A stretch of DNA of 64,000 bases from Acidimicrobiia bacterium. GTDB lineage: Bacteria; Actinomycetota; Acidimicrobiia; Spongiisociales; Spongiisociaceae. The notes beneath the pieces are model-generated. The model saw only the letters and a program-made list of their open reading frames with translations. It ran no database searches and had not been told where the DNA came from. Made by a program: the position numbers and the translations under genes. The DNA lies in NCBI GenBank assembly GCA_011523635.1, contig WTGI01000084.1, forward strand, positions 39,745 through 103,744. The letters run 5' to 3'. Of the stretch, positions 1-64,000 are shown piece after piece (within the stretch, counting starts at the first letter, position 1; every line of letters starts with the position of its first letter).

Positions 1-31
1 CTCGAGGACCCGCCATGACGGAGAAGGCGGT

Positions 32-382
32 ATGGGCCTGAGGCTCCGGCGGGTCAACGAGATCCTCAGAGAGGTCATCGCCGAGGAGTGCCAGAACCTC
101 AAGGATCCTCGCATCGGGTTCCTGACGGTGACCGGCGTGTCCGCGTCCCCCGATCTCCGCAAGGCCGAGGTCTATTACACGGTTCTCGGTGACGAGGATG
201 CCGAGGCCCGGACCGCCGAGGCGCTGGCGGCGGCGGCCTCCCGGATCCGCGCCGCGGTGGGTCCGCAGGTACGGATGAAATACCTCCCGGAGTTGAGGTT
301 CGTTCCCGATCCGGCTGTGGTTCACGCCCGGCGGATCGAGGAGATACTGAGGAACATGGACGAGCGAGGCGGGAGCCGGTGA
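32..382 (+). CDS. rbfA: Ribosome-binding factor A
   Basis: RRVNEILREVIAE...LKDPRIGFLTVTGV...SPDLRKAEVY...RMKYLPELRF signature; upstream of DHH/truB/ribF as in the infB operon. Confidence 0.97.
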   Translation: MGLRLRRVNEILREVIAEECQNLKDPRIGFLTVTGVSASPDLRKAEVYYTVLGDEDAEARTAEALAAAASRIRAAVGPQVRMKYLPELRFVPDPAVVHARRIEEILRNMDERGGSR

Positions 383-1350
383 TGCCGGGGGAACGCCGCG
401 GCCTCATGGATGCGGCCCGCGCCGTCCGGCAGGCCGCCACGCTGGTCGCCACGGGCCATGTCAAACCGGACGGTGATGCCTTGGGGTCTGCCCTGGGTCT
501 GGCGCTGGCGGCCCGGGCTGCGGGCCGCTCGGCGCGAGTCTGCTTCGGCGAGCGCTTCGTCCCGGGACGGCACTACGGCTTCCTGGATACCCGTCCGGTG
601 GTGGGTCCCGAGGAGGCCGGCGCTCCCGACGTGCTGGTGGCCTTCGACTGCAATGACCCGGACCGGCTCGGCGCGGAGTTGGCCCCTGTGGTCGAGGCGG
701 CCGGTACGGTGGTGATGATCGACCATCACGTGGCGGGTCCAGGATTCGGGGACATCAGGGTGTCCGACCCGGATGCTCCGGCGGCCGCGCTGCTCTGCTA
801 CCGCCTGATCAGGCTGATCGGATGGGATGTGCCGGCCGAGGCGGCCACGGCCCTGTTGCTGGGCCTGGTTACCGACACGGGTCGCTTCCAGTACGGCAAC
901 ACCAATCCCGAGGTCCTCCGGGCGGCGGCGGAGCTGGTGGAAGCAGGAGCGCGCCCGGAGGTGATCGGGCAGTCCGTCTACGAGTCGGTGGCGTTCGGGT
1001 ACCTCGGCGTGGCCGGAACGGTGCTGTCCCGCGCCACGCTCGAGCCGGCTCACGCCCTCGTCTGGTCCTACGTCACCCAGGACGATCTCGGGCGCCACGG
1101 CATCGGGATGGAGGACGCCGACGCCCTGATCGACGACATTCGGGTGGCCCGGGAGGCCGAGGTGGCGCTGTTGCTCAAGGAGCAGCCCGGCGGGGAGTGG
1201 AAGCTGAGCCTGAGATCCCGCCGGCACGTGGATGTCGCCGCCATAGCCGAGACGATGGGTGGTGGCGGCCACCACCGGGCCGCCGGATGCTCGTTCTCGG
1301 GCACGCGGGACGAAGCGGTCGAAGTCGTCAGGAAACGGCTGGCCGGGTGA
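379..1350 (+). CDS. nrnA: DHH/DHHA1 family phosphoesterase (bifunctional oligoribonuclease/pAp phosphatase NrnA-like)
   Basis: Motifs HVKPDGDALGS, IDHH, TDTGRF, SLRS, GGGGHHRAAG; conserved position between rbfA and truB. Confidence 0.88.
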   Translation: MMPGERRGLMDAARAVRQAATLVATGHVKPDGDALGSALGLALAARAAGRSARVCFGERFVPGRHYGFLDTRPVVGPEEAGAPDVLVAFDCNDPDRLGAELAPVVEAAGTVVMIDHHVAGPGFGDIRVSDPDAPAAALLCYRLIRLIGWDVPAEAATALLLGLVTDTGRFQYGNTNPEVLRAAAELVEAGARPEVIGQSVYESVAFGYLGVAGTVLSRATLEPAHALVWSYVTQDDLGRHGIGMEDADALIDDIRVAREAEVALLLKEQPGGEWKLSLRSRRHVDVAAIAETMGGGGHHRAAGCSFSGTRDEAVEVVRKRLAG

Positions 1351-2228
1351 GTGCCGGTTCCGGGTTCGTCCTGGTCGACAAGGCCGGCGGGTGGACGTCC
1401 CATGATGTGGTGGCCAAGTGTCGCCGGATCCTCGGTATGCGCCGGATCGGGCACGCAGGCACCCTCGATCCCATGGCGACCGGCCTGCTCGTCCTCGGCA
1501 TCGGGAGGGCCACCCGGCTGCTCCGCTTCGTCACCGACCTGCCCAAGGAGTACGAGGCCACGGCCCGCTTCGGCGTGGCCACCGACAGCCTGGACGCCGA
1601 CGGCAAGGAGACGGCGCGGGTGCCGATGAGCGTCGACCGTGAGGATGTGGTCGGCGCCCTGGACCGCTTCAGGGGAGAGATCCTCCAGACACCGCCGATG
1701 GTGTCGGCGGTGAAGGTGGGCGGCAGGAGGCTGCATGAGCTGGCCAGGCGCGGCGAGGAGGTGGAACGGCCTCCCCGGAAGGTGAGGGTGCACCGCCTGG
1801 ATGTGGAGGGTTTCTCGGCCGGGCCGTTCCCGGAGGTCCGCCTCCGGGTGGTCGGAGGGAGCGGCCTCTACGTCCGGGTACTGGCCGACGACCTGGCCGG
1901 GGCCCTCGGCGGGCGGGCCCACCTGACCGCCCTTCGCAGGGTGGCGAGCGGCAGCCTCCGGGTGGAAGAGGCGTGGACGATCGACCGGTTGGTGCGCCTC
2001 GGCGCCGAGGGCCGCCTGGCAGAAGCGGTGCTGGAACCGGCCGCCGCCCTGTCGCATCTGCCGTCCGTGAGTGTGGACCACGACAAGGCTGTACGGGTGC
2101 GTAGCGGGCAACGACTGCCCTCCCCTCCTGACCTGGACGGGCTGGTTCGGGTGATCGCGGAGGGGCGTCTGCTGGCCATCTACCGCGCCCGTGACGATCG
2201 GCTGGTTCCGGAGGTTGTGCTGGCGTGA
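1347..2228 (+). CDS. truB: tRNA pseudouridine(55) synthase
   Basis: VDKAGGWTSHDVV, GHAGTLDPMATG, PPMVSAVKVGGRRL; GTG start at 1347 overlaps the previous stop (GTGA); ORF track start 822 is an artefactual extension. Confidence 0.96.
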   Translation: MSAGSGFVLVDKAGGWTSHDVVAKCRRILGMRRIGHAGTLDPMATGLLVLGIGRATRLLRFVTDLPKEYEATARFGVATDSLDADGKETARVPMSVDREDVVGALDRFRGEILQTPPMVSAVKVGGRRLHELARRGEEVERPPRKVRVHRLDVEGFSAGPFPEVRLRVVGGSGLYVRVLADDLAGALGGRAHLTALRRVASGSLRVEEAWTIDRLVRLGAEGRLAEAVLEPAAALSHLPSVSVDHDKAVRVRSGQRLPSPPDLDGLVRVIAEGRLLAIYRARDDRLVPEVVLA

Positions 2229-2238
2229 ATCGGGTCCG

Positions 2239-3156
2239 ATGAAGATCTGGAGGGGCGATCCACTCGCCTGGGGACCGGGCCCGGATGGCGGGACGGCACT
2301 GACCATAGGCGTATTCGACGGCGTCCACCGGGGTCACCGGACGCTGCTGGACGACCTGGCGGAGCAGGCCGTCCGAGCGGGGGGCCTCGAGACGGTCGTG
2401 GTTACGTTCGATGTCCATCCCCGCCGGTTCTTCGATCCGATCCACGGGCCGGCCTTGCTGGTGACGCTGTCCCGCCGGCTCGAGTTGCTGGAGTCGGCGG
2501 GTGCGGACCACGTGGGGGTGCTCCCTTTCGCGGACGTGCGCCACCTCGGTCCCGAGGACTTCATCCGCCGGGTGGTGTCGGGCGGGTTCAACGCCCGAGC
2601 CGTGGTGGTGGGCGAGGGTTTCCGGTACGGGGCCGGTAGAGCCGGAGACGTGGACGACCTGGTGGCATCGGGCCATTCCCACGGCTTCCGGGTCGAGGCC
2701 ATCCGGCTGCAGGACGGTAAGGAAGGGCCGATCTCGTCGTCCACGATCCGTCGCCACATAGCGGTGGGTGAGGTAGCGGCTGCGGCCGAGTTGCTCGGCC
2801 GGCCTCATGAAGTGCCCGGCCGGCTCGTCACACCTGAGGAGAGAGGGGATGCCTCGACCCTGGCCGTGGATGTGGACTGGTCGATGGCGGTGCCCGGATC
2901 CGGGGTATACGCAGTGACCCTAGGCGCGGACGACCCCGACAGCCCCGGCGCCTGCGCCATCGGTGGTGCCGACCGACCGCTCCGGGTCCGCCTGCCGGAT
3001 CGGTCGACCGGTCCGGCTCCGGGCGACCGCCTGGTCCTGACCTTCCTCGACCGCCTCCGCCCTTCTCCGCCGGGAGGCAGTGCTCCACCCCGGATCACCC
3101 CCGCGGATCTCGCACGAGTACTTCGCCTGAAGGGTGGTTCCTCCCGTCGAGTCTGA
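2239..3156 (+). CDS. ribF: RibF-like FAD synthetase with intact adenylyltransferase domain and degenerate riboflavin kinase domain
   Basis: TIGVFDGVHRGH, TFDVHP, VVGEGFRYG, ISSSTIR, LLGRPH present; kinase motifs GFPTAN and E-x-H-x-x-D absent, although P-x-x-GVYA is retained. Confidence 0.85.
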   Translation: MKIWRGDPLAWGPGPDGGTALTIGVFDGVHRGHRTLLDDLAEQAVRAGGLETVVVTFDVHPRRFFDPIHGPALLVTLSRRLELLESAGADHVGVLPFADVRHLGPEDFIRRVVSGGFNARAVVVGEGFRYGAGRAGDVDDLVASGHSHGFRVEAIRLQDGKEGPISSSTIRRHIAVGEVAAAAELLGRPHEVPGRLVTPEERGDASTLAVDVDWSMAVPGSGVYAVTLGADDPDSPGACAIGGADRPLRVRLPDRSTGPAPGDRLVLTFLDRLRPSPPGGSAPPRITPADLARVLRLKGGSSRRV

Positions 3157-3279
3157 GCCCGCCTCCGGAGAGTGAGAAACATAGGGGTTGAACTCCGGTG
3201 GATATGGGTCCACTATGGCCATCACGGGGCGCACGGGGGACGGCACACACCTGCAAGCGACATGATTGGATGATTTCAA

Positions 3280-3480
3280 GTGGACGATCGAGACCGCAAC
3301 GGGCAGCTCTTTCGGGCCTATCTGGCCGTGTTCGAGCTCACCTACCTGCGCATCCTGCTGGCGTTCCTGCAATTCCAGCGCTGGGCCATGATCACCTTCT
3401 ACCGCCTGGTGCTCGGGATCGACAAGCGCCCTCCGCCCCGGCCGACGCAGGCGGAGCTCCGCGAGAGGTACGGGCGGTGA
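3280..3480 (+). CDS. Small hypothetical protein (66 aa) with a hydrophobic/aromatic helix
   Basis: GTG-started ORF with GC3-rich codons like neighbouring genes; fills the ribF-rpsO gap. Confidence 0.5.
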   Translation: MDDRDRNGQLFRAYLAVFELTYLRILLAFLQFQRWAMITFYRLVLGIDKRPPPRPTQAELRERYGR

Positions 3481-3621
3481 AGCGAGGGGGGCACGCAAAA
3501 TAGTCCGGTTGGTCTGATAGCCGGCAGCACCCGAGTCGACGGATCGCTGGTCAACCACCCCGTCGCTTTCAGCACCTTCCTTGGCAGCTCGCGGCCGGCG
3601 CGCACCCGGTCGCCATGGAGG

Positions 3622-3630
3622 TGCTACACT
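3622..3630 (+). promoter_or_regulatory. Extended -10 promoter element for rpsO
   Basis: TGcTACACT (TGn-TANNNT) about 57 nt upstream of the rpsO ATG. Confidence 0.5.
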
Positions 3631-3686
3631 CCGGCCGGTCCCCACTTCTACATGCCGGTCCGGTATGTGCTGATCGAGTGAGAGAG

Positions 3687-3944
3687 ATGAAACCGACCCA
3701 GGAAATTGTTGCCGAGTTCGGCGCACACGACAGCGACACCGGATCTCCCGAGGTCCAGGTCGCGCTGCTCTCACAGCGAATCCGTCACCTGACCGATCAC
3801 CTGCGTGAGCACAAGCATGACCATCACAGCCGCCGAGGTTTGCTGATGATGGTGGGCAAGCGCAAGCGGCTACTGGACTACCTGCGGACGAACGATGCCG
3901 AGCGGTATCGTCGGGTGATCGCCAAGCTCGGATTGCGTCGATAG
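3687..3944 (+). CDS. rpsO: 30S ribosomal protein S15
   Basis: [43 protein letters not shown]...LGLRR. Confidence 0.98.
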
Positions 3945-4098
3945 CATCCACGGAGATGGTCGCCCACAGCCAACCGGGTCCGGTAGTCAAGAAAGAGGTG
4001 GGATGATCGAAGCGCCCCGTATGGCGCTGATCGATGATGACGGCTGATCAGGAAAGTCCTGCCGGCCAACCAACCACACAAGCAGGCTGGTAACGCTC

Positions 4099-4204
4099 CG
4101 GAGAACGGCGTTGATCAGTTGTCAGTCGCCATCCCTTCATGACGCGGCGCAGCTACGAAGCGTCCGGAGGTATGACCACTGGTAATTGACTTCGCCGCTC
4201 TCCG
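4099..4204 (+). promoter_or_regulatory. Long pnp leader stem-loop (candidate RNase III processing/autoregulation site)
   Basis: CGGAGAACGGCG (4099-4110) pairs with CGCCGCTCTCCG (4193-4204) with one mismatch; TCAGTTGTCAGT (4115-4126) pairs with ACTGGTAATTGA (4178-4189) including G-U pairs; such hairpins are established for rpsO-pnp intergenic regions. Confidence 0.65.
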
Positions 4205-4242
4205 AGCGACAGGTGCCTGGGCATAGAAACCAAGGAGAGCAT

Positions 4243-6708
4243 GTGTCTGAACAAGTCGTTCGCGGCCTTATAGGTGAAAAAGAGGTCGTGATTTCCACCG
4301 GCAAACTCGCCGGTCAAGCAAACGGGGCGGTTCGCGTCTCCATGGGGGAGACGGAAGTGCTGGTCGCCGCCACCGCCAGCGACAAGCCGCGGGAGGGAGT
4401 GAGTTTCTTCCCCCTCACGATCGATGTCGAGGAGCGGATGTACGCGGTGGGCAAGATCCCCGGGTCCTTCTTTCGCCGGGAGGGTCGGGCCACCGAGCGG
4501 GCCACGCTGAGTGCCCGGCTCATCGACCGGCCCCTCCGCCCGTCCTTCCGTGACGGGTACCGCAACGACACCCATGTGGTGGCCACCGTGCTCCAGGTGG
4601 ATGGTGAGACGGCCTATGACGTGCTGGCTCTCAACGGCGCATCTGCGGCCCTGACCATCAGCGATCTCCCCTTCGAGGGACCGCTGGGCGGGGTCCGGCT
4701 GGGCCTGGGAGAGAACGGGTGGGTGCCGTTCCCCACGTTCAGCGAGTTGGAGGAGTGCGTGTTCGACCTGGTGGTGGTCGGCAAGCACAACGACTCAGGG
4801 GCCGTGGACATCATCATGGTGGAGGCCGGCGCCACCGACGGCGCCCTGGCCCTGATCGGAGAGGGTCATGCCCCACCGGACGAGGACGCAGTAGCAGCCG
4901 GTCTCGAGGAGGCCAAGGCCTACATCGGGCAGTTGCTCGATCTGCAGGGCGAGCTACAGGGACTTACCAATAAGGAAGTCGGGGAGTGGCCGTCGGTCAT
5001 CGAATACACAGAGGATGTGTACGAGCGGGTGTCGGATCTGGCCGCCGACGGGATCGCCGAGGTGGTCAGGATTGCTGACAAGGCCGAGCGAGAGTCCGCT
5101 GGGGCGGAGTTGGCCGAGCGGGTGGCCGCGGAGTACGGCGTCGATGAAGATGACGCCGAAACTGCTCGGCAGGTCAAGGCCGCGTTGCGAGCCGCCACCA
5201 AGAAGGCGATGCGCCGGCAGATCATCGATGAGGGAATCCGCATGGACGGCCGGGGTGTCACCGACATCCGGCCGCTGTCCGCCGAGGTCAACGTGTTGAC
5301 CCGGGCCCACGGATCCGCGCTGTTCACCCGCGGGGAAACGCAGGTGCTGAACGTCCTCACGCTGGGCATGCCGCGCATGGAGCAGATGCTCGACACCATC
5401 AGCAACGAGGAAGCCAAGCGCTACATGCACCACTACAACTTCCCGCCCTACTGCACCGGGGAGGCCGGGTTCATGAGGGGACCCAAGCGGCGGGAGATCG
5501 GACACGGCGCTCTGGCGGAGAAGGCCCTCCTACCGGTGCTTCCTGCCGATGACGGGTTCCAATACACGCTCCGGCTGGTCTCGGAGGTGCTCTCGTCCAA
5601 CGGGTCCTCCTCGATGGCATCGGTCTGCGGCTCCTCGCTCTCCCTTATGGATGCGGGCGTCAGGATCGCCGATCCGGTGGCCGGTATAGCCATGGGCTTG
5701 ATCGCCGACGGTGACAACTACGTGACCTTGACAGACATCCTCGGGGCAGAGGACGCCTTGGGCGACATGGACTTCAAGGTGGCCGGAACCGCAGACGTCA
5801 TCACCGCCCTCCAGCTCGATATGAAGATCGACGGTCTGCCGGCGGAGGTACTCGCCGGTGCCCTCATCCAGGCCAAGCAGGCCCGGATGGAGATACTGGA
5901 TGTGATGATGGAGGCCATCGACGGGCCTCGCGAGGAGATGAAGGAGCATGCTCCCCGCCTTGAGACCGTCAAGATCCCGGTGGACAAGATCGGCGACATC
6001 ATCGGTCCCAAGGGAAAGATCATCCGCGAGCTGGAGGCCGAGACCGGCGCCTCGATCGAGGTTCAGGATGACGGCACGGTGCTGGTGTCCTCGAGTGACG
6101 GCACCTCACTGGCCGACGCCTTGAACCGGGTCAACGAGATCGCCTTCCCGCCGACGCCCGAAGTGGACAAGCAGTACGAGGGCAAGGTGGTGAGCATCAC
6201 CGACTTCGGGGCGTTCATCAACATCCTTCCGGGCCGGGACGGCCTCCTCCATATCTCCAAGTTCGACAGCACCCGCCACGTGCGCCGGGTGGGCGACTAC
6301 CTGTCCGAGGGTGATCCCCTGACGGTGGTGGTCGACTCCATCGACCGCAACGGCAAGGTCTCGCTCAAGGTGACGGCCGACCTGGAGCCGAAGCCCGGCG
6401 CCAAGGTCGGGGCACCGGGCCAGCCGCGCGATCGGGGTGACCGAGGACCCGGACGGGGCGGCGGCGGGAGAGGCCCCAATCGGGGTCGCGGACCTCGCCA
6501 GGGTCGAGGCGGCGGCCGCCCGCAGGGCCGCGGCGGCAACCGGGGTCGTGGCCAGGGTGGTCGTGGCCAGGGTGGTCGTGGCCAAGGCGGTCGCGGCCAG
6601 GGTGGTCGTGGCCAGGGCGGCGGCGGCAACCGCCGGAGATCAGGCTCGGCAGGCAACGGCGGGCGTAGGTTCGCCTCCTTCGAGGACGCCTTCACCGACG
6701 GCATCTAG
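4243..6708 (+). CDS. pnp: Polyribonucleotide nucleotidyltransferase with an RG-rich C-terminal tail
   Basis: FFPLTIDVEER, GKIPGSFFRREGR, RREIGHG, SNGSSSMASVCG, GDMDFKVAGT, KH (IIGPKGK) and S1 domains; SD AAGGAG at 4232-4237 before GTG 4243. Confidence 0.98.
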   Translation: MSEQVVRGLIGEKEVVISTGKLAGQANGAVRVSMGETEVLVAATASDKPREGVSFFPLTIDVEERMYAVGKIPGSFFRREGRATERATLSARLIDRPLRPSFRDGYRNDTHVVATVLQVDGETAYDVLALNGASAALTISDLPFEGPLGGVRLGLGENGWVPFPTFSELEECVFDLVVVGKHNDSGAVDIIMVEAGATDGALALIGEGHAPPDEDAVAAGLEEAKAYIGQLLDLQGELQGLTNKEVGEWPSVIEYTEDVYERVSDLAADGIAEVVRIADKAERESAGAELAERVAAEYGVDEDDAETARQVKAALRAATKKAMRRQIIDEGIRMDGRGVTDIRPLSAEVNVLTRAHGSALFTRGETQVLNVLTLGMPRMEQMLDTISNEEAKRYMHHYNFPPYCTGEAGFMRGPKRREIGHGALAEKALLPVLPADDGFQYTLRLVSEVLSSNGSSSMASVCGSSLSLMDAGVRIADPVAGIAMGLIADGDNYVTLTDILGAEDALGDMDFKVAGTADVITALQLDMKIDGLPAEVLAGALIQAKQARMEILDVMMEAIDGPREEMKEHAPRLETVKIPVDKIGDIIGPKGKIIRELEAETGASIEVQDDGTVLVSSSDGTSLADALNRVNEIAFPPTPEVDKQYEGKVVSITDFGAFINILPGRDGLLHISKFDSTRHVRRVGDYLSEGDPLTVVVDSIDRNGKVSLKVTADLEPKPGAKVGAPGQPRDRGDRGPGRGGGGRGPNRGRGPRQGRGGGRPQGRGGNRGRGQGGRGQGGRGQGGRGQGGRGQGGGGNRRRSGSAGNGGRRFASFEDAFTDGI
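6544..6618 (+). repeat. Five tandem 15-bp units encoding (GRGQG)x5 in the PNPase tail
   Basis: GGTCGTGGCCAGGGT x2 followed by three variants. Confidence 0.9.
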
Positions 6709-6792
6709 CCTTCGCGGAGAGCGCCCGGCCCACGCCAGTGACGTGGGCCGGGGCACTGTCCATCGACAACCAACCACTGTAGGCTCGGCAGC

Positions 6793-7671
6793 ATGCCGGA
6801 ACTGTCCGATGTGGTCGTGTATCTGGAGGCCCTCGAACGGTTCGTCGGGGGACGGGTTCTGGAACGGGCCAGGGTGGTGTCGATCTCGCTCCTCCGCACC
6901 TTCGACCCGCCGCTATCCGAAGTGGAGGGCAGGCGGGTGGTCGGGTTCCGCCGCATGGGGAAGCGCTTGGTCCTGGAGCTCGAGGACGACCTCTTCATGG
7001 TGTTCCACCTGATGATTGCGGGCCGGTTCAGATGGAGGGTTCGCGGCGCGGCCGTACCCAGGAAGGTCGGTCACGCCGCGTTCGACTTCCCGAACGGAAC
7101 GCTGGTACTCACCGAACAGGGCTCCAGGAAGCGGGCCTCGTTGCATGTGCACCGGGGCGCGGAGGGCCTGGACGAGCATGACCGCGGCGGCCTGGAGCCG
7201 CTCGAAGCTGGCCCGGCCGCTTTCGCCGAGGCGCTCAGACGGGAGAACCGGACGCTCAAGCGGGCGCTGACGGATCCCCGCATCCTCTCGGGTATCGGCA
7301 ACGCATACTCGGACGAGATACTCCACCGGGCCGGGCTCTCGCCGGTGGTCCTGACCAGCCGGCTTGACGATCCCACCCTGGAGCGGCTCCGTGAGGCGAC
7401 CGTCAGCACGCTGACCGAATGGGTGGATCGGATGCGGGACGAGGTGGGTGAAGGGTTCCCGGACCGGGTCACGGCCTTCCGGCCCGAAATGGCTGTCCAT
7501 GGCAAGTACGGGCAACCCTGTCCCGTGTGCGGGAGTCCGGTCCGGCGGATCGTGTACGCATCGAACGAGACCAACTACTGCGCCGGATGCCAGACGGGGG
7601 GCAGGATCCTGGCCGACCGGGCCCTTTCCCGGCTGCTGAAGGACCAGTGGCCCGCCGCGATCCCCGACTGA
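6793..7671 (+). CDS. Fpg/Nei family DNA glycosylase/AP lyase
   Basis: N-terminal MPEL, R.GK, HLMIAG, H2TH motif GIGNAYSDEIL, C-terminal zinc finger CPVC...YCAGCQ. Confidence 0.93.
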   Translation: MPELSDVVVYLEALERFVGGRVLERARVVSISLLRTFDPPLSEVEGRRVVGFRRMGKRLVLELEDDLFMVFHLMIAGRFRWRVRGAAVPRKVGHAAFDFPNGTLVLTEQGSRKRASLHVHRGAEGLDEHDRGGLEPLEAGPAAFAEALRRENRTLKRALTDPRILSGIGNAYSDEILHRAGLSPVVLTSRLDDPTLERLREATVSTLTEWVDRMRDEVGEGFPDRVTAFRPEMAVHGKYGQPCPVCGSPVRRIVYASNETNYCAGCQTGGRILADRALSRLLKDQWPAAIPD

Positions 7672-7694
7672 CGGGGACCAGGAGCCTTCCGGGT

Positions 7695-8687
7695 CTAAAC
7701 CGCGGCAGCCTCGCGGAGTGCTGGGAGAACCTCCCGGCCGAGGAGTTCGATAAGGCCCTCCTGGTCGACCGAGGCCATCTGGATGGTGACGATGTCGGCG
7801 TCGATCGAGCCCAGCAGCGGCAGGTACAGGTCGACGATGTCCTCGGCGCTGGTCGCCCTTGCGTAGCGTCCGAGTATCTCCTCGCGCGGTAGGTCGTCGG
7901 CTCGTTTCCGGAGCGTCATCGGATCGACGGCCTGGAGACGCCCCGGCGCCCGCAGCCCGCGCCACGAATACAGCGCTTCCCAAGCCTCGTCGTCGCTACC
8001 CGCCATGATCGACCAGCGTGAGGTGAGCAGCAGCGGGCGGGGCCTTCCCGCCTCGGCCGCCGATTTCCGGGCCGGGTCGATGACCCGCTCCAGCGCGACC
8101 GCGGGATCCTTCACCGAGACGATTATCCCGTCCGCCTTGCGACCTGCCAGACCGGCTGTCTTGGGACCGCCCGCCGCCAGGAGGATCGGGACCCGGGATA
8201 CCGGCGGGGAGTACAGCTTGGCCCGGTCGGTGGTGTAGTACTCGCCGCTGTAGGAGAGTTTCTCTCCTTCCAGCAGGCGCCTCATGATGTCAAGCGCCTC
8301 CGACATCCGGGCCGCGCGCTCCGCGTACTTGGGGAAGTGATATCCCAGCGGGCCCTCGTTGATGTTCTCGCCGGTGCCCACGCCGAGGTTGAACCGCCCT
8401 CCGCTCAAGCGATTGAGGGTGGCGGCGGCCTGGGCCACGATGGCGGGATGGAACCTCCACAAGGGAGTGGTCACCCCGGTCGTGATCTCGATCCGCTCGG
8501 TGGCCTCCGCCACGGCGCCCAGGGTCGAGAAGGAGAATCCGGAGGCCGACGCATCATCCACCCAAGGATGGAAGTGTTCCGAAACCACCAACATGTCGAA
8601 GCCGGCTTCCTCGGCGAGGACCGCATGGCGGACCACCTGCTCGGGATGCCACTGCTCGTGGCCGCAGAAGTAGGCGAAGCGTTTCAT
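7695..8687 (-). CDS. F420-dependent LLM-class oxidoreductase (Fgd/G6PDH-like family)
   Basis: HEQ, AEEAGFD, SEHFHPW, PAIVAQAAATL, GRFNLGVGTGENINE. Confidence 0.9.
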   Translation of the reverse strand: MKRFAYFCGHEQWHPEQVVRHAVLAEEAGFDMLVVSEHFHPWVDDASASGFSFSTLGAVAEATERIEITTGVTTPLWRFHPAIVAQAAATLNRLSGGRFNLGVGTGENINEGPLGYHFPKYAERAARMSEALDIMRRLLEGEKLSYSGEYYTTDRAKLYSPPVSRVPILLAAGGPKTAGLAGRKADGIIVSVKDPAVALERVIDPARKSAAEAGRPRPLLLTSRWSIMAGSDDEAWEALYSWRGLRAPGRLQAVDPMTLRKRADDLPREEILGRYARATSAEDIVDLYLPLLGSIDADIVTIQMASVDQEGLIELLGREVLPALREAAAV

Positions 8688-8717
8688 CGGACCATCTCCG
8701 TAGGGTCTGAGTGTCGT

Positions 8718-8825
8718 TCAGGCCGGATTGGGCCAGAGATAGAGCGCCACCATGATCCCGAGGAAGATGACCGTGGCCAGAAAGGAGCCCCACCGGCTCC
8801 GGCCGTTGTCTGCAGGCGATGCCAT
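8718..8825 (-). CDS. 35-aa single-pass membrane peptide (not in ORF track)
   Basis: Translates MASPADNGRSRWGSFLATVIFLGIMVALYLWPNPA; TATCCT -10-like hexamer 8 nt before the ATG; fills the gap between co-oriented genes. Confidence 0.6.
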   Translation of the reverse strand: MASPADNGRSRWGSFLATVIFLGIMVALYLWPNPA

Positions 8826-8874
8826 TGCCGGACAGGATAGACGGAATCGGAGGCCGGTATCAATCCTCCGGAGC

Positions 8875-9567
8875 TCACCAGAGAGGCCACGGCAAGGGGT
8901 GGCGGTCGGTCGGCGGGTGTGGGTGGGTCGGATCGTGGATGAGCGCCTCCACCCGGGCAGCCAGCGCGTCGGCTTCCTCGTCGCCGAGGAGTTCCTCGGT
9001 GCGGGTGTGGAGCCGACTGCCGATTGCCCGCTCGAGCCTCCTGAGGCAATCCACCATCGTGTCGGGGAGGGCTTGGCCGGAGAATCCCCACATCACGGTG
9101 CGGAGTTTGGGCTCGGCGTGGAGCGCCAGACCGTGATCGATGCACCAGATCCGCCCCGAGCCGTCGGCGATCACGTGTCCGGCCTTGCGGTCGGCGTTGT
9201 TGATCACCAGATCCAGGGTGATGATCGGCCAGAGGCTCGGGTCGGCCTCGTTGATCAGGGGTGCCGGATCGAACTCCTCGTCCACCTCCACGAAGGCCTG
9301 GGCTGAGCCCGGTCCGAACGGCCCGCTGACCGGCACCGTCTCGGGAACGCAATCCAGCCCCGCCGCTCGGGCCAGCTCGGAGGTCAGCACCTCGCGGGCC
9401 GGCAGCGTCCGGCAGTCGAAGTCGTAGAGGGGTCGTTGTCCCTGCTCGGGCTTGTAGACCACCATCCGGCCCGCACGGGTCACCGCCAACAAGGTTGCGT
9501 TGGAAGCGTTCTGGAACCGGCCGATGATCTCGGTGATGTCCCAGTCGTCGCCGGCCGGGCCGGTCAC
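8875..9567 (-). CDS. SCO1664 family protein (PI3/4-kinase-like fold)
   Basis: ASNAT, VVYKP..G.RPL.DF, REV, GPFGPGSAQ, INNADRKAGH, IDHGL, KLRTV.WG; GTG overlaps the DUF3090 stop. Confidence 0.88.
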   Translation of the reverse strand: MTGPAGDDWDITEIIGRFQNASNATLLAVTRAGRMVVYKPEQGQRPLYDFDCRTLPAREVLTSELARAAGLDCVPETVPVSGPFGPGSAQAFVEVDEEFDPAPLINEADPSLWPIITLDLVINNADRKAGHVIADGSGRIWCIDHGLALHAEPKLRTVMWGFSGQALPDTMVDCLRRLERAIGSRLHTRTEELLGDEEADALAARVEALIHDPTHPHPPTDRHPLPWPLW

Positions 9568-10076
9568 CCGGGCAGTCGGTGGCCGTTGCCCGACGGGCAG
9601 TTGTGCCCCTCGGGGTCCTCGGGCAACAGACACTCCGGGCACTGAGCTCGTCCCGAGTGAACGGCCCGCAGCGCCATCACCGCTCCCGCTTTGAGTTGCT
9701 GCGGTGTGATCGCGAAGGTGGCCCTTTCATCGTCGGCCTGACCCTCCAGCAGCAGGGTCATCTGCTCGTCCTCTTCGATTCGCATGGCGATGGACATCAC
9801 CCGGAACAGCACGTCGGTCTCGAGGGTCGGCTCTGGCAGGTCGGCGCCCTGCGCCACCAGGTCATCCACCGGCACGTCGTCATCCCATCCCATGTTCGAG
9901 ATCAAATCCAGGCCTTGCTCGCCGAGCACCGCCGCCTGGGTCTTCTCGAACAGGAACCAGGCTCTCTCGTGTTGCGTCTGGACGAACAGGTAGAAGGCCC
10001 TCTCGCCTGGCGGGCCGATTGCCCCGACTAGGAAAAGGTCCACCGGTCCGAACTGGCGGGAGGATGGGCTGTTCAC
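9564..10076 (-). CDS. DUF3090 family protein
   Basis: GAIGPPGERAFYL, EKTQ, C-terminal GR..CP.C..P.DPEGH.CP..NGH; conserved order phosphatase-DUF3090-SCO1664. Confidence 0.85.
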   Translation of the reverse strand: MNSPSSRQFGPVDLFLVGAIGPPGERAFYLFVQTQHERAWFLFEKTQAAVLGEQGLDLISNMGWDDDVPVDDLVAQGADLPEPTLETDVLFRVMSIAMRIEEDEQMTLLLEGQADDERATFAITPQQLKAGAVMALRAVHSGRAQCPECLLPEDPEGHNCPSGNGHRLPG

Positions 10077-10675
10077 GCGGACACCCCGGTTGTGTTGATG
10101 GAGACCACGGCCGGAGGTTGAGCTCCGTCGATCCTGAGTTCGGAGATCGAGGCGGTCGAGATCCTCAGCCGCTGGAACAGGTCGAGGGCCTGACCGAGGT
10201 AGTGGGCGACTACCAGCTTGATGATGTCCGCGTGGCTCACCGCCACCACCGTCTTTCCTTCGTGCATCCTGGCGATCCGTTCCACGCTTGCCACCGACCG
10301 GTGCTGGGCCTCAGCGAAGGATTCACCGTCAGGGAACCGGAACCGGGAGGGCGTCAGCTGGACCGATTGCCAGGCATCCAGACGACGCAGCGAGTCGAGG
10401 GTCTGCCCGGTCCAGCGGCCGAAGTCCATCTCGGTCAGGCCGGGTTCGACGACGGGCTGCACATCGTGCGGCCGGGCGACCAGGACCGCCGTCTCCATGG
10501 TTCGTTCGATGGGTGAACTGTATACCGCCTCGATGTCCAGCCCGGCCAGCGCTTCGGCGGCGGCTCGGGCGGCCTGGCGACCCCTGCGATCTAGGGTGAC
10601 GCCCGGGGCCCGCCCGGTCAGGCGGTCGCCGGTTTCCGGCGTGGGGGCGTGGCGCACCAGGAGTATGCGGGTCAT
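10073..10675 (-). CDS. Histidine phosphatase family protein (MSMEG_4193-like phosphomutase)
   Basis: LLVRHA, YSSP.ER..ETA, E.DFG.W.G, FPDGES, VSHADIIK. Confidence 0.88.
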   Translation of the reverse strand: MTRILLVRHAPTPETGDRLTGRAPGVTLDRRGRQAARAAAEALAGLDIEAVYSSPIERTMETAVLVARPHDVQPVVEPGLTEMDFGRWTGQTLDSLRRLDAWQSVQLTPSRFRFPDGESFAEAQHRSVASVERIARMHEGKTVVAVSHADIIKLVVAHYLGQALDLFQRLRISTASISELRIDGAQPPAVVSINTTGVSA

Positions 10676-11142
10676 GTGCACGACTGAATCTAGATCGCTT
10701 CGGCGCGCATCGGTAAACGACTTCTCCGGGTGTGGGCCACGAGTGAGGCTCCGGTTGCCGGAAGCCGGGTGACTGCGCAGCCGAGGCACAAGGCTCGAGA
10801 GTGACCGGCGCGGCACGGCGCGCCCCCAACATTCGGCAGTCCTCGGAGCCGGGAGCCACAGCGAGATTTTTCGCGTTCTCGCCAAGACGGTCTGGATCTG
10901 TCACACGTCCCGTATACGTTGCCTATCGCTAAGCACCCACACCGGCCGATGATGTAGAACCGATCGGAACGGCCGGCCCGAGGGAACATGACAGCTCAAT
11001 GGAGCGAACAGCCGACTCCCGGCATCCGGCCGGGCATGGCCGACCACGCTCCAACAGGATGGGTGGTGGCGGGGGAGGGGGCCCGGTGCGGAGCACCGGG
11101 TTTTCGCGAGTTTGCCTCGAATATCGGTTCTTGATGCACAGG

Positions 11143-11246
11143 GCACCATCTATGACGTCCTGATCCTTGGGTTCACAGCACCGTGTGGGCGTTCTGATCC
11201 TCAGGTTCACAGCACCACAGATGACGCCCTAAGCCTCAGGTTCCGG
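11143..11246. repeat. Three degenerate tandem 34-35-bp repeats in an intergenic region
   Basis: gcaccatctatgacgtcctgatccttgggttcaca / gcaccgtgtgggcgttctgatcctcaggttcaca / gcaccacagatgacgccctaagcctcaggttccgg. Confidence 0.7.
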
Positions 11247-11321
11247 ACCGCGGCTGGTGAGTTTGGTAGCCCTGGTCTCGGCCAACCGGCGGTCGTAAGG
11301 CGGTGGAGACAGTCCGGTCGC

Positions 11322-12014
11322 CTAGGAGTCGAGCAACTTGAGACGCGACAGGGGGGTGATGTTGGTGGGGAGGTTGTTCCGGACGCTGTTGACCTGGCGG
11401 GACACCGGGTACCAGGTCAGCTTGGAGTCGGCTAGCGGACCCATGAGCGGCTCGACGGCCCCGGCGGACCGGATGTCCCGGTCCAACCAGAGATCCCAGT
11501 GGTCGCGTTCCAGTATCACCGGCATGCGGGTGTGGATCGGAGACAGGCCCTCGTTGGCGTTGGTCGTGATGATGGCGGCGCTCCGGATCCACTCCCCGGC
11601 TTCCGGATCCCTCCAGGCCGCCCAGATACCCGCAAACGCCATCGGGGAGTCGTCGGCCATCCTCACGAAGTAGGGATGCTTCCCGGCCTCGGTATGGCCC
11701 CATTCGAAGAACCCGGTGGCCGGCAGGATGCACCGCTTACGGCGCAGCGAATCCCGGAAGGCGGGCTTGGTGGCCACGGTCTCGGCCCGGGCGTTGATGT
11801 TGAGCGGGCCCCTCCGGTTGGCGGACCAGTGGGGGATCAGGCCCCACCGGAACGACCCCAGCTGCCGGGATCCTCTGTGCTCGGCCACGGCGTATACGGG
11901 GTCGGTCGGCGCCACGTTGTAGCTGGGTTCGAGACGCTCCGTCATCATGTGGTCCACTCCGAAGTAGCCGACCAGATCGTCGGGCTCGGCGTTGATGACG
12001 TACCGTCCACACAT
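11322..12014 (-). CDS. SOS response-associated peptidase (SRAP; YedK/HMCES-like abasic-site protector)
   Basis: N-terminal MCGRY, YNVAPT, WGLIP, INARAET, RC..PA.GFFEW, IH.RMPVIL. Confidence 0.95.
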   Translation of the reverse strand: MCGRYVINAEPDDLVGYFGVDHMMTERLEPSYNVAPTDPVYAVAEHRGSRQLGSFRWGLIPHWSANRRGPLNINARAETVATKPAFRDSLRRKRCILPATGFFEWGHTEAGKHPYFVRMADDSPMAFAGIWAAWRDPEAGEWIRSAAIITTNANEGLSPIHTRMPVILERDHWDLWLDRDIRSAGAVEPLMGPLADSKLTWYPVSRQVNSVRNNLPTNITPLSRLKLLDS

Positions 12015-12095
12015 CGGTTGCCCAGGTTACCGGCCACTCGCGCGGTCGCCCCGGCAAGGCCGATCGAGATGGACCGGTCACTATCCTGTCCCTCT

Positions 12096-12465
12096 GCGGC
12101 GAGTTCGCCAGACGGCCGCGGTTGCCCAGGGCAATCGAGGAAAGTCCGGACTCCACAGGACAGGGAGCTGGGTAACGCCCAGGCGGGGCGACCCGACGGA
12201 AAGTGCCACAGAGACCAGACCGCCGATGGCCCCTTTCGGGGCACAGGCAAGGGTGAAACGGTGGTGTAAGAGACCACCAGCATCCCGGGAGACCGGGGTG
12301 GCTGGTAAACCCCTCCCGGAGCAAGGTCAAGCAGAGGCGTCGGTGGTCCGCCGATCGAGCCTCGGGTGGACCGCACCGAGGTCTGGCGGTAACGCAGACC
12401 CCAGATGGATGGCCGTCGCCCGCTACAGGCGGGTACAGAATCCGGCTTACCGGCGGGCTCGCCGC
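12096..12465 (+). ncRNA. rnpB: RNase P RNA (type A)
   Basis: GAGGAAAGTCCGGACTCC, GGAAAGTGCCACAGA, GGGTGAAACGGTGGTGTAAGAG, GGTAAACCCC, CAGAATCCGGCTTA; 5' GCGGCGAGTTCGCC pairs with 3' GGCGGGCTCGCCGC; TATCCT -10 at 12082-12087. Confidence 0.97.
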
Positions 12466-12482
12466 AGCCCTGTCAGCCGCAC

Positions 12483-12881
12483 CTAGGTCTGGTCGGTGAG
12501 GCTGGATCTGCTACCGAACGCGCCGGCTAAGTGGCCGATGATGGCGGCGACCAGCGCGAATCCCGCCAGGGTCAGCGTGCCGGCCGGACTACCGGTCACC
12601 AGGCTGAACGAGGCCACCACCGCGTATACCACCAGCGCCGCCACGGCGCCGTGCATGCGGGCGAAGAAGGGTGGAACCAGGCGCCCCGCTACGTAGCCCG
12701 CCACATGCTCGCCCCCGAACATGGCTATGGCCAGGACCGCCCAGGTGACGGTGTCGCCGGTTTCTATGCCGGCACGGGCGCCGAGCCACAGGACGGCCAG
12801 GCCGATGAGCCCGGCGAAGACCATGGATAGCAGGCCTGCTACCGCCCCGAGCCCCACCGCCACCAGGTTGATCGCTCTCAT
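12483..12881 (-). CDS. Hypothetical four-TM membrane protein
   Basis: Four hydrophobic segments with GY.AGR and G..G motifs; start uncertain (12881 or 12932). Confidence 0.65.
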   Translation of the reverse strand: MRAINLVAVGLGAVAGLLSMVFAGLIGLAVLWLGARAGIETGDTVTWAVLAIAMFGGEHVAGYVAGRLVPPFFARMHGAVAALVVYAVVASFSLVTGSPAGTLTLAGFALVAAIIGHLAGAFGSRSSLTDQT

Positions 12882-13031
12882 GACCCGGATCGCTGTCCGA
12901 TCACCGAGCCTGCCTGGATACAACGCTGCCACGCGGGCCGAGCCGGATCCGATGCCGCGATGAAACGCCGGGGCATGGTGGCAGGTCTAACCTGCGATAA
13001 GTAGCTCACTCTCGAACAGGGGAGGCCCGTC

Positions 13032-13673
13032 TTGACTGGTTCACTCAACAAGTACCTAGCCGAGTTGCTGGGGGCGTTCGTACTGATCGGCGTCGGTTCC
13101 ATGGCGATCCTCAGCTCGGGCGGAAGCATCGTTGCCATAGCCTTCGGGTTCGGTCTGGCCCTTCTGATAGCGCTGTACATGTTCGGCTCGGTGTCGGGCG
13201 GTCACTACAACCCTGCCGTCACGCTGGCCCAGCTTATCCGGGGTGAGATCACCGGCGCCGATGCGGTCGGATACATCGTGGCCCAGCTCGCCGGTGCGGT
13301 TCTAGCTTCGGGACTGGTGGCCGCCGTGCTGGGCGCCTCTGCGGTCGGAAGGACTGTGGTGGGGGACGGTTCGGACGTCGGTTCGATCTGGGTTCTGGCG
13401 CTCGAGGCACTGTTCACCGCCTTCCTGGTGCTGGTGATCCTCCGAGTCACCTCGGGCGAGAACGCCACCGCGCCCGTCGTGATCGGTCTGACGCTGGTAG
13501 TGATCCACCTGGCGCTGGTCCCCGTTACGGGCGCCTCCGTCAACCCGGTGCGGAGCCTGGGCCCCGCCATCGTGGCGGCGGACTTCACCGACGCCTGGGC
13601 ATACATCGTGGGCCCGCTGGTGGGTGGTGCGGTAGCGGTCTACGTGGACCGTTTCATCAACACCGAGTCCTGA
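13032..13673 (+). CDS. MIP family channel (aquaporin Z-like)
   Basis: YLAELLG, SGGHYNPAVT, GASVNPVRSLGPA, W.YIVGPLVG; SD GGGAGG before TTG. Confidence 0.93.
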   Translation: MTGSLNKYLAELLGAFVLIGVGSMAILSSGGSIVAIAFGFGLALLIALYMFGSVSGGHYNPAVTLAQLIRGEITGADAVGYIVAQLAGAVLASGLVAAVLGASAVGRTVVGDGSDVGSIWVLALEALFTAFLVLVILRVTSGENATAPVVIGLTLVVIHLALVPVTGASVNPVRSLGPAIVAADFTDAWAYIVGPLVGGAVAVYVDRFINTES

Positions 13674-13674
13674 G

Positions 13675-13699
13675 AAAGGCCTTCCTCCTCAGGCCTTTT
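13675..13699 (+). terminator. Intrinsic terminator after the aquaporin gene
   Basis: AAAGGCCT-tcctcctc-AGGCCTTTT. Confidence 0.6.
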
Positions 13700-13832
13700 G
13701 AGGTACGGGGTCGGTCACCTTCTCCCGGCCCCGTACCTTCCGCCTCCACGCCATCCGTCTCCGGCCGGAGTTCTGGATGCCATGCAGATCCCGCCCGGAT
13801 CGGGAGGACGGACCGCTGATAAGCTTCGCGCC

Positions 13833-14867
13833 ATGACGGAATTCTCCTGGTCGGAGGTGCTGGGAACGATCTCCCGGGGCGGCGACCTCAACCGCACCCA
13901 GGCCCGCCAGGCCATGCGCCAGGTCATGGGCGGACTCGCCTCCCCAGCCCAGATCGCCGGCCTGATCGTGGCGCTCCGGATGAAGGGAGAGACGGTCGAG
14001 GAGATGGGCGGCCTGGTCGACGGCATGGTGGAGGCGGCGGTCCGGGTCGACCTCGGCGACGCCGACCCCGTGGACATCGTGGGTACCGGAGGCGATCGTT
14101 CCGGTACGTTCAACATCTCCACCACCGCCTCCTTTATAGCGGCCGGCGCCGGCATCCCGATCGCCAAGCACGGCAACCGGTCGATGTCGTCCAAATGCGG
14201 CTCGGCGGACGTGCTGGAGGCCCTTGGGGTGATCATCGACCTGCCGGCAGAGAGGAACCGCCGGTTGTTCATGGACACGGGCTACGCGTTCTTCCTGGCG
14301 CCGGTCTACCACCCGGCCATGCGGTTCGCCGGGCCGGTTCGCAAGGAACTCGGCATTCCCACGGTCTTCAACTTCCTGGGACCGTTGAGCAATCCGGCCG
14401 GGGTGCGGAAGTACGCGCTAGGGGTGGCTGACGGGCGCATGGCGGAGCGCATGGTCCGGGTGCTGAGCCTCCGGGGTTCGGAGCGAGCCCTCGTGTTCCA
14501 CGGCTCGGACGGTTTGGACGAGCTCACCCTGAGCGGTCCTTCCGTGGTCTGGCAGCTGGACGGAGGCCAGGTGTCCAGAACCGAGGTTTCGCCCCGAGGG
14601 GTGGGTCTGGGACCGGCGCCCGTGACCGATCTCCTGGGGGGAACGGCCGAGGTGAACGCAGGCATCACCCGCCGTGTTCTGGAAGGCGAACCGGGTCCCT
14701 GCCGGGATGTCACGCTGCTGAACGCGGCGGCCGCCATCGCCGCATCCGGCCGTACGGACGACCTGGCCGAAGCGGTTGCCATAGCCGCCGAGTCGATCGA
14801 CAGCGGTTCGGCCGGCGAGGTCCTGGACAGGGTGGTGGCGCGGAGCCGGGAACTGGCCGCGGGCTGA
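13833..14867 (+). CDS. trpD: Anthranilate phosphoribosyltransferase
   Basis: LRMKGET, DIVGTGGD, TFNISTT, AKHGNR..SS.CGSADVLEALG, FNFLGPL.NP, DGLDE. Confidence 0.96.
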   Translation: MTEFSWSEVLGTISRGGDLNRTQARQAMRQVMGGLASPAQIAGLIVALRMKGETVEEMGGLVDGMVEAAVRVDLGDADPVDIVGTGGDRSGTFNISTTASFIAAGAGIPIAKHGNRSMSSKCGSADVLEALGVIIDLPAERNRRLFMDTGYAFFLAPVYHPAMRFAGPVRKELGIPTVFNFLGPLSNPAGVRKYALGVADGRMAERMVRVLSLRGSERALVFHGSDGLDELTLSGPSVVWQLDGGQVSRTEVSPRGVGLGPAPVTDLLGGTAEVNAGITRRVLEGEPGPCRDVTLLNAAAAIAASGRTDDLAEAVAIAAESIDSGSAGEVLDRVVARSRELAAG

Positions 14868-14940
14868 TCCCGCCAATTCACCGGAGATCTTCATCCGGAT
14901 GGCGCACGTTTACATCCGTCCGATGCTTATCATCCCGGAT

Positions 14941-15690
14941 ATGAGAGGTCGCAATCGAGTGCTGGCCACCGTCCTGGCCGCCGTGGTCGCCGTGGGGGCG
15001 TGCGGAGGCGGCTCGGACGAGCAGGCCACACCCGAACCCGCGGAGCCGGCCACCACTTCAGCGGTGACTACGGCCGCGACCACTGCTCCCAGCCCCACCG
15101 TTTCAGAGGGTACGTCTGCCGAGTCCCCCACGACCACGGCCGCTGCGACTGCCGAGACGACCGTGGCAACGGAACCTGCCGCCACTCCGGAGACGACTGC
15201 GGTCACGGAAACTACCTCCGCTCCGGAACCCACCGCTGCTCCACAGACGACCGTGGCAACGGAACCCGCCTTCGTCCCCGAGGGCCCTCCTATCCCGGCG
15301 TTGACGCTGGAACTGGACGACGGGACCACCTTCGTCACGACCGAAGCCACCCGGCCCGTCCTCTACCTGTTCTGGGCGGAGTGGTGACCGTCATGCCGAC
15401 GGGAGTTACCCGTCGTCGACTCTGTGGCCGCCGAGTACGCCGGCCAGGTGGACGTGATCGCGGTCGCCTGGGCATCGACGTACGACAAGACGGCCTCCGC
15501 AGCCCGCGGATTCCTGAGCTCGGGGGCCACCCGCTGGTTGCTGGATGAGGACAATTCGATCTTCGCCGCCTTCGAGGTGACCTACCAGCCGGTCGGAGTG
15601 TTCGCGGTGAGTGGTGTCGAGGTCAACCGCTGGTTCGGTTCCATCCCCGAGCAGGAGTTCCGCCAAGCAATCACGGACGCCCTGGCGTAG
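14941..15690 (+). CDS. Lipoprotein TlpA/ResA-like thioredoxin with Sec active site (UxxC); probable selenoprotein
   Basis: Lipobox VGAC, Thr/Ala/Pro linker, then PVLYLFWAEW-TGA(15385-15387)-PSCRRELP continuing in frame into ORF 15424..15690 (VIAVA...W.LD...F.V.YQP); SECIS-like hairpin at 15397-15415. Confidence 0.85.
15397..15415 (+). promoter_or_regulatory. Bacterial SECIS-like hairpin
   Basis: CGACGGG-AGTTA-CCCGTCG: perfect 7-bp stem, G at loop position 2, loop 16 nt after the TGA. Confidence 0.75.
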
Positions 15691-15889
15691 CCCCAATTAT
15701 TCATGGATGGGGGTTTGTACGGGTACGGAATGGGAGTTCCGTGTCTTCTGAACTGGGGTTATGGCCATTGGGCCGCCCGATCTTCCGGCCCGCTTTGGAT
15801 CACCGCCGGGTGAAGGGTGGCCACTCGCGAATTATGCGGTCCAAGTGGCCTGATCCAGGTTGGTGTGCTGGGAACATGAATAATCAGGG
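15691..15889. mobile_element. MITE family A, copy 1 (~200 bp, non-coding)
   Basis: TIRs CCCCAATTATTCATG / CATGAATAATCAGGG; flanks GTAG and CTAG; inverted homolog at 23514-23713. Confidence 0.8.
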
Positions 15890-15893
15890 CTAG

Positions 15894-18281
15894 CTACAGG
15901 GCGGTGGCGATGGTGAGGGTGTAGGTGCCCGTTCCATCCCCGAAGCTGGTCACCTCGACGTAGTAGGTGCCTGTGCTCGGCGCCAACCAAATGAGCCGGG
16001 ATGCTGTCGAGTCGCCGTAGTCGTCGTTACCGTCCAGCCATATGCCGTCGGCGTCGTATAGGTCGAGTACGGAGTCTTGGAGGGTTCCGAGGGTTAGGTC
16101 CAGGTCGTAGAACTCCCCCTCTGTGGCTTCGAAGGCGAAGTAGTCGCCGTCGCCCTCGTATTCCATCTCGCCCTCGACGGCCATGCCTAGCTCGACGGCT
16201 GTTGCGTTTGCTGTCGAATTCGGGTGGTCGTCTGTGATGTCCGAGATGGTGATGGTGAGGGTGTAGGTGCCGGTGCTCGTGTCGAAGCTGGTCACCTCGA
16301 CGTAGTAGGTGCCTGTGCTCGGCGCCAACCAAATGAGCCGGGACGCTGTCGAGTCGCCATAGTCGTCGTTGCCGTCCAGCCAGGTGCCGTCGGCGTCGAG
16401 TAGCTCGAGTACGGAGTCCTGGAGGGTTCCGAGGGTCACTTCTATGTCGTAGATTTCGCCCTCTGTGGCTTGGAAGGCGAAGGAGTCAGCGTCGCCTGCG
16501 TATTCCAGTTCTCCTTGGTTGGCCACGTCGAGCTCGACGGCTGTTGCGCCGTCTGCCGAATTCGGGTGGTCGTCTGTGATGTCCGAGACAGTGATGGTCA
16601 GGGTGTAGGCGCCGGTGTCGAAGCCGGTGACTTGGACGTAGTAGCTACCCGTGCTCGGTGCGTACCAGGTTATGTTGTCGTTGCCGGCCTGTCCGGTCAG
16701 CCAGTTGCCGTCGGCGTCGAATATGTCCAGTACCGAGTCCTGGAGGGTTCCGAGGGTTACGTCCAGTTCGTAGAACTCGCCCTCCGTGGCTTCGAAGGTG
16801 AAGAAGTCACGATCGTCTGCATACTCCAACTCGCCCTGGAGGGGCGCACTGACCTCGACGGCTGTTGCGTTTGCTGTCGAATTCGGGTGGTCGTCTGTGA
16901 TGTCTGAGATGGTGATGGTGAGGGTGTAGGTGCCGGTGCCGGGTCCGAAGCTGGTGACTTCGACGTGGTAGGGGCCGGTGCCGGGTGCTTGCCATATGAG
17001 CCGCGATGCTGTCGAGTCGCCGTAGTCGTCGTTACCGGCCAGCGGGTGGCCTTCGGCGTCGTATAGGTCGAGTACGGAGTCTTCGAGGGTTCCGAGCGCG
17101 ACGTCCAGTTCGTAGTACTCGCCCTCTGTGGCTTCGAAGGTGAAGAAGTCACGATCGTCCGCGTACTCCAACTCGCCAGGGACAGACACGCCGATCTCAA
17201 CCGGTGTCGCCTCCCCGAGCAACTCGTCCGAAGGGAGCGCGTCGGCCGCCGACCACGCTAGGTCCGGAACGCAGTCGAACAGGCCGGGGAGGAATTCAAA
17301 GAGCCCGAGGTCGTCGGCGGAGCCCGTGAGGAGGCTTGTCCAGTCGGTGTCGGTTACCCATTCGCGAAGGCAGGATGCTTCCTCCTCGCTGAGGTCTTCG
17401 AGGGTCATGCCGGTTTCCTCGAGCATGGACGAGATGAAAATGTCGGGGGCGCATTCGATCAGATCGGCGGCGAAGCCCATGAGATCGGAGGGGTCGTCGG
17501 CGGAGCCGGTGAGGAGGTTCGTCCAGTCGGTGTCGGTTATCCACTCGCGAAGGCAGGATGCTTCCTCCTCGCTTAGGTCTTCGAGGGTGAGGCCCGTTTC
17601 CTCGAGCATGAGCGAGACGATCAGGTCCCGATTGCAGGCCAAGAACGCGGTGGTGACATCCCCTGTCACCTCCGTGTCATCAATCGACAGGGCCAGCATG
17701 GTGGCAACCACGTCGAGCCCGGCCACCCACTCGGCCAGGCAGGCCTCCGTGTCCGCGTCCAATTCGAATGCCTCGTCCTCTCCCATTCCTGCGACCATCG
17801 TGGAGAGGAATACGGCTTGGGCGGTCTCAGGCGCGAGGCACGAGAAAATCAAGATCACCCACGCCTCCGGTGTCTCTGCCTCCGACATGACCGGCAGGGC
17901 CAGCACCGACTCCAAGGTGTCGCCATCGAACGTGTCGCGGACACACTCCTGCTCGGCTCTGGTAAGAGCGTCGAACACGTCTCCCCATTCGGTGTGGGTG
18001 TCCACCCGGAGATCGAAGTCCGAGGTGGCTCCGGTCGTATCGGGTAGGACCGTCGTCGTGCTGCTCGGCGCGGTTGTCGTGCTGCCCGAAGTCGTTGTTG
18101 TTGGAGTAGTAGCAGTAGTGCTTGGAGTCGTTGTCGTGCTGCTTTCGGCTGTGGAGGTTGACTCCGGCGTCGAGTCGCCCCCGCAACCCGCCAGGGCGAT
18201 GATGACGGCCAGAGCGCCCAATATCGGGATCCAATGGACACGACGAGGCGTCACCGATGACTTCGAAAGACCGCTCGGCAT
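15894..18281 (-). CDS. Acidic surface lipoprotein: Thr-rich linker, Cys-containing helical repeats and 4 PPC (pre-peptidase C-terminal)-like domains
   Basis: Lipobox ALAGC; 2x MLEETG.TLEDLSEEEASCLREW; 4x GE.EY..D.D.F.F.ATEGE.Y...D.TLGTL.DSVL...Y.V.VT.F...G.YTLTI. Confidence 0.8.
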   Translation of the reverse strand: MPSGLSKSSVTPRRVHWIPILGALAVIIALAGCGGDSTPESTSTAESSTTTTPSTTATTPTTTTSGSTTTAPSSTTTVLPDTTGATSDFDLRVDTHTEWGDVFDALTRAEQECVRDTFDGDTLESVLALPVMSEAETPEAWVILIFSCLAPETAQAVFLSTMVAGMGEDEAFELDADTEACLAEWVAGLDVVATMLALSIDDTEVTGDVTTAFLACNRDLIVSLMLEETGLTLEDLSEEEASCLREWITDTDWTNLLTGSADDPSDLMGFAADLIECAPDIFISSMLEETGMTLEDLSEEEASCLREWVTDTDWTSLLTGSADDLGLFEFLPGLFDCVPDLAWSAADALPSDELLGEATPVEIGVSVPGELEYADDRDFFTFEATEGEYYELDVALGTLEDSVLDLYDAEGHPLAGNDDYGDSTASRLIWQAPGTGPYHVEVTSFGPGTGTYTLTITISDITDDHPNSTANATAVEVSAPLQGELEYADDRDFFTFEATEGEFYELDVTLGTLQDSVLDIFDADGNWLTGQAGNDNITWYAPSTGSYYVQVTGFDTGAYTLTITVSDITDDHPNSADGATAVELDVANQGELEYAGDADSFAFQATEGEIYDIEVTLGTLQDSVLELLDADGTWLDGNDDYGDSTASRLIWLAPSTGTYYVEVTSFDTSTGTYTLTITISDITDDHPNSTANATAVELGMAVEGEMEYEGDGDYFAFEATEGEFYDLDLTLGTLQDSVLDLYDADGIWLDGNDDYGDSTASRLIWLAPSTGTYYVEVTSFGDGTGTYTLTIATAL

Positions 18282-18430
18282 TCTCGTCTCCTAAGTCTGG
18301 CTCGACAGGACACAGGTTAAGTCCCGGGAGCGTGGTAGTGATGCACCGGTCTGTAGCGGCGTGTCCGGCGGCTCTATGGCCTTCGTGTCGAACCGGTCGA
18401 GACACCGGGACACGATGCCGCGGAGCCGGT

Positions 18431-19660
18431 TTACGGTCGAGCTAGGGCGAACCTGAGCGAGTTGAAGCCGCGCAGGACGAAACGTGGCGGTCGCACCGGT
18501 TGCTCGACCAACTCCAGCTCGGGGCAGCGGGTTGCGAGCCGGTCGAGCGCTATGTCCACCTCGAGGCGGGCCAGGGGCGCGCCCAGGCAATGATGGATTC
18601 CCCCGCCGAAGCTGACATGGGTCGGGTCGCCCCTTCCGATCCGGAAGGAGTTCGGGTCATCGAAGTGGCGGGGGTCGCGGTTGGCACATCCGAGAAGCAC
18701 GGTCACCTGTTCGTACTGCCCGATCGTCTGCCCGCCGACCTCGTAGCTATCGGCGACCACCCATCGGTCGAAGGTCTGGATGGGCGCGTCCCAGCGGAAC
18801 AGTTCCTCGGCGGCGGTCGCCGGGTCGACTTCGCCGCCGGTGAGGAGACCCCACTGGTCCGGATGCTGCATCAGTGCCAGCATTCCGTTGGCGAGCGTGT
18901 TGACCGAGGCCTCGTGGCCGGCGTTCAGCAGGGTGATGATCATCGACACGATCTGGGTGTCGGTCAACGTTCCGTCCTCGGTCTTCGCGGAGCACAGGGC
19001 GGTGATCATGTCGTCGCGGGGCCGGGCACGCCGCCGGTCCATCAGGTCTCTGCAGTACTCGGCGAACTCCTCCGAGGCCGTCACTGCGGCGCGGGTGTCC
19101 GCCTCGGTGATGTTGTATTCGTACATCCGGGTGATCCGGCTGGACCAGTCGAGCATCTGGCGCCAGTCCTCGGTCGGGGCGCCGAGTAGCTCGGCTATCA
19201 CCTGGACGGACAGGGGCGCCGCGTAGTCGTTGACCAGATCGAAGCGGCCTCGCTCGACGATCGGGTCGAGCAGGCGGTCGGCCAGATCGCCGATGCGCGG
19301 TCGCAGGCCGGCTAGCCGCCGCATCGTGAAGGCTGTGGAGACCAGTCGGCGGAGCTTGGTGTGGTTGGGCGGCTCCAACCACACGAGAGCCCAATGTTCC
19401 ACCTCGTAATAGGGCTCCAGGCCGTCGCGGAGCGGGGGGAGTCCCCAGGCCTCCCGGTCCACCGTGGGTTGGTCGATCCGGCCGAGCCGGCGGTCGCGCA
19501 AAGCCCGACGGACATCGTCGTGGCGGGTCAGGAACCAGATCGGCCGCTCACCGGCGCGGCCCGGACCGCGGAAGACCGGTGTCTCCTCGCGGATCCGGTC
19601 GAGCACCGGATAGGGGTCGCGGAGGAACTCGGGGTCGTAGGCGTCGAGGACGAACGTCAT
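18431..19660 (-). CDS. Cytochrome P450
   Basis: EPPNHTKLRRLV..AFT, I-helix NAGHEAS, EELFR (ExxR), ANRDP, heme motif FGGGIHHCLG. Confidence 0.96.
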   Translation of the reverse strand: MTFVLDAYDPEFLRDPYPVLDRIREETPVFRGPGRAGERPIWFLTRHDDVRRALRDRRLGRIDQPTVDREAWGLPPLRDGLEPYYEVEHWALVWLEPPNHTKLRRLVSTAFTMRRLAGLRPRIGDLADRLLDPIVERGRFDLVNDYAAPLSVQVIAELLGAPTEDWRQMLDWSSRITRMYEYNITEADTRAAVTASEEFAEYCRDLMDRRRARPRDDMITALCSAKTEDGTLTDTQIVSMIITLLNAGHEASVNTLANGMLALMQHPDQWGLLTGGEVDPATAAEELFRWDAPIQTFDRWVVADSYEVGGQTIGQYEQVTVLLGCANRDPRHFDDPNSFRIGRGDPTHVSFGGGIHHCLGAPLARLEVDIALDRLATRCPELELVEQPVRPPRFVLRGFNSLRFALARP

Positions 19661-19719
19661 TGACGAACCGTAACAAACGCGTTGCTCCCGCGGGGTGAAC
19701 GCGTCGCGTGGAAGGCGGT

Positions 19720-21162
19720 TCAGTCCACGAGTGGCCAGACGGCGTAGGTGGAAGCGCCGACGCCCGCTTCGAACTCGGCCGCGGCCGCGTCGATCCTCCG
19801 GTAGGCCTCTCCGCTGTCGAAGCGGGTGAATACGCCTCCGTCGAGGATGGGCTCCCCGTCGACGAATACGGTGTCCACGGTGCTGGACGCCCGGAAGTAG
19901 ACGAGATTGTCCACGGGATCGCGGAACCGGGGGTGCGCCTCCGGTCTGTCCAGCCGGTGAACAACCAGGTCGGCGCGCTTGCCTACCTCGATCGATCCGA
20001 TCTCGTCCTCGAGACCCAGCGCCCTCGCGCCATGGAGGGTGGCCATCTCCAGGACGGTCTCGCCGGTGAGAACCGGCAGCTCACCCCGGAATTCACGGAA
20101 CCCCACCGCTGCAAGGTAGGCCTGGCGCAGCACGTCCCGGCGTCCGCTGTAGCCATCCGAGCCGAGAGCCACAGGGACTCCCTTGGCCAGCATCTCCGGG
20201 AAGGACCCGACCCGGATGGCGCCCATGCCCCGCCTGAGAGATGCGGCCGGGCAGTGCACCACCCGGGTACCGGAGTCGGCGACCAGGTCCACCTCCCGCG
20301 CCGACAGATGGTTCATGTGTACGAGGGTCAGGTTCTCGTCCAGGACGCCGATGTCTGCTAGATGCTCGATGGGGCGGCATCCGTACAGGGCCTCGGAGAT
20401 CGTCACCTCCTCAGGGTCCCACGACTGGTGCATGATCATCGGGGCCCCGTGTTTGCGGGCCAGGGCCTGGGCCTGGACCAGCAAATCGTCGGAGCACCGC
20501 ATGCAGCCGTACATGGTCGCTCCTGCCCGGACCCGGCCGCCGTTGCGGAACGGGTAGCGGGTCATCTGCTCCTCCAGCCGTTCCACGCACTCCCCGGTCG
20601 GAGTCCGCAGTGTTTCCGCCTCTTCGTCGGACATTGCCCCGGCGGAAGTGTCGCGACCGGGTACTTGCGGGTTGAAATCGAGCATCCGGTGTCCCGGCAC
20701 TCCCCGCATCCCGACCTTCTCGATTGCCCGTACGGTCTCCTCCAGGAAGAACGAGCCGCCGGTGTCGCTGTAGGCGGTGGTGCCGTTGGTCACCATCTCC
20801 ATGCACGAGAGCAGGGCGCCCAGATGGTCGGCCTCGGCACTGCGGTGTGTGAACAGCCAGTCGTCCACCGCCTCGTAGTCGGCGTGGTCCTTGGGGGCGA
20901 TGCCACGGCTGAGTTCGGAGCTGCCGGCATGGACGTGCGCGTCGACCAGTCCTGGATGCACGAGTGCTCCCCCCAGGTCGCGGATGGCTGTGGCGTCCGT
21001 CCGGAGCGCTAAGGCACGGTCGGGACCCACGTCCGCTATTCGCCCGTTGTCGACGGCGACCGCCCCGTCGACCAGGATCCGCCGGTTTGGATCCATGGTG
21101 ATGATGCGACCGTGGCGGAGAAGCAGGTCAACCGGTTTGTCGTTGCTGTTCCCGCGTTTCAT
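19720..21162 (-). CDS. Metal-dependent amidohydrolase (MTA/SAH-, guanine- or triazine-deaminase-like)
   Basis: PGLVDAHVH, GTT, LVH, HCP, VALGSDG, MATL.GARALG, GSIEVGKRADL; SD GGAGG before ATG 21162. Confidence 0.88.
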   Translation of the reverse strand: MKRGNSNDKPVDLLLRHGRIITMDPNRRILVDGAVAVDNGRIADVGPDRALALRTDATAIRDLGGALVHPGLVDAHVHAGSSELSRGIAPKDHADYEAVDDWLFTHRSAEADHLGALLSCMEMVTNGTTAYSDTGGSFFLEETVRAIEKVGMRGVPGHRMLDFNPQVPGRDTSAGAMSDEEAETLRTPTGECVERLEEQMTRYPFRNGGRVRAGATMYGCMRCSDDLLVQAQALARKHGAPMIMHQSWDPEEVTISEALYGCRPIEHLADIGVLDENLTLVHMNHLSAREVDLVADSGTRVVHCPAASLRRGMGAIRVGSFPEMLAKGVPVALGSDGYSGRRDVLRQAYLAAVGFREFRGELPVLTGETVLEMATLHGARALGLEDEIGSIEVGKRADLVVHRLDRPEAHPRFRDPVDNLVYFRASSTVDTVFVDGEPILDGGVFTRFDSGEAYRRIDAAAAEFEAGVGASTYAVWPLVD

Positions 21163-21273
21163 GCATCCACCTCCAAGATCCCGGGCCTGTGGCTCCGTCC
21201 TCCGGCATGCCACGGCGCTCATCGGCCCGTTAGAGTCCCATTCGGCTCGCGACAGCCAACTGAGAGGGTTCGG

Positions 21274-22215
21274 ATGAACGACGCCGGAACGGTCATGACG
21301 GTACTTGGACCGGTGCCGGCTCACGAACTCGGGTTCACCCTTCCCCACGAGCACATCTATTGCACCCTCCGCCATGCCGACTACCGCTACGACGTGGCCG
21401 ATCAGTTCGTGGACGAGGAGGTGATGGCGGACGAGGTCGGGGCTTTCGCCGAGCTGGGGGGCGACACTATCTTCGACCTGAGCGTTCCTGACAACGGCCG
21501 ATCCCCCGAACGGTTGCGAACGTTGTCGGAGCGGACGGGTGTGCACTTCGTCATGGGCTGCGGCTGGTATCGCGGCAACTACTACCTGCCCGAGGAGCGG
21601 ATCGACCGTCGACCGGCAAGCGCCCTCGCCGACGAGTTGATCCGGGAGATCACCGACGGCGTGGGCGACACCGGGATCCGTCCGGGCGTGATCGGTGAGA
21701 TCGGATCCGAGAAGGACTGGGTGTCACCCGCCGAGGAAAGGGTGCTGCGGGCCGTCGCCCGGGCGCACAAGGCCACCGGTCTGGCAATCGGCGCGGTCCA
21801 CGCCGTCGGACCGGTCGCTCCGGAGCAGCTCACCATCCTCGAGGAGGAGGACGCGGACATGACCCGGGTGGCGGTCGCCCACTGCGATGCCTATCCACAT
21901 CTCCGCTACCTGCTCGGACTCATCGAGAGGGGTGTGTACATCATGTTCGACAACTGCGGCCAGTACAGGGGACTGGGTCAGTTCGAGAACCGGATCCTCG
22001 GTCTCATCGTGGAACTCGTGGACCGTGGCTTCGAGGACCGGCTGATGCTGTCCCACGATGTCTGCAAGCTCGGACAGCTGCGGATACACGGCGGTACCGG
22101 GTTCGTCTACCTGTCCGAGACGTTCCTGCCGGCACTCTCCGCCAGAGGTGTACCGGACGAGACGATCAGGATCATCACCCATGACAACCCCCGGCGCTGG
22201 CTGACCGGAGCATGA
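21274..22215 (+). CDS. Phosphotriesterase-family (PTE/PHP) hydrolase, copy 1
   Basis: TVLGPV...LGFTLPHEH, GIRPGVIGEIG, E.RVLRAVARA...TG, AH.D, LSHD, NP.R.L. Confidence 0.9.
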   Translation: MNDAGTVMTVLGPVPAHELGFTLPHEHIYCTLRHADYRYDVADQFVDEEVMADEVGAFAELGGDTIFDLSVPDNGRSPERLRTLSERTGVHFVMGCGWYRGNYYLPEERIDRRPASALADELIREITDGVGDTGIRPGVIGEIGSEKDWVSPAEERVLRAVARAHKATGLAIGAVHAVGPVAPEQLTILEEEDADMTRVAVAHCDAYPHLRYLLGLIERGVYIMFDNCGQYRGLGQFENRILGLIVELVDRGFEDRLMLSHDVCKLGQLRIHGGTGFVYLSETFLPALSARGVPDETIRIITHDNPRRWLTGA

Positions 22216-23513
22216 GCACCGGCGAGCGCCTCCTGGGCTGGTACCAGGCCGTCGTCGACGAGTACCGCCGGATCACACCCCGGTCGGCGGCCCTGTTCGT
22301 ACGCGGCGGAGGGGTCCTCCCGGGTGGCGACACCCGCTACTCGATCACCACCCGCCCGCATCCTCCCTACTTCGAGCGCGGTGAGGGCCCCTACATTTGG
22401 GACGTGGACGGGAACCGCCGGCTCGACCTCAACAACAACTCGACGGCGCTGGTCCACGGCCACGCCCATCCGGAGATCGTGGCGGCGGTCCGCTCCCAGG
22501 CCCGGTCGGGGACCGCCTGGGGTGGGCACAACCCGATCGAGGTCGATTGGGCGCAGTTGATCTGTGAACGGGTTCCCTCGATCGAGCGGGTGCGCTTCGC
22601 CAACTCGGGCACCGAGGCCAACATGCACATGCTGAAGGTGGCGCGGGCCTTCACCGGCCGGGATCTCGTCCTCAAGCTGGACGGCGCGTACCACGGGACC
22701 TACGACGCTTTCGAGTTCGCAGCCACACAGGACGGCCGCCTAGCGCCCAGCACCGGGGGAGTGCCCGCCAACCTGTCGGAGAACATCGTCCTGGGCGCCT
22801 GGGGCGATACGGATGGTGTCGCCGCTCTGATACGGGAGAACGCCGACCGCCTGGCCGCGGTGATCCTCACCCCCTTCCGCTCGGCGGGCGGGTTCGCCCA
22901 TCCTCCCGAGGGCTTCCTGGAGACGTTGAGGGCGGTGACGGCGGACGAGGGAGTGCTCCTCCTGTTCGACGAGGTCATCTCCCTCCGCCTCGCGATGGGG
23001 GGCGCGCAGGACCGCTACGGAGTGGTGCCCGACATGACCGCCCTCGGCAAGCTGATCGGGGGCGGCCTCCCGGTGGGCGCCTTCGGGGGGAGGGCCGACA
23101 TCATGGCGGTGACCGACCCCTTGGGTGACATGAAGGTGGCCCTGGCAGGTACCTTCAACGCCAACCCGATGACCGCCGCGGCTGGCGTCGCCGGCCTGCG
23201 CCTGCTGACGCCTGAGGTCCACGAACGGATCGACTACCTCGGCCGTGGGCTGCGGGAGGGGTTGTCCGCAGCGGTGGCCGAACGCGAGCTGCCGCTCCGG
23301 GTGGAGGGTGGCGGTTCCCTGCTCACCCTGGCCTGCGATCCGGAGGTGACCCGGCCGGACGTGCTGATGACCGGCCTCAGCCTGGCCTTCGGCAACCGGG
23401 GTGTCTTCGGCTTCCCGTTCGTGTCCACCTCCTCGGTGATGGAGGAAGAGCACGTGGAAGACGTCTTGAAGTCGGCCGCTGCCGTCTTAGACCAGGTGGC
23501 AGAGGCTCTCTAG
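22212..23513 (+). CDS. Class III PLP aminotransferase (GSA-aminomutase-like subfamily)
   Basis: WDVDGN, GHAHP, RFANSGTEA, GAYHG, FDEVI, LGKLIGGGLPVGAFGG, GTFNANP. Confidence 0.9.
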   Translation: MSTGERLLGWYQAVVDEYRRITPRSAALFVRGGGVLPGGDTRYSITTRPHPPYFERGEGPYIWDVDGNRRLDLNNNSTALVHGHAHPEIVAAVRSQARSGTAWGGHNPIEVDWAQLICERVPSIERVRFANSGTEANMHMLKVARAFTGRDLVLKLDGAYHGTYDAFEFAATQDGRLAPSTGGVPANLSENIVLGAWGDTDGVAALIRENADRLAAVILTPFRSAGGFAHPPEGFLETLRAVTADEGVLLLFDEVISLRLAMGGAQDRYGVVPDMTALGKLIGGGLPVGAFGGRADIMAVTDPLGDMKVALAGTFNANPMTAAAGVAGLRLLTPEVHERIDYLGRGLREGLSAAVAERELPLRVEGGGSLLTLACDPEVTRPDVLMTGLSLAFGNRGVFGFPFVSTSSVMEEEHVEDVLKSAAAVLDQVAEAL

Positions 23514-23713
23514 GCCTGATTATTCCTGTTCCCAGCACACCAACGCGGATCAGGCCACTTCAACCACATATCTCGCAAGCGGCCACACTCCACCCTGCGG
23601 TTGATTCCGCACCGACTGGAAGACGGGGCTATCAGATGGTTGTAACCCCAGGCCAGGAGCACGAAGGATCCATTCCGGTCACCCGGACAGACCCCCACCA
23701 TGAATAATCGGGG
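23514..23713. mobile_element. MITE family A, copy 2 (inverted relative to copy 1)
   Basis: TIRs GCCTGATTATTCCTG / CATGAATAATCGGGG; perfect CTAG direct repeats at 23510-23513 and 23714-23717. Confidence 0.8.
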
Positions 23714-23821
23714 CTAGGTCGGAGCCCGGTAGCACGCACACCCGATTCCGGGCTCGGCATGCACCCGGATCGAACCAAGTCAGCCCCAAGCGCTGTGCTG
23801 CATGCTCCGTGCCTGTCCGGT

Positions 23822-24250
23822 TCAGGATCGGGCGTCGAGACAATCCGGCGCTGCTCGGCTCTCCGCCCAGCGCAGGATCTTGCTATCTGAGGTGACCAAC
23901 CGGCGCCCGGTGAGAATGGCAGCCGCGGTGATGAGTTGGTCGGCCGGGCCGGCATGAAAGCCGTCCCGTATCTCCAGAGAGCCCGCCAGGACCGACATCT
24001 CCGATGTCACGGGTATCTCATGCAGACCCTGGTCCAGCAGGCTGCGGAGCCATAGTCCGGGATCTTTCCTGAGGTCGATCCTCCCATCCCAGTGGAGCCG
24101 CGCTATCTCGAGCATCGAGACGGATGAGAACCTCAGGGAGCCGGCCGAAGCGGCATCTTCGATGGCGGTCCTAGCCCTAGGTCCCAGGCTCGGGCTGTCT
24201 CGCGACATCCAGAGCAACGCATCCGTATCGAGGATGAGGTTCACATTCAA
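23822..24250 (-). CDS. vapC: PIN-domain toxin (VapC family)
   Basis: LILDT.ALLW, S.VS.LEI, H..PADQLI.A.A, LVTSD..I. Confidence 0.88.
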   Translation of the reverse strand: MNVNLILDTDALLWMSRDSPSLGPRARTAIEDAASAGSLRFSSVSMLEIARLHWDGRIDLRKDPGLWLRSLLDQGLHEIPVTSEMSVLAGSLEIRDGFHAGPADQLITAAAILTGRRLVTSDSKILRWAESRAAPDCLDARS

Positions 24251-24537
24251 CGCTGGTCGTTGCTTGGAAGGCCGGTCAGGACTCGTTCAGGGTCGGAGAC
24301 GACATGCCAGTCCTCAGGTGGCACGGCCGGCTCGGTCAAATCGGTGCCGATGCGGATATCGTCGCTCCACCCGATGACGCTTGCCTCGGATGACGCTACC
24401 GCCGGCACTACGGCTGCGACGGGTCGTCCGTGCTTGGTGACAATGAGTTTCTCACCCGTGGCGTGGACCTCGTCCAGCAGTTTCAGGCATCGGTCACGAA
24501 ACTGGGCGGCGGGGATGGTTCGGGTGCTGGCCCCCAT
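24247..24537 (-). CDS. Phd/YefM family antitoxin
   Basis: IPAAQFRDRCLKLLDEV..TGE.LIVTKHGRPVA; SD GGAGG; TATAAT on minus strand at 24569-24574; overlaps the toxin start. Confidence 0.9.
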   Translation of the reverse strand: MGASTRTIPAAQFRDRCLKLLDEVHATGEKLIVTKHGRPVAAVVPAVASSEASVIGWSDDIRIGTDLTEPAVPPEDWHVVSDPERVLTGLPSNDQR

Positions 24538-24728
24538 ACAGTTCCCTCCAAGAAATATTGTACAGAAGATTATAGCCACTTCGTACCGTATGCGGCATCC
24601 GTACGCCTTGGGTGGTAACGCTCAGATGTCGCTTGCGGACAGCCATTCTCCGTATCGGCCCACATGGTGACCATGCGGGGGATGGAGGAGCGAAGTTGGC
24701 GCTACCGCAAAGGGCCATCCTCATACCC

Positions 24729-25307
24729 TCATTGCCGTTGCGTCAGCGTCAGGAGCCACTCGTCAGCAGCCTTCGGCGAGCGCAGGTGGACCAAGTCGAG
24801 ATGAGCATGGTCCGGATGGGCCAGGGCCGCTGGTATCGACCGGCGTCGCCGCCAGTGGGTCTTCAATGCCCATAGGAATAACGACTGACGGCTGAAGAAG
24901 TGCCACCATATACGTTCCCTGTTGCCGTGCCACAGCTGTTCCCGAAGGAACCCACGACGCATCGTCCTCCAGAACAACCTCCACAGGACCACGCGTATCG
25001 GGTAGTCCAGCCATATCAACATGGTTGCCTTGGGCCAAACGACATCCCGTGCGAGGCTGTAGTTTCCGTCTCCGACCCACCTGTCGCCTCGCAGCTGCTG
25101 CCGTAACCGTGTTCTAAACACGTCGTCGGGTGTCTCTGTCCAATCCGGCCCATGGCGAATGGCATCGAACTCGATGTGATCCATGTCGAGCGCCTGAGCA
25201 ATCGTCTTTGCCATCGTTGTCTTGCCAGCGCCGGTAGTACCGACCAGGACAAGGCGGTCGTTATTCCGCGGACGGCGTTCGGCGTCGGGGCCTTGCGAGT
25301 CAGTCAT
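24729..25307 (-). CDS. Adenylate kinase-like P-loop protein (FlaR/topology-modulation family)
   Basis: VGTTGAGKTT, WVGDGNY, IWLDYP, LWHGNRE, LRSPK. Confidence 0.85.
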   Translation of the reverse strand: MTDSQGPDAERRPRNNDRLVLVGTTGAGKTTMAKTIAQALDMDHIEFDAIRHGPDWTETPDDVFRTRLRQQLRGDRWVGDGNYSLARDVVWPKATMLIWLDYPIRVVLWRLFWRTMRRGFLREQLWHGNRERIWWHFFSRQSLFLWALKTHWRRRRSIPAALAHPDHAHLDLVHLRSPKAADEWLLTLTQRQ

Positions 25308-25388
25308 GTCCTTGACGGTGGATGCGCTGCCTGTGAGATCCGACTGTGCCATTTCGATGCGGACTTGCGGCGCAGCCAAGCCAACCAG

Positions 25389-26975
25389 TTAGCCGTTCTT
25401 ACGGGCGATCTGGCCCCGGCGTTCTCCGGTAGGGCCGTTCGGGTCTACCGCGACCGCCCCGCTGACGATTACCCAGTCGATGCCGGAGGGTGCGAGCTCG
25501 GGCTGGTCGTAGGTCGCCCGGTCGATCACCCGGTCGGGGTCGAAAGCGACCAGGTCGGCTCGCTGTCCCGGCGCTATCTCACCTCGGTCGTCCAGCCCGA
25601 CCCGCCGTGCCGCCCGGAACGAGAGCCGGGCGATGGCTTCGCGTACCGTGACTACGCGATCCCTGATGGCGTAACCGCCCAGGAACCGGGGTGCGGTGCC
25701 CCACAGCCTCGGGTGGGGGGTGGCGGCGAAGACCGCGTCGCTACCCACCAGCATGGCCGGGTGCCGGGCGATGGCCTTGACGACGGATTCGTCGGCGTAA
25801 TGGAGGATGACCAGCGCGCTCATCCGGGTTTCCAGCAAGAGGTCGATGACCACCTGTTCGGGCTCGACCCCTCGGGCGGAGGCGATCTCGGCCAGCGTGC
25901 GCCCCATTGCGTCGCCGGGACCGTCGGGCCCGCAGTCGATCACGACGATTCCCTCCGGTCCGCACTGGTAGTAGAAGCTCTCGGGGCCCGCGTCCGGGTC
26001 ACCGAGCGCCTGGAGGAGACGGTCCACCGTAGGGCGGTCCCGCAGCCGAGCTGTCATCTGCTTGACGCCACCGTCATGTGCCCACGGGGGTAGCAGGGCA
26101 GACAGCAGGGTCACACCGGCGCCGTAGGGATACTGGTCGAAGGTAATGTTGACCCCGTCCGCGGGCGCCCCGTCGATCATTTCCAGCAGCGGTTCCAGCT
26201 TCCACGCGTTGCGACGCCCCAGCACCTTCAAATGGGAGAGGTGAAGGGGCGCACCACTCCGGCGTGACACGTCGATCATCTCCTCGACCGCCTCCAGCAG
26301 GTTGTGGCTCTCGCCCCGCATGTGGACGGAGATCAGCCCGCCGAACCGGCCCGCCTCGGTGGCGACGGCCACGACCTCGTCGCGGTCCGCGTACGCGCCC
26401 GGCGTGTACACCAGGCCGAAGGAGATTCCCCACGCGCCCGCCTCCATGCCTCTGGCGACCTGGCGGCGCATGGCGCGCAATCCGTCGGCGCCGGGTGCCC
26501 GCTGGGCTCCTCCCAGCACGGCATCACGCACCGCTCCATGAGGGACGAACGGGCACAGGGTGATGGCGGGACGCGTTCCGTCCAGGGCGTCCAGGTACTC
26601 GCCGATGGATCGCCAGGGCCACTTGGCAGGGCCTCTACCTTCCGACAGGGCCAGCTGTGTCATCCGATCGGCCAGACCCGCGTCCGTGACGGGCGCCGGC
26701 CCCATCCCGTCAGGGTTGATCAGTTCCGTCGTGAAGCCCTGGAGAAGCTTCGGCGTGAGGATCGGATCCTCAAACGTACGCAGAGCGCTGTGAGCGTGCA
26801 TGTCCACGAACCCGGGCGCCAGCGACAGTCCCTCGAGGTCGATGGTCCGGGTCGCTCCGTGCTGGAGTTCTGGGCCCACCGCTACTATGACGCCGTTGTC
26901 GATTGCGACATCTCCCGGCCCGGGCTCGGCGTCGCCGGGGTAGATCGTCGCATTCCGCAGGAGAAGGTCGACCAT
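25389..26975 (-). CDS. N-acyl-D-amino-acid deacylase (D-aminoacylase family)
   Basis: APGFVDMHAHS, QGFTTE, HGAVR, AGAWGIS.GL.Y.PG, HMRGE, SHLK, DQYPY, GSD, HPR..GT.PR. Confidence 0.92.
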   Translation of the reverse strand: MVDLLLRNATIYPGDAEPGPGDVAIDNGVIVAVGPELQHGATRTIDLEGLSLAPGFVDMHAHSALRTFEDPILTPKLLQGFTTELINPDGMGPAPVTDAGLADRMTQLALSEGRGPAKWPWRSIGEYLDALDGTRPAITLCPFVPHGAVRDAVLGGAQRAPGADGLRAMRRQVARGMEAGAWGISFGLVYTPGAYADRDEVVAVATEAGRFGGLISVHMRGESHNLLEAVEEMIDVSRRSGAPLHLSHLKVLGRRNAWKLEPLLEMIDGAPADGVNITFDQYPYGAGVTLLSALLPPWAHDGGVKQMTARLRDRPTVDRLLQALGDPDAGPESFYYQCGPEGIVVIDCGPDGPGDAMGRTLAEIASARGVEPEQVVIDLLLETRMSALVILHYADESVVKAIARHPAMLVGSDAVFAATPHPRLWGTAPRFLGGYAIRDRVVTVREAIARLSFRAARRVGLDDRGEIAPGQRADLVAFDPDRVIDRATYDQPELAPSGIDWVIVSGAVAVDPNGPTGERRGQIARKNG

Positions 26976-27005
26976 GTACCGAGCCTACCCCGGGGAGAGG
27001 TCGCG

Positions 27006-28580
27006 ATTACCGGCGCCGATGCACTGATCGAATCCCTCCGGGTGAACGGTGTCCGGCACGTCTTCGGTATTCCGAGCACCCACACGCTCGAGATCTACCG
27101 CGCGCTGGGCACGGCGCAGGACATAGAGCACATCACCACCACCCACGAGCAGGGGGCGGCCTTCATGGCGGATGGCTACGCCCGGATGACCGGCCGCCCG
27201 GGGGTCTGCATCGTGACTACCGGGCCGGGCGTAACCAACGCGGCAACCGCCATCGCCGAGGCCTACTCCGACTCCGTCCCGGTGCTCTGCATCACCGCCC
27301 ACATCCCCAGCGAGGACATCGGGCTCGGTAGGGGGCACTCGCACGAACTCCGTTCCCAGGAGAGCGTCCTGGAGGGCATTACCGAACGGCCTCGGCTCGT
27401 GCTCTCGCCTCACGAGGTGGCGCAGGCCGTGCACGATGCGTTCCGGCGTTTCAGGACCGAGCGGCCCCGACCCGTGTGCCTGGCTATTCCTGTAGACGTG
27501 CAGGAGGAGGCCACCTCCGCCCCCATTCCGGCCGCACCGACCGAGGATCCACCCACTCCGAACGGGGACGCGGTCATGAGGGCCTCCCGACTGCTCAATT
27601 CGGCCACGGCGCCGGCCATCGTGGCGGGGGGCGGTGCTCAAGGGGCGGTCGAGGAGGTGTTGGCGATAGCCGAACGCTTGGACGCGCCGGTCGCGACCAC
27701 GCTCAACGGGAAGGGGGTGGTCCCGGGTGGCCACCCTCTGGAGGCTTCGCTGGTTGTCTACCGCGCGGTGGCGCGCTTCCTCGAAGGGTGTGACGTGGTG
27801 CTGGCTGTGGGTACGGAGCTGAGCCCGGCGGACTTCTGGCTGGGTCCGCTGCAGCTGGAGGGGAAGCTGGTACAGGTCGACATCGACCAGGACCAGATCG
27901 GTCGCAACCACCCGGTGGACGCGGCCGTGGTGGGGGAAGCCGGGACGGCACTGGCGATGATGCTCGACTCGGTGGCGGGTTCGAGCCCCGGCGTGGGTGC
28001 CTCCCGTGCGGCCCGAGTCCGCGACCTGGCCGAGCAGGAGGCGTTGGTCATGGGCCGGACCTACCTTCCCTGGATCCGAGCCCTGCGGACGGCTATGCCC
28101 GAGGAGTCCTCCCTCGCCCTGGACGTGGCGATGGTGGCCGGATTCGGCGCTTTCCCCTTCTACGACCTCCCCGGACCGAGGACATGGATGAACCCGTCCG
28201 GTCTGGCCACATTGGGATACGCGCTGCCCGCGGCGATCGGCGCCAAGATCGCCCGGCCCGACAGAGCGGTGGCCGCGCTGGTGGGGGACGGCGGGTTCAT
28301 GTTCACCATGTCGGAGCTGATGGTGGCCGCCCAGCACCGGCTGGCGCTGCCGGTGGTCATCTGGAACGACCGAGCCTTCGGTGAGATAAGCCGCCTGATG
28401 CGGGAACGAGGGTTCGAGCCGTTCGCCACCGACCTGGCGGTCCCGGACCTGGCAACCCTGGCCTCCGCCTACGGCGCGGCGTGGGCACGCGCGGACGATC
28501 CCCCGGATCTGGCGGATGCAGTGGAGGTTGCCCTGGCAGCCGATGGCCCGACCCTGATCGAGGTGCCCGCATGGTCCTGA
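27006..28580 (+). CDS. ThDP-dependent enzyme (acetolactate synthase / 5-guanidino-2-oxopentanoate decarboxylase-like); apparent ATT start
   Basis: TGADAL...VFGIP..HTLEIY, HEQGAAFMADGYAR, TGPGVTN, TLGYALPAAIGAK, GDGGF...WND; SD-like GGAGAGG before ATT at 27006. Confidence 0.85.
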   Translation: MTGADALIESLRVNGVRHVFGIPSTHTLEIYRALGTAQDIEHITTTHEQGAAFMADGYARMTGRPGVCIVTTGPGVTNAATAIAEAYSDSVPVLCITAHIPSEDIGLGRGHSHELRSQESVLEGITERPRLVLSPHEVAQAVHDAFRRFRTERPRPVCLAIPVDVQEEATSAPIPAAPTEDPPTPNGDAVMRASRLLNSATAPAIVAGGGAQGAVEEVLAIAERLDAPVATTLNGKGVVPGGHPLEASLVVYRAVARFLEGCDVVLAVGTELSPADFWLGPLQLEGKLVQVDIDQDQIGRNHPVDAAVVGEAGTALAMMLDSVAGSSPGVGASRAARVRDLAEQEALVMGRTYLPWIRALRTAMPEESSLALDVAMVAGFGAFPFYDLPGPRTWMNPSGLATLGYALPAAIGAKIARPDRAVAALVGDGGFMFTMSELMVAAQHRLALPVVIWNDRAFGEISRLMRERGFEPFATDLAVPDLATLASAYGAAWARADDPPDLADAVEVALAADGPTLIEVPAWS

Positions 28581-29725
28581 CCGAGCGGTACCGGTCTCTC
28601 TTCCCGATCACCGAGACCCGCGCCTACCTCTTCGCCGGGGGTCTTGCCCCGGCTGCGATCCCGGTCAAGGCGGCCCTCGACGGGTGGTCCGATCGATGGA
28701 TGTTCGATCCCGCGTATCACAGGGCGCGTTACTTTGACGAGTGGGAGTTGCTCAAGGCCCGGCTGGCGGCGGTGCTGGGTGCTGATCCCGGCGAGGTAGC
28801 CATCGTCGACAATACCTCTCGGGGGTCCAACCTGGCGGTCCAGATGATCGAACCGCCGCCCGGCGCCAACATCGTCACGGACCCGACCTCCCATCCGAGC
28901 GCCGTCTGGCCCTGGCTGCTGCCCGGCCGCCGGCCGGTCGAGGTCCGCTCGGCTCCTGGCGGGCCATCCTCCACCCGGATGGCGGAGATCGAAAGGCTCG
29001 TGGACGAGAACACCATCGCGGTGCTCGTCTCTCACGTGGCTCCCCGCACCGGCTTCCGCCACGACCTCCGCAAGCTGGCCGAACTCACCCGCAGTTGTGG
29101 CGGCTACCTCATCGTCGACGCCGCCCAGTCGGCGGGCGCCGTTCCCATCGATGCCATGGATGCCGGTGTCGACTTCATCAGCGGCACCCTGATGAAGTGG
29201 TTACTCGGCCCGCCCGGGCTGGGATACCTCTACGCGCGCCGGGAGCACATCGAGTCCCTGACGCCTCCCCATGTCGGATACGTGGGCGCCTACCGGGACG
29301 GCGGGCCGGACGCGCCCGGCGAACTCTCGTACCACCCCGGCGCGGGGCGCCACGAGATCGGTCTGGCGGACTTGCCGGGCATCGCGGCGGCGCGCAGGGG
29401 ATTGGACATCATCCTCGAGGCGGGCATACGGGATATCGAACGGCATGTCCTGGAGCTGACCGGGCAGATGATCGATGGGCTGGCCGAACGGGGGATACAC
29501 GTGCTGACCCCGGCGAGCCCGACCGAGCGGGGCGGGGTGGTGAGCTTCCACTTCGACGGCGCAGTGCCCTTGTGCCGCTATCTGCGGAGGCTGGGCGTGG
29601 ATGTGTGGGGCTACCCCGAGGACGACCGGGTCAGGGCCGACCCGCACCTCTACAACACTCCCGGCGACGTGGACCGACTTCTCGATGGGATCGACGCGTA
29701 CCGGCGTGCGCGAGGAGGGTACTGA
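28571..29725 (+). CDS. Class V PLP enzyme (C-S lyase/epimerase/kynureninase-like)
   Basis: SHV...TGFR.DL, VDAAQSAG, MKWLLGPPGLGYLY, R..PHLYN; lacks the desulfurase Cys loop. Confidence 0.85.
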   Translation: MVLTERYRSLFPITETRAYLFAGGLAPAAIPVKAALDGWSDRWMFDPAYHRARYFDEWELLKARLAAVLGADPGEVAIVDNTSRGSNLAVQMIEPPPGANIVTDPTSHPSAVWPWLLPGRRPVEVRSAPGGPSSTRMAEIERLVDENTIAVLVSHVAPRTGFRHDLRKLAELTRSCGGYLIVDAAQSAGAVPIDAMDAGVDFISGTLMKWLLGPPGLGYLYARREHIESLTPPHVGYVGAYRDGGPDAPGELSYHPGAGRHEIGLADLPGIAAARRGLDIILEAGIRDIERHVLELTGQMIDGLAERGIHVLTPASPTERGGVVSFHFDGAVPLCRYLRRLGVDVWGYPEDDRVRADPHLYNTPGDVDRLLDGIDAYRRARGGY

Positions 29726-29812
29726 AAAATGTCCAGTTGGCCCGATCTTCGACAACAAGACCCCACATCAAACCATCACGGGCCTCCCATCCCCGTCTTT
29801 TTCAGCACCCTC
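29715..29812. mobile_element. MITE family B (98 bp) with IS5/IS1182-like ends
   Basis: TIRs GAGGGTACTGAAAAA / TTTTTCAGCACCCTC (14/15 match); flanks CGAG and CTAG. Confidence 0.7.
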
Positions 29813-29845
29813 CTAGGTTCTGCCAGAGCGTTGGCGGGGTAGACG

Positions 29846-30589
29846 GTGGACTTGGACGGGCGGGTGGCGCTGGTGACCGGCGGGGGCACCGGTCTCGGTC
29901 GGGCAACGTCCCTCGCGTTGGCGGGGGCGGGCGCCTCGGTGGCCGTGAACTACTCGAGGTCGCGTCCGGAGGCAGAGCGGGTCGCCCGGCAGATCAGCGA
30001 CCGCGGAGGGACCGCCCTGGCGGTCCGGGCCGACATCACCGACGATTCGGCGGTTTCCTCGATGGTGGAGTCGGTCGAGGAGGAGTTGGGACCGGTCAGC
30101 ATCCTCGTCAACAATGCGGGCACCACCAGCTACGTTCCGTTCCCCGACCTGGGGGCGGTCACAGCGGAGGAGTGGCGACGGATCATGGATGTCAACGTCA
30201 CGGGTGCGTTCCTGTGCTCCCGGGCGGTGGCGCCCGGGATGCAATCCAGGGGTGCGGGCAAGATCATCAACGTAGCCTCCAATTCCGCTTTCACCAGCGC
30301 GGGTAGCTCCATCCCCTACGTGGTGTCGAAGGCTGCGCTGGTGTCGCTCACCCGCTGCCTGGCCCGGGCGCTGGCGCCGACGGTGCAGGTCAACGCCGTC
30401 GCGCCGGGTTGGATGCTCACCGAATGGATCGACCGCCACGTGCCTCCCGACCGCGCCCGGGAGCTCCGGTCCGGTGCGGTGCCTGTAATACCGGCGGAGG
30501 ATGTGGTCCGGTCCCTTACGGGGCTGCTGGCCAACGATTCGATCACGGGTGAGGTCGCCGTGGTGGATCGCGGCGAGATGCTCGGCTAG
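29846..30589 (+). CDS. Short-chain dehydrogenase/reductase
   Basis: TGGGTGLG, LVNNAG, YVVSK (YxxxK), VNAVAPG. Confidence 0.93.
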   Translation: MDLDGRVALVTGGGTGLGRATSLALAGAGASVAVNYSRSRPEAERVARQISDRGGTALAVRADITDDSAVSSMVESVEEELGPVSILVNNAGTTSYVPFPDLGAVTAEEWRRIMDVNVTGAFLCSRAVAPGMQSRGAGKIINVASNSAFTSAGSSIPYVVSKAALVSLTRCLARALAPTVQVNAVAPGWMLTEWIDRHVPPDRARELRSGAVPVIPAEDVVRSLTGLLANDSITGEVAVVDRGEMLG

Positions 30590-30600
30590 TTGATCAATTC

Positions 30601-31704
30601 CTAGTCGGGTGGTTCGTGATCGGGGGAGGAGACCCTCGAACCGGTGAGAGCCACCAACGTCTCCCTACGTTCGGGGGAGTCCTCCACCGCCTCCGGGAAG
30701 TGGCACGCCACCACACCGGAAGCGCCGGGGTCCTGTACCTTCGCCAGAGGGGGTGCTTCGGTGGTGCAGATCTCCGGGTTTCCCAGATTTCGCCGCAGCC
30801 AGCATCGCGTGTTGAAGCGGCAGCCCGTGGGAGGATCGGCCGGGCTGGGTACATCACCCTCCAACACGATACGTTGCCGGGTGGCTTCGGCCTCGGTGTC
30901 GGGAATGGGCGCCGACGACAGGAGTGCCACCGTGTACGGGTGGAGGGGCCGCCGGTAGAGGTCCTCTGTGGGCCGCAACTCGACGATCTTTCCCAGGTAC
31001 ATGACCGCCACCCGGTCGGTCACCTGCCGTACGAGGGCGAGATCGTGCGCGATGACCAGGTAGGTCAGGTGGAACTCCTGCTGGAGGTCGCTGAGCAGGT
31101 TGAGTATCTGCGCGCGAATACTGACGTCGAGAGCGCTGACGGGCTCGTCGGCGATGATCAGGTCCGGCCGGAGCGCCATGGCCCGGGCGATGGCGATGCG
31201 TTGCCGCTGGCCTCCGCTGAACGCATGCGGGTAGCGGCCCGCCGCGTCAGGTGGTAGCCCGACCGTCTCAAGCAGATCGGCGACCCTCGCCCGGCGCTCT
31301 GACGGGGTCCCCTGGCGATGGATGGCGAGCGGCTCGGCGACTATCCGCTCCACCGTCCGCTTCGGGTTGAGGCTGGAGAACGGGTCCTGGAAGACCGGCT
31401 GCATCCGGCGTCGCATCAGCCGCAGTTCTCGACGCGAGACGGTTGACAGGTCGACGCCGTCGAACAGGATGCTTCCCTGCGTCGGGTCCAGGAGTTTGAG
31501 GATGGCTCGGGCGGTCGTGGTCTTGCCGCATCCCGACTCACCCACGAGACCCAGGGTTTCGCCGCGCCGGACGGTGAAGGAAATCCCGTCCACCGCCTTG
31601 ATGGAGCCACCGGCCTTGGCTGACGATCCGCGCCCTGCCGGAAACCAGACCCTCAGGTCCTGGACCTCGACCAGGGCCGGACTCGCGACCTGCTCGGTGC
31701 TCAT
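30601..31704 (-). CDS. Opp/Dpp ABC transporter ATPase (OppF-like)
   Basis: GESGCGKTT, FSGGQRQR, ADEPVSALD, HPYT, GCRF..RC. Confidence 0.95.
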   Translation of the reverse strand: MSTEQVASPALVEVQDLRVWFPAGRGSSAKAGGSIKAVDGISFTVRRGETLGLVGESGCGKTTTARAILKLLDPTQGSILFDGVDLSTVSRRELRLMRRRMQPVFQDPFSSLNPKRTVERIVAEPLAIHRQGTPSERRARVADLLETVGLPPDAAGRYPHAFSGGQRQRIAIARAMALRPDLIIADEPVSALDVSIRAQILNLLSDLQQEFHLTYLVIAHDLALVRQVTDRVAVMYLGKIVELRPTEDLYRRPLHPYTVALLSSAPIPDTEAEATRQRIVLEGDVPSPADPPTGCRFNTRCWLRRNLGNPEICTTEAPPLAKVQDPGASGVVACHFPEAVEDSPERRETLVALTGSRVSSPDHEPPD

Positions 31705-32822
31705 CGAGCCGGTCCGCGTTCGCCGCCCGCCGGTTCCGGGGGGTTCCAGCAGGCGGTCAGGTGGGGGCTCACCGGCCCGGGGACCTGGTCTCCGTCCCGC
31801 TCACGGATCGACGGCATGTCCCAGCCCCGGGCGGCGGCGCGCCGGGCGGTAGGGATGGTCATCAACGGCGGGTCCTCGTCGGCGCATCGATCGATTCTGG
31901 AAGGGCACCTGGGAGCGAAGGGACATCCCCTGACGGGTTGGGTCGGGTCGGGAGGCTGGCCCTCGATCGTCACGAGCCGTTCCTGGCGGACATCGATCCG
32001 GGGCAGGGATCTGTGAAGGGCGACCGTATACGGATGGGATGCTCTCGTGAACACATCCGCGGTGGCGGAGGACTCGACTATGCGCCCCGCGTACATGACC
32101 ATCACCCGCTGCGTGACGCCGGCCACCACGCCCAGATCGTGGGTGATGAGCAGCATCGTGGTCTCGTGCTCGGAGGTCAGTTCCTGGAGCAACTCCAGGA
32201 TCTGGGCCTGCACGGTGACATCGAGGGCGGTGGTCGGCTCGTCCGCAATCAGGAGTGCGGGCCGGGGCGCCACCGCCATGGCTATGACGGCGCGCTGCCG
32301 CATGCCTCCGGAGAACTGGTGCGGGTAGTCGGAGATGCGCTCCTCCGCGTTGGGAACTCCCACGGTTTCCAGCAGTCGGGCCGCCTCCCGGCGCGCCGCC
32401 CTCGCCCCGAGTCCCTTGTTCTTGCTCAGTACCTCGGTGAGCTGCTTTCCGATCGTCAGCACCGGGTTCAGGGAACTGAAGGGGTCCTGGTAGACGATCC
32501 CCACCTGGTCACCCCGTACGGCCCTCAGTTCGCGCTCGTTGAGCTGCAACAGATCGGCGCCGTCCAGCATCACTCTCCCGGAGACATCGGCGTAGTCGGG
32601 TAGCAGCCGCACCAGCGCCAGCGCGCCGGCGCTCTTGCCCGATCCGCTTTCGCCGACCAGGCCGACGTGTTCTCCTGCCGCCAGGTCGTACGAGACCCCT
32701 CGCACCGCCAGTACCGGCGCTCTTGCCCGGAAGGTGACGTCCAGATCCCGCACCGACAGCACGGGCCGGTCCGGACCGGGAGAGGCTGCCTCGGAGCGGG
32801 ATTCAGCGGCCGGGGTCTTCAT
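31701..32822 (-). CDS. Opp/Dpp ABC transporter ATPase (OppD-like)
   Basis: GESGSGKS, FSGGMRQR, ADEPTTALDVT, GCPFAPRC. Confidence 0.95.
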   Translation of the reverse strand: MKTPAAESRSEAASPGPDRPVLSVRDLDVTFRARAPVLAVRGVSYDLAAGEHVGLVGESGSGKSAGALALVRLLPDYADVSGRVMLDGADLLQLNERELRAVRGDQVGIVYQDPFSSLNPVLTIGKQLTEVLSKNKGLGARAARREAARLLETVGVPNAEERISDYPHQFSGGMRQRAVIAMAVAPRPALLIADEPTTALDVTVQAQILELLQELTSEHETTMLLITHDLGVVAGVTQRVMVMYAGRIVESSATADVFTRASHPYTVALHRSLPRIDVRQERLVTIEGQPPDPTQPVRGCPFAPRCPSRIDRCADEDPPLMTIPTARRAAARGWDMPSIRERDGDQVPGPVSPHLTACWNPPEPAGGERGPAR

Positions 32823-33681
32823 GGACCGACCGGGTCACGATACCCCCGGCGAAGTTGATGGCCGATACGAACAGCAGCAGAGCGAGGCCGGGGCTGAGGA
32901 TGAACCACCAGTGGGTGGGGTACTGGAGGGCCTCGCGGATCATGTACCCCCACTCGGGGGTCGGCGCCGAGACGCCGAGGCCCAGGAAGCCGAGCGTGGA
33001 GCCGGCCAGGATGGCGTAGCCGATGTCGAGGACGAAGATGGTCTTCATCACCCCGAAGCTGTTGGGCAGGACCGTGAGCAGCAGGTTCCGCATCGGCCCC
33101 GCTCCCAAAGCCCTGGAGGCGGTCACGAACTCGCGTTCCTTCACCACGATGACCTGGCCCCGGATCAGCCGGGCGTAGACCGGCCACCAGGCTGCCGCGA
33201 TGGCGATGATGACGTTGCGGATGGTGGGTCCCAGCGCTGCGGAGATGAGCAGGGCCAGCATGATGGAGGGGAACGACAGGAAGATGTCGACGATCCGCAT
33301 CATCACCGCGTCGACCATGCCACCGGCATATCCGGACACTGCGCCGTAGAGCACGCCGACGGCGCCCGCCGTCAGGAGGACGAAGACGCCGATCACCACC
33401 GACACGCGGCCCCCGTGGAGGATCCGCGCCCACAGGTCACGGCCCAGGTTGTCGGTGCCCAGCCAGTTCTCGGCACTCGAACCGGCCAGGGCCGACGTCA
33501 GATCCTGGGCGAGCGGATCGGGGGCGATGAGGGGCGCGGCGGCGATGGCCACCACTATCACCACGATCACTCCGACGCCGTAGAACTCGAGGAAGGTGCG
33601 GGGCCGGAGGGACTCCAGGGTGGTGGCGAGGCGGGTGGGCGCTACGGCCTCCTCCAGGCGGCGGAGCCGGCCCAGGGTCAC
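32803..33681 (-). CDS. Opp/Dpp ABC transporter permease (OppC-like)
   Basis: WLGTDNLGRDL, EFVTASRALGA, LGFLGLG...PTPEWG; GTG start overlaps the OppB stop. Confidence 0.93.
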   Translation of the reverse strand: MTLGRLRRLEEAVAPTRLATTLESLRPRTFLEFYGVGVIVVIVVAIAAAPLIAPDPLAQDLTSALAGSSAENWLGTDNLGRDLWARILHGGRVSVVIGVFVLLTAGAVGVLYGAVSGYAGGMVDAVMMRIVDIFLSFPSIMLALLISAALGPTIRNVIIAIAAAWWPVYARLIRGQVIVVKEREFVTASRALGAGPMRNLLLTVLPNSFGVMKTIFVLDIGYAILAGSTLGFLGLGVSAPTPEWGYMIREALQYPTHWWFILSPGLALLLFVSAINFAGGIVTRSVHEDPGR

Positions 33682-34715
33682 GAACTCATCCCGTCGCGTA
33701 CCCGCGGGTCGGCCACCGTGTACAGCAGGTCGACCGCCAGGTTGGCGAGGACGTAGGCCAGGCTGATCACCAGCACCACGCCGGAGAGGGCGTTGAGGTC
33801 CAGGCGCGTGGCCGCCGTGAAGGCGTACGAGCCGAGTCCGGGCCAGCCCACCACCCGTTCCACCACGATGATCCCGGTGAGCAGCGAACCGAAGGCAAGC
33901 CCCGACAGGGTGATCACCGGGATGACCGCGTTGCGAAAGGCATGGCGGTAGAGGACCAGACGGCGGCGCAGGCCCTTGCCGCGAGCGGTGCGGACGTAGT
34001 CCGACTCCAAGGCGTCGACCATCTCCGAACGGACCACCCGGGCGAAGTAGAAGCCGATCACCAGACCCAGCACCAGGGCGGGGAACGCCAGGTGGTGCAG
34101 GGTGTCGATCAGGGCGTCCCAGCGGCCGGCCAGTATGGAGTCGACGGTGACCATCCCGGTCACGTCCGGCGGCGGGCGGGTGAAGATGTCCAGCTGCCCG
34201 GGCCCGGCCGCCCACCCCAGCCGCCCGTAGAACACCGTGAATCCCACGATGGCCAGCCAGAAGACCGGCACCGAGATCGCCAGGGTGGAGGCCACCTTGA
34301 AGAACTCGTCCCAGACGCCTCCCCGGCGCGCCGCCGCGAACACGCCGAGCGGGATGCCGAACAGGAGCGCGACCAGCAAGGCCGCCACGACCAACTCGAT
34401 GGTGGGGGGTACCACGTTGGCGAGGTCGGTGCTGACCGCTCGCGCCGAGTGGCTCGATTCGCCCATGTCACCCTGCAGGAGGTTGGTCAGGTAGATCCAG
34501 TAGCGCTCCGGGATCGGCTTGTCCCATCCCCAGCGGGCGTTGAGGGCGTCGATGATGGCCTGTTCAGCCGCGTCGGATTGGGCTGCGCCCCGACCTCCCA
34601 GGTAGGCGGCGACCGGGTCGATGGGGATCAGTTGGGAGACGAAGAAGGTGATGCAGGTCATGCCCAGCAGCACGAGCGGAGCCAGGGCCAGGCGCCGCAG
34701 TACGAACCAGCGCAT
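33678..34715 (-). CDS. Opp/Dpp ABC transporter permease (OppB-like)
   Basis: GDMG.S, PVFWL, DYVRTARGKGL, HAFRNA, PGLG, DPRVR. Confidence 0.94.
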   Translation of the reverse strand: MRWFVLRRLALAPLVLLGMTCITFFVSQLIPIDPVAAYLGGRGAAQSDAAEQAIIDALNARWGWDKPIPERYWIYLTNLLQGDMGESSHSARAVSTDLANVVPPTIELVVAALLVALLFGIPLGVFAAARRGGVWDEFFKVASTLAISVPVFWLAIVGFTVFYGRLGWAAGPGQLDIFTRPPPDVTGMVTVDSILAGRWDALIDTLHHLAFPALVLGLVIGFYFARVVRSEMVDALESDYVRTARGKGLRRRLVLYRHAFRNAVIPVITLSGLAFGSLLTGIIVVERVVGWPGLGSYAFTAATRLDLNALSGVVLVISLAYVLANLAVDLLYTVADPRVRDGMSS

Positions 34716-34757
34716 GTCAACTCCTCCGGGTCACGGCTTCAGTCGTACGAGATGGGG

Positions 34758-34789
34758 ATCGGGGGGCGACCGGCCGGCCGCCCCCCGAT
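34758..34789 (-). terminator. Stem-loop after the solute-binding protein gene (mRNA stabiliser or terminator)
   Basis: ATCGGGGGGCG...CGCCCCCCGAT 11-bp inverted repeat. Confidence 0.6.
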
Positions 34790-34818
34790 GGATTGTGCGG
34801 TCTCCCGCGAGACCTCGA

Positions 34819-36630
34819 CTACCGGGACCGCCCCATCCGGTAAGGCTCGAACCGGTGTACGGCGTGGTAGTAGACGCCGGTCAACGTGTTGACGTGCGGG
34901 TACCACTCGGGAATCTCGACCATCAGGTGAGTCGGGTTGGCTTCCAAGCTCAACCGCTCCACCTCGTTCAGCAGGCTCAACCGCTCCGCCGGATCGACCG
35001 ACGCCAGCGCCGCGTCACCTGCCGCCTTGATCTCGTCATACAGAGGCCAGCCCTCGGCATTGTCGGGCCAGAGCGACCGCTGCCAGTTGACGAATCCGTC
35101 CGCGAACGACACCGCCGCCGAGTTCATCGCCGACGGGAAGTCGGGGAACCAGTCGCTCACGTTGATGTCGAGGTCGCCCTTGCGGAAGTCGGTGAAGAAC
35201 ACGCCCACATCGCGGATCTGCACCTCGGTCTTGACACCGATGTCGGCGAAGTCGGCGGCCAGCTTCTGGGCCACGTCACCGAATCCGGGGCAGAAACCGC
35301 TCCACTGGAACGTCTGGAGACGGATCGGGTTCTCAGGATCGTCGTAGCCGTCGGGATAGCCCGCCTCCGCCAGCAGTTCCTTGGCCTTGTCGAGGTCACG
35401 CTCGTAGCCGTCCGTGATGCCTCCCAGGCGCATCGGCGCCAGGCCGTACACCCGGTTGGCGGTGTAGCCGGGACAGAGTCGCTGGAGGCCGTCGTAGTCG
35501 ATGGCGTATTTGAGCGCCTTCTGGACCGTCGGGTTGGCCACGAATGCGTTGTTGTTCTCCGCATCGGTCGTGAATATCACGTAGTACCAGTGGTTGGTGT
35601 TGGCCTGCAGGATCGTGTAGTCCTCTCCCAACGTAGCGGCCTGGTGCGGGATCACTGTCCACGCCAGGTCGATGTCGCCCCGGGCCAGCGCGTCGATGCG
35701 CGACTGGGCTTCGGGGATGTTCACCATGATGATCCGCTCCATGACGGCGGGCGGGCCTCCCCAGTAATCGTCCACGCGGACGATCTCGAGGCGACTGCCC
35801 GGTTCGGAGAAGTCGAAGGTGAACGGACCGGATCCGGCGCTGTTCAGGGCCAGCCATTCGCCGGCCGTGTCGGTCTCCGAGGCATCCTCCCCGGCCGCGC
35901 CGCCGTTGGCCATCACCAACTCGCTGTTGAGGATGCTGAAAGCGGCGGCGGTGGTCAGGCCCGGGAACTCAGCGTCGGGTGCGGCCAGGTTGACCACGAC
36001 GGTCTGGGGGTCGGGCGTGTCGACGCTGGCGAGGTTGGCCGCCTGGTAGGACGGCGTGGCGGCTACGTTCTTCAGCCGCATGAACGAGAACGCCACATCG
36101 GCAGAGGTGACCGGTGACCCGTCGTGGAAGCGGGCGTCCGGGTTCAGCTTGAACGTCCACTGGGTAGCGTCCGCGTTGGACGACCACTCGGTGGCCAACT
36201 CGGGAAGCAGCGTCTGGTAGTCGTAGCCGGTATCGGTCTGCGCCCACTGCGCGAGGTTGTTGTACACGGATCCGAGCACCAGCACGTACAGTTCCTCGAA
36301 GGCCCGGGCCGGATCGAACTTGGTGTCGCCATCCATCTTCTTGCCGATCACGACGGTTGCCTCGCGGCCCGTCAGGGGTTCGGCCATCGCCTCGGTGGTG
36401 GTCGTAGCAGCGGCGGTCGTCGTGGTGGTCTCACCCGCCGGCGCCGCGGTCGTGGTGGTCGTTCCCACCTCTACCACAGTCGTGGCGGTTGTCTCCGCGG
36501 GCGCAGCGGTTGTCGCAGGCGCCGCCGTGGTTGCAGGCGCATCGTCCGCGTCGTCCGTGCCGCATGCGACGGCGAACATAACCAGAGTTAACAACACTGC
36601 CAGCCATCGGCCTGTTCGGTGCATGTACAT
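34819..36630 (-). CDS. Family 5 ABC solute-binding lipoprotein
   Basis: Lipobox FAVAC, Thr-rich linker, PELATEW, WTFKL...RFHDGSPVT..DV.FS, GSGPF, KAKELLAEAGYPDG. Confidence 0.93.
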   Translation of the reverse strand: MYMHRTGRWLAVLLTLVMFAVACGTDDADDAPATTAAPATTAAPAETTATTVVEVGTTTTTAAPAGETTTTTAAATTTTEAMAEPLTGREATVVIGKKMDGDTKFDPARAFEELYVLVLGSVYNNLAQWAQTDTGYDYQTLLPELATEWSSNADATQWTFKLNPDARFHDGSPVTSADVAFSFMRLKNVAATPSYQAANLASVDTPDPQTVVVNLAAPDAEFPGLTTAAAFSILNSELVMANGGAAGEDASETDTAGEWLALNSAGSGPFTFDFSEPGSRLEIVRVDDYWGGPPAVMERIIMVNIPEAQSRIDALARGDIDLAWTVIPHQAATLGEDYTILQANTNHWYYVIFTTDAENNNAFVANPTVQKALKYAIDYDGLQRLCPGYTANRVYGLAPMRLGGITDGYERDLDKAKELLAEAGYPDGYDDPENPIRLQTFQWSGFCPGFGDVAQKLAADFADIGVKTEVQIRDVGVFFTDFRKGDLDINVSDWFPDFPSAMNSAAVSFADGFVNWQRSLWPDNAEGWPLYDEIKAAGDAALASVDPAERLSLLNEVERLSLEANPTHLMVEIPEWYPHVNTLTGVYYHAVHRFEPYRMGRSR

Positions 36631-36843
36631 CGTTATTCCTCCCTCCGGGTTCCCAGGTAGGTACGTACTTGCCCCGCTGGACTCCCGAGTTATCCCCGGT
36701 GATCATACATGGGGAGACTGTCCGGCGTCCGAGATAGGTGGATCGCAACATCCTTGGTGATCGGCGCCCCGTGGTGGGCGAAGACCGCCTGACTGACCAA
36801 GAGCGATCCATCGAAACCGGAGCAAGCACGGAGCGAGACGAAC

Positions 36844-37953
36844 TTACAGGGCGGCGACGGTGAGGGTGTAGGTCCCGATGTCGGTTGTGAAGCTGGATAC
36901 TTGGACGTGGTAGGTACCTGTGGCGGGTGCGTACCATCCGATCCGGGGTGCTGTCGAGCGGCCGTAGTCGTCGGCTAGCGAGATGTCTTCGGCGTCGCTT
37001 AGGCGCAGTACGGAGTCCTCCAGAGTTCCGAGGGTGACGTCTAGCTGGTAGAACTGGCCCTCAGTGGCTTCGAAGGTGAAGAAGTCACTGTCGCCTATGT
37101 ATTCCAACTCGCCTTGTGTTGCCACACCGAGCTCGACGGGTGTTGCGTGGTCTGCCAAATTCAGGTGATCGTCCACGGTGTCTGAAGTACTGACGGTGAG
37201 CGTGTAGGTACCGGTCTTGGTGCTGTAGCTGCCTACTTGGACGTAGTAGGTGCCTGTGGCGGGTACGCGCCAAATGACGAAGGGCGCTCTCAAGGTGCCA
37301 TAGCCGGCTAGCCAGTTGCCGTCGGCGTCAAATATGCCTAGCGCCGACTCTGGGAGGGTTTCGAGGGTTACGTCCAGTTCGTAGTACTCGCCCTCTGTGG
37401 CTTCGAAGGTGAAGAAGTCACTATCGCGTGCGTACTTCAACTCGCCTTGTGTCGCCACACCGATCTCGACGGGTGTTGCGTTGTCTGCTGAATCCGGGTG
37501 GTCGTCCACGAAGTCTGAGATGACGATCGTGAGGGTGTAGGTGCCGGTGTCGTCGCTGGTTACCTCCACGTAGTAGGGGCCTGGGACGTAGTAGGGGCCT
37601 GCACTCGGAGCCCAAAAGAGCCGGGACACGGCCGAACTGCGGTAGCTGGCCACATGGGTGCCGACAGCGTCGAACACGTCCAGGACGTAGTCTTGGAGGG
37701 TTCCGAGGGTTATGTCCAGTTCGTAGTACTCGCCGTCCGTGGCTTCGAACCTGAAGACGTCGCGGTCACCAACGTAGTCCATCTCGGCTTGGGCGGCCAT
37801 ACCGATCTCAACGGATACTGCCTCCTTGACCACCTTGTCCCAATGGCGGTCATGCGGCTCGGACCACGGATAAAACCCACAACTCGCCAGGGCGCTCATA
37901 ACAGCCAGGGCCCCGAACAACCTCGGGCAACGGACGCGGAATCGCGAATCCAT
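36844..37953 (-). CDS. Lipoprotein with 3 PPC-like domains (paralog of 15894 and 38300 genes)
   Basis: Lipobox ALASC; three F.FEAT.G..Y.LD.TL.TL...G.Y.V.V......GTYTLT repeats. Confidence 0.75.
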   Translation of the reverse strand: MDSRFRVRCPRLFGALAVMSALASCGFYPWSEPHDRHWDKVVKEAVSVEIGMAAQAEMDYVGDRDVFRFEATDGEYYELDITLGTLQDYVLDVFDAVGTHVASYRSSAVSRLFWAPSAGPYYVPGPYYVEVTSDDTGTYTLTIVISDFVDDHPDSADNATPVEIGVATQGELKYARDSDFFTFEATEGEYYELDVTLETLPESALGIFDADGNWLAGYGTLRAPFVIWRVPATGTYYVQVGSYSTKTGTYTLTVSTSDTVDDHLNLADHATPVELGVATQGELEYIGDSDFFTFEATEGQFYQLDVTLGTLEDSVLRLSDAEDISLADDYGRSTAPRIGWYAPATGTYHVQVSSFTTDIGTYTLTVAAL

Positions 37954-38053
37954 CGGCTCCCAGAGGCTAACCGGCTTGGTCGCCTTCGACCTGCGAACTT
38001 AGCGCCCTGTTTGGTGCCATCCGATCCAGGCAGCGCGGTCCGTTCCCGCGCCG

Positions 38054-38178
38054 TTAGCCGGCGCCGTCCACGGCCGGGAATCGAGCCGGGTTGCTGTGGG
38101 TGACGTGGTGGATGGTCTCCTCGTCGAGTCCTTGGTTGCGGAGCATCGGCAGGTCGTTGTCGATGAGTTGCCAGGTAG
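38054..38178 (-). pseudogene. 3' remnant of a PTE-family gene
   Basis: Translates WQLIDNDLPMLRNQGLDEETIHHVTHSNPARFPAVDGAG*, matching the C-terminus RHLIDSFLPMLRDEGVDEETIHHITHTNPARVLAVDDAG* of 40321..41247. Confidence 0.85.
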
Positions 38179-38299
38179 GCGGTCACGGGATGGTTCGCTT
38201 GCCGGGTTCACCACGCCGATGGCAGCTGTGTACCCAACACGAATATGGCGACCGAGTTTGCGGTCGCTCTGGGGACCACCTCCGCCGCCCGCTCGCGGC

Positions 38300-40141
38300 C
38301 TAGGAAGGCGCGATGGTGAGGGTGTAGGTGCCTGTACCAACGTCGAAGCCGGTCACCCGGACGTAGTAGGTGCCTGTGCCGGGTGCGTTCCATAAGAGCC
38401 GGGAGGCTGTGGATTCGGGGGAATCGTCGTTGCGGTCCAGCCAGATGCCGTCTGCGTCGAATATGTCCAGTACGGAGTCTTCGAGGGTTCCGAGCGTTAC
38501 GTCCAGTTGGTAGAACTGGCCTTCTTCGGCCGCGAAGGTGAAGTAGTCGCCGTCGCCTCCGTAGTCGATAGCGCCTCGGGCGGCCACTCCGATCTCCACC
38601 GGCACTGCGTTGGCTGCCGAATTCGCGTGATCGTCCGTGATGCCTGAGATCGTGAGCGTGTAGGTGCCGGTGCCGGTGGCGTAGCTGGCCACCTGGACGT
38701 AGTAGGTGCCGGTGGCGGGCGCGTCCCATACGAGCCGCGACGCGGTCGAGTCGCCATAGTCGTCGTTGCCGTCCAGCCAGGTGCCGTAGGCGTCGAATAT
38801 GTCCAGTACGGAGTCTTCGAGGGTTCCGAGGGTCACGTCCAGTTGGTAGAACTCGCCTTCTTCGGCCGCGAAGGTGAAGTAGTCGCCGGCGCCTTCGTCG
38901 TCCAACTCGCCTTGGAATACCACACCGATCCCAATGGGTGTTGCCTCCTCGATCACCTGGTCCCAAGGCAGGTCACCGGGCTCCGACCACGATAGGTCGG
39001 GCACGCACTCCAGCAACTCGAATAGATACAAGGGGTCGTCGGCGAAGCCGGTCAAGAGGGTTGCCCAGTCGAAGTCGGTTACCCACTCCCGGAGGCAGCT
39101 TGTTTCTTCCTCGCTGAGGTCTTCGAGGGTCAGACCGGTGTCCTCGAGCATGGAGGCAATGAACATGTCGGGAGTGCATGAAAACAGGTCGGGGAGGAAG
39201 TCCAGGAGGACCGCCAGGTCGTCTCCGGCGAGGAGGATCGCCCAGTCGATGCCGACTGCCCATTCCCGGAGGCAGGTTGCTTCTTCCTCGCTGAGGTCTT
39301 CGAGGGTCAGACCGGTGTCCTCGAGCATGGAGGCGATAAACATGTCGGGGGCACATGCGACCAGGTCGGGGACGAAGTCTCCGAGAAGCGAGGCGTCGTC
39401 GGTGGCGCCGGCGAAGATGGTTGCCCAGTCGGTGCCGGCTGCCCATTCCCGGAGGCAGGTTGCTTCTTCCTCGCTGAGGTTTTCGAGGGTCATGCCGGTC
39501 TCCTCGAGCATCAGTGATATGAACAGATCCGGATTGCAACTCATGAACGCGGTGGTGACTTCCGCTGCCGCCTCGGCGTCATCAGCCGACAGGGCCACCA
39601 TCGTGGCAACCACGTCGATCCCGGCCACCCACTCATCTAGGCATATCTCCGCATCCGCGTCTATCAGAAGTAACCCATCCTCTTCCATTCCTGCGACCAG
39701 CAAGGCGAGGAACACGGCTCGGGCGGTTTGAGGAGCGAGGCACGAGAACATCAAGACCTCCCACGCCTCCGGGGTGTCCGATTCCGACATGACCGGTCGG
39801 CCCAGCACCGATTCCAATAGGTCGCCCTCGAACGAGTCGCGGATGCACTCCTGCTCGGTCGTGGTGAGCGCGTCGAACACCTCTCCCCACTCGGTGTGCG
39901 CATCCACGCTGATATCGAGATCGGTGGCAGCTTCCGTGGTCTCGGATGGCGCTGTCGTCGTGCTACTCGAAGTCGTGGTCGTACTGGTTGGAATGGTTGT
40001 GGTGCTTAGAGCCGTCGTCGTGCTGCTTACGGCTGTGGACGTTGACTCCTGTGTCGAGTCGCCCCCACAACCGGCCAGGACGATGGCGACAGCCAAAGCC
40101 CCAAACAGCCAGAAGCAACGGGCACTGGATCGGGACTCCAT
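38300..40141 (-). CDS. Acidic surface lipoprotein: 3 Cys-containing helical repeats and 2 PPC-like domains
   Basis: Lipobox VLAGC; Thr/Ser linker; 3x MLE.TG.TLE.LSEEE..CLREW; 2 PPC repeats. Confidence 0.8.
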   Translation of the reverse strand: MESRSSARCFWLFGALAVAIVLAGCGGDSTQESTSTAVSSTTTALSTTTIPTSTTTTSSSTTTAPSETTEAATDLDISVDAHTEWGEVFDALTTTEQECIRDSFEGDLLESVLGRPVMSESDTPEAWEVLMFSCLAPQTARAVFLALLVAGMEEDGLLLIDADAEICLDEWVAGIDVVATMVALSADDAEAAAEVTTAFMSCNPDLFISLMLEETGMTLENLSEEEATCLREWAAGTDWATIFAGATDDASLLGDFVPDLVACAPDMFIASMLEDTGLTLEDLSEEEATCLREWAVGIDWAILLAGDDLAVLLDFLPDLFSCTPDMFIASMLEDTGLTLEDLSEEETSCLREWVTDFDWATLLTGFADDPLYLFELLECVPDLSWSEPGDLPWDQVIEEATPIGIGVVFQGELDDEGAGDYFTFAAEEGEFYQLDVTLGTLEDSVLDIFDAYGTWLDGNDDYGDSTASRLVWDAPATGTYYVQVASYATGTGTYTLTISGITDDHANSAANAVPVEIGVAARGAIDYGGDGDYFTFAAEEGQFYQLDVTLGTLEDSVLDIFDADGIWLDRNDDSPESTASRLLWNAPGTGTYYVRVTGFDVGTGTYTLTIAPS

Positions 40142-40320
40142 CGGCTCCGACAGGCTACCCGGACCGGTCGCCCACTGGGCCCCTGGCTCGACGGCGAGAA
40201 GAATGCCATGACCTCCGGGAGGGATGCACTACGTTCTCAGCCGGCGCCGCCTTCGACCCCGCCAACTGTGCGCGCTGCTCGTGCCATCCGATCTCGGCAG
40301 CGCGGTCCGTTCCCGCTCGG

Positions 40321-41247
40321 TCAGCCGGCGTCGTCCACGGCCAGGACTCGGGCGGGGTTGGTGTGGGTGATGTGGTGGATGGTCTCCTCGTCGACTCCCT
40401 CGTCGCGGAGCATCGGCAGGAAGCTGTCGATCAGGTGCCGGTAGCCGTGGCCGCCGTTGGTCATCAGGCGCGGGCGGGCGGGCATGTCCTGTGCGACCAG
40501 CAGCCGGTCCCGGTGACCTCGACGGATCAACTCGGCCAGGAACTGGGCGCGCCGGTGGTCGGCGTTGATCCACTCGATTCCGATCAGGTCGAACTGGATG
40601 TAGGCGCCGGTCTGGGCGATGCGCTCCAACTCGTCCATCTCCAGCGTGTTGTCCAGGTGCCCGAAGACGATCCGGTCGGGCGGCACCCCCTCCTCCTTCA
40701 GGATCTCGTGGAAGAGCAGAGCCGTGTGCGGCGGGGTGTGGGTGGTGATCGCCAGGCCGGTGGCATGGTGAGCCCGGGCGGCGGCGCGGATGACCCGCTC
40801 CTCCACCCCCTGCACCCAGCGCTTGTCGATGCCGATCTCGCCGATGATGCCCGGGCGGATGCCCGTGTCGGCCCAGCCGTTCTCGATCTCGTCGACGATG
40901 TACTCGGCCAGCCGGCGCGTGGTCCACTTGTTGACGAACTCGGGGTAGTAGGGCTCCCGGTAGAAGCCGGTTCCCATCACGAGGTGCACTCCGGTGGTCT
41001 CGGAGATCCGCCGCATTTCCTCCGGCTTGCGGCCTATGTGTTCCAGTCCGCAGTCGACGAGAGTGCCCCCGCCTGCATCCTTGTAGAACCCGACCTCCTC
41101 GGTCATCTGGACCTCGTCGGTGATCGGCATGGCTACCCAGCGGTGCCGGGCCCACGAGATATCGGCGAAAATGTGATCGTGCGTCTGGGTGTGGCCCAGT
41201 TCATCCGGCGAGACCGGCCCTCGCACGGTCATTACCTGCAACGCCAT
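40321..41247 (-). CDS. PTE-family hydrolase, copy 2
   Basis: TVRGPV...LGHTQTHDH, GIRPGIIGEIG, TTHT, FGHLD, AQD, NPARVL. Confidence 0.9.
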   Translation of the reverse strand: MALQVMTVRGPVSPDELGHTQTHDHIFADISWARHRWVAMPITDEVQMTEEVGFYKDAGGGTLVDCGLEHIGRKPEEMRRISETTGVHLVMGTGFYREPYYPEFVNKWTTRRLAEYIVDEIENGWADTGIRPGIIGEIGIDKRWVQGVEERVIRAAARAHHATGLAITTHTPPHTALLFHEILKEEGVPPDRIVFGHLDNTLEMDELERIAQTGAYIQFDLIGIEWINADHRRAQFLAELIRRGHRDRLLVAQDMPARPRLMTNGGHGYRHLIDSFLPMLRDEGVDEETIHHITHTNPARVLAVDDAG

Positions 41248-41333
41248 GTCGTCTCCCCGTCGGTCGATCCCGTAGCTGCTTCGACCCTACCCGAACCGGC
41301 ACCGGCGGGCTGCGTCGTGCTCCGAATATGTCC

Positions 41334-41930
41334 TCAAGGGCACAATTGCCATCCGAAGAACTCGGTCAGGACCGCCGACGCCTCCGAGACATCGGCCCGT
41401 GCCTCCGCTATCAGCTCTGCGTCGCCCGATGCCCATCCTCGAGATCCCTCGTCGAAACCGGCGGCGTATGCCAGGATGCCCTCCCTGATAGACAGCAGCA
41501 GGTCCACGATCTCCCTTGGTGGAACTCCCATCAGATCAAGCTCCTCGACCAGCCCCAGGAGCCGGCGGCTCGCTGCCCTCAGCTCGGTCGCCACCTCGGT
41601 GGGATCCACGTCTTCAAGTGCTGAGTGGAGCAGGTCCGCGGCCTCCTCGACGATGGGCTGGAGCCGGATGAAGACCAGCCGGTCGAGGGCGATGGTGAAG
41701 CTGTCACACTCCTCCGCGGATGCATCCGCCACCGGCGCGACCGAGGCCCGCGTGCTGGTCGCCTGGGTGGTAGCGGCCGGGGCGGATGGGGAGACGGGGG
41801 CCGTCGTCGCCACGGTGGTTATCGCGGGCGTGTCGGCCACCGTGGTTGTGGTGGGCGAGGGTGAGGCGTGGCATGCCCCCATCAGGCAGGCAACCAAGAC
41901 GGCGATCGCGCAAAGGGCCCTGGTCTTCAC
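41334..41930 (-). CDS. Hypothetical lipoprotein (Thr/Ala linker plus helical domain)
   Basis: Signal peptide ending LMGAC; amphipathic helices bracketed by two Cys. Confidence 0.65.
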   Translation of the reverse strand: MKTRALCAIAVLVACLMGACHASPSPTTTTVADTPAITTVATTAPVSPSAPAATTQATSTRASVAPVADASAEECDSFTIALDRLVFIRLQPIVEEAADLLHSALEDVDPTEVATELRAASRRLLGLVEELDLMGVPPREIVDLLLSIREGILAYAAGFDEGSRGWASGDAELIAEARADVSEASAVLTEFFGWQLCP

Positions 41931-41986
41931 ACTGAAGTTTCTAGCCTGGGAGGACCGGGGTCGGCAACCGGAAGCGAGGAGAACAG

Positions 41987-42757
41987 GTGAGGCTCGAAGG
42001 CAAGGTGGTGCTCGTGTCCGGCGCAGCCCGAGGCATGGGCGCTACCGAAGCAGCCCTGTTCGCCGAGGAAGGGGCCACCGTCGTAGTCGGGGACATCGAG
42101 GCCGAGGCGGGGGAGCGAGTAGCGGCCTCCATCTTTTCAAAGGGGGGTACGGCGTCATTCATCGCACTCGACGTGACCCGGGAGGAGAGTTGGCAGCGGG
42201 CCGTGGAGGAGACGGTCGATCGCTTCGGGAGCCTGGACGTGCTGGTCAACAACGCCGGGACCGGCTCCCGCTCCTCCTTCGAGGACACGCCGCTCGAGGA
42301 GTGGAACCGGGTCAACGACGTCAACCTGACCGGAACCTTCCTCGGAATCCGGGCCGTCCTGCCGGTGATGAAGGGCCAGCGATCCGGGTCGATCATCAAC
42401 GTGTCGTCGGTTATGGGCATGCTCGGAGCCATCTACCCGGATCTGTCCGAGGCCCAGGCCCCTGCCTATGCGGCCTCGAAGGCGGCGGTCCGTCTCCTCA
42501 CCAGGACCGCTGCCGCCCAGTACGCCAGGTATGGGATCCGGGTCAATACGGTGGTGCCGGGATTCACGATGACCGAGATGGGTCGCTCGTCCTGGGAGGA
42601 TCCGGACCGGCGCTCCCTGTTCCTTCCCCACATACCGATGCAGCGCTGGGCGGAACCCGAGGAGATCGCCAGGGCGGTCCTGTTCCTGGCGTCGGATGAC
42701 AGCTCCTACGTCACCGGCTCCGACCTGGTGGTCGACGGGGGGTACTCGGCGGTCTGA
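41987..42757 (+). CDS. Short-chain dehydrogenase/reductase (hydroxysteroid/cyclic-alcohol dehydrogenase-like)
   Basis: SGAARGMG, LVNNAG, YAASK, FLASDDSSYVTG...VDGG. Confidence 0.94.
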   Translation: MRLEGKVVLVSGAARGMGATEAALFAEEGATVVVGDIEAEAGERVAASIFSKGGTASFIALDVTREESWQRAVEETVDRFGSLDVLVNNAGTGSRSSFEDTPLEEWNRVNDVNLTGTFLGIRAVLPVMKGQRSGSIINVSSVMGMLGAIYPDLSEAQAPAYAASKAAVRLLTRTAAAQYARYGIRVNTVVPGFTMTEMGRSSWEDPDRRSLFLPHIPMQRWAEPEEIARAVLFLASDDSSYVTGSDLVVDGGYSAV

Positions 42758-42806
42758 ACTCGGGAGCGGTCGGCCCGGCTCGGGACGGGCGAATGGATGG
42801 ATCGGC

Positions 42807-44165
42807 TCAATCCCGCTCGAGTTCGGCGAGCGTGCTCCCGACGGCATGTGAGATGTAGTCGGCCTGGGGGATCGTCAGGCACAGGGGAGGCGTAATCCTC
42901 ATCACGTGGCCCGTGCTGGATATCACCACGCCCCTGCGCAGTAGACCCCGCAGCACCTCGCGGATGAAGTCACCGGATACGGGGGTGCGGGTGGCCCGAT
43001 CGCGGACCATCTCGACACCGATGGCCAGGCCCAGGCCCCGGACGTCCGCTACGTTGCGACGCTGTGCCAGGCGCTTTCCGAGCGCGTTGATGAGGTGTTG
43101 GCCGACGCGGGAGGCGTTGTCCACCAAGCCCTCTTCGAGCAAAGCTGTCAGCGCAGCGAAACCCGATGCGCAGGCGAGCGGGTTGCCGCCGAAGGTGCTG
43201 CTGTTGTGGGTGGGTTGCGCACCAGGACCGGCGTCCATGACGTGCCGGGGACCGGCCACGATCCCGAGGGGGAAGCCTCCGCCGATGCCCTTGCCGAGCA
43301 GGAGGAGATCGGGCACCACGCCGGAGTGCTCGTACGCCCAGAGCCGGCCGGTACGGCCGCCTCCGGTCAGTATCTCGTCGAACATGAGCAGAGCCCCCGT
43401 CCGGTCGCAGAAAGCCCTGACGGACTCGAGGAAGGCGGCGGGGACGGGAATCATGCCCCCGGCCCCCTGCATGGGCTCGATGATGACCGCGGCAGGTGGG
43501 CCGGCCAGCACCTGCCCCGCCACCCGGTCGAGGTGCCGGGCGCATGCCTCGACCCGCCGGGCTTCGCTCTGGTGCGGTGTCTCCATCGGATCGGGGGCCA
43601 CCGCATGCACCACCCCCGGCAGGAACGGCCCGAGCCCCTCCCGCCCCGCTCCCGAGGTGAGAGAGAGCGCCCCGAGCGTCCGACCGTGGTAGCCGTTGTG
43701 AAAGGCGATCACCTCGTGGCGTCCCGTGGCCGAGCGGACCGTACGGAGGGCCGCCTCCACGGCCTCGCTCCCCGAGTTGGCGAGGTGGAAGGCATCGAGT
43801 CTTTCGGGCAGGGTGCTCCTGAGTAGTTCCACGAACCGCACCCGGACCTCGGTGGCGAAGTCGTAGAAGTGGGTCAGCAGCCGGGCCTGTTCCCCGAGAG
43901 CGGTCGCCACCGCCGGATGCCCGTGGCCCAGGTTCATCACCACGGTGCCGGCGCACGCATCGAGGAGCCAGTTTCCGTCGGCGTCCCGGATCATGGCGCC
44001 GCGCCCTTCGACCACGGCCAACTCCGACCACAGCGAGCCGGCGGAGTTGCCGGCCGCGAGCAGGCTCTGATCCTGGCGGAAGATCGCCTTGGACCCGGGG
44101 CCGGGTACCTCGGTGACAAGCCTGGGCAGTTCCGGGGTACCGGATGGGTTGTTGCTGTGGTTCAT
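42807..44165 (-). CDS. Class III PLP aminotransferase (GABA/omega-amine transaminase-like)
   Basis: EVPGP.S, DADGN, NSGSEAVE, YHGRT, EPMQGAGG, FDEI.TG.GRTG, GKGIGGGFP, STFGGNP; SD GGAGG before ATG 44165. Confidence 0.92.
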   Translation of the reverse strand: MNHSNNPSGTPELPRLVTEVPGPGSKAIFRQDQSLLAAGNSAGSLWSELAVVEGRGAMIRDADGNWLLDACAGTVVMNLGHGHPAVATALGEQARLLTHFYDFATEVRVRFVELLRSTLPERLDAFHLANSGSEAVEAALRTVRSATGRHEVIAFHNGYHGRTLGALSLTSGAGREGLGPFLPGVVHAVAPDPMETPHQSEARRVEACARHLDRVAGQVLAGPPAAVIIEPMQGAGGMIPVPAAFLESVRAFCDRTGALLMFDEILTGGGRTGRLWAYEHSGVVPDLLLLGKGIGGGFPLGIVAGPRHVMDAGPGAQPTHNSSTFGGNPLACASGFAALTALLEEGLVDNASRVGQHLINALGKRLAQRRNVADVRGLGLAIGVEMVRDRATRTPVSGDFIREVLRGLLRRGVVISSTGHVMRITPPLCLTIPQADYISHAVGSTLAELERD

Positions 44166-44218
44166 CGGTGTCCTCCGGACTTGTCTGCTCTGATCGCTTG
44201 CCGGCGCGGTGCCCTCAC

Positions 44219-45823
44219 TCACTCCCCGCCTTCTACCGGATCGATGCCCAGGTCGGCGATGCCGAGCCGCGCCTCGATGAGACTCGGCCGGCCGCTTCCT
44301 ACGTGTTTCATGAGTGCGGTTTCCAACTCATCAGGAGTGTCGGCTCGCGACGCACCCATCCCGAAGGCTCGCGCAGCGGCCGTGAAATCGGGTTGTTCCA
44401 GGTCGACGCCGAACCGCCTCCCTCCGCAGTACATGTCCTGCACCTCGGCGATGATCCCGTAGGAGCGGTTGTTGTACACCACCAGGCACACGGGCAGCTC
44501 ATGCTCCACGGCAGTCGCCAGTTCCCCGAGCGTGAACAGAGCTCCGCCGTCACCCATCACAGCCAGCACGGTCTCGTTCGGTGCGGCGGCCTGCACGCCC
44601 AAGGCGGCCCCGTATGCCCATCCGAGGGTCTGGAAGTTCCACGGGGTCATGAGCCGGCGCTCAGGTCCCAGAGGCACTCCTCCGGGGATCCACCGCGAAG
44701 CCATCGTCACGTCACCGCAGATCGTCACGCCACGGGACGGCAGCACCCTGTCGATCGGATCCGTCCAGGGATGGGAGGCGGTCACCGGGTCGATCTCCGT
44801 CGGGAGGCGGCCGGCGCGGGTCCGGTGCTGGGCCACCGCCTCTGCGAGCGAGGCGAGGAAGGGACCGACGTCGGCTTCGACAGCCAGATCCGGCTCGTAA
44901 TGCTGTCCGAGGCTGGCGGGATCGATATCGACGTGGATTAGCGAGCCACCGATGCGGAGCGTCCAGTCTGCGGTGGAGGCCCAACCGAAGCTGGTACCGA
45001 GAGCCAGGACCAGGTCCGCCCGTTCCACGACGGCCCGGGTGGCGTCATTGTCCATGACGCCGACCCAGCCGCCTTTCCGATCGGCCGCCGAGCGGCCGGC
45101 GACCGTCGTAACCACCGGCAAACCCGTGCTGTGAAGGAGGCGCGCCAGTTGCGGCTCTGCCCGTCCCCGTACCACCCCGGCGCCGGCCAGCACTACCGGG
45201 TCGGTAGCGGCAGCGAGCAGCCTGGTGACCCGATCCACTTCGTCGCCGGTAGCCGCCGGGTAATCGGGCAGGGGCTTCTCTCGCATAGCGGGGCGCGGAG
45301 TCTCCGATGCTTCGAGGGCGGCGCGACTGATCAGCACCACCCCGGGTCGCGGACGCCTCGAACGACACGCTGCCAGGGTCTCCTCCACGGCCGCGAAGAT
45401 CGATGCGCCGGTGTCTGCCCGCACCACCCGCGCTCCGGTGGCCTCCGCCAGCGCGGCCTGGTCGAACGCTTCGTGCGGGAGCCCCAGAGGCCGGCCACGC
45501 CGATGGGACGGATTGTGATCGCTGGCGATGACGACCACAGGCGACGAGTCCGCGTAGGCGGTCTGCAGGCCGGTGACCGTGTTTCCGAGGCCGGGGCCCC
45601 CGGTGACCACCACCACCCCGGGTTCGCCCGAGCGGCGAGCGTAACCGTCGGCCATGAAGGCGGCGGCCTGCTCGTTGCGGGCCACTATCGACCTCATGCC
45701 TCCCTGGCGGCCGATGGCGTCGTAGATCTCCACGGTGTAGCTGGCCGGGATGCCGAAGACGGTGGTGACACCGCCCTCGATCAGGGCCGCGACCACCGCG
45801 TCACCGCCGTTCGGGACCGCCAT
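44219..45823 (-). CDS. ThDP-dependent enzyme (acetolactate synthase superfamily)
   Basis: VFGIP, RNEQAAAFMADGYAR, GGPGLGN, TLGWAY, GDGG...NNRSYG. Confidence 0.9.
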   Translation of the reverse strand: MAVPNGGDAVVAALIEGGVTTVFGIPASYTVEIYDAIGRQGGMRSIVARNEQAAAFMADGYARRSGEPGVVVVTGGPGLGNTVTGLQTAYADSSPVVVIASDHNPSHRRGRPLGLPHEAFDQAALAEATGARVVRADTGASIFAAVEETLAACRSRRPRPGVVLISRAALEASETPRPAMREKPLPDYPAATGDEVDRVTRLLAAATDPVVLAGAGVVRGRAEPQLARLLHSTGLPVVTTVAGRSAADRKGGWVGVMDNDATRAVVERADLVLALGTSFGWASTADWTLRIGGSLIHVDIDPASLGQHYEPDLAVEADVGPFLASLAEAVAQHRTRAGRLPTEIDPVTASHPWTDPIDRVLPSRGVTICGDVTMASRWIPGGVPLGPERRLMTPWNFQTLGWAYGAALGVQAAAPNETVLAVMGDGGALFTLGELATAVEHELPVCLVVYNNRSYGIIAEVQDMYCGGRRFGVDLEQPDFTAAARAFGMGASRADTPDELETALMKHVGSGRPSLIEARLGIADLGIDPVEGGE

Positions 45824-46797
45824 CACACCATCGCCAGGACAGAGGCCGGGTTGGTGATCATGCACCGGTCCAGAACATCGGCCGGGACACCCTCCCCGAT
45901 GGCCAGAGCCCGGAACCCCGTGATGAGATGGGCGAGGCCGGGGCCACCGTTGACCGTCAGATGCCTCCTCCTGCATAGGTCGCTGGCCACGATTACCCGG
46001 TCGGTCAAGCCCTCCTCGGCCAGCCGGCGCAACGCTCCGGCGCGCACGCGGTCGGTCGTCATCTGCACCCCGAGCGTCTCGGTGTAGTACTCGTACCCGA
46101 TGGTGTCGAACTGTGCGTAGGCGCCCCGTTCGATGATGCGGCGGACAAGCCCCAGGTCGGGCTCGGTGTCGTCGAGATGCCCGACGACTATCCGCTCGGG
46201 GGCCAATCCCGTCGACGTGAGCACGTCGATCTGGTCGAGGGCGTTGCGCCCCAGATACGTGTGGGTGGACACCGCCACGCCGGTCTCGACGGCTGCCAGC
46301 GCCGACGCTCTGAACACGGTTGTCTCTCGTTCGGTCATCGGTCCGGTGTAGGTGCCCTGTTCTCCGATGATCCCGGCCCGGATCCCCGTACCGTCCACAC
46401 CGTCGGTGATCTCCCCTACCAGTATCTCGGCGATCCGGTCGGCGGTCAGGCCGGCGATGCGGTCGGGATGGAACGGTTCGTGATAGATGCCCGCTCCCAT
46501 CACGACATGTACGCCGGTTGCTTCCGATGCATGTAAGAGGCCGCCGGGATCTCGTCCCATGCCCATCGGCGTGAGTTCGACCAGGCACGTACCTCCCGCC
46601 CTGGAGAAGTCCCACAACTCCGGCAAGGTGTCGTCGATCGATAGCTTGTGATCGCCGTAACGCTCCGCCGTCTCGCTCCAGGCCGGATGCGCCTGCTCCT
46701 CCATACCCAGCGACAGGTGGGCGTGGGCATTCGTCGGACCCCAGCCGTCCGCGGGCACGTCTCCTCGCACCGTCCTGATCCGACCCGCCGAGCGCAT
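45823..46797 (-). CDS. PTE-family hydrolase, copy 3
   Basis: TVRGDV...WGPTNAHAH, GIRAGIIGEQG, STHT, GHLD, ASD, NPASVL. Confidence 0.88.
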   Translation of the reverse strand: MRSAGRIRTVRGDVPADGWGPTNAHAHLSLGMEEQAHPAWSETAERYGDHKLSIDDTLPELWDFSRAGGTCLVELTPMGMGRDPGGLLHASEATGVHVVMGAGIYHEPFHPDRIAGLTADRIAEILVGEITDGVDGTGIRAGIIGEQGTYTGPMTERETTVFRASALAAVETGVAVSTHTYLGRNALDQIDVLTSTGLAPERIVVGHLDDTEPDLGLVRRIIERGAYAQFDTIGYEYYTETLGVQMTTDRVRAGALRRLAEEGLTDRVIVASDLCRRRHLTVNGGPGLAHLITGFRALAIGEGVPADVLDRCMITNPASVLAMV

Positions 46798-46905
46798 GCC
46801 GTCAACCGCTCCGCGGAGATCCGGCGATCCTGCCGGCTCCGTCGAAGGTCCCGTCCGGCCGGCAAGCAGCGCGCAGCCGCCCGGTCGGGGGAGTAGGCGT
46901 CGGTT

Positions 46906-47871
46906 TCACAGCATGGTCAGAACGGTTGCCGGGTTGGTGATCATGCACTGATCGAGTACCTCCGCGGGGACTCCTTCCTCCAGAGCCGTCCGGCGGAACC
47001 CGTCCGCCAGCACCACCAGACCCGGTCCGCCCCGGACCTGCAGATGCCGCTGCATACCGAAGTCGCTGGCGAGGATCACCCGGCCGGCCAGGCCATCCTC
47101 CGCCAGCTGGAGCAGCTTGCGGGCGCGTACGATGTCGGTGGTCATCTGGACCTTGAGCCTCTCGGTGTAGTACTCGTAGCCGATGTCGTCGAACTGCGCC
47201 CAAGGCCCCCGTTTGATGATCTCGCGGATCAGGTCGAGGTCGGGCTCGCCGTCGTCAAGATGTCCGATGACTATCCGCTCGGGGGCCAAACCAACCGACG
47301 TGAGTACCTCGATCTGGTCCAGGGCGTTGAGACCGAGGTGGGTGTGGGTGGTGACCGCCACTCCGGTCTCCATGGCGGCCATGGCCGAGGCCCTGAACAC
47401 GACCTTCTCGCGTTCGGTCATCGGGCCGGTGAAGGTGCCCTGCTCCCCGATGATGCCGGCGCGCACACCGGTGCCGTCCACTCCCTCCGTGATGTCCCGG
47501 ACCAGCATCTCGGCGATCTCCGAGTCATCCAGCCCGGCGATCGACCGGGGGTGGTGGGCGTCGTGATAGATGCCCGTGCCCATCACGATGTGCATCCCGG
47601 TCTGCTCGGAGGCCCGCACGAGGGCCGCTGGGTCCCGTCCCATGCCTGCCGGGGTCAGATCGACCAGACAGAACCCGCCGGCGCGGGCGAAGTCCTCCAC
47701 CTCGGGGAGGCTGTCGTCGAGGGTCATGGTGAGCTCGGCCGCGTCCGTGGTGTCGAAGGGGGGCTTGGAGGTGTCGGGCACGCCGACCAGGTGGGCATGA
47801 GCGTTGGTTATTCCCCAGGGCTCGGGCGGTACGTCGCCCAGCACCGTTCGTATCAGGCCCGTTCCGGTCAC
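46906..47871 (-). CDS. PTE-family hydrolase, copy 4 (tandem paralog of copy 3)
   Basis: TVLGDV...WGITNAHAH, GVRAGIIGEQG, TTHT, GHLD, ASD, NPATVL. Confidence 0.88.
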   Translation of the reverse strand: MTGTGLIRTVLGDVPPEPWGITNAHAHLVGVPDTSKPPFDTTDAAELTMTLDDSLPEVEDFARAGGFCLVDLTPAGMGRDPAALVRASEQTGMHIVMGTGIYHDAHHPRSIAGLDDSEIAEMLVRDITEGVDGTGVRAGIIGEQGTFTGPMTEREKVVFRASAMAAMETGVAVTTHTHLGLNALDQIEVLTSVGLAPERIVIGHLDDGEPDLDLIREIIKRGPWAQFDDIGYEYYTERLKVQMTTDIVRARKLLQLAEDGLAGRVILASDFGMQRHLQVRGGPGLVVLADGFRRTALEEGVPAEVLDQCMITNPATVLTML

Positions 47872-47911
47872 TCCGTCATCCTCCCCGGTCGGTCCGTATG
47901 CGCACGGGAAG

Positions 47912-49714
47912 TCAGCCGGTTCGACCCTTCTCGGTACCCGCCGCCAGTATGTCGTTCACGTCCCAATGACCTGACCCGATGATGCGGGGATAGGGTGTCA
48001 CCGGCAGTTCCAGTACCCAGGTGCCGCGTTCCTCCAAGGCCTTGGACAGAAGCCCGGGGAAGTCATCCGGGTCCGTCACCCGCTCCGCACGGGCGCCGAA
48101 GGAGCGGGCGAACGCCACATAGTCGAGATCGTAGGAAACACCTTCGGGGTCCTTGAAATAGGTGCCGGCGTCCCGCCCGTAGTGTTTGTTCTGGTACAGG
48201 GCGATCGACGCGTAACCCGTGTTGTTGGCTACCAGCCAAACGGCGTCGATGCCCGCTGTCACCGCGGTGGGGAGCGCCGCGAGGCATGCCATCACCGCTC
48301 CGTCGCCCACCAGGGCTACCACCGGCACGTCCGGGCGGGCCCGCCGCACACCTATCGGAGCGGCCACTTCCTGGCCCATGGTCCCGAACCCGCTGGCCAC
48401 GATCTGGGTGCCCTCATTCAGGAACGGGTAGTGCTGCCCGATGGCATGACGGATTCCCACCCCCGTGATCAGGATCGTGTCGGATGGCAGCAGTTCGCGC
48501 AGCAGGGTTCCCAGGTAGGCCGGTTCGTACGGGAAGCTGGGAGCGGTGCGGACCTCATGGAGGTCGTCCGCCCAGGTCTGCTTCTCTCCGGCCAACTCCT
48601 CACGCCAGCCATGCCACGGGTCTGCGCCGTTCATACGGTCTTCCAGCGCGGCGGCCAGTTCTTCAAGGGAGCGGCGGGCGTCACCGACCAGGCCGACGTC
48701 GGTGGGGTAGATCTTGCCGATCTGGTTGGGGTCTATGTCGATATGGATCAACTTGGCGGGCGGGATGGGGGTGAAGTACTCCGGCCTCCAGTTGTTGCAA
48801 TCCATCTCCGGGAACCTGGTGCCGACCGCCACCAGCAGGTCGGCCCTTCTCGCCGCGTTGTTGCCCGGCCTGGTCCCCACGACACCCGTATAGCCGATCG
48901 AGAGCGGGTGGTCCTCGGCAATGGCGCCCTGCCCGCTCATGGTTGTGGCGACCGGCAGCCCGAAGTCATCGGCGAGGCGGGTCACCGCCGCGGAGGCCCG
49001 CGAGATGATGGCGCCGCCCCCGGCGAATACGAGCGGGCGTTCGGCTCGTGCGATCAGATCGGCGGCCCGTTCCATCTCGGTGGAGTCGGGACCGCTGCGG
49101 CCGGGCCGGGTGGGTCGGAGCCTGGCAACCGAAGGCTCAACCCATGCCGAGAAGAAGTCGAGCGGGACCTGCAGGACGACCGGGCCCGGACACCCCGCCA
49201 GCGCGTAGCGCACCGCCCGGTGGAACTGGTTGGCGAGTTCGGCGGCGCCGGCTGCCTGGATGATCCGTTTGGTGAGAGGGCGGGCGATGTCGATCTGGGC
49301 GTTGTCGATCGAGTAGGAGAGTTCCTGGAGGGGCTCCTTCCCCACGTAGGCGCTCGGCATCCCCCCGGCTATCACCACCATGGCCGACGAGTCGAGCATG
49401 GCGTCCCCGAGTCCGGTCATCAGGTTCGTGAAACCCGGTCCCACCGTGGTCGTGACGACCGAGATGCGTCCGCCAGCCCGGAAATAGGCGTCGGCGGCGT
49501 GGGCGGCCACCTGCTCGTGGAACACGGTGACGTAGTTGATCGTGTCGCTGTCGGCCAGGGCGTCCACGAATGCGAGATTGCCGTGACCCACCAGCCCGAA
49601 GACCGTGTCGATCCCCTCAAGTTCCAGGGCACGCACGAGCGATGCTGCGCCGGTTATCTGAGTCGGATCGCCCGTAAGTCCACCCCTGTAGGTGAGCGGA
49701 TTGTACACGTGCAC
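47912..49714 (-). CDS. ThDP-dependent enzyme (GHGN-type acetolactate synthase/IolD-like branch)
   Basis: VFGLVGHGN, HEQVAAHAADAYFR, VGPGFTN, SGFGTMG, GDGA...NN.GYASI. Confidence 0.88.
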   Translation of the reverse strand: MHVYNPLTYRGGLTGDPTQITGAASLVRALELEGIDTVFGLVGHGNLAFVDALADSDTINYVTVFHEQVAAHAADAYFRAGGRISVVTTTVGPGFTNLMTGLGDAMLDSSAMVVIAGGMPSAYVGKEPLQELSYSIDNAQIDIARPLTKRIIQAAGAAELANQFHRAVRYALAGCPGPVVLQVPLDFFSAWVEPSVARLRPTRPGRSGPDSTEMERAADLIARAERPLVFAGGGAIISRASAAVTRLADDFGLPVATTMSGQGAIAEDHPLSIGYTGVVGTRPGNNAARRADLLVAVGTRFPEMDCNNWRPEYFTPIPPAKLIHIDIDPNQIGKIYPTDVGLVGDARRSLEELAAALEDRMNGADPWHGWREELAGEKQTWADDLHEVRTAPSFPYEPAYLGTLLRELLPSDTILITGVGIRHAIGQHYPFLNEGTQIVASGFGTMGQEVAAPIGVRRARPDVPVVALVGDGAVMACLAALPTAVTAGIDAVWLVANNTGYASIALYQNKHYGRDAGTYFKDPEGVSYDLDYVAFARSFGARAERVTDPDDFPGLLSKALEERGTWVLELPVTPYPRIIGSGHWDVNDILAAGTEKGRTG

Positions 49715-49785
49715 CGTCCTGCGGCCGGTGCCGCTCTGGCAGGTGAGGACACGGGACGATGGCCGTCAAGGCCGAAGCCGGTAAG

Positions 49786-49801
49786 CCACTTGGACAAGTG
49801 G
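49786..49801. promoter_or_regulatory. Palindromic candidate operator
   Basis: CCACTTG-GA-CAAGTGG in an AT-richer intergenic stretch upstream of the ThDP-PTE-PTE-ThDP-aminotransferase run. Confidence 0.4.
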
Positions 49802-49863
49802 TATCAGCTGTTTGAGAGCAGTTATATCTCGCTCTGGATGGTGGTTCCGCGTGCGGGCCGAGG

Positions 49864-50796
49864 TCAGACCGCGCCTGCGGAGCGGGCGACCTCGGGGTCC
49901 ATCACGTCGCGGACCGCGTCGCCCAGGTTGTTGAAGGCCAGGATGAGCAGGGTGATCACCAGAGCGGGGGAAATGGCCATCCACGGGGCGAGGGTCAGGA
50001 AGTCGACCGAGTTGGCGAGCATCCTCCCGAGATCGGCGGTGGGAGGCTCGAAGCCGAAACCGAGGAAGCTCAGGGCGGTCTGTACCAGCAGCCCGGTGGA
50101 CAGGCTGAGCACGCACATCACGAACAGGGGAGAGCTGATGCCCGGCAGGATGTGTCGGGTGACGAGGGCCAGCGGCTTGGTGCCCGATAGGCGGGCGGCA
50201 TCGACGTAGGGGAGGCCGCGGACCTCCAGGGTGGAACCGCGGGCGATGCGGGTGAAGCGGGGGAGGTATATGACTCCGATGGCCAGGATCATGTTGCGCG
50301 AGCCGCCTCCGAACACGCCGACGATGAGGATGGCGGTGAGCAGGCCCGGCATGGCCAGCAGCACGTCGGTTCCCGCCATCAGGAGCCTCTCCAGCCATCC
50401 CCGGCGGTATCCGGCCAGGATGCCGATGGCGCTCCCGGCGGTCACGGCCAGGATGACCGCGCCGAGGGGGACCCAGATGACCACCGGGATGGCGCTCACC
50501 ACCCGGGCGGCCAGGTCCCTGCCGAGTTGGTCGGTCCCGAACCAGTGCCGGGCGGACGGTCCCTGGAGGGAATCGGCCGGGTTGATCTGGATGGGATCCC
50601 AGTGGATCACCAGCGGTCCGGCGATGGCGAGGATCAGCACGGGGGCGATCAGCAGAAGGCCGAACCTCCCGGAGGGATGCCTGGCCACGGCACGGAGTTG
50701 GTGCCAGAAACGAGCGTTGCGGATCCCGGGGACTTCCCCGGCTCCCCGCCTCTCTACCGTCGAGAGAGCGTCCGGCAGCGAGCGCGGTGTGGTCAT
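49864..50796 (-). CDS. Opp/Dpp ABC permease (OppC-like)
   Basis: HWFGTDQLGRD, PYVDAARLSG, HILP, LSFLGFG..PP..DLG. Confidence 0.93.
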   Translation of the reverse strand: MTTPRSLPDALSTVERRGAGEVPGIRNARFWHQLRAVARHPSGRFGLLLIAPVLILAIAGPLVIHWDPIQINPADSLQGPSARHWFGTDQLGRDLAARVVSAIPVVIWVPLGAVILAVTAGSAIGILAGYRRGWLERLLMAGTDVLLAMPGLLTAILIVGVFGGGSRNMILAIGVIYLPRFTRIARGSTLEVRGLPYVDAARLSGTKPLALVTRHILPGISSPLFVMCVLSLSTGLLVQTALSFLGFGFEPPTADLGRMLANSVDFLTLAPWMAISPALVITLLILAFNNLGDAVRDVMDPEVARSAGAV

Positions 50797-51743
50797 GTCT
50801 GTTCCCGCTGTCTCGGGTCGAGGATGGGGTAGAGGAGGTCCACGATGAAGTTCACAACGATGTAGACGCTGGCGATGACCAGCGTGGCCGCTATCACGTA
50901 CGGGAAGTCACGTTCCGCGATGCCGAGCAATACCCCGCGGCCCAGCCCGGGAAGATTGAAGATCTGTTCCACGATGATCAGACCACCGACGAGAGCGCCG
51001 AACAGCAGACCGATCAGCGTGACCACGGGTCCCAGCGAGGCGCGCAGCGCGTGGATGTACCGGACCCTGCTCTCCCTGGCGCCCTTGACACGGGCCGTGT
51101 CGACGAACGGTTCCTGCAGGCTGGCGATCATCGTGGTGCGGGTCATCTGGATGATCGAGGCGGACGTGGGCAGGGCGATAGCAAGGCACGGCAACATGAC
51201 CGACCGCAGGTTGGCGATCGGATCCTCGGTGAACGGCACGTAGAACGACGTGTAGAAGGACCTGAGGACGATCGATCCCAGCCACACGAACAGGACTCCC
51301 GATACGAAGGTCGGGACCGAGAAGAACACCAGGGAGATACCTCTCAGGACCCTGTCCACGATCGTGCCGGTGTTCACGGCGGCGTACACGCCGAGCGGGA
51401 TGCCGATGATCACCGCCAGCAGGACGCTGAGGAAGGCCACCTCCAAGGAGACCGGGAACTGCTGCCGGACATCGGCGGCGATATTGCGTTCCGTGAACAA
51501 CGAATGGCCGAAGTCGCCCCTCACCGCATTGCCCAACCATTCCCCGTACCTCACCATCAGCGGGCGGTCCAGCCCGAGACGGGCCCGCATCTCGGCCATC
51601 CGCTCGGGCGTGGCGCCCTCGATGCCGGCCATCTGCTGGGCGATGTCACCCGGGACGATGGTCCCGATCACGTAGATCAGGAACGTCAGCACGAACAGCA
51701 CGGCCACCGCCTCGGCGAATCTACGGACGGTGAAGAGGATCAT
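50793..51743 (-). CDS. Opp/Dpp ABC permease (OppB-like)
   Basis: PGD, LGLDRP, GDFGHS, FVDTARVKG, EQIFNLPGLG, DLLY..LDPR; real start ATG 51743. Confidence 0.93.
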   Translation of the reverse strand: MILFTVRRFAEAVAVLFVLTFLIYVIGTIVPGDIAQQMAGIEGATPERMAEMRARLGLDRPLMVRYGEWLGNAVRGDFGHSLFTERNIAADVRQQFPVSLEVAFLSVLLAVIIGIPLGVYAAVNTGTIVDRVLRGISLVFFSVPTFVSGVLFVWLGSIVLRSFYTSFYVPFTEDPIANLRSVMLPCLAIALPTSASIIQMTRTTMIASLQEPFVDTARVKGARESRVRYIHALRASLGPVVTLIGLLFGALVGGLIIVEQIFNLPGLGRGVLLGIAERDFPYVIAATLVIASVYIVVNFIVDLLYPILDPRQREQT

Positions 51744-52753
51744 GCCGAAGCCCCGGAAGTCCCGGCGCCGGTCGCGGCGTAGCGGCCGTCGAACTCCCCG
51801 GCGAAGTGGCAGGCGACCCGGCTGGTTGGCGATGCGCTGACCAACTCCGGCTCGGTGTCGGAGCAGAGCGGTTGGGCGATCGGGCAACGGGTGTGGAAGC
51901 GACACCCGGACGGAAGTTCGGTAGCGCTGGCCACCGGCCCGGTCAGCACTATGCGGTTGCGGCGGCGTTCCACGACCGGATCCGGCACCGGCACCGCCGA
52001 CCGCAGCGTGATGGAGTACGGGTGGACGAGCGGGCTCTTGCGGTCGTGAGCGTCTTCGAGTTCGACGATCTTGCCCAGGTACATGACCGCCACCCGGTCG
52101 CTCATGAAATCGACCGCGGCGATGTCGTGGGAGATGAACACGTAGTTCACCGCGTGGCGTTCCGCGAGGTCCTTGAGCAGGTTGAGGACCTGTGCCTGGG
52201 TCGACATGTCGAGGGAACTGACCGCCTCGTCGAGCACGATCAGCCGGGGCCGCCCGGCCAGGGCCCTGGCTATTGCCGCCCGTTGCTGCTGCCCTCCGGA
52301 GAGTTGACCCGGGTACTGGTCGATCATCGAATCGGGGAGTCCCACCTGGTCGAGCAGTTCCAGAACCCGCCCGCGCATCTCGGGTTTCTTCATCCCCTCG
52401 TTCCGGAGCGGCTCGGCGATGCTCCAGCCGATCCGCTTCCAAGGATTGAGGGATCCGGCCGCGTCCTGGTACACCATCTGGAAACCGTCGGCTCGAGCGT
52501 TGGCTCCAGGACGCTGGTGGAGCGACCGCTTCTCACCCCGCACCACCACGTCGCCCGAAGTGGGTCGCTGCAACCCGACGATCACCCGACCCAGGGTGGT
52601 CTTCCCGCAGCCCGACTCGCCGACGATGCCGAGCACTTCGCCCTCATTGATGGTCAGGTCCACGCCGTCGACGGCGCGCACGATCCCGCCAGCCCGTCCG
52701 CGCCTGCGAAGCCGGAAGTGAACCGAGACGCCTTCGAGCCTGAGTAGGGCCAT
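51740..52753 (-). CDS. Opp/Dpp ABC ATPase (OppF-like)
   Basis: GESGCGKTT, LSGGQQQR, LDEAVSSLD, GCRFHTRCP. Confidence 0.94.
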   Translation of the reverse strand: MALLRLEGVSVHFRLRRRGRAGGIVRAVDGVDLTINEGEVLGIVGESGCGKTTLGRVIVGLQRPTSGDVVVRGEKRSLHQRPGANARADGFQMVYQDAAGSLNPWKRIGWSIAEPLRNEGMKKPEMRGRVLELLDQVGLPDSMIDQYPGQLSGGQQQRAAIARALAGRPRLIVLDEAVSSLDMSTQAQVLNLLKDLAERHAVNYVFISHDIAAVDFMSDRVAVMYLGKIVELEDAHDRKSPLVHPYSITLRSAVPVPDPVVERRRNRIVLTGPVASATELPSGCRFHTRCPIAQPLCSDTEPELVSASPTSRVACHFAGEFDGRYAATGAGTSGASA

Positions 52754-52761
52754 CCCGGCGC

Positions 52762-53814
<1,053 letters not shown>

Positions 53815-53831
53815 TCAAAGGCGATGGCCGG

Positions 53832-53862
53832 GGCCGGGTGGGCCGTTGCAACCCACCCGGCC
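53832..53862 (-). terminator. Stem-loop after the solute-binding protein gene
   Basis: GGCCGGGTGGG...CCCACCCGGCC 11-bp inverted repeat. Confidence 0.6.
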
Positions 53863-53874
53863 GCTGATTGCGAG

Positions 53875-55767
53875 TTATCCAGCCGGAACCAGCGAGAGGT
53901 ACAGAACCCGCTTGTCGCCGGTGATGTAGGTACCCAGGTCCGCGTTGGCGAGCAGATCGTTGTGGTACACGTGCGACGCGTTGGCGTAGACGGTGCCCGT
54001 GTAGGGGTACACGTTCTCGGCCTCGAGCCTCTGGATCCGCTGGAAGATCTCGGGCCGCTCCTCCTGGGAGGCCGCCGCCAGGGCGTCCAGTTCGGGGATC
54101 AGCTCGGGAAGGATCTCCTCCGGGGGAGCCTGCCAGCCGGTCCTGGGCAGGACGTACCGGTAGGGGTTGGAGTACCAGCCCTGGTCCGTGGCCGACAGGT
54201 CATAGTCCGCGTTGATCAGCTTCGGTATCCAGACCGCCTGCTCCACCGGATTGAGGGTCACGTTGATCCCGGCTTCCGCCCAGGAGGCCTGGAGGACCTC
54301 GAAGAACACGTCCTCGTAGGGGACCCGGGTCGGGTAGGTGAACACGAGGTCGACGCCGTCCGTGTATCCCGCGTCGGCCAGGATCTGCTTGGCCGCCTCG
54401 ACATCCCGCTGGTAGTTGGGTAGGTCGTCGGGTCCCAGGCCGTACGCGACCGACGGATGGGAAGTCGACCACGGGAACGCCTCGCCGAGGAAGGCGATGT
54501 CTACGAGAGCCTGGCGATCCATGGAGAGCCACAGTGCCTTGACCACGGCCTCGTCACGGGTCGCGCCCACCCGGCTGGCATGGATCCAGAAGGTGCGGGA
54601 CGCCGTGTCCACGATCGTGAAGTCCGCCTCGTCCCTCAGGGTCCGAGCCGTCGCGGTGGCGGTGGGATGGATCAGCGCCACCTCCTTGGCGCGGAGCGCG
54701 GCCACCATCGAAGCGTCCTCCTTGATGATCCTCACCCGGATGCGGTCATAGGACGGTAGGACCGAGGGGTCCCAGTAGTCACGGTTGACGTCCAGCACCA
54801 ACTCCGAGCCGGGCACGTAGGACACGAACGTGTAGGGACCGGTCCCGACGGGCGTCGTCCCGTGGGCGGGCGCCGTGGACGTGAGGATCGACGAGAAACC
54901 CAGTCCGGTGGTGTCCGCGATGTTGAGGAGGAACGCGGTGGAAGGCTGCTTCAACTGGTAGACGACCGTGTAGTCGTCGACCGCAGTGACGCTCTCCAGG
55001 TTCTGGGCCCGCTGCTGCACCATCGGGATTCCCTGGCTCACGGCGCGGTTGACGCTGTACACGACATCGTGCGCGGTGAAGTCGGCGCCGTTATGGAACT
55101 TGACTCCTTCCCGCAGCTTGAACGTATAGGTCATCTTGTCTTCGGAGATGGTCCACTCGGTAGCCAGGCGGGGCAGGACGTCGCCCGAGGGGCTCGTCCA
55201 CGCCAGCGTCTCGTAGATCGTCGTGAACACAGGTGCGTCGAACTCACCACCCGCCGAGTTCTTCGGGTCGAAGTTGTAGATATCGCTGTCTTCGGAGACC
55301 ACGACCTCGATGAGTTCCGGCTCTTGCATGGCCGGTGCCGTCGTGCTGGTCGCCGCGGCTGCCTCGGCCTCGGCTGCCTCCGCTGCCTTCATAGCCTCCT
55401 CAGCGGCCATCTCGGCATCACCGAGAGCCGCCTCGGCATCACCGAGAGCCGCCTCGGCCTCGGCCAGTGCTGCCTCGAGCTCGGCTTGGGCGGCGTCGTC
55501 GCCTTCCATGGCCTCGGCCGCTGCCGCCTGGGCGGCTTCCAGATCGGCCTGGGCCTGGGCCAGCGCCGCCGCGGCCGCGTCGGCTTCCTGTTGGGCCGCG
55601 GTTGCCTGTGCCGATGCGGCGTCGGCTTCCTGCTGGGCGGCGGCCGCCTGTGCCTGCGCGGCGGCCGCTTCCTCCGCGGCCGTGTCGTCCTCGGCGCCGC
55701 ATCCTGCGGCCACCAGCATGACGACGAGCAACAGCCCCAGCAATCGCCCTATTCGACTAGCTCTCAT
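53875..55767 (-). CDS. Family 5 ABC solute-binding lipoprotein with a long Ala/Glu-rich N-terminal stalk
   Basis: Lipobox AAGC; ~110 aa A/E/Q-rich segment; PRLATEW, YTFKLREGVKFHNG.DFTA.DV.YS, VGTGPY; SD GAGGAG before ATG 55767. Confidence 0.93.
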   Translation of the reverse strand: MRASRIGRLLGLLLVVMLVAAGCGAEDDTAAEEAAAAQAQAAAAQQEADAASAQATAAQQEADAAAAALAQAQADLEAAQAAAAEAMEGDDAAQAELEAALAEAEAALGDAEAALGDAEMAAEEAMKAAEAAEAEAAAATSTTAPAMQEPELIEVVVSEDSDIYNFDPKNSAGGEFDAPVFTTIYETLAWTSPSGDVLPRLATEWTISEDKMTYTFKLREGVKFHNGADFTAHDVVYSVNRAVSQGIPMVQQRAQNLESVTAVDDYTVVYQLKQPSTAFLLNIADTTGLGFSSILTSTAPAHGTTPVGTGPYTFVSYVPGSELVLDVNRDYWDPSVLPSYDRIRVRIIKEDASMVAALRAKEVALIHPTATATARTLRDEADFTIVDTASRTFWIHASRVGATRDEAVVKALWLSMDRQALVDIAFLGEAFPWSTSHPSVAYGLGPDDLPNYQRDVEAAKQILADAGYTDGVDLVFTYPTRVPYEDVFFEVLQASWAEAGINVTLNPVEQAVWIPKLINADYDLSATDQGWYSNPYRYVLPRTGWQAPPEEILPELIPELDALAAASQEERPEIFQRIQRLEAENVYPYTGTVYANASHVYHNDLLANADLGTYITGDKRVLYLSLVPAG

Positions 55768-55864
55768 GGTGTCTCCTCTCGAGTGCCTGTCCGGCCGCGG
55801 CGCGTCCAGCTGCGACCTCGTAAACATAGTGGTCCCGCCTGATGCCGTCCACAGGGACGGGGTC

Positions 55865-57220
55865 CTACTTGTATCCGGTTATCCGGAGAACCTCTCCGAC
55901 TATCTCGGTACGGCCTTGCGGACCGGGAATGGGGCGGCCCGGGGTGCCCTGCCCGGTTGACACGTACAGGGCGCCGTCGGGTGCGACCGTGATGTTGGTC
56001 GGCTGGTCGAGGCCCTCCGCCAGGACACGGGGGTCCCCTCCGCTGGCCGGATACATCGTGACTCTCCCGCTGAACCTGATGTATCCGCCGTGCAGGGCGG
56101 GGAGGTCGGCCAGGAACAGGTCGACTCCCAGATGGAACAGCTGGGCGTGGTCGGCGGCCATCTCCACCGTGAAGACGTTCCCTTCGGAGTCGGCCGCCAC
56201 GTCCACCGCCGCGGTCAGCCCGGTGACCTCGTCGGTGACCGAGCCCGTGGCCGGGTCGACCCTGACCACCTTCGCATCCGTAGGGATCAGCGGCAGGTAG
56301 CGGCCGTCGCACATCGCCTCTGGTACGAACCGGCATGCTTCGCCCTCGGCCTTGGCGACGCCGGAGAACAACGCCACCAGCACGTCGCCCGTGGTCGGGT
56401 CCACCCCCAGGCCGGCCGGGACCGCCTGCTGACCGCTGTAGAGATCCTCGAACGTGACGATGTGCCGGACGTCTCCGTTCTCCAGCCCGATCTCGATCAA
56501 CGAATTGTGGGTGCTCTGCGTCGCGTAGACGCTGCGCTGATCAGGAGCGAACCCGATCCCGGTCATGTTGGAGTTCTGGTCGATCTCGCGCAGGAGGGTC
56601 CCGTCCCCGTCCAACTCGAAGAGGATGAACGTGCCCCCGCTCTGGTCGATCCCGCCGTCCAGGGACAGCAAGACCCGCCCGTCCTCGTGGACCAGCACAT
56701 CCGTGGCCCCGCTGACCTCATCCCGACCTGTTTCGTACTTGTTGACCGAGTTGAAGCTGTACAGGTTGTCCAGCCACCGCTCGGCCTCCCCGGGATCGAG
56801 GAAGTCGCCGTCACCGTTGAGGTCCAGGAAGCGGGTGAGGCGGCCGGTCCTCAGGATCGGCGCCTCGGCGTCCTCTCCATACCCGGCTTCGGCGATCAGC
56901 AGTGCGCCCTCGCGATCGATCCCGACCCCCCGGGGATTCTCAAGATCGGTGATGACCACTTCCACTTTCAGCACCCTGGGCGCCGCGGCGGTGCTGCTCG
57001 TATCGGTGGAGTCGGTGGCGGGCAGCGGTGTTGTGGTGACTGGTGTTGTGGTGACTGGTGTTGTGGTGACTGGTGTTGTGGTGACTGGTGTTGTGGTGAC
57101 TGGTGTCGTGGTGACCGATGTGGTTGGGTCGGGTGTGGCGGGGCCGCTGCCGCATCCGGCGATCAAGAGGCAGGCGGCGAGCTGCAAGCCGATCTTCGTG
57201 AGAATCCGGAGAGGGTTCAT
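55865..57220 (-). CDS. ScyD/ScyE-like beta-propeller lipoprotein
   Basis: Lipobox IAGC, (VTTTP)n linker, L.NPRG...G.L.IAEAG, QAVP.GL, V.GLTAAVDV, GLDQPT.I...PDGALYVS, G.VLRI. Confidence 0.7.
   Translation of the reverse strand: MNPLRILTKIGLQLAACLLIAGCGSGPATPDPTTSVTTTPVTTTPVTTTPVTTTPVTTTPVTTTPLPATDSTDTSSTAAAPRVLKVEVVITDLENPRGVGIDREGALLIAEAGYGEDAEAPILRTGRLTRFLDLNGDGDFLDPGEAERWLDNLYSFNSVNKYETGRDEVSGATDVLVHEDGRVLLSLDGGIDQSGGTFILFELDGDGTLLREIDQNSNMTGIGFAPDQRSVYATQSTHNSLIEIGLENGDVRHIVTFEDLYSGQQAVPAGLGVDPTTGDVLVALFSGVAKAEGEACRFVPEAMCDGRYLPLIPTDAKVVRVDPATGSVTDEVTGLTAAVDVAADSEGNVFTVEMAADHAQLFHLGVDLFLADLPALHGGYIRFSGRVTMYPASGGDPRVLAEGLDQPTNITVAPDGALYVSTGQGTPGRPIPGPQGRTEIVGEVLRITGYK
57027..57116 (-). 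repeat. Six tandem 15-bp units encoding (VTTTP)x6
   Basis: GGTGTTGTGGTGACT x5 perfect plus one variant. Confidence 0.93.
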
Positions 57221-57288
57221 AGTGTTCGAGAATCTAACCTAAGTTGGTCACCGACCATCCACCATGCTGCCTGAAGAGAGGACGAACG

Positions 57289-58167
57289 ATGGAACTGGCG
57301 ATCTGTGCGGACTCGTCCTGGAACCGCTGGCACCCGACCTATGACGAACTCGGAGAGCGCTGCCGTCGGCTCGGCGTCAACGCGCTCGAACTCGTCTACT
57401 ACCCGCAGAACGAGGGCTTCGACAACGCCGCCGAGACGCTGGACGGTTACGGAGTACGGATCGTGTGTGTCAACGCCACCGCCAAGTTCCGGGTGATGAT
57501 CACCGACGACGTACCAGCGGTCCAGCGAGCGATCTGCGACATCATTCGCCTCGCCAAGGATGTCGGGGCCGAGTTCGTCATCACCTACCCGGGCCACAAC
57601 CCGGCGTGGGACTTCGACGAGATCGTGGAACGGTACAAGCGCCGTATGGGACCTTGCCACGAACTCGCATCCCAGCAGGGCATCACCATGCTGTTGGAGA
57701 ACCATTTCGACCTTCGCAACGAGGATCCGGAACGCACCGATGTGGTCCGGGAGCCCGAACTCACGGCGCGTTTCCTCGACGCGCTCGACGCGCCGCACGT
57801 ACGGGTCAACTTCGATGCCGGCAATGTCTACGCGGCCGGGATCGAGCCCTGGCCATACGGTTATCGCATCCTGCGCGACTACATCGCCTACTCCCACCTG
57901 AAGGGCATGGCTCGCTATTCGGAGCAGCTGTACGGCCCCGAGGATCAGTACGAGACCCTTTCCGATTACCACACCGGTACGTTCATACCGATCGCGGTCG
58001 GAGACGACGGTATCAACTACCGGGGACTGCTGATGGAGATGGAGCGGGACGGAACCGCCAAGTACGCGGCCTTCGAGGACCACGCCCGGGAGGAGCATGC
58101 CGAGGAGGTATTCGCGCGTGGCGTCGCGTTCGCGCGGGAGGCGATCGAAGCCGCCCGCTCGGGATAG
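57289..58167 (+). CDS. Sugar-phosphate isomerase/epimerase family TIM-barrel protein
   Basis: G...LEL, LLENH, VNFDAGN, YSHLK, VGDDGINY, FE; SD GAGAGGA before ATG 57289. Confidence 0.8.
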   Translation: MELAICADSSWNRWHPTYDELGERCRRLGVNALELVYYPQNEGFDNAAETLDGYGVRIVCVNATAKFRVMITDDVPAVQRAICDIIRLAKDVGAEFVITYPGHNPAWDFDEIVERYKRRMGPCHELASQQGITMLLENHFDLRNEDPERTDVVREPELTARFLDALDAPHVRVNFDAGNVYAAGIEPWPYGYRILRDYIAYSHLKGMARYSEQLYGPEDQYETLSDYHTGTFIPIAVGDDGINYRGLLMEMERDGTAKYAAFEDHAREEHAEEVFARGVAFAREAIEAARSG

Positions 58168-58191
58168 CAGCTCGGGGGAAGGTGGTAACTC

Positions 58192-59106
58192 GTGCCCAAG
58201 CAGGTGATGACGGTCCGGGGCCCGGTATCGCCCGGCGAGCTGGGCCACACCCAGATGCACGACCACGTGTTCGCCGATCTCTCGTGGCCCAGGCACCGCT
58301 GGTTGGCGATCCCGATAACCGACGAGGTCCACATGACCGAGGAGGTACGGCTCTACAAGGAAGCCGGCGGGGGGACCCTCGTCGACCCGACCCTTGAGCA
58401 CATCGGGCGCGATCCGGAGAAGCTCCGCCGAGTCTCGGAGGCGAGCGACGTCCACATCGTCATGGGGACCGGCTTCTACCGCGAGCCCTACTACCCGGAG
58501 TTCGTCAACAAGTGGACCACCCAGCGGCTGGCCGACTACATGATCGACGAGATAGAGAACGGCGTCGGTGACACCGGTGTCAAGCCCGGCATCATCGGGG
58601 AGATAGGCCTCGACAAGGCCTGGGTCCAAGGCGTGGAGGAGCGCGTCCTGCGTGCCGCGGCCCGGGCGCAGGTGGCGACCGGCCTGGCGCTGACCACCCA
58701 TACCACCATGTACATGGCGCTGGAGTTCCTGGAGATCTTCCAGGAGGAGGGCGTCGAAGTCGACCGGGTGATCTTCGGGCACCTCGACGGCACCTTGGAG
58801 ATGCCGGAACTGGAACGGGTGGCTGCGACGGGCGCCTACATGGAGTTCGATCTGATAGGGATCGAGTGGATCAACTCCGACAAGCGCCGGGCCGAGTTCC
58901 TGGCGGAGCTGGTCCGTCAGGGGCACGAGGACCGCCTGGTCATCGCCCAGGACATGCCGGCCCGGCCCCGCCTGAAGACCAACGGCGGTCACGGCTACCA
59001 ATACCTGATCGAGACCTTCCTCCCCATGCTGCGCGACGAAGGCATCAGCGAAGAAGCGATCCACGCCATGACCCACACGAATCCGGCGCGAGTACTAGCG
59101 GTCTGA
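58192..59106 (+). CDS. PTE-family hydrolase, copy 5 (close paralog of copy 2)
   Basis: Shares MGTGFYREPYYPEFVNKWTT, WVQGVEERV and AQDMPARPRL verbatim with 40321..41247. Confidence 0.9.
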   Translation: MPKQVMTVRGPVSPGELGHTQMHDHVFADLSWPRHRWLAIPITDEVHMTEEVRLYKEAGGGTLVDPTLEHIGRDPEKLRRVSEASDVHIVMGTGFYREPYYPEFVNKWTTQRLADYMIDEIENGVGDTGVKPGIIGEIGLDKAWVQGVEERVLRAAARAQVATGLALTTHTTMYMALEFLEIFQEEGVEVDRVIFGHLDGTLEMPELERVAATGAYMEFDLIGIEWINSDKRRAEFLAELVRQGHEDRLVIAQDMPARPRLKTNGGHGYQYLIETFLPMLRDEGISEEAIHAMTHTNPARVLAV

Positions 59107-59108
59107 CT

Positions 59109-59156
59109 CAGTTGATAGTTGGACCTATTCCACTGTCCACGAGCAACTATCAACTG
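59109..59156. terminator. 13-bp perfect inverted repeat between convergent genes
   Basis: CAGTTGATAGTTG...CAACTATCAACTG immediately after the PTE stop. Confidence 0.55.
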
Positions 59157-59343
59157 GAAACCATCAGCTTCGGATGATCCACTGCCGGGTCCAACACCAA
59201 CGTGGTCGACCAGTGGGGATGGCCCACTCAACCGCCCTGACTCCCCGGAACTCCGATCGCCCTCCGGATCGGCGGGACCGTCCACGAAACCGGGCAACTC
59301 CCGGTGTCCGGACCAGGTGGTGGGGCGCCTCGGTCTTCGGTCT

Positions 59344-60630
59344 CTACGAGACAGGCTCGGGAATGCCGGCCGGGCTGTGCTGCATGCTCAGCGTCAGAGT
59401 TACGGTGGTGCCCTTTCCAGGTGTCGACTGAATCTCGACGGTACCGCCGTGGGCGCGGGCTACCTCGGCGGCCTGGGGCAGTCCCAGGCCCGCCCCTTGG
59501 TTGTCGCCCTGCCTGGTGGTGTAGAAAGGCTTCATGACGTTCTCCAGCACTTCGGGGGTCATACCGCAGCCTTCGTCTCTGACGATCACATCGGCCTGGT
59601 CTCCGTCGGTCTCCACGGACACGGTGATCGGGGCGTCGGGCCTCTCACCGGCGGCCACGGCTTCGAGGGAGTTCTGGACCAGGCACATGACAGCCAACGC
59701 CAAGCCTTCGGGGACTGCCAAGCATTGCGGGTCAGCCGGGTCCTCCCGTACTTCTACCGAGGGCTTCCCACCGCTGCCTGCGGCAACGTAGGCATCCACC
59801 GCGGCCCGCACGGCCTGCTGCACCAGCAAGTTCAGGCTGACCTCTTGCCAGGACCCCTGGATGTCTCCCAGGTTGATCATGCCCTCGATTATCCGGTCGG
59901 CCCGGCCCAGGTTCCTACGGATGTAATCCATGTTGGTCCGGATTTCGTTGCTGATCCCCTCGATCTGGTCATCATCCCGTCTGTCTTGGCTCAGAGCCTC
60001 CATCAGGTCATCCAGAAGCTCGGCAGATCCGTCGCAGAAGTTGGCCACGAAGTTCAGCGGGTTCCTGATTTCGTGGGCTACCCCGGAGGCCAGATCGACC
60101 ATCTCCCGCAGCTTCTGCTGGGCAACCAACTGGTCCTGCGCCTCGCGGAGCTGGGACAGGGTCCGATCCAGTTCGAGGTTCCGGGTCTCCAGGTCGGCGT
60201 TGGCCGAGGCCAACTCGGCACTGAGGCGTTCCACTAGTTGCAGCCTCACGACCTCGATTGAACGCAGCCGCAACGTCTCCAACGCTTCACAGGCCTTGGC
60301 GATCTCGTCGCTGCCCCGCGGCTCGATGCGGTACTCGAAGTCACCCATACCGAGGCGTCTGATCCAGATCTCCACCTCCACCGTACGCATGCCCACCCAT
60401 ACCACCAGCACCGTCTTGATCAGGACGATGACCATCGTCGTGGCCGACAGCGCCACCAGCGCCGGGTTGCCCCACCGGATCGTGGCGACGGTCAGCGTCG
60501 CCACCAGGACGTTTACCAGAACGATCAGGAGGAAGTGCTGGATCGAATAGCGCCGGATGCTGAACCGGGACATCCCGAAAGGGTCGTTGCCGTCAATCCG
60601 TTGCTGCGGCGGGTCTTGCTGATCGGTCAT
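59344..60630 (-). CDS. Membrane sensor histidine kinase (2 TM, HAMP, HisKA, HATPase)
   Basis: H-box GVAHEIRNPLNFV, N-box LVQNSLEA, RDEGCGM, PFYTT, GAGLGL, HGG...S.PGKGT. Confidence 0.92.
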   Translation of the reverse strand: MTDQQDPPQQRIDGNDPFGMSRFSIRRYSIQHFLLIVLVNVLVATLTVATIRWGNPALVALSATTMVIVLIKTVLVVWVGMRTVEVEIWIRRLGMGDFEYRIEPRGSDEIAKACEALETLRLRSIEVVRLQLVERLSAELASANADLETRNLELDRTLSQLREAQDQLVAQQKLREMVDLASGVAHEIRNPLNFVANFCDGSAELLDDLMEALSQDRRDDDQIEGISNEIRTNMDYIRRNLGRADRIIEGMINLGDIQGSWQEVSLNLLVQQAVRAAVDAYVAAGSGGKPSVEVREDPADPQCLAVPEGLALAVMCLVQNSLEAVAAGERPDAPITVSVETDGDQADVIVRDEGCGMTPEVLENVMKPFYTTRQGDNQGAGLGLPQAAEVARAHGGTVEIQSTPGKGTTVTLTLSMQHSPAGIPEPVS

Positions 60631-60760
60631 CTGTGGTGCCCCGTTTCGGTACGAGTTGGTCAGCGGTGCGCATGCCCCGTTCGGCGCCGAATCGCAATCC
60701 GGTGCTCGTAACTCCAGACTATCCGCGCCGCGACCGGAGGCTGGGCCGGCAAGGGCAGAT

Positions 60761-61360
60761 CTACCGGTTTCCCTCAGCGGACTGGCGGAATTCGCCTACC
60801 TGTCTCGACTCGATTGCCTGGCCGGATAGGAGTTGCTCCAGGGCTCCGGTGAGGGTGAGGGCGTCGGACTCGCCGAGGAACTTCCCGACGATGACGCCAC
60901 CGTAGATGAAGACGGTCTCGGGTACGCCGAAGATGCCGAACTCGATGGCGGCGCGGGAGCCCGGATCGGACAGGTACCGGGTGGCGCCACCCCGGCCCAA
61001 CTCGTCCAGGAAAGTAGTGGCGCGGGCGGGATCGTCCTGGAAGGCGATTCCCAGGAACCGGACCGATCGGTCGTGGTAGGCGTCGGCCGTCGAGACGAGA
61101 TCGGCGTGCTCGTTGCGGCATTGCAGGCACCAGGAGGCGAAGAAGTTGACCACCACCACGTCGTGGGAGCCGCTCAGATCAGCCAGGTTCAAGGAACCGT
61201 TTCCGTCCAGATAGGGGAGGGTCAGGTCGGGAACCGCTGCGCCGATGACCGGTGAGGCGCTCCCGCCGGCATCGTCCCCGAACCGGGCGGCGAAGACGGC
61301 CACCGCCAGGCCGACGACTACCAGCCCGGCTACCAGCAGGTAGCGCCCCCGGGAACTCAT
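60761..61360 (-). CDS. ccmG: TlpA/DsbE thioredoxin (CcmG-like)
   Basis: N-terminal TM, VVNFFASWCLQC, FGIFGVPET; last gene of the ccmF/H cluster. Confidence 0.8.
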   Translation of the reverse strand: MSSRGRYLLVAGLVVVGLAVAVFAARFGDDAGGSASPVIGAAVPDLTLPYLDGNGSLNLADLSGSHDVVVVNFFASWCLQCRNEHADLVSTADAYHDRSVRFLGIAFQDDPARATTFLDELGRGGATRYLSDPGSRAAIEFGIFGVPETVFIYGGVIVGKFLGESDALTLTGALEQLLSGQAIESRQVGEFRQSAEGNR

Positions 61361-62130
61361 CCGCCGGCCCCCGCCAGTCGCCGGGCTTCGGCGACCCATA
61401 CTTCGATCGCCTCCCGGGTCCCTTCGGGGAGGTCCTCCTCGTCCAGCAGAGGTTCCAGATGTTCCAGGGCGCCGGTGGCGTCCGCCTCGGCCAGCAGCAG
61501 CAACCCGAGGAACAGGTGTGCCTCCGCGTAGCCGTCATCTGTGGCCAGGGCCTCGTCCAGGTAGGACCGGGCGATGCCGGCATTGCCCGACTGGAAGGTC
61601 ATCCAGCCGACCCTCGCCAGGGCGCGGGCTCGGCGGGTGCGATCGAGGTCACCGTCCAGAGCGCCCAGGTAGTGGGGGAGGGCGTTCGAGAACTCCCCGG
61701 CCTCGAAGTACCGGTCGGCCAGGCGGAGCCGCATGGCGGCGATCTCGGGTACGTCCTGGTTGGCGGCGATAACCGCTTCCATCTGGTCGTTGGTGACCTC
61801 GGAAAGGTCTACCGGTGCCTCCATGTTGCCGGTCACGAACCCGCCCTCCCTGGGCCGGATTGCCAGGTAGGCGGTCACCGACACCGCGATCACGGCGCCG
61901 ATCAGCAACAACGTCCCCGCCGGGCGCCTCCCGGATCGGCCGGGTGCCGCGTGCTCCGGGACTCCGTCCTCCGCGCCGGCCTCGATGGAGTCCAGTTCTT
62001 GGCGGTACCGCTCGAGCAGCCGCCGGGCGGTGGCGGCGTCGAGCTCCTCCTCGGCCAGTTGCCGGCGTACGTCGAGGATGTCCGCCTCGACCAGGGTCCG
62101 ACGCCGGCTCACCGGAGGCCCGTCACCCAT
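61357..62130 (-). CDS. TPR-containing cytochrome c biogenesis protein (CcmI/CycH-like)
   Basis: One TM followed by TPR-like helices (LADRYFEAGEFSNALPHY; YAEAHLFLGLLL); lies between ccmH and ccmG. Confidence 0.65.
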   Translation of the reverse strand: MGDGPPVSRRRTLVEADILDVRRQLAEEELDAATARRLLERYRQELDSIEAGAEDGVPEHAAPGRSGRRPAGTLLLIGAVIAVSVTAYLAIRPREGGFVTGNMEAPVDLSEVTNDQMEAVIAANQDVPEIAAMRLRLADRYFEAGEFSNALPHYLGALDGDLDRTRRARALARVGWMTFQSGNAGIARSYLDEALATDDGYAEAHLFLGLLLLAEADATGALEHLEPLLDEEDLPEGTREAIEVWVAEARRLAGAGG

Positions 62131-62521
62131 CGGCAGGCTCCGGTCGCCGGATCAGCCGCCGGGCGGCCAGCCAGGCGCCTGCGGCGGCCACACCGGCCGG
62201 CAGCACCCAGAGCAGCACCGTCGTACCGGAGAAGCGGGGATCCAACCGGATGCCCTCGAACCTGTCCTCCAGGTAGTCCAGGATCTGCTCGTCGCTCCAG
62301 CCCTCGTCCACCTTCTCCTCCACGAACCCCAGGATGTCCTGGGCATAGGACGTGGGAGAGTCGGCTATCGACTCCCCCTGGCAGACCGGGCACCGGATCC
62401 GGGCACCGAGCGCCTCCACCCGGTCACGTTCGCTCGGCTCACCGACCACCAGGCCCCAACCGACGATCCCGGCCAGGATCAGGGTGGCGGCGCCCGCCAG
62501 GATGGCGCGGCGGTCAGCCAC
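62123..62521 (-). CDS. ccmH: Cytochrome c-type biogenesis protein CcmH
   Basis: [23 protein letters not shown]...RF, LLWVLP. Confidence 0.9.
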
Positions 62522-64000
62522 GGCCCGCTCCGGCGGTGCGCCGTCGCCGGCCCGCCACGGACGAGAGCGAGAAGCCGGCTCCCGCCGCCGTCACCAGCCC
62601 ACCCAGCCATACCATCCACTGGAGCGGGTAGCTCCACACATCGGCCACCATCCCCGAGCTGTCGAGCCGGGTGAGCGAGACGTACAGGTCTCCCCGCGGC
62701 GTCGAGTACACCGCGGGGGTCACCACCGGGGGGATGCCGGTGCCGTAGCTGTTGAGGCTCGGGGACATTACGGTCACCGCTTCGCCGCCCCGCGACACGT
62801 CCAGGCGTGCGCCCACGACATCCCGGTTCGGCTCGGCGCGCGAGAACGGGGTCCGGTAGGCGATCTCGTAGCCGGCGAACGGAGCGGTCTCGCCCGGGCT
62901 CAGCGCGATGGACCCCGATCCGGCGTGGTTGGCGGAGACCGCGATCCCGACGGCCAGGATCGCCACGCCGACGTGGGATATCTGCCCGCCCCAGTAGCCG
63001 GGATCACGCCTCATCAGGGACCCCGCGGATGCCATCGATCCCTGGCCGGTGGCGGCGGCGCGCCGGCGGACCAGCACTATCAGGTGCCTGGCGATGGCCG
63101 ATACCACGAAGACCGCCAGCAGGACCACCACGATTACGTGCCGGTTGCGGCTCACCAGGAGGATCAGCAGGGCCGCGAGACCCAGGGAGATCCGCACGGG
63201 CGTCCGTACCCGTTGCCACAACACCTGGCGGCGGGCCACCCGGAACGGCGTGATGGGTCCGACACCCATCGCCAGGATCAGGCCGTAGGAGAGGGGCACG
63301 GCCCACCGGTCGAAGAACGGCCGTCCCACGCCCACCGTGTTGCCCTGGAAGGCCTCTACGGCCAGCGGGAACAGGGTGCCCGACAGCACCACGAAGGCGA
63401 ATACCGCCAGGAGCAGGTTGTTGAGGAGGAATGCACCCTCCCGGCTGGCGAGCGAGTCGAGGCGGGGAGCGCTGCCCACCAGGTGGATGCGGGTGGCGAA
63501 CAGGGCCAGGGACCCGGCCAGAACCACCGCCAGGAACGCCAGCAGGACGGGGCCGATGGACGACTGGGTGAAGCTGTGCACCGAGGCGACCACGCCCGAG
63601 CGGGTCAGGAAGGTCCCGAGGATGGTGGCTGCGAAGGCGCCGATCACGAGCACGTAGTTCCAGGACTGGAGCACGCCCCGCCGCATCTGGACCACTGACG
63701 AGTGGATGAAGGCGGTGGCCAGCAACCAGGGGATGAAGGAGGCGTTCTCCACCGGGTCCCAGCCCCAGTAGCCGCCCCAGCCCAGCACCTCGTAGCTCCA
63801 CCAGGCGCCCAGCACGATGCCGGTGGTCAGGAAGCCCCAGGCGGTCAGGGTCCAGGTACGGGTCGTCCGGAGCCAGGTTTCCTCATGGTCGGCGGTGGCC
63901 AGCGAGGCGATACCGACCGCGAACGGCACCGAGAAGCCCACGTAACCCACGTACAGGACGGGCGGGTGAACCGCCATCAGGATGTGGTTCTGGAGGAGGG
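62514..64000 (-). CDS. ccmF: Heme lyase CcmF (5' part outside the window)
   Basis: [55 protein letters not shown]...SVHSF. Confidence 0.96.

What the first reader, a model, noticed from the sequence alone, without database searches (positions are those of the whole stretch)
14941..15690. Hidden selenoprotein: membrane-tethered TlpA-like thioredoxin with a UxxC site and SECIS hairpin
Seen: two short ORFs (14899..15387 and 15424..15690) are in the same frame, separated by one TGA. That TGA sits where the first Cys of a thioredoxin motif belongs: LYLFWAEW-[TGA]-PSC-RRELP, compared with VNFFASW-C-LQC in the CcmG-like protein of this window. Right after it is a perfect hairpin, CGACGGG-AGTTA-CCCGTCG, with a G near the loop start and the loop 16 nt from the UGA. 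The loop uses a TTA Leu codon, rare in high-GC DNA, which suggests RNA-level constraint. Established: bacterial Sec insertion uses UGA plus an immediately downstream SECIS, and UxxC thioredoxin-fold selenoproteins exist. Inference: a 249-aa exported lipoprotein (lipobox VGAC, long Thr-rich tether, Sec149/Cys152), i.e. an extracytoplasmic seleno-oxidoreductase in an actinobacterium that standard annotation would split or call a pseudogene.
Basis: partly seen in the sequence, partly recalled or inferred. Interest (0 to 1): 0.85.

Follow-up and report, generated by a model that had tools for sequence, protein, structure and literature searches.

The report
Selenocysteine thioredoxin-like lipoprotein, split by annotation
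The two short reading frames are one gene for a membrane-anchored, thioredoxin-like redox protein whose catalytic residue is selenocysteine, a real but unsurprising addition to a known class of bacterial selenoproteins that ordinary gene callers cut in two.

Summary
Window 14941..15690 (+) is one 249-codon gene, with TGA (15385-15387) at the first position of a thioredoxin U-x-x-C site.

- **Conservation:** in a 201-genome sample of the same Acidimicrobiia order, 151 genomes have the gene. Of the 150 match rows listed, 146 carry exactly one TGA. In the 43 copies I inspected, the TGA is always at that codon.
- **SECIS hairpin:** the hairpin at 15397-15415 covaries. It forms 96.7% standard pairs, 5 of 7 pairs show compensatory changes, and 0 of 500 shuffles reach this.
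- **Cys forms:** the rare Cys forms (TGC/TGT) have lost the hairpin and the TTG/TTA loop codon.
- **Machinery:** the genome has selA, selB, tRNA-Sec and a Sec-containing selD.
- **Protein:** all 38 distinct orthologues have a lipoprotein signal and a Thr/Pro/Ala-rich tether. The domain folds confidently (pLDDT 96.4) and is closest to M. tuberculosis DsbF and B. subtilis ResA.

TlpA-like UxxC selenoproteins have been catalogued since 2005, so this is a new member of a known kind. Its substrate is unknown. Conserved placement beside trpD and the ccm operon hints at respiratory-protein maturation.

The parts
14941..15690 (+). Complete selenoprotein gene: 249 codons including Sec, stop TAG at 15688-15690. 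An upstream in-frame ATG at 14899 is less likely to be the start.
   Evidence: frame, single TGA; orthologues agree from MRGRNR onward and diverge upstream.
14941..15003 (+). Lipoprotein signal peptide MRGRNRVLATVLAAVVA-VGAC. The lipobox is 14992-15003 and the lipid-modified Cys21 codon is 15001-15003.
   Evidence: a lipobox ([LVA][AG][AG]C-type) after a hydrophobic stretch in 38 of 38 distinct orthologues. lspA and lgt are present in the genome. Lipidation itself is inferred.
15004..15276 (+). Low-complexity Thr/Ala/Pro/Glu-rich tether of about 91 residues.
   Evidence: linker composition T 0.28, A 0.23, P 0.14, E 0.12. Length varies from 23 to 256 residues among orthologues, as expected of a spacer.
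15277..15687 (+). Thioredoxin-fold domain of TlpA/ResA/CcmG/DsbE-DsbF type, 137 residues, spanning the TGA.
   Evidence: Pfam Redoxin 35.2 bits (cut-off 26.6), Thioredoxin and AhpC-TSA. AlphaFold2 pLDDT 96.4, pTM 0.91. Foldseek: 3ios DsbF TM 0.84/0.86, ResA 2f9s 0.88.
15385..15387 (+). UGA read as selenocysteine (Sec149), the first residue of U-P-S-C, directly before helix 1.
   Evidence: TGA at this codon in 43 of 43 copies; 146 of 150 listed rows carry one TGA; residue 37 of the domain precedes helix 38-53.
15394..15396 (+). Resolving cysteine Cys152 (TGC).
   Evidence: Invariant column C40 in alignment A2.
15397..15415 (+). Bacterial SECIS hairpin: 5' arm 15397-15403, loop AGUUA 15404-15408, 3' arm 15409-15415. 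Two further pairs are possible (15394-15395 with 15417-15418) across a 1x1 internal loop. It encodes R-R-E-L-P-V-V.
   Evidence: covariation; energies; the Cys forms lack it.
15403..15411 (+). Glu155-Leu156-Pro157 of the C-x-x-C-x-x-E-x-P motif. The Leu codon TTA (15406-15408) lies in the loop.
   Evidence: E43 and P45 are invariant in A2. They align with DsbF ...CPTCQGEAP.... Loop codon is TTG in 35 and TTA in 2 of 39 Sec forms, but CTG/CTC/CTT/CTA in 12 of the 13 distinct Cys-form genes, with one TTG and one Met.
15589..15591 (+). Conserved proline (Q-P) at the position of the thioredoxin-fold cis-proline.
   Evidence: P105 is invariant in A2. That it is cis is inferred from the fold family.
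13698..14867 (+). Context: trpD (anthranilate phosphoribosyltransferase family) directly upstream on the same strand, ending in an ordinary TGA stop. MIP channel gene at 13032-13673 lies before it.
   Evidence: Pfam. The MIP-trpD-[this gene] order recurs in relatives.
60761..63977 (-). Context: Cys-type CcmG-like thioredoxin (60761-61399) and CcmF (62514-63977) of a System I cytochrome c maturation cluster. This cluster sits next to the selenoprotein gene in most relatives but about 45 kb away here.

Best explanation
Window 14941..15690 is a single gene for an exported, lipid-anchored thiol-disulfide oxidoreductase of the TlpA/ResA/CcmG/DsbE-DsbF class, in which the attacking residue of the C-x-x-C site is selenocysteine (U149-P-S-C152).

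How it is made: the ribosome reaches UGA 15385-15387. SelB loaded with Sec-tRNA(Sec) binds the 7-bp hairpin with its AGUUA loop, which starts 9 nt downstream, and inserts Sec instead of terminating. The hairpin lies inside the reading frame and therefore fixes the peptide R-R-E-L-P-V-V and its codons.

Where it goes: the precursor is exported, lipid-modified at Cys21 and cleaved. A tether of about 90 residues rich in Thr, Ala and Pro holds the thioredoxin domain outside the cytoplasmic membrane.

What it does: the selenolate attacks a substrate disulfide and forms a mixed selenenyl-sulfide. Cys152 resolves this, leaving an internal Se-S bond. The genome's single CcdA/DsbD-type membrane electron carrier most likely re-reduces it.

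Shown here: gene structure, conservation of the UGA, the RNA hairpin, the Sec machinery, the fold and the signal-peptide pattern. Inferred: actual Se incorporation, lipidation, the direction of electron flow (I put reductase/isomerase at about 60% and a DsbE/F-like oxidase at about 25%) and the substrates. The conserved position between trpD and the ccm operon suggests maturation of cytochrome c or other respiratory proteins.
For: (1) One in-frame TGA at the first Cys position of the thioredoxin motif.

(2) TGA is at that exact codon in 43 of 43 copies found in loci L021-L060. The other 4 of the 47 regex hits are a different, neighbouring Cys-type CcmG-like gene.

(3) Best match carries one TGA in 35 of 41 related genomes. 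In an order-wide sample, 151 of 201 genomes have the gene, and 146 of the 150 listed rows carry one TGA. In a phylum-wide sample only 7 of 401 genomes match, all from the same order and all with TGA.

(4) Hairpin, over 39 distinct sequences: 96.7% of 273 cells pair, 5 of 7 pairs have compensatory changes (22 cells), 0 of 500 shuffles reach this, and slid controls pair at 36-75%. RNAalifold independently finds the same helix.

(5) Natural control: 4 Cys forms form 4, 2, 4 and 3 of 7 pairs and fold at -1.2 to -4.5 kcal/mol, against -7.4 to -16.8 for 39 Sec forms. In genus g303, 12 of 12 genomes carry the Cys form. In the 10 loci read, hairpin pairing is 2-5 of 7, even where the peptide RRELPVV is kept with other codons.

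(6) Sec machinery in this genome: selA 428.9 bits, selB adjacent (317.6 bits summed), selD 379.5 bits with its own TGA, tRNA-Sec 77 bits with anticodon TCA.

(7) The Cys form goes with loss of the trait. selA is found in 3 of 12 g303 genomes against 175 of 201 in the order. A strong tRNA-Sec is found in 1 of 5 Cys-form genomes tested.

(8) The fold spans the TGA as one compact domain, pLDDT 96.4. Nearest structures are DsbF 3ios, ResA, DsbE 1lu4 and CcmG.

(9) Lipobox and tether in 38 of 38 orthologues; lgt, lspA and one CcdA are present.

(10) TGA is an ordinary stop elsewhere in the genome, for example at the end of trpD at 14865-14867.
Against: - There is no experimental evidence of Se incorporation, export or lipidation. 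Everything here is comparative.
- The hairpin's energy taken alone is unremarkable for this GC content (z = 0.27).
- No Rfam family matches the region. This is weak evidence, because bacterial SECIS elements are said to be poorly represented there (bioRxiv 10.64898/2026.04.03.716425, passages).
- Two fairly complete genomes with the TGA form gave no selA hit (G001 and G035). Both do have tRNA-Sec and a Sec-type selD, so an assembly gap is likely.
- G555 keeps selA and tRNA-Sec yet has the Cys form, and g17 (8 of 8) and g13 (3 of 3) have selA but lack the gene. The gene is therefore neither necessary for the Sec trait nor strictly tied to it.
- The ccm linkage is absent in this window itself and in 3 of 19 relatives' loci. 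The ccm operon also already has its own Cys-type CcmG, so a role in cytochrome c maturation is only a hint.
Confidence: 0.9

Rival explanations
1. The TGA is a nonsense mutation or sequencing error, and the locus is a pseudogene of an ordinary Cys-type TlpA-like gene.
For: Gene callers treat it this way: public protein sets contain only the fragments.
Against: The same TGA at the same codon appears in 43 of 43 inspected copies and in 146 of 150 listed rows across 12 families of the order, down to about 36% identity. The protein sequence stays conserved downstream of the TGA, including the invariant Cys, Glu, Pro and the QP proline. The hairpin is maintained by compensatory changes.
Confidence: 0.01
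2. There are two separate genes: a short lipoprotein ending at Trp148 and an independent 88-residue protein starting at GTG 15424 (or at the loop's Leu codon).
For: Both pieces are open frames with possible start codons. Database C-terminal fragments begin MPVVD....
Against: Neither piece is a domain. The predicted fold is a single compact thioredoxin domain that needs strands and helix 1 from both sides of the TGA (pLDDT 96.4). The frame is kept across the TGA in every relative. The Cys forms are single uninterrupted genes.
Confidence: 0.01
3. The UGA is read through, but mainly with Cys or Trp from near-cognate tRNAs rather than Sec, or the full-length product is made only when selenium is available. 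In that case termination at UGA would act as a selenium-dependent switch.
For: Nothing here measures which residue is inserted. 28 of 39 sequences have C after the UGA, which I recall to be a leaky termination context in E. coli.
Against: A dedicated, covarying SelB-type hairpin at the canonical distance and a complete Sec machinery would not be needed for plain read-through. Where the Sec machinery is lost, the codon becomes TGC/TGT rather than staying TGA.
Confidence: 0.05
4. Same selenoprotein, but it acts as a disulfide-forming oxidase like M. tuberculosis DsbE/DsbF, or as a surface antioxidant/repair reductant like the pneumococcal Etrx lipoproteins, not in a reductive pathway linked to cytochrome c maturation.
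For: The closest solved relative by sequence and fold is DsbF, which I recall was reported to behave as an oxidant. Etrx1/2 lipoprotein thioredoxins are also among the fold matches. The ccm operon already encodes its own Cys-type CcmG-like protein.
Against: The C-x-x-C-x-x-E-x-P motif is shared with the reductants ResA and CcmG. A CcdA electron carrier is present. Synteny with ccm holds in 16 of 19 relatives' loci. A selenolate is a better nucleophile than oxidant (recalled chemistry).
Confidence: 0.3

Closest known systems
Mycobacterium tuberculosis DsbF (PDB 3ios) and DsbE/MPT53 (PDB 1lu4)
   Same: Actinobacterial, extracytoplasmic thioredoxin-fold proteins. DsbF is the best sequence match among solved structures (3.7e-10, query 141-259) and the best fold match (TM 0.84/0.86, 28% identity). 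Same FWAxW-C-P-T/S-C-x-x-E-x-P-V-V active-site region.
   Different: The mycobacterial proteins use Cys at the first position. This protein uses Sec, carries a SECIS hairpin within the codons after the active site, and has a long Thr/Pro/Ala tether. Identity is only 25-28%.
ResA (Bacillus subtilis), CcmG/DsbE (E. coli, Bradyrhizobium) and TlpA: membrane-tethered reductants of cytochrome c and cytochrome oxidase maturation
   Same: Fold (ResA 2f9s TM 0.88, CcmG 1kng 0.81). C-x-x-C-x-x-E-x-P motif. Extracytoplasmic tethering. The gene lies beside the ccm operon in 16 of 19 relatives' loci.
   Different: Below every NCBIfam cut-off for these families (ResA 28.7 vs 170, TlpA 26.5 vs 230, DsbE 25.1 vs 123). 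Anchored by a lipid rather than a transmembrane helix. Sec replaces Cys. The ccm operon has its own separate Cys-type CcmG-like gene.
[quoted passage not shown]
   Same: Same kind: a thioredoxin-fold thiol-disulfide oxidoreductase with Sec at the first position of UxxC and a SECIS with a small G-containing apical loop, found in marine metagenomes (PMC1088965 tables and passages; PMC13188914 Table 1 passages).
   Different: I could not compare sequences with the listed exemplars, because the accessions were not retrievable and supplements are closed. Whether this Acidimicrobiia clade is the same family or a sister family is therefore open. The passages I read mention neither the lipoprotein anchor, the tether, the order-wide distribution nor the trpD/ccm synteny.
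[quoted passage not shown]
   Same: A ResA/TlpA-like selenoprotein with a WAxxU context.
   Different: Scores 24.6 bits against a cut-off of 300. The motif here is U-x-x-C, not U-G-C. Not a member.
E. coli fdhF-type bacterial SECIS (recalled, not tested against a model)
   Same: A hairpin inside the coding sequence a few nucleotides after the UGA, with a small apical loop containing G-U, read by SelB.
   Different: A short 7-bp stem and 5-nt loop with a different sequence. selD and a second thioredoxin-like selenoprotein in this genome use differently sequenced hairpins at a similar distance.

Membership tests
Bacterial selenoprotein (SelB/SECIS-dependent UGA recoding) | In-frame UGA at a position occupied by Cys in homologues | tested here: met
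   TGA at the first Cys of CxxC in 43 of 43 copies. Cys (TGC/TGT) at the same column in 4 forms from the order sample and in 12 of 12 genomes of genus g303. DsbF has Cys there.
Bacterial selenoprotein (SelB/SECIS-dependent UGA recoding) | Stem-loop immediately downstream of the UGA with a small apical loop containing G, conserved as a structure | tested here: met
   7-bp stem, loop AGUUR, 16 nt from UGA to loop. 96.7% paired, 5 of 7 pairs compensatory, 0 of 500 shuffles reach this. Absent from the Cys forms. The feature is as described in PMC1088965 (passage).
Bacterial selenoprotein (SelB/SECIS-dependent UGA recoding) | selA, selB, selC (tRNA-Sec) and selD in the genome | tested here: met
   all above curated cut-offs. 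ARAGORN gives anticodon TCA.
Bacterial selenoprotein (SelB/SECIS-dependent UGA recoding) | Selenium actually incorporated at the UGA | not testable with these tools
   Needs 75Se labelling or mass spectrometry.
TlpA/ResA/CcmG/DsbE-type thioredoxin-fold oxidoreductase (Pfam Redoxin / AhpC-TSA; cd02966) | Thioredoxin fold with the CxxC at the N-terminus of helix 1, plus the conserved proline of the cis-Pro loop | tested here: met
   AF2 pLDDT 96.4; residue 37 (U) precedes helix 38-53. TM 0.78-0.88 to DsbF, ResA, DsbE and CcmG. P105 is invariant. Cis geometry was not examined.
TlpA/ResA/CcmG/DsbE-type thioredoxin-fold oxidoreductase (Pfam Redoxin / AhpC-TSA; cd02966) | Profile score above the curated cut-off | tested here: met
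   Redoxin 35.2 (cut-off 26.6), AhpC-TSA 29.1 (26), Thioredoxin 32.8 (23.5). cd02966 itself is not in the libraries on hand.
Specific NCBIfam equivalogs (ResA PRK03147, TlpA NF047696, DsbE TIGR00385, StoA, WAxxUGC_long NF041054) | Score above the family's curated cut-off | tested here: not met
   All are far below: 28.7/170, 26.5/230, 25.1/123, 33.1/210 and 24.6/300. I do not file it under any of these.
Bacterial lipoprotein | Signal peptide ending in a lipobox with an invariant Cys, and lgt/lspA in the genome | tested here: met
   VGAC after a basic n-region and a hydrophobic core. Pattern found in 38 of 38 orthologues using my own regex, not a trained predictor. lspA 125.2 bits, lgt 100.9 bits. 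Lipidation itself is not testable here.
'Thiol-disulfide isomerase-like' selenoprotein family of the Sargasso Sea survey | Sequence homology to the family's exemplar sequences | not testable with these tools
   Only the family name, motif (UxxC), domain (cd02966) and an accession were visible. The sequences could not be fetched and supplements are closed.

The most novel reading that the evidence does not exclude
This is a distinct selenoprotein clade that no curated model covers. It is ancestral to a whole order of mostly marine Acidimicrobiia, almost always Sec-dependent, lipid-anchored on a variable tether, and placed between trpD and the System I ccm operon. On this reading, an extracytoplasmic step in maturing cytochrome c or other respiratory proteins in these bacteria depends on selenium, and lineages that drop the Sec machinery must first convert this gene to Cys, as genus g303 appears to have done.
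Probability: 0.3. Interest if true: 0.5.

Novelty: new member of a known kind. Interest (0 to 1): 0.35.

Why it matters
1. **Annotation.** The gene is split or truncated in public protein sets, although it is present in about three quarters of sampled genomes of an Acidimicrobiia order. Those proteomes systematically lack an exported redox enzyme.

2. **A clean natural experiment on how a coding-region SECIS constrains a protein.** In Sec forms the peptide RRELPVV and its rare codons (CGA, TTG/TTA) are held by RNA pairing. The R-to-Q and V-to-A replacements occur together as compensatory base changes. In Cys forms the same peptide may persist, but the codons drift and the hairpin dissolves.

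3. **Loss of the Sec trait caught in progress.** One genus carries the Cys form in 12 of 12 genomes, and selA is found in only 3 of those 12.

4. **A testable lead.** An extracytoplasmic selenoenzyme next to the ccm operon suggests that trace selenium could affect respiratory-chain assembly in these bacteria.

It does not change what is known about the kinds of bacterial selenoproteins.

Tried and rejected
**Rfam.** A scan of 14000-16500 at E <= 10 gave only three chance-level hits and no SECIS.

**Single-sequence fold statistics.** They do not single out the hairpin, so I relied on covariation instead.

**NCBIfam.** No equivalog fits. NF041054 (WAxxUGC) was considered and rejected on score and motif.

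**The search for related loci on genome contigs.** It returned only 2 loci. These were useful for naming the taxon but not for distribution.

**The search for homologous proteins.** It returned only 3 truncated fragments.

**Representative search.** It gave full-length single-domain hits stored with C at the active site that keep RRELPVVD-like peptides (P0006, P0007, P0008). Without their DNA I cannot say whether they are true Cys forms or Sec forms stored as C.

**BSepDB paper (PMC13326102).** None of my six search terms occurred in it.

**Paper searches.**
- 'selenoprotein' + 'Acidimicrobiia' found 2 papers. I read passages of one and saw only the listing of the other; in what I saw, neither describes this gene.
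- selenocysteine/TlpA/selenoprotein/lipoprotein listed nothing relevant among 12 shown.
- These searches are the only basis for saying that I found no description of this clade in print. Supplements, which may list such sequences, were closed.

**Genome-wide reassignment of TGA.** Rejected, because TGA ends ordinary genes such as trpD.

**Function through neighbours.** Synteny with trpD and ccm is real, but it does not identify a substrate. The CcdA gene's own neighbours are unrelated enzymes.

**Locus L078.** This was a mistaken 100-base request and was not used.

**Tree.**
- The rows L022, L025, L043, L059 and L060 were left out as duplicates or near-duplicates.
- My regex also pulled in 4 CcmG-like Cys genes, which fell with the outgroup.
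- L058 sits on a very long branch and resembles the second, SLH-bearing selenoprotein more than this one, yet it is one of the 39 rows of A1 and one of the 38 rows of A2.
- The direction Sec-to-Cys rests on outgroup/midpoint rooting and parsimony. It was not formally tested.

**Unpublished genomes.** G028, G039 and G590 enter only the tallies. No specific claim rests on them.

Full report
**What is in the sequence.** ORFs 14899..15387 and 15424..15690 share a frame and are separated by one TGA (15385-15387). Read through, the product contains ...LYLFWAEW-U-PSC-RRELPVVD.... The perfect hairpin CGACGGG/AGTTA/CCCGTCG occupies 15397-15415. It starts 9 nt after the TGA, so the loop lies 16 nt from it. 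The read-through protein matches Pfam Redoxin, Thioredoxin and AhpC-TSA above their cut-offs, with the TGA at the first Cys of the CxxC site. Taken alone, the hairpin's stability is not unusual for this 66.6% GC genome (z = 0.27; GC). The case therefore rests on comparison with relatives.

**Sec machinery.** The window's genome (3.15 Mb, 91 contigs, 97% complete) encodes:
- selA (428.9 bits);
- selB directly downstream of it (317.6 bits summed);
- selD (379.5 bits), which itself has one in-frame TGA;
- a tRNA-Sec (77 bits; ARAGORN anticodon TCA).

In selD the UGA is followed by its own hairpin at a similar distance. TGA is also used as an ordinary stop, for example at the end of trpD just upstream, so the genome has not reassigned the codon.

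**Conservation of the TGA.**
- Record titles of two related loci place the lineage in the class Acidimicrobiia.
- Among 41 related genomes (including this one), the best match to the protein carries exactly one TGA in 35. The other six have only weak matches.
- In loci L021-L060, 43 of 43 copies of the gene have TGA at precisely the first position of U-x-x-C. The other four of the 47 motif hits are a different, neighbouring Cys-type CcmG-like gene.
- In a sample of 201 genomes of the order, 151 have a match at E <= 1e-15. Of the 150 rows listed, 146 carry one TGA and 4 carry none; 18 weaker rows were not listed.
- In a 401-genome sample of the phylum, only 7 genomes match, all from this order and all with TGA.
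- selA is found in 175 of the 201 order genomes.
- Two fairly complete genomes have the TGA form but gave no selA hit (G001 and G035). Both have tRNA-Sec and a Sec-type selD, so the selA gap is probably an assembly gap.

**The hairpin is a conserved RNA structure.** I aligned 39 distinct 55-nt stretches starting at the TGA. The alignment is ungapped, codon-aligned and not fitted to any structure.
- RNAalifold recovers the helix.
- For the 7-bp helix, 96.7% of 273 cells are standard pairs and 5 of 7 pairs show changes on both sides (22 cells). None of 500 column shuffles reaches any of the five measures. Sliding the 3' arm by 1-3 columns drops pairing to 36-75%.
- The compensatory changes alter the protein in step. 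CGA...GTC (Arg...Val) becomes CAG...GCT (Gln...Ala) in the G014/G019 copies, so the RNA drives coordinated amino-acid replacements.
- The loop Leu codon is TTG in 35 and TTA in 2 of the 39 sequences. Genome-wide, TTG is 8.0% and TTA 0.5% of Leu codons.
- The loop's A-G belongs to an invariant Glu codon that the Cys forms also keep. Only the U-U can therefore be credited to RNA-level constraint.

**Natural control: the Cys forms.**
- The four rows without a stop are genuine TGC/TGT forms of the same gene. At the hairpin positions they form 4, 2, 4 and 3 of 7 pairs and fold at -1.2 to -4.5 kcal/mol. The 39 Sec forms fold at -7.4 to -16.8 kcal/mol. Their Leu codon is CTG or CTC (Met in one).
- Following one of them up, all 12 sampled genomes of genus g303 carry the Cys form. 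In the 10 loci read, the hairpin has 2-5 of 7 pairs. Several keep the peptide C-R-R-E-L-P-V-V but spell it with other codons.
- selA is found in only 3 of these 12 genomes. Among five Cys-form genomes tested, a strong tRNA-Sec (72.8 bits) is found only in G555. The hits of about 50 bits in two others resemble this genome's own second-best hit (47.6 bits), and I take them to be other long-arm tRNAs; that is an inference.
- In a maximum-likelihood tree (50 rows), the Cys forms nest inside Sec clades of their own taxonomic families. L061+L062 sit beside L049 (support 97/79; the pair itself 99/90) and L064 sits beside L052 (98/90). L063 is unresolved.
- With the CcmG-like outgroup, this fits repeated Sec-to-Cys conversion. 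I did not test the direction formally.

**The protein.**
- All 38 distinct orthologues begin with a basic n-region, a hydrophobic core and a lipobox ending in Cys. A Thr/Pro/Ala/Glu/Ser-rich linker of 23-256 residues follows. Conservation begins at MRGRNR, which supports the ATG at 14941 as the start. The genome has lgt and lspA.
- The 137-residue C-terminal domain, modelled from the 38-sequence alignment A2, gives pLDDT 96.4 and pTM 0.91. Sec lies immediately before helix 1.
- Nearest solved structures: M. tuberculosis DsbF (3ios, TM 0.84/0.86, 28% identity), B. subtilis ResA (TM up to 0.88), M. tuberculosis DsbE (1lu4), CcmG, and pneumococcal Etrx lipoproteins. DsbF is also the best match by sequence (3.7e-10).
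- Invariant residues are F-W-A, U, C, the Glu and Pro of C-x-x-C-x-x-E-x-P, the Q-P proline, and W..G near the C-terminus.
- The genome has one CcdA/DsbD-type membrane electron carrier, which could re-reduce the protein.

**Context.**
- In the window the gene follows a MIP channel gene and trpD on the same strand. It converges on a 795-residue PPC-domain protein.
- In 19 loci from other genera and families of the order, the order MIP - trpD - [this gene] recurs. trpD is present in 12 of the 19.
- In 16 of the 19, genes of a System I cytochrome c maturation cluster (a Cys-type ccmG-like gene, a TPR protein, ccmF, ccmE, ccmB, ccmA) lie within the fetched stretch, convergent with this gene (Pfam names).
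- In this genome that cluster lies about 45 kb away (ccmG-like 60761-61399, ccmF 62514-63977).
- This association is a lead to function, not a demonstration. The loci are related to one another, and the ccm operon already has its own thioredoxin.

**What is known and where this sits.**
- The Sargasso Sea survey lists a 'Thiol-disulfide isomerase-like protein' selenoprotein family with UxxC (4 sequences), alongside Sec-containing thioredoxin, glutaredoxin, DsbA-like, DsbG-like and Prx-like families. It describes bacterial SECIS elements as stem-loops just after the UGA with a small G-containing apical loop (PMC1088965; passages and tables).
- A 2026 review tabulates that family under cd02966 (the TlpA-like domain). 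[quoted passage not shown]
- A 2026 preprint reports universal Sec machinery and a Sec-type selD in Actinomarina. The passages I read do not mention a thioredoxin-like selenoprotein, and the word 'thioredoxin' occurs 0 times in it.
- The kind is therefore known. No NCBIfam model reaches its cut-off on this protein, and public protein predictions hold only fragments. I could not fetch the catalogued exemplars, and supplements were closed, so whether this is the same family or a sister family stays open.

**Verdict.**
- Confidence that UGA 15385 is decoded as Sec is about 0.9. Confidence in the reductive, CcdA-fed mechanism and in a respiratory-maturation role is much lower.
- It is a new member of a known kind. 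It is valuable for annotation and as a clear example of SECIS-imposed coding constraint and of Sec-to-Cys reversion, but it would not surprise a selenoprotein specialist.
- Recalled and not tested here: the E. coli fdhF SECIS features, the reported oxidant behaviour of DsbE/DsbF, the role of the ResA Glu, and the chemistry of selenolates.

Noticed in passing
G000:C32, locus L086:758-1876 (-): A second exported thioredoxin-like selenoprotein in the same genome, 373 aa: signal peptide, S-layer-homology (SLH) repeats (Pfam SLH 7.5e-10), then a Redoxin domain with FWFWAEW-U-PTC. A GC-rich hairpin starts at the same distance from the UGA. Relatives show similar TGA-bearing long frames. L058 (G034) resembles this paralogue more than the lipoprotein.
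   Followed up: partly
G000:C90:35467-36396 (-), locus L011: selD (selenophosphate synthetase) is itself a selenoprotein here (…SPGGGU-ASKLG…), with a hairpin about 7 nt after the UGA. G001 and G035 have the same.
   Followed up: partly
L041 (G014:C1:2362900-2366800) and L040/L043 (G019): The selenoprotein gene is present as three tandem copies in G014 and two in G019, each with its own TGA and hairpin. Tether lengths range from 23 to 256 residues.
   Followed up: partly
Genus g303 (G518, G555, G595-G604), loci L088-L097: The whole genus carries the Cys form (12 of 12), and selA is found in only 3 of 12. This looks like a lineage in the course of losing the selenocysteine trait.
   Followed up: partly
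P0042, P0046 (database proteins): Public C-terminal fragments of the gene begin 'MPVVD…', so gene callers have used the loop's TTG Leu codon as a start. N-terminal fragments end at the Trp before the UGA.
   Followed up: no
window 15894..18281 (-): The convergent neighbour is a 795-residue protein with a lipoprotein-like N-terminus (…LAGCGGDS…), a Thr/Ser-rich stretch, internal repeats and several pre-peptidase C-terminal (PPC) domains.
   Followed up: no
window 60761..63977 (-) and loci L065-L084: This Acidimicrobiia order carries a System I (ccmABEF + ccmG-like + TPR protein) cytochrome c maturation cluster. As I recall, the well-studied actinobacteria use System II. I did not check this further.
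   Followed up: no
P0005, P0009, P0011-P0013: The best-scoring database representatives for the domain profile include very long proteins (1000-1300 aa) with 4-8 matched stretches, meaning multiple tandem TlpA-like domains in one chain. Their origin and active-site residues were not examined.
   Followed up: no
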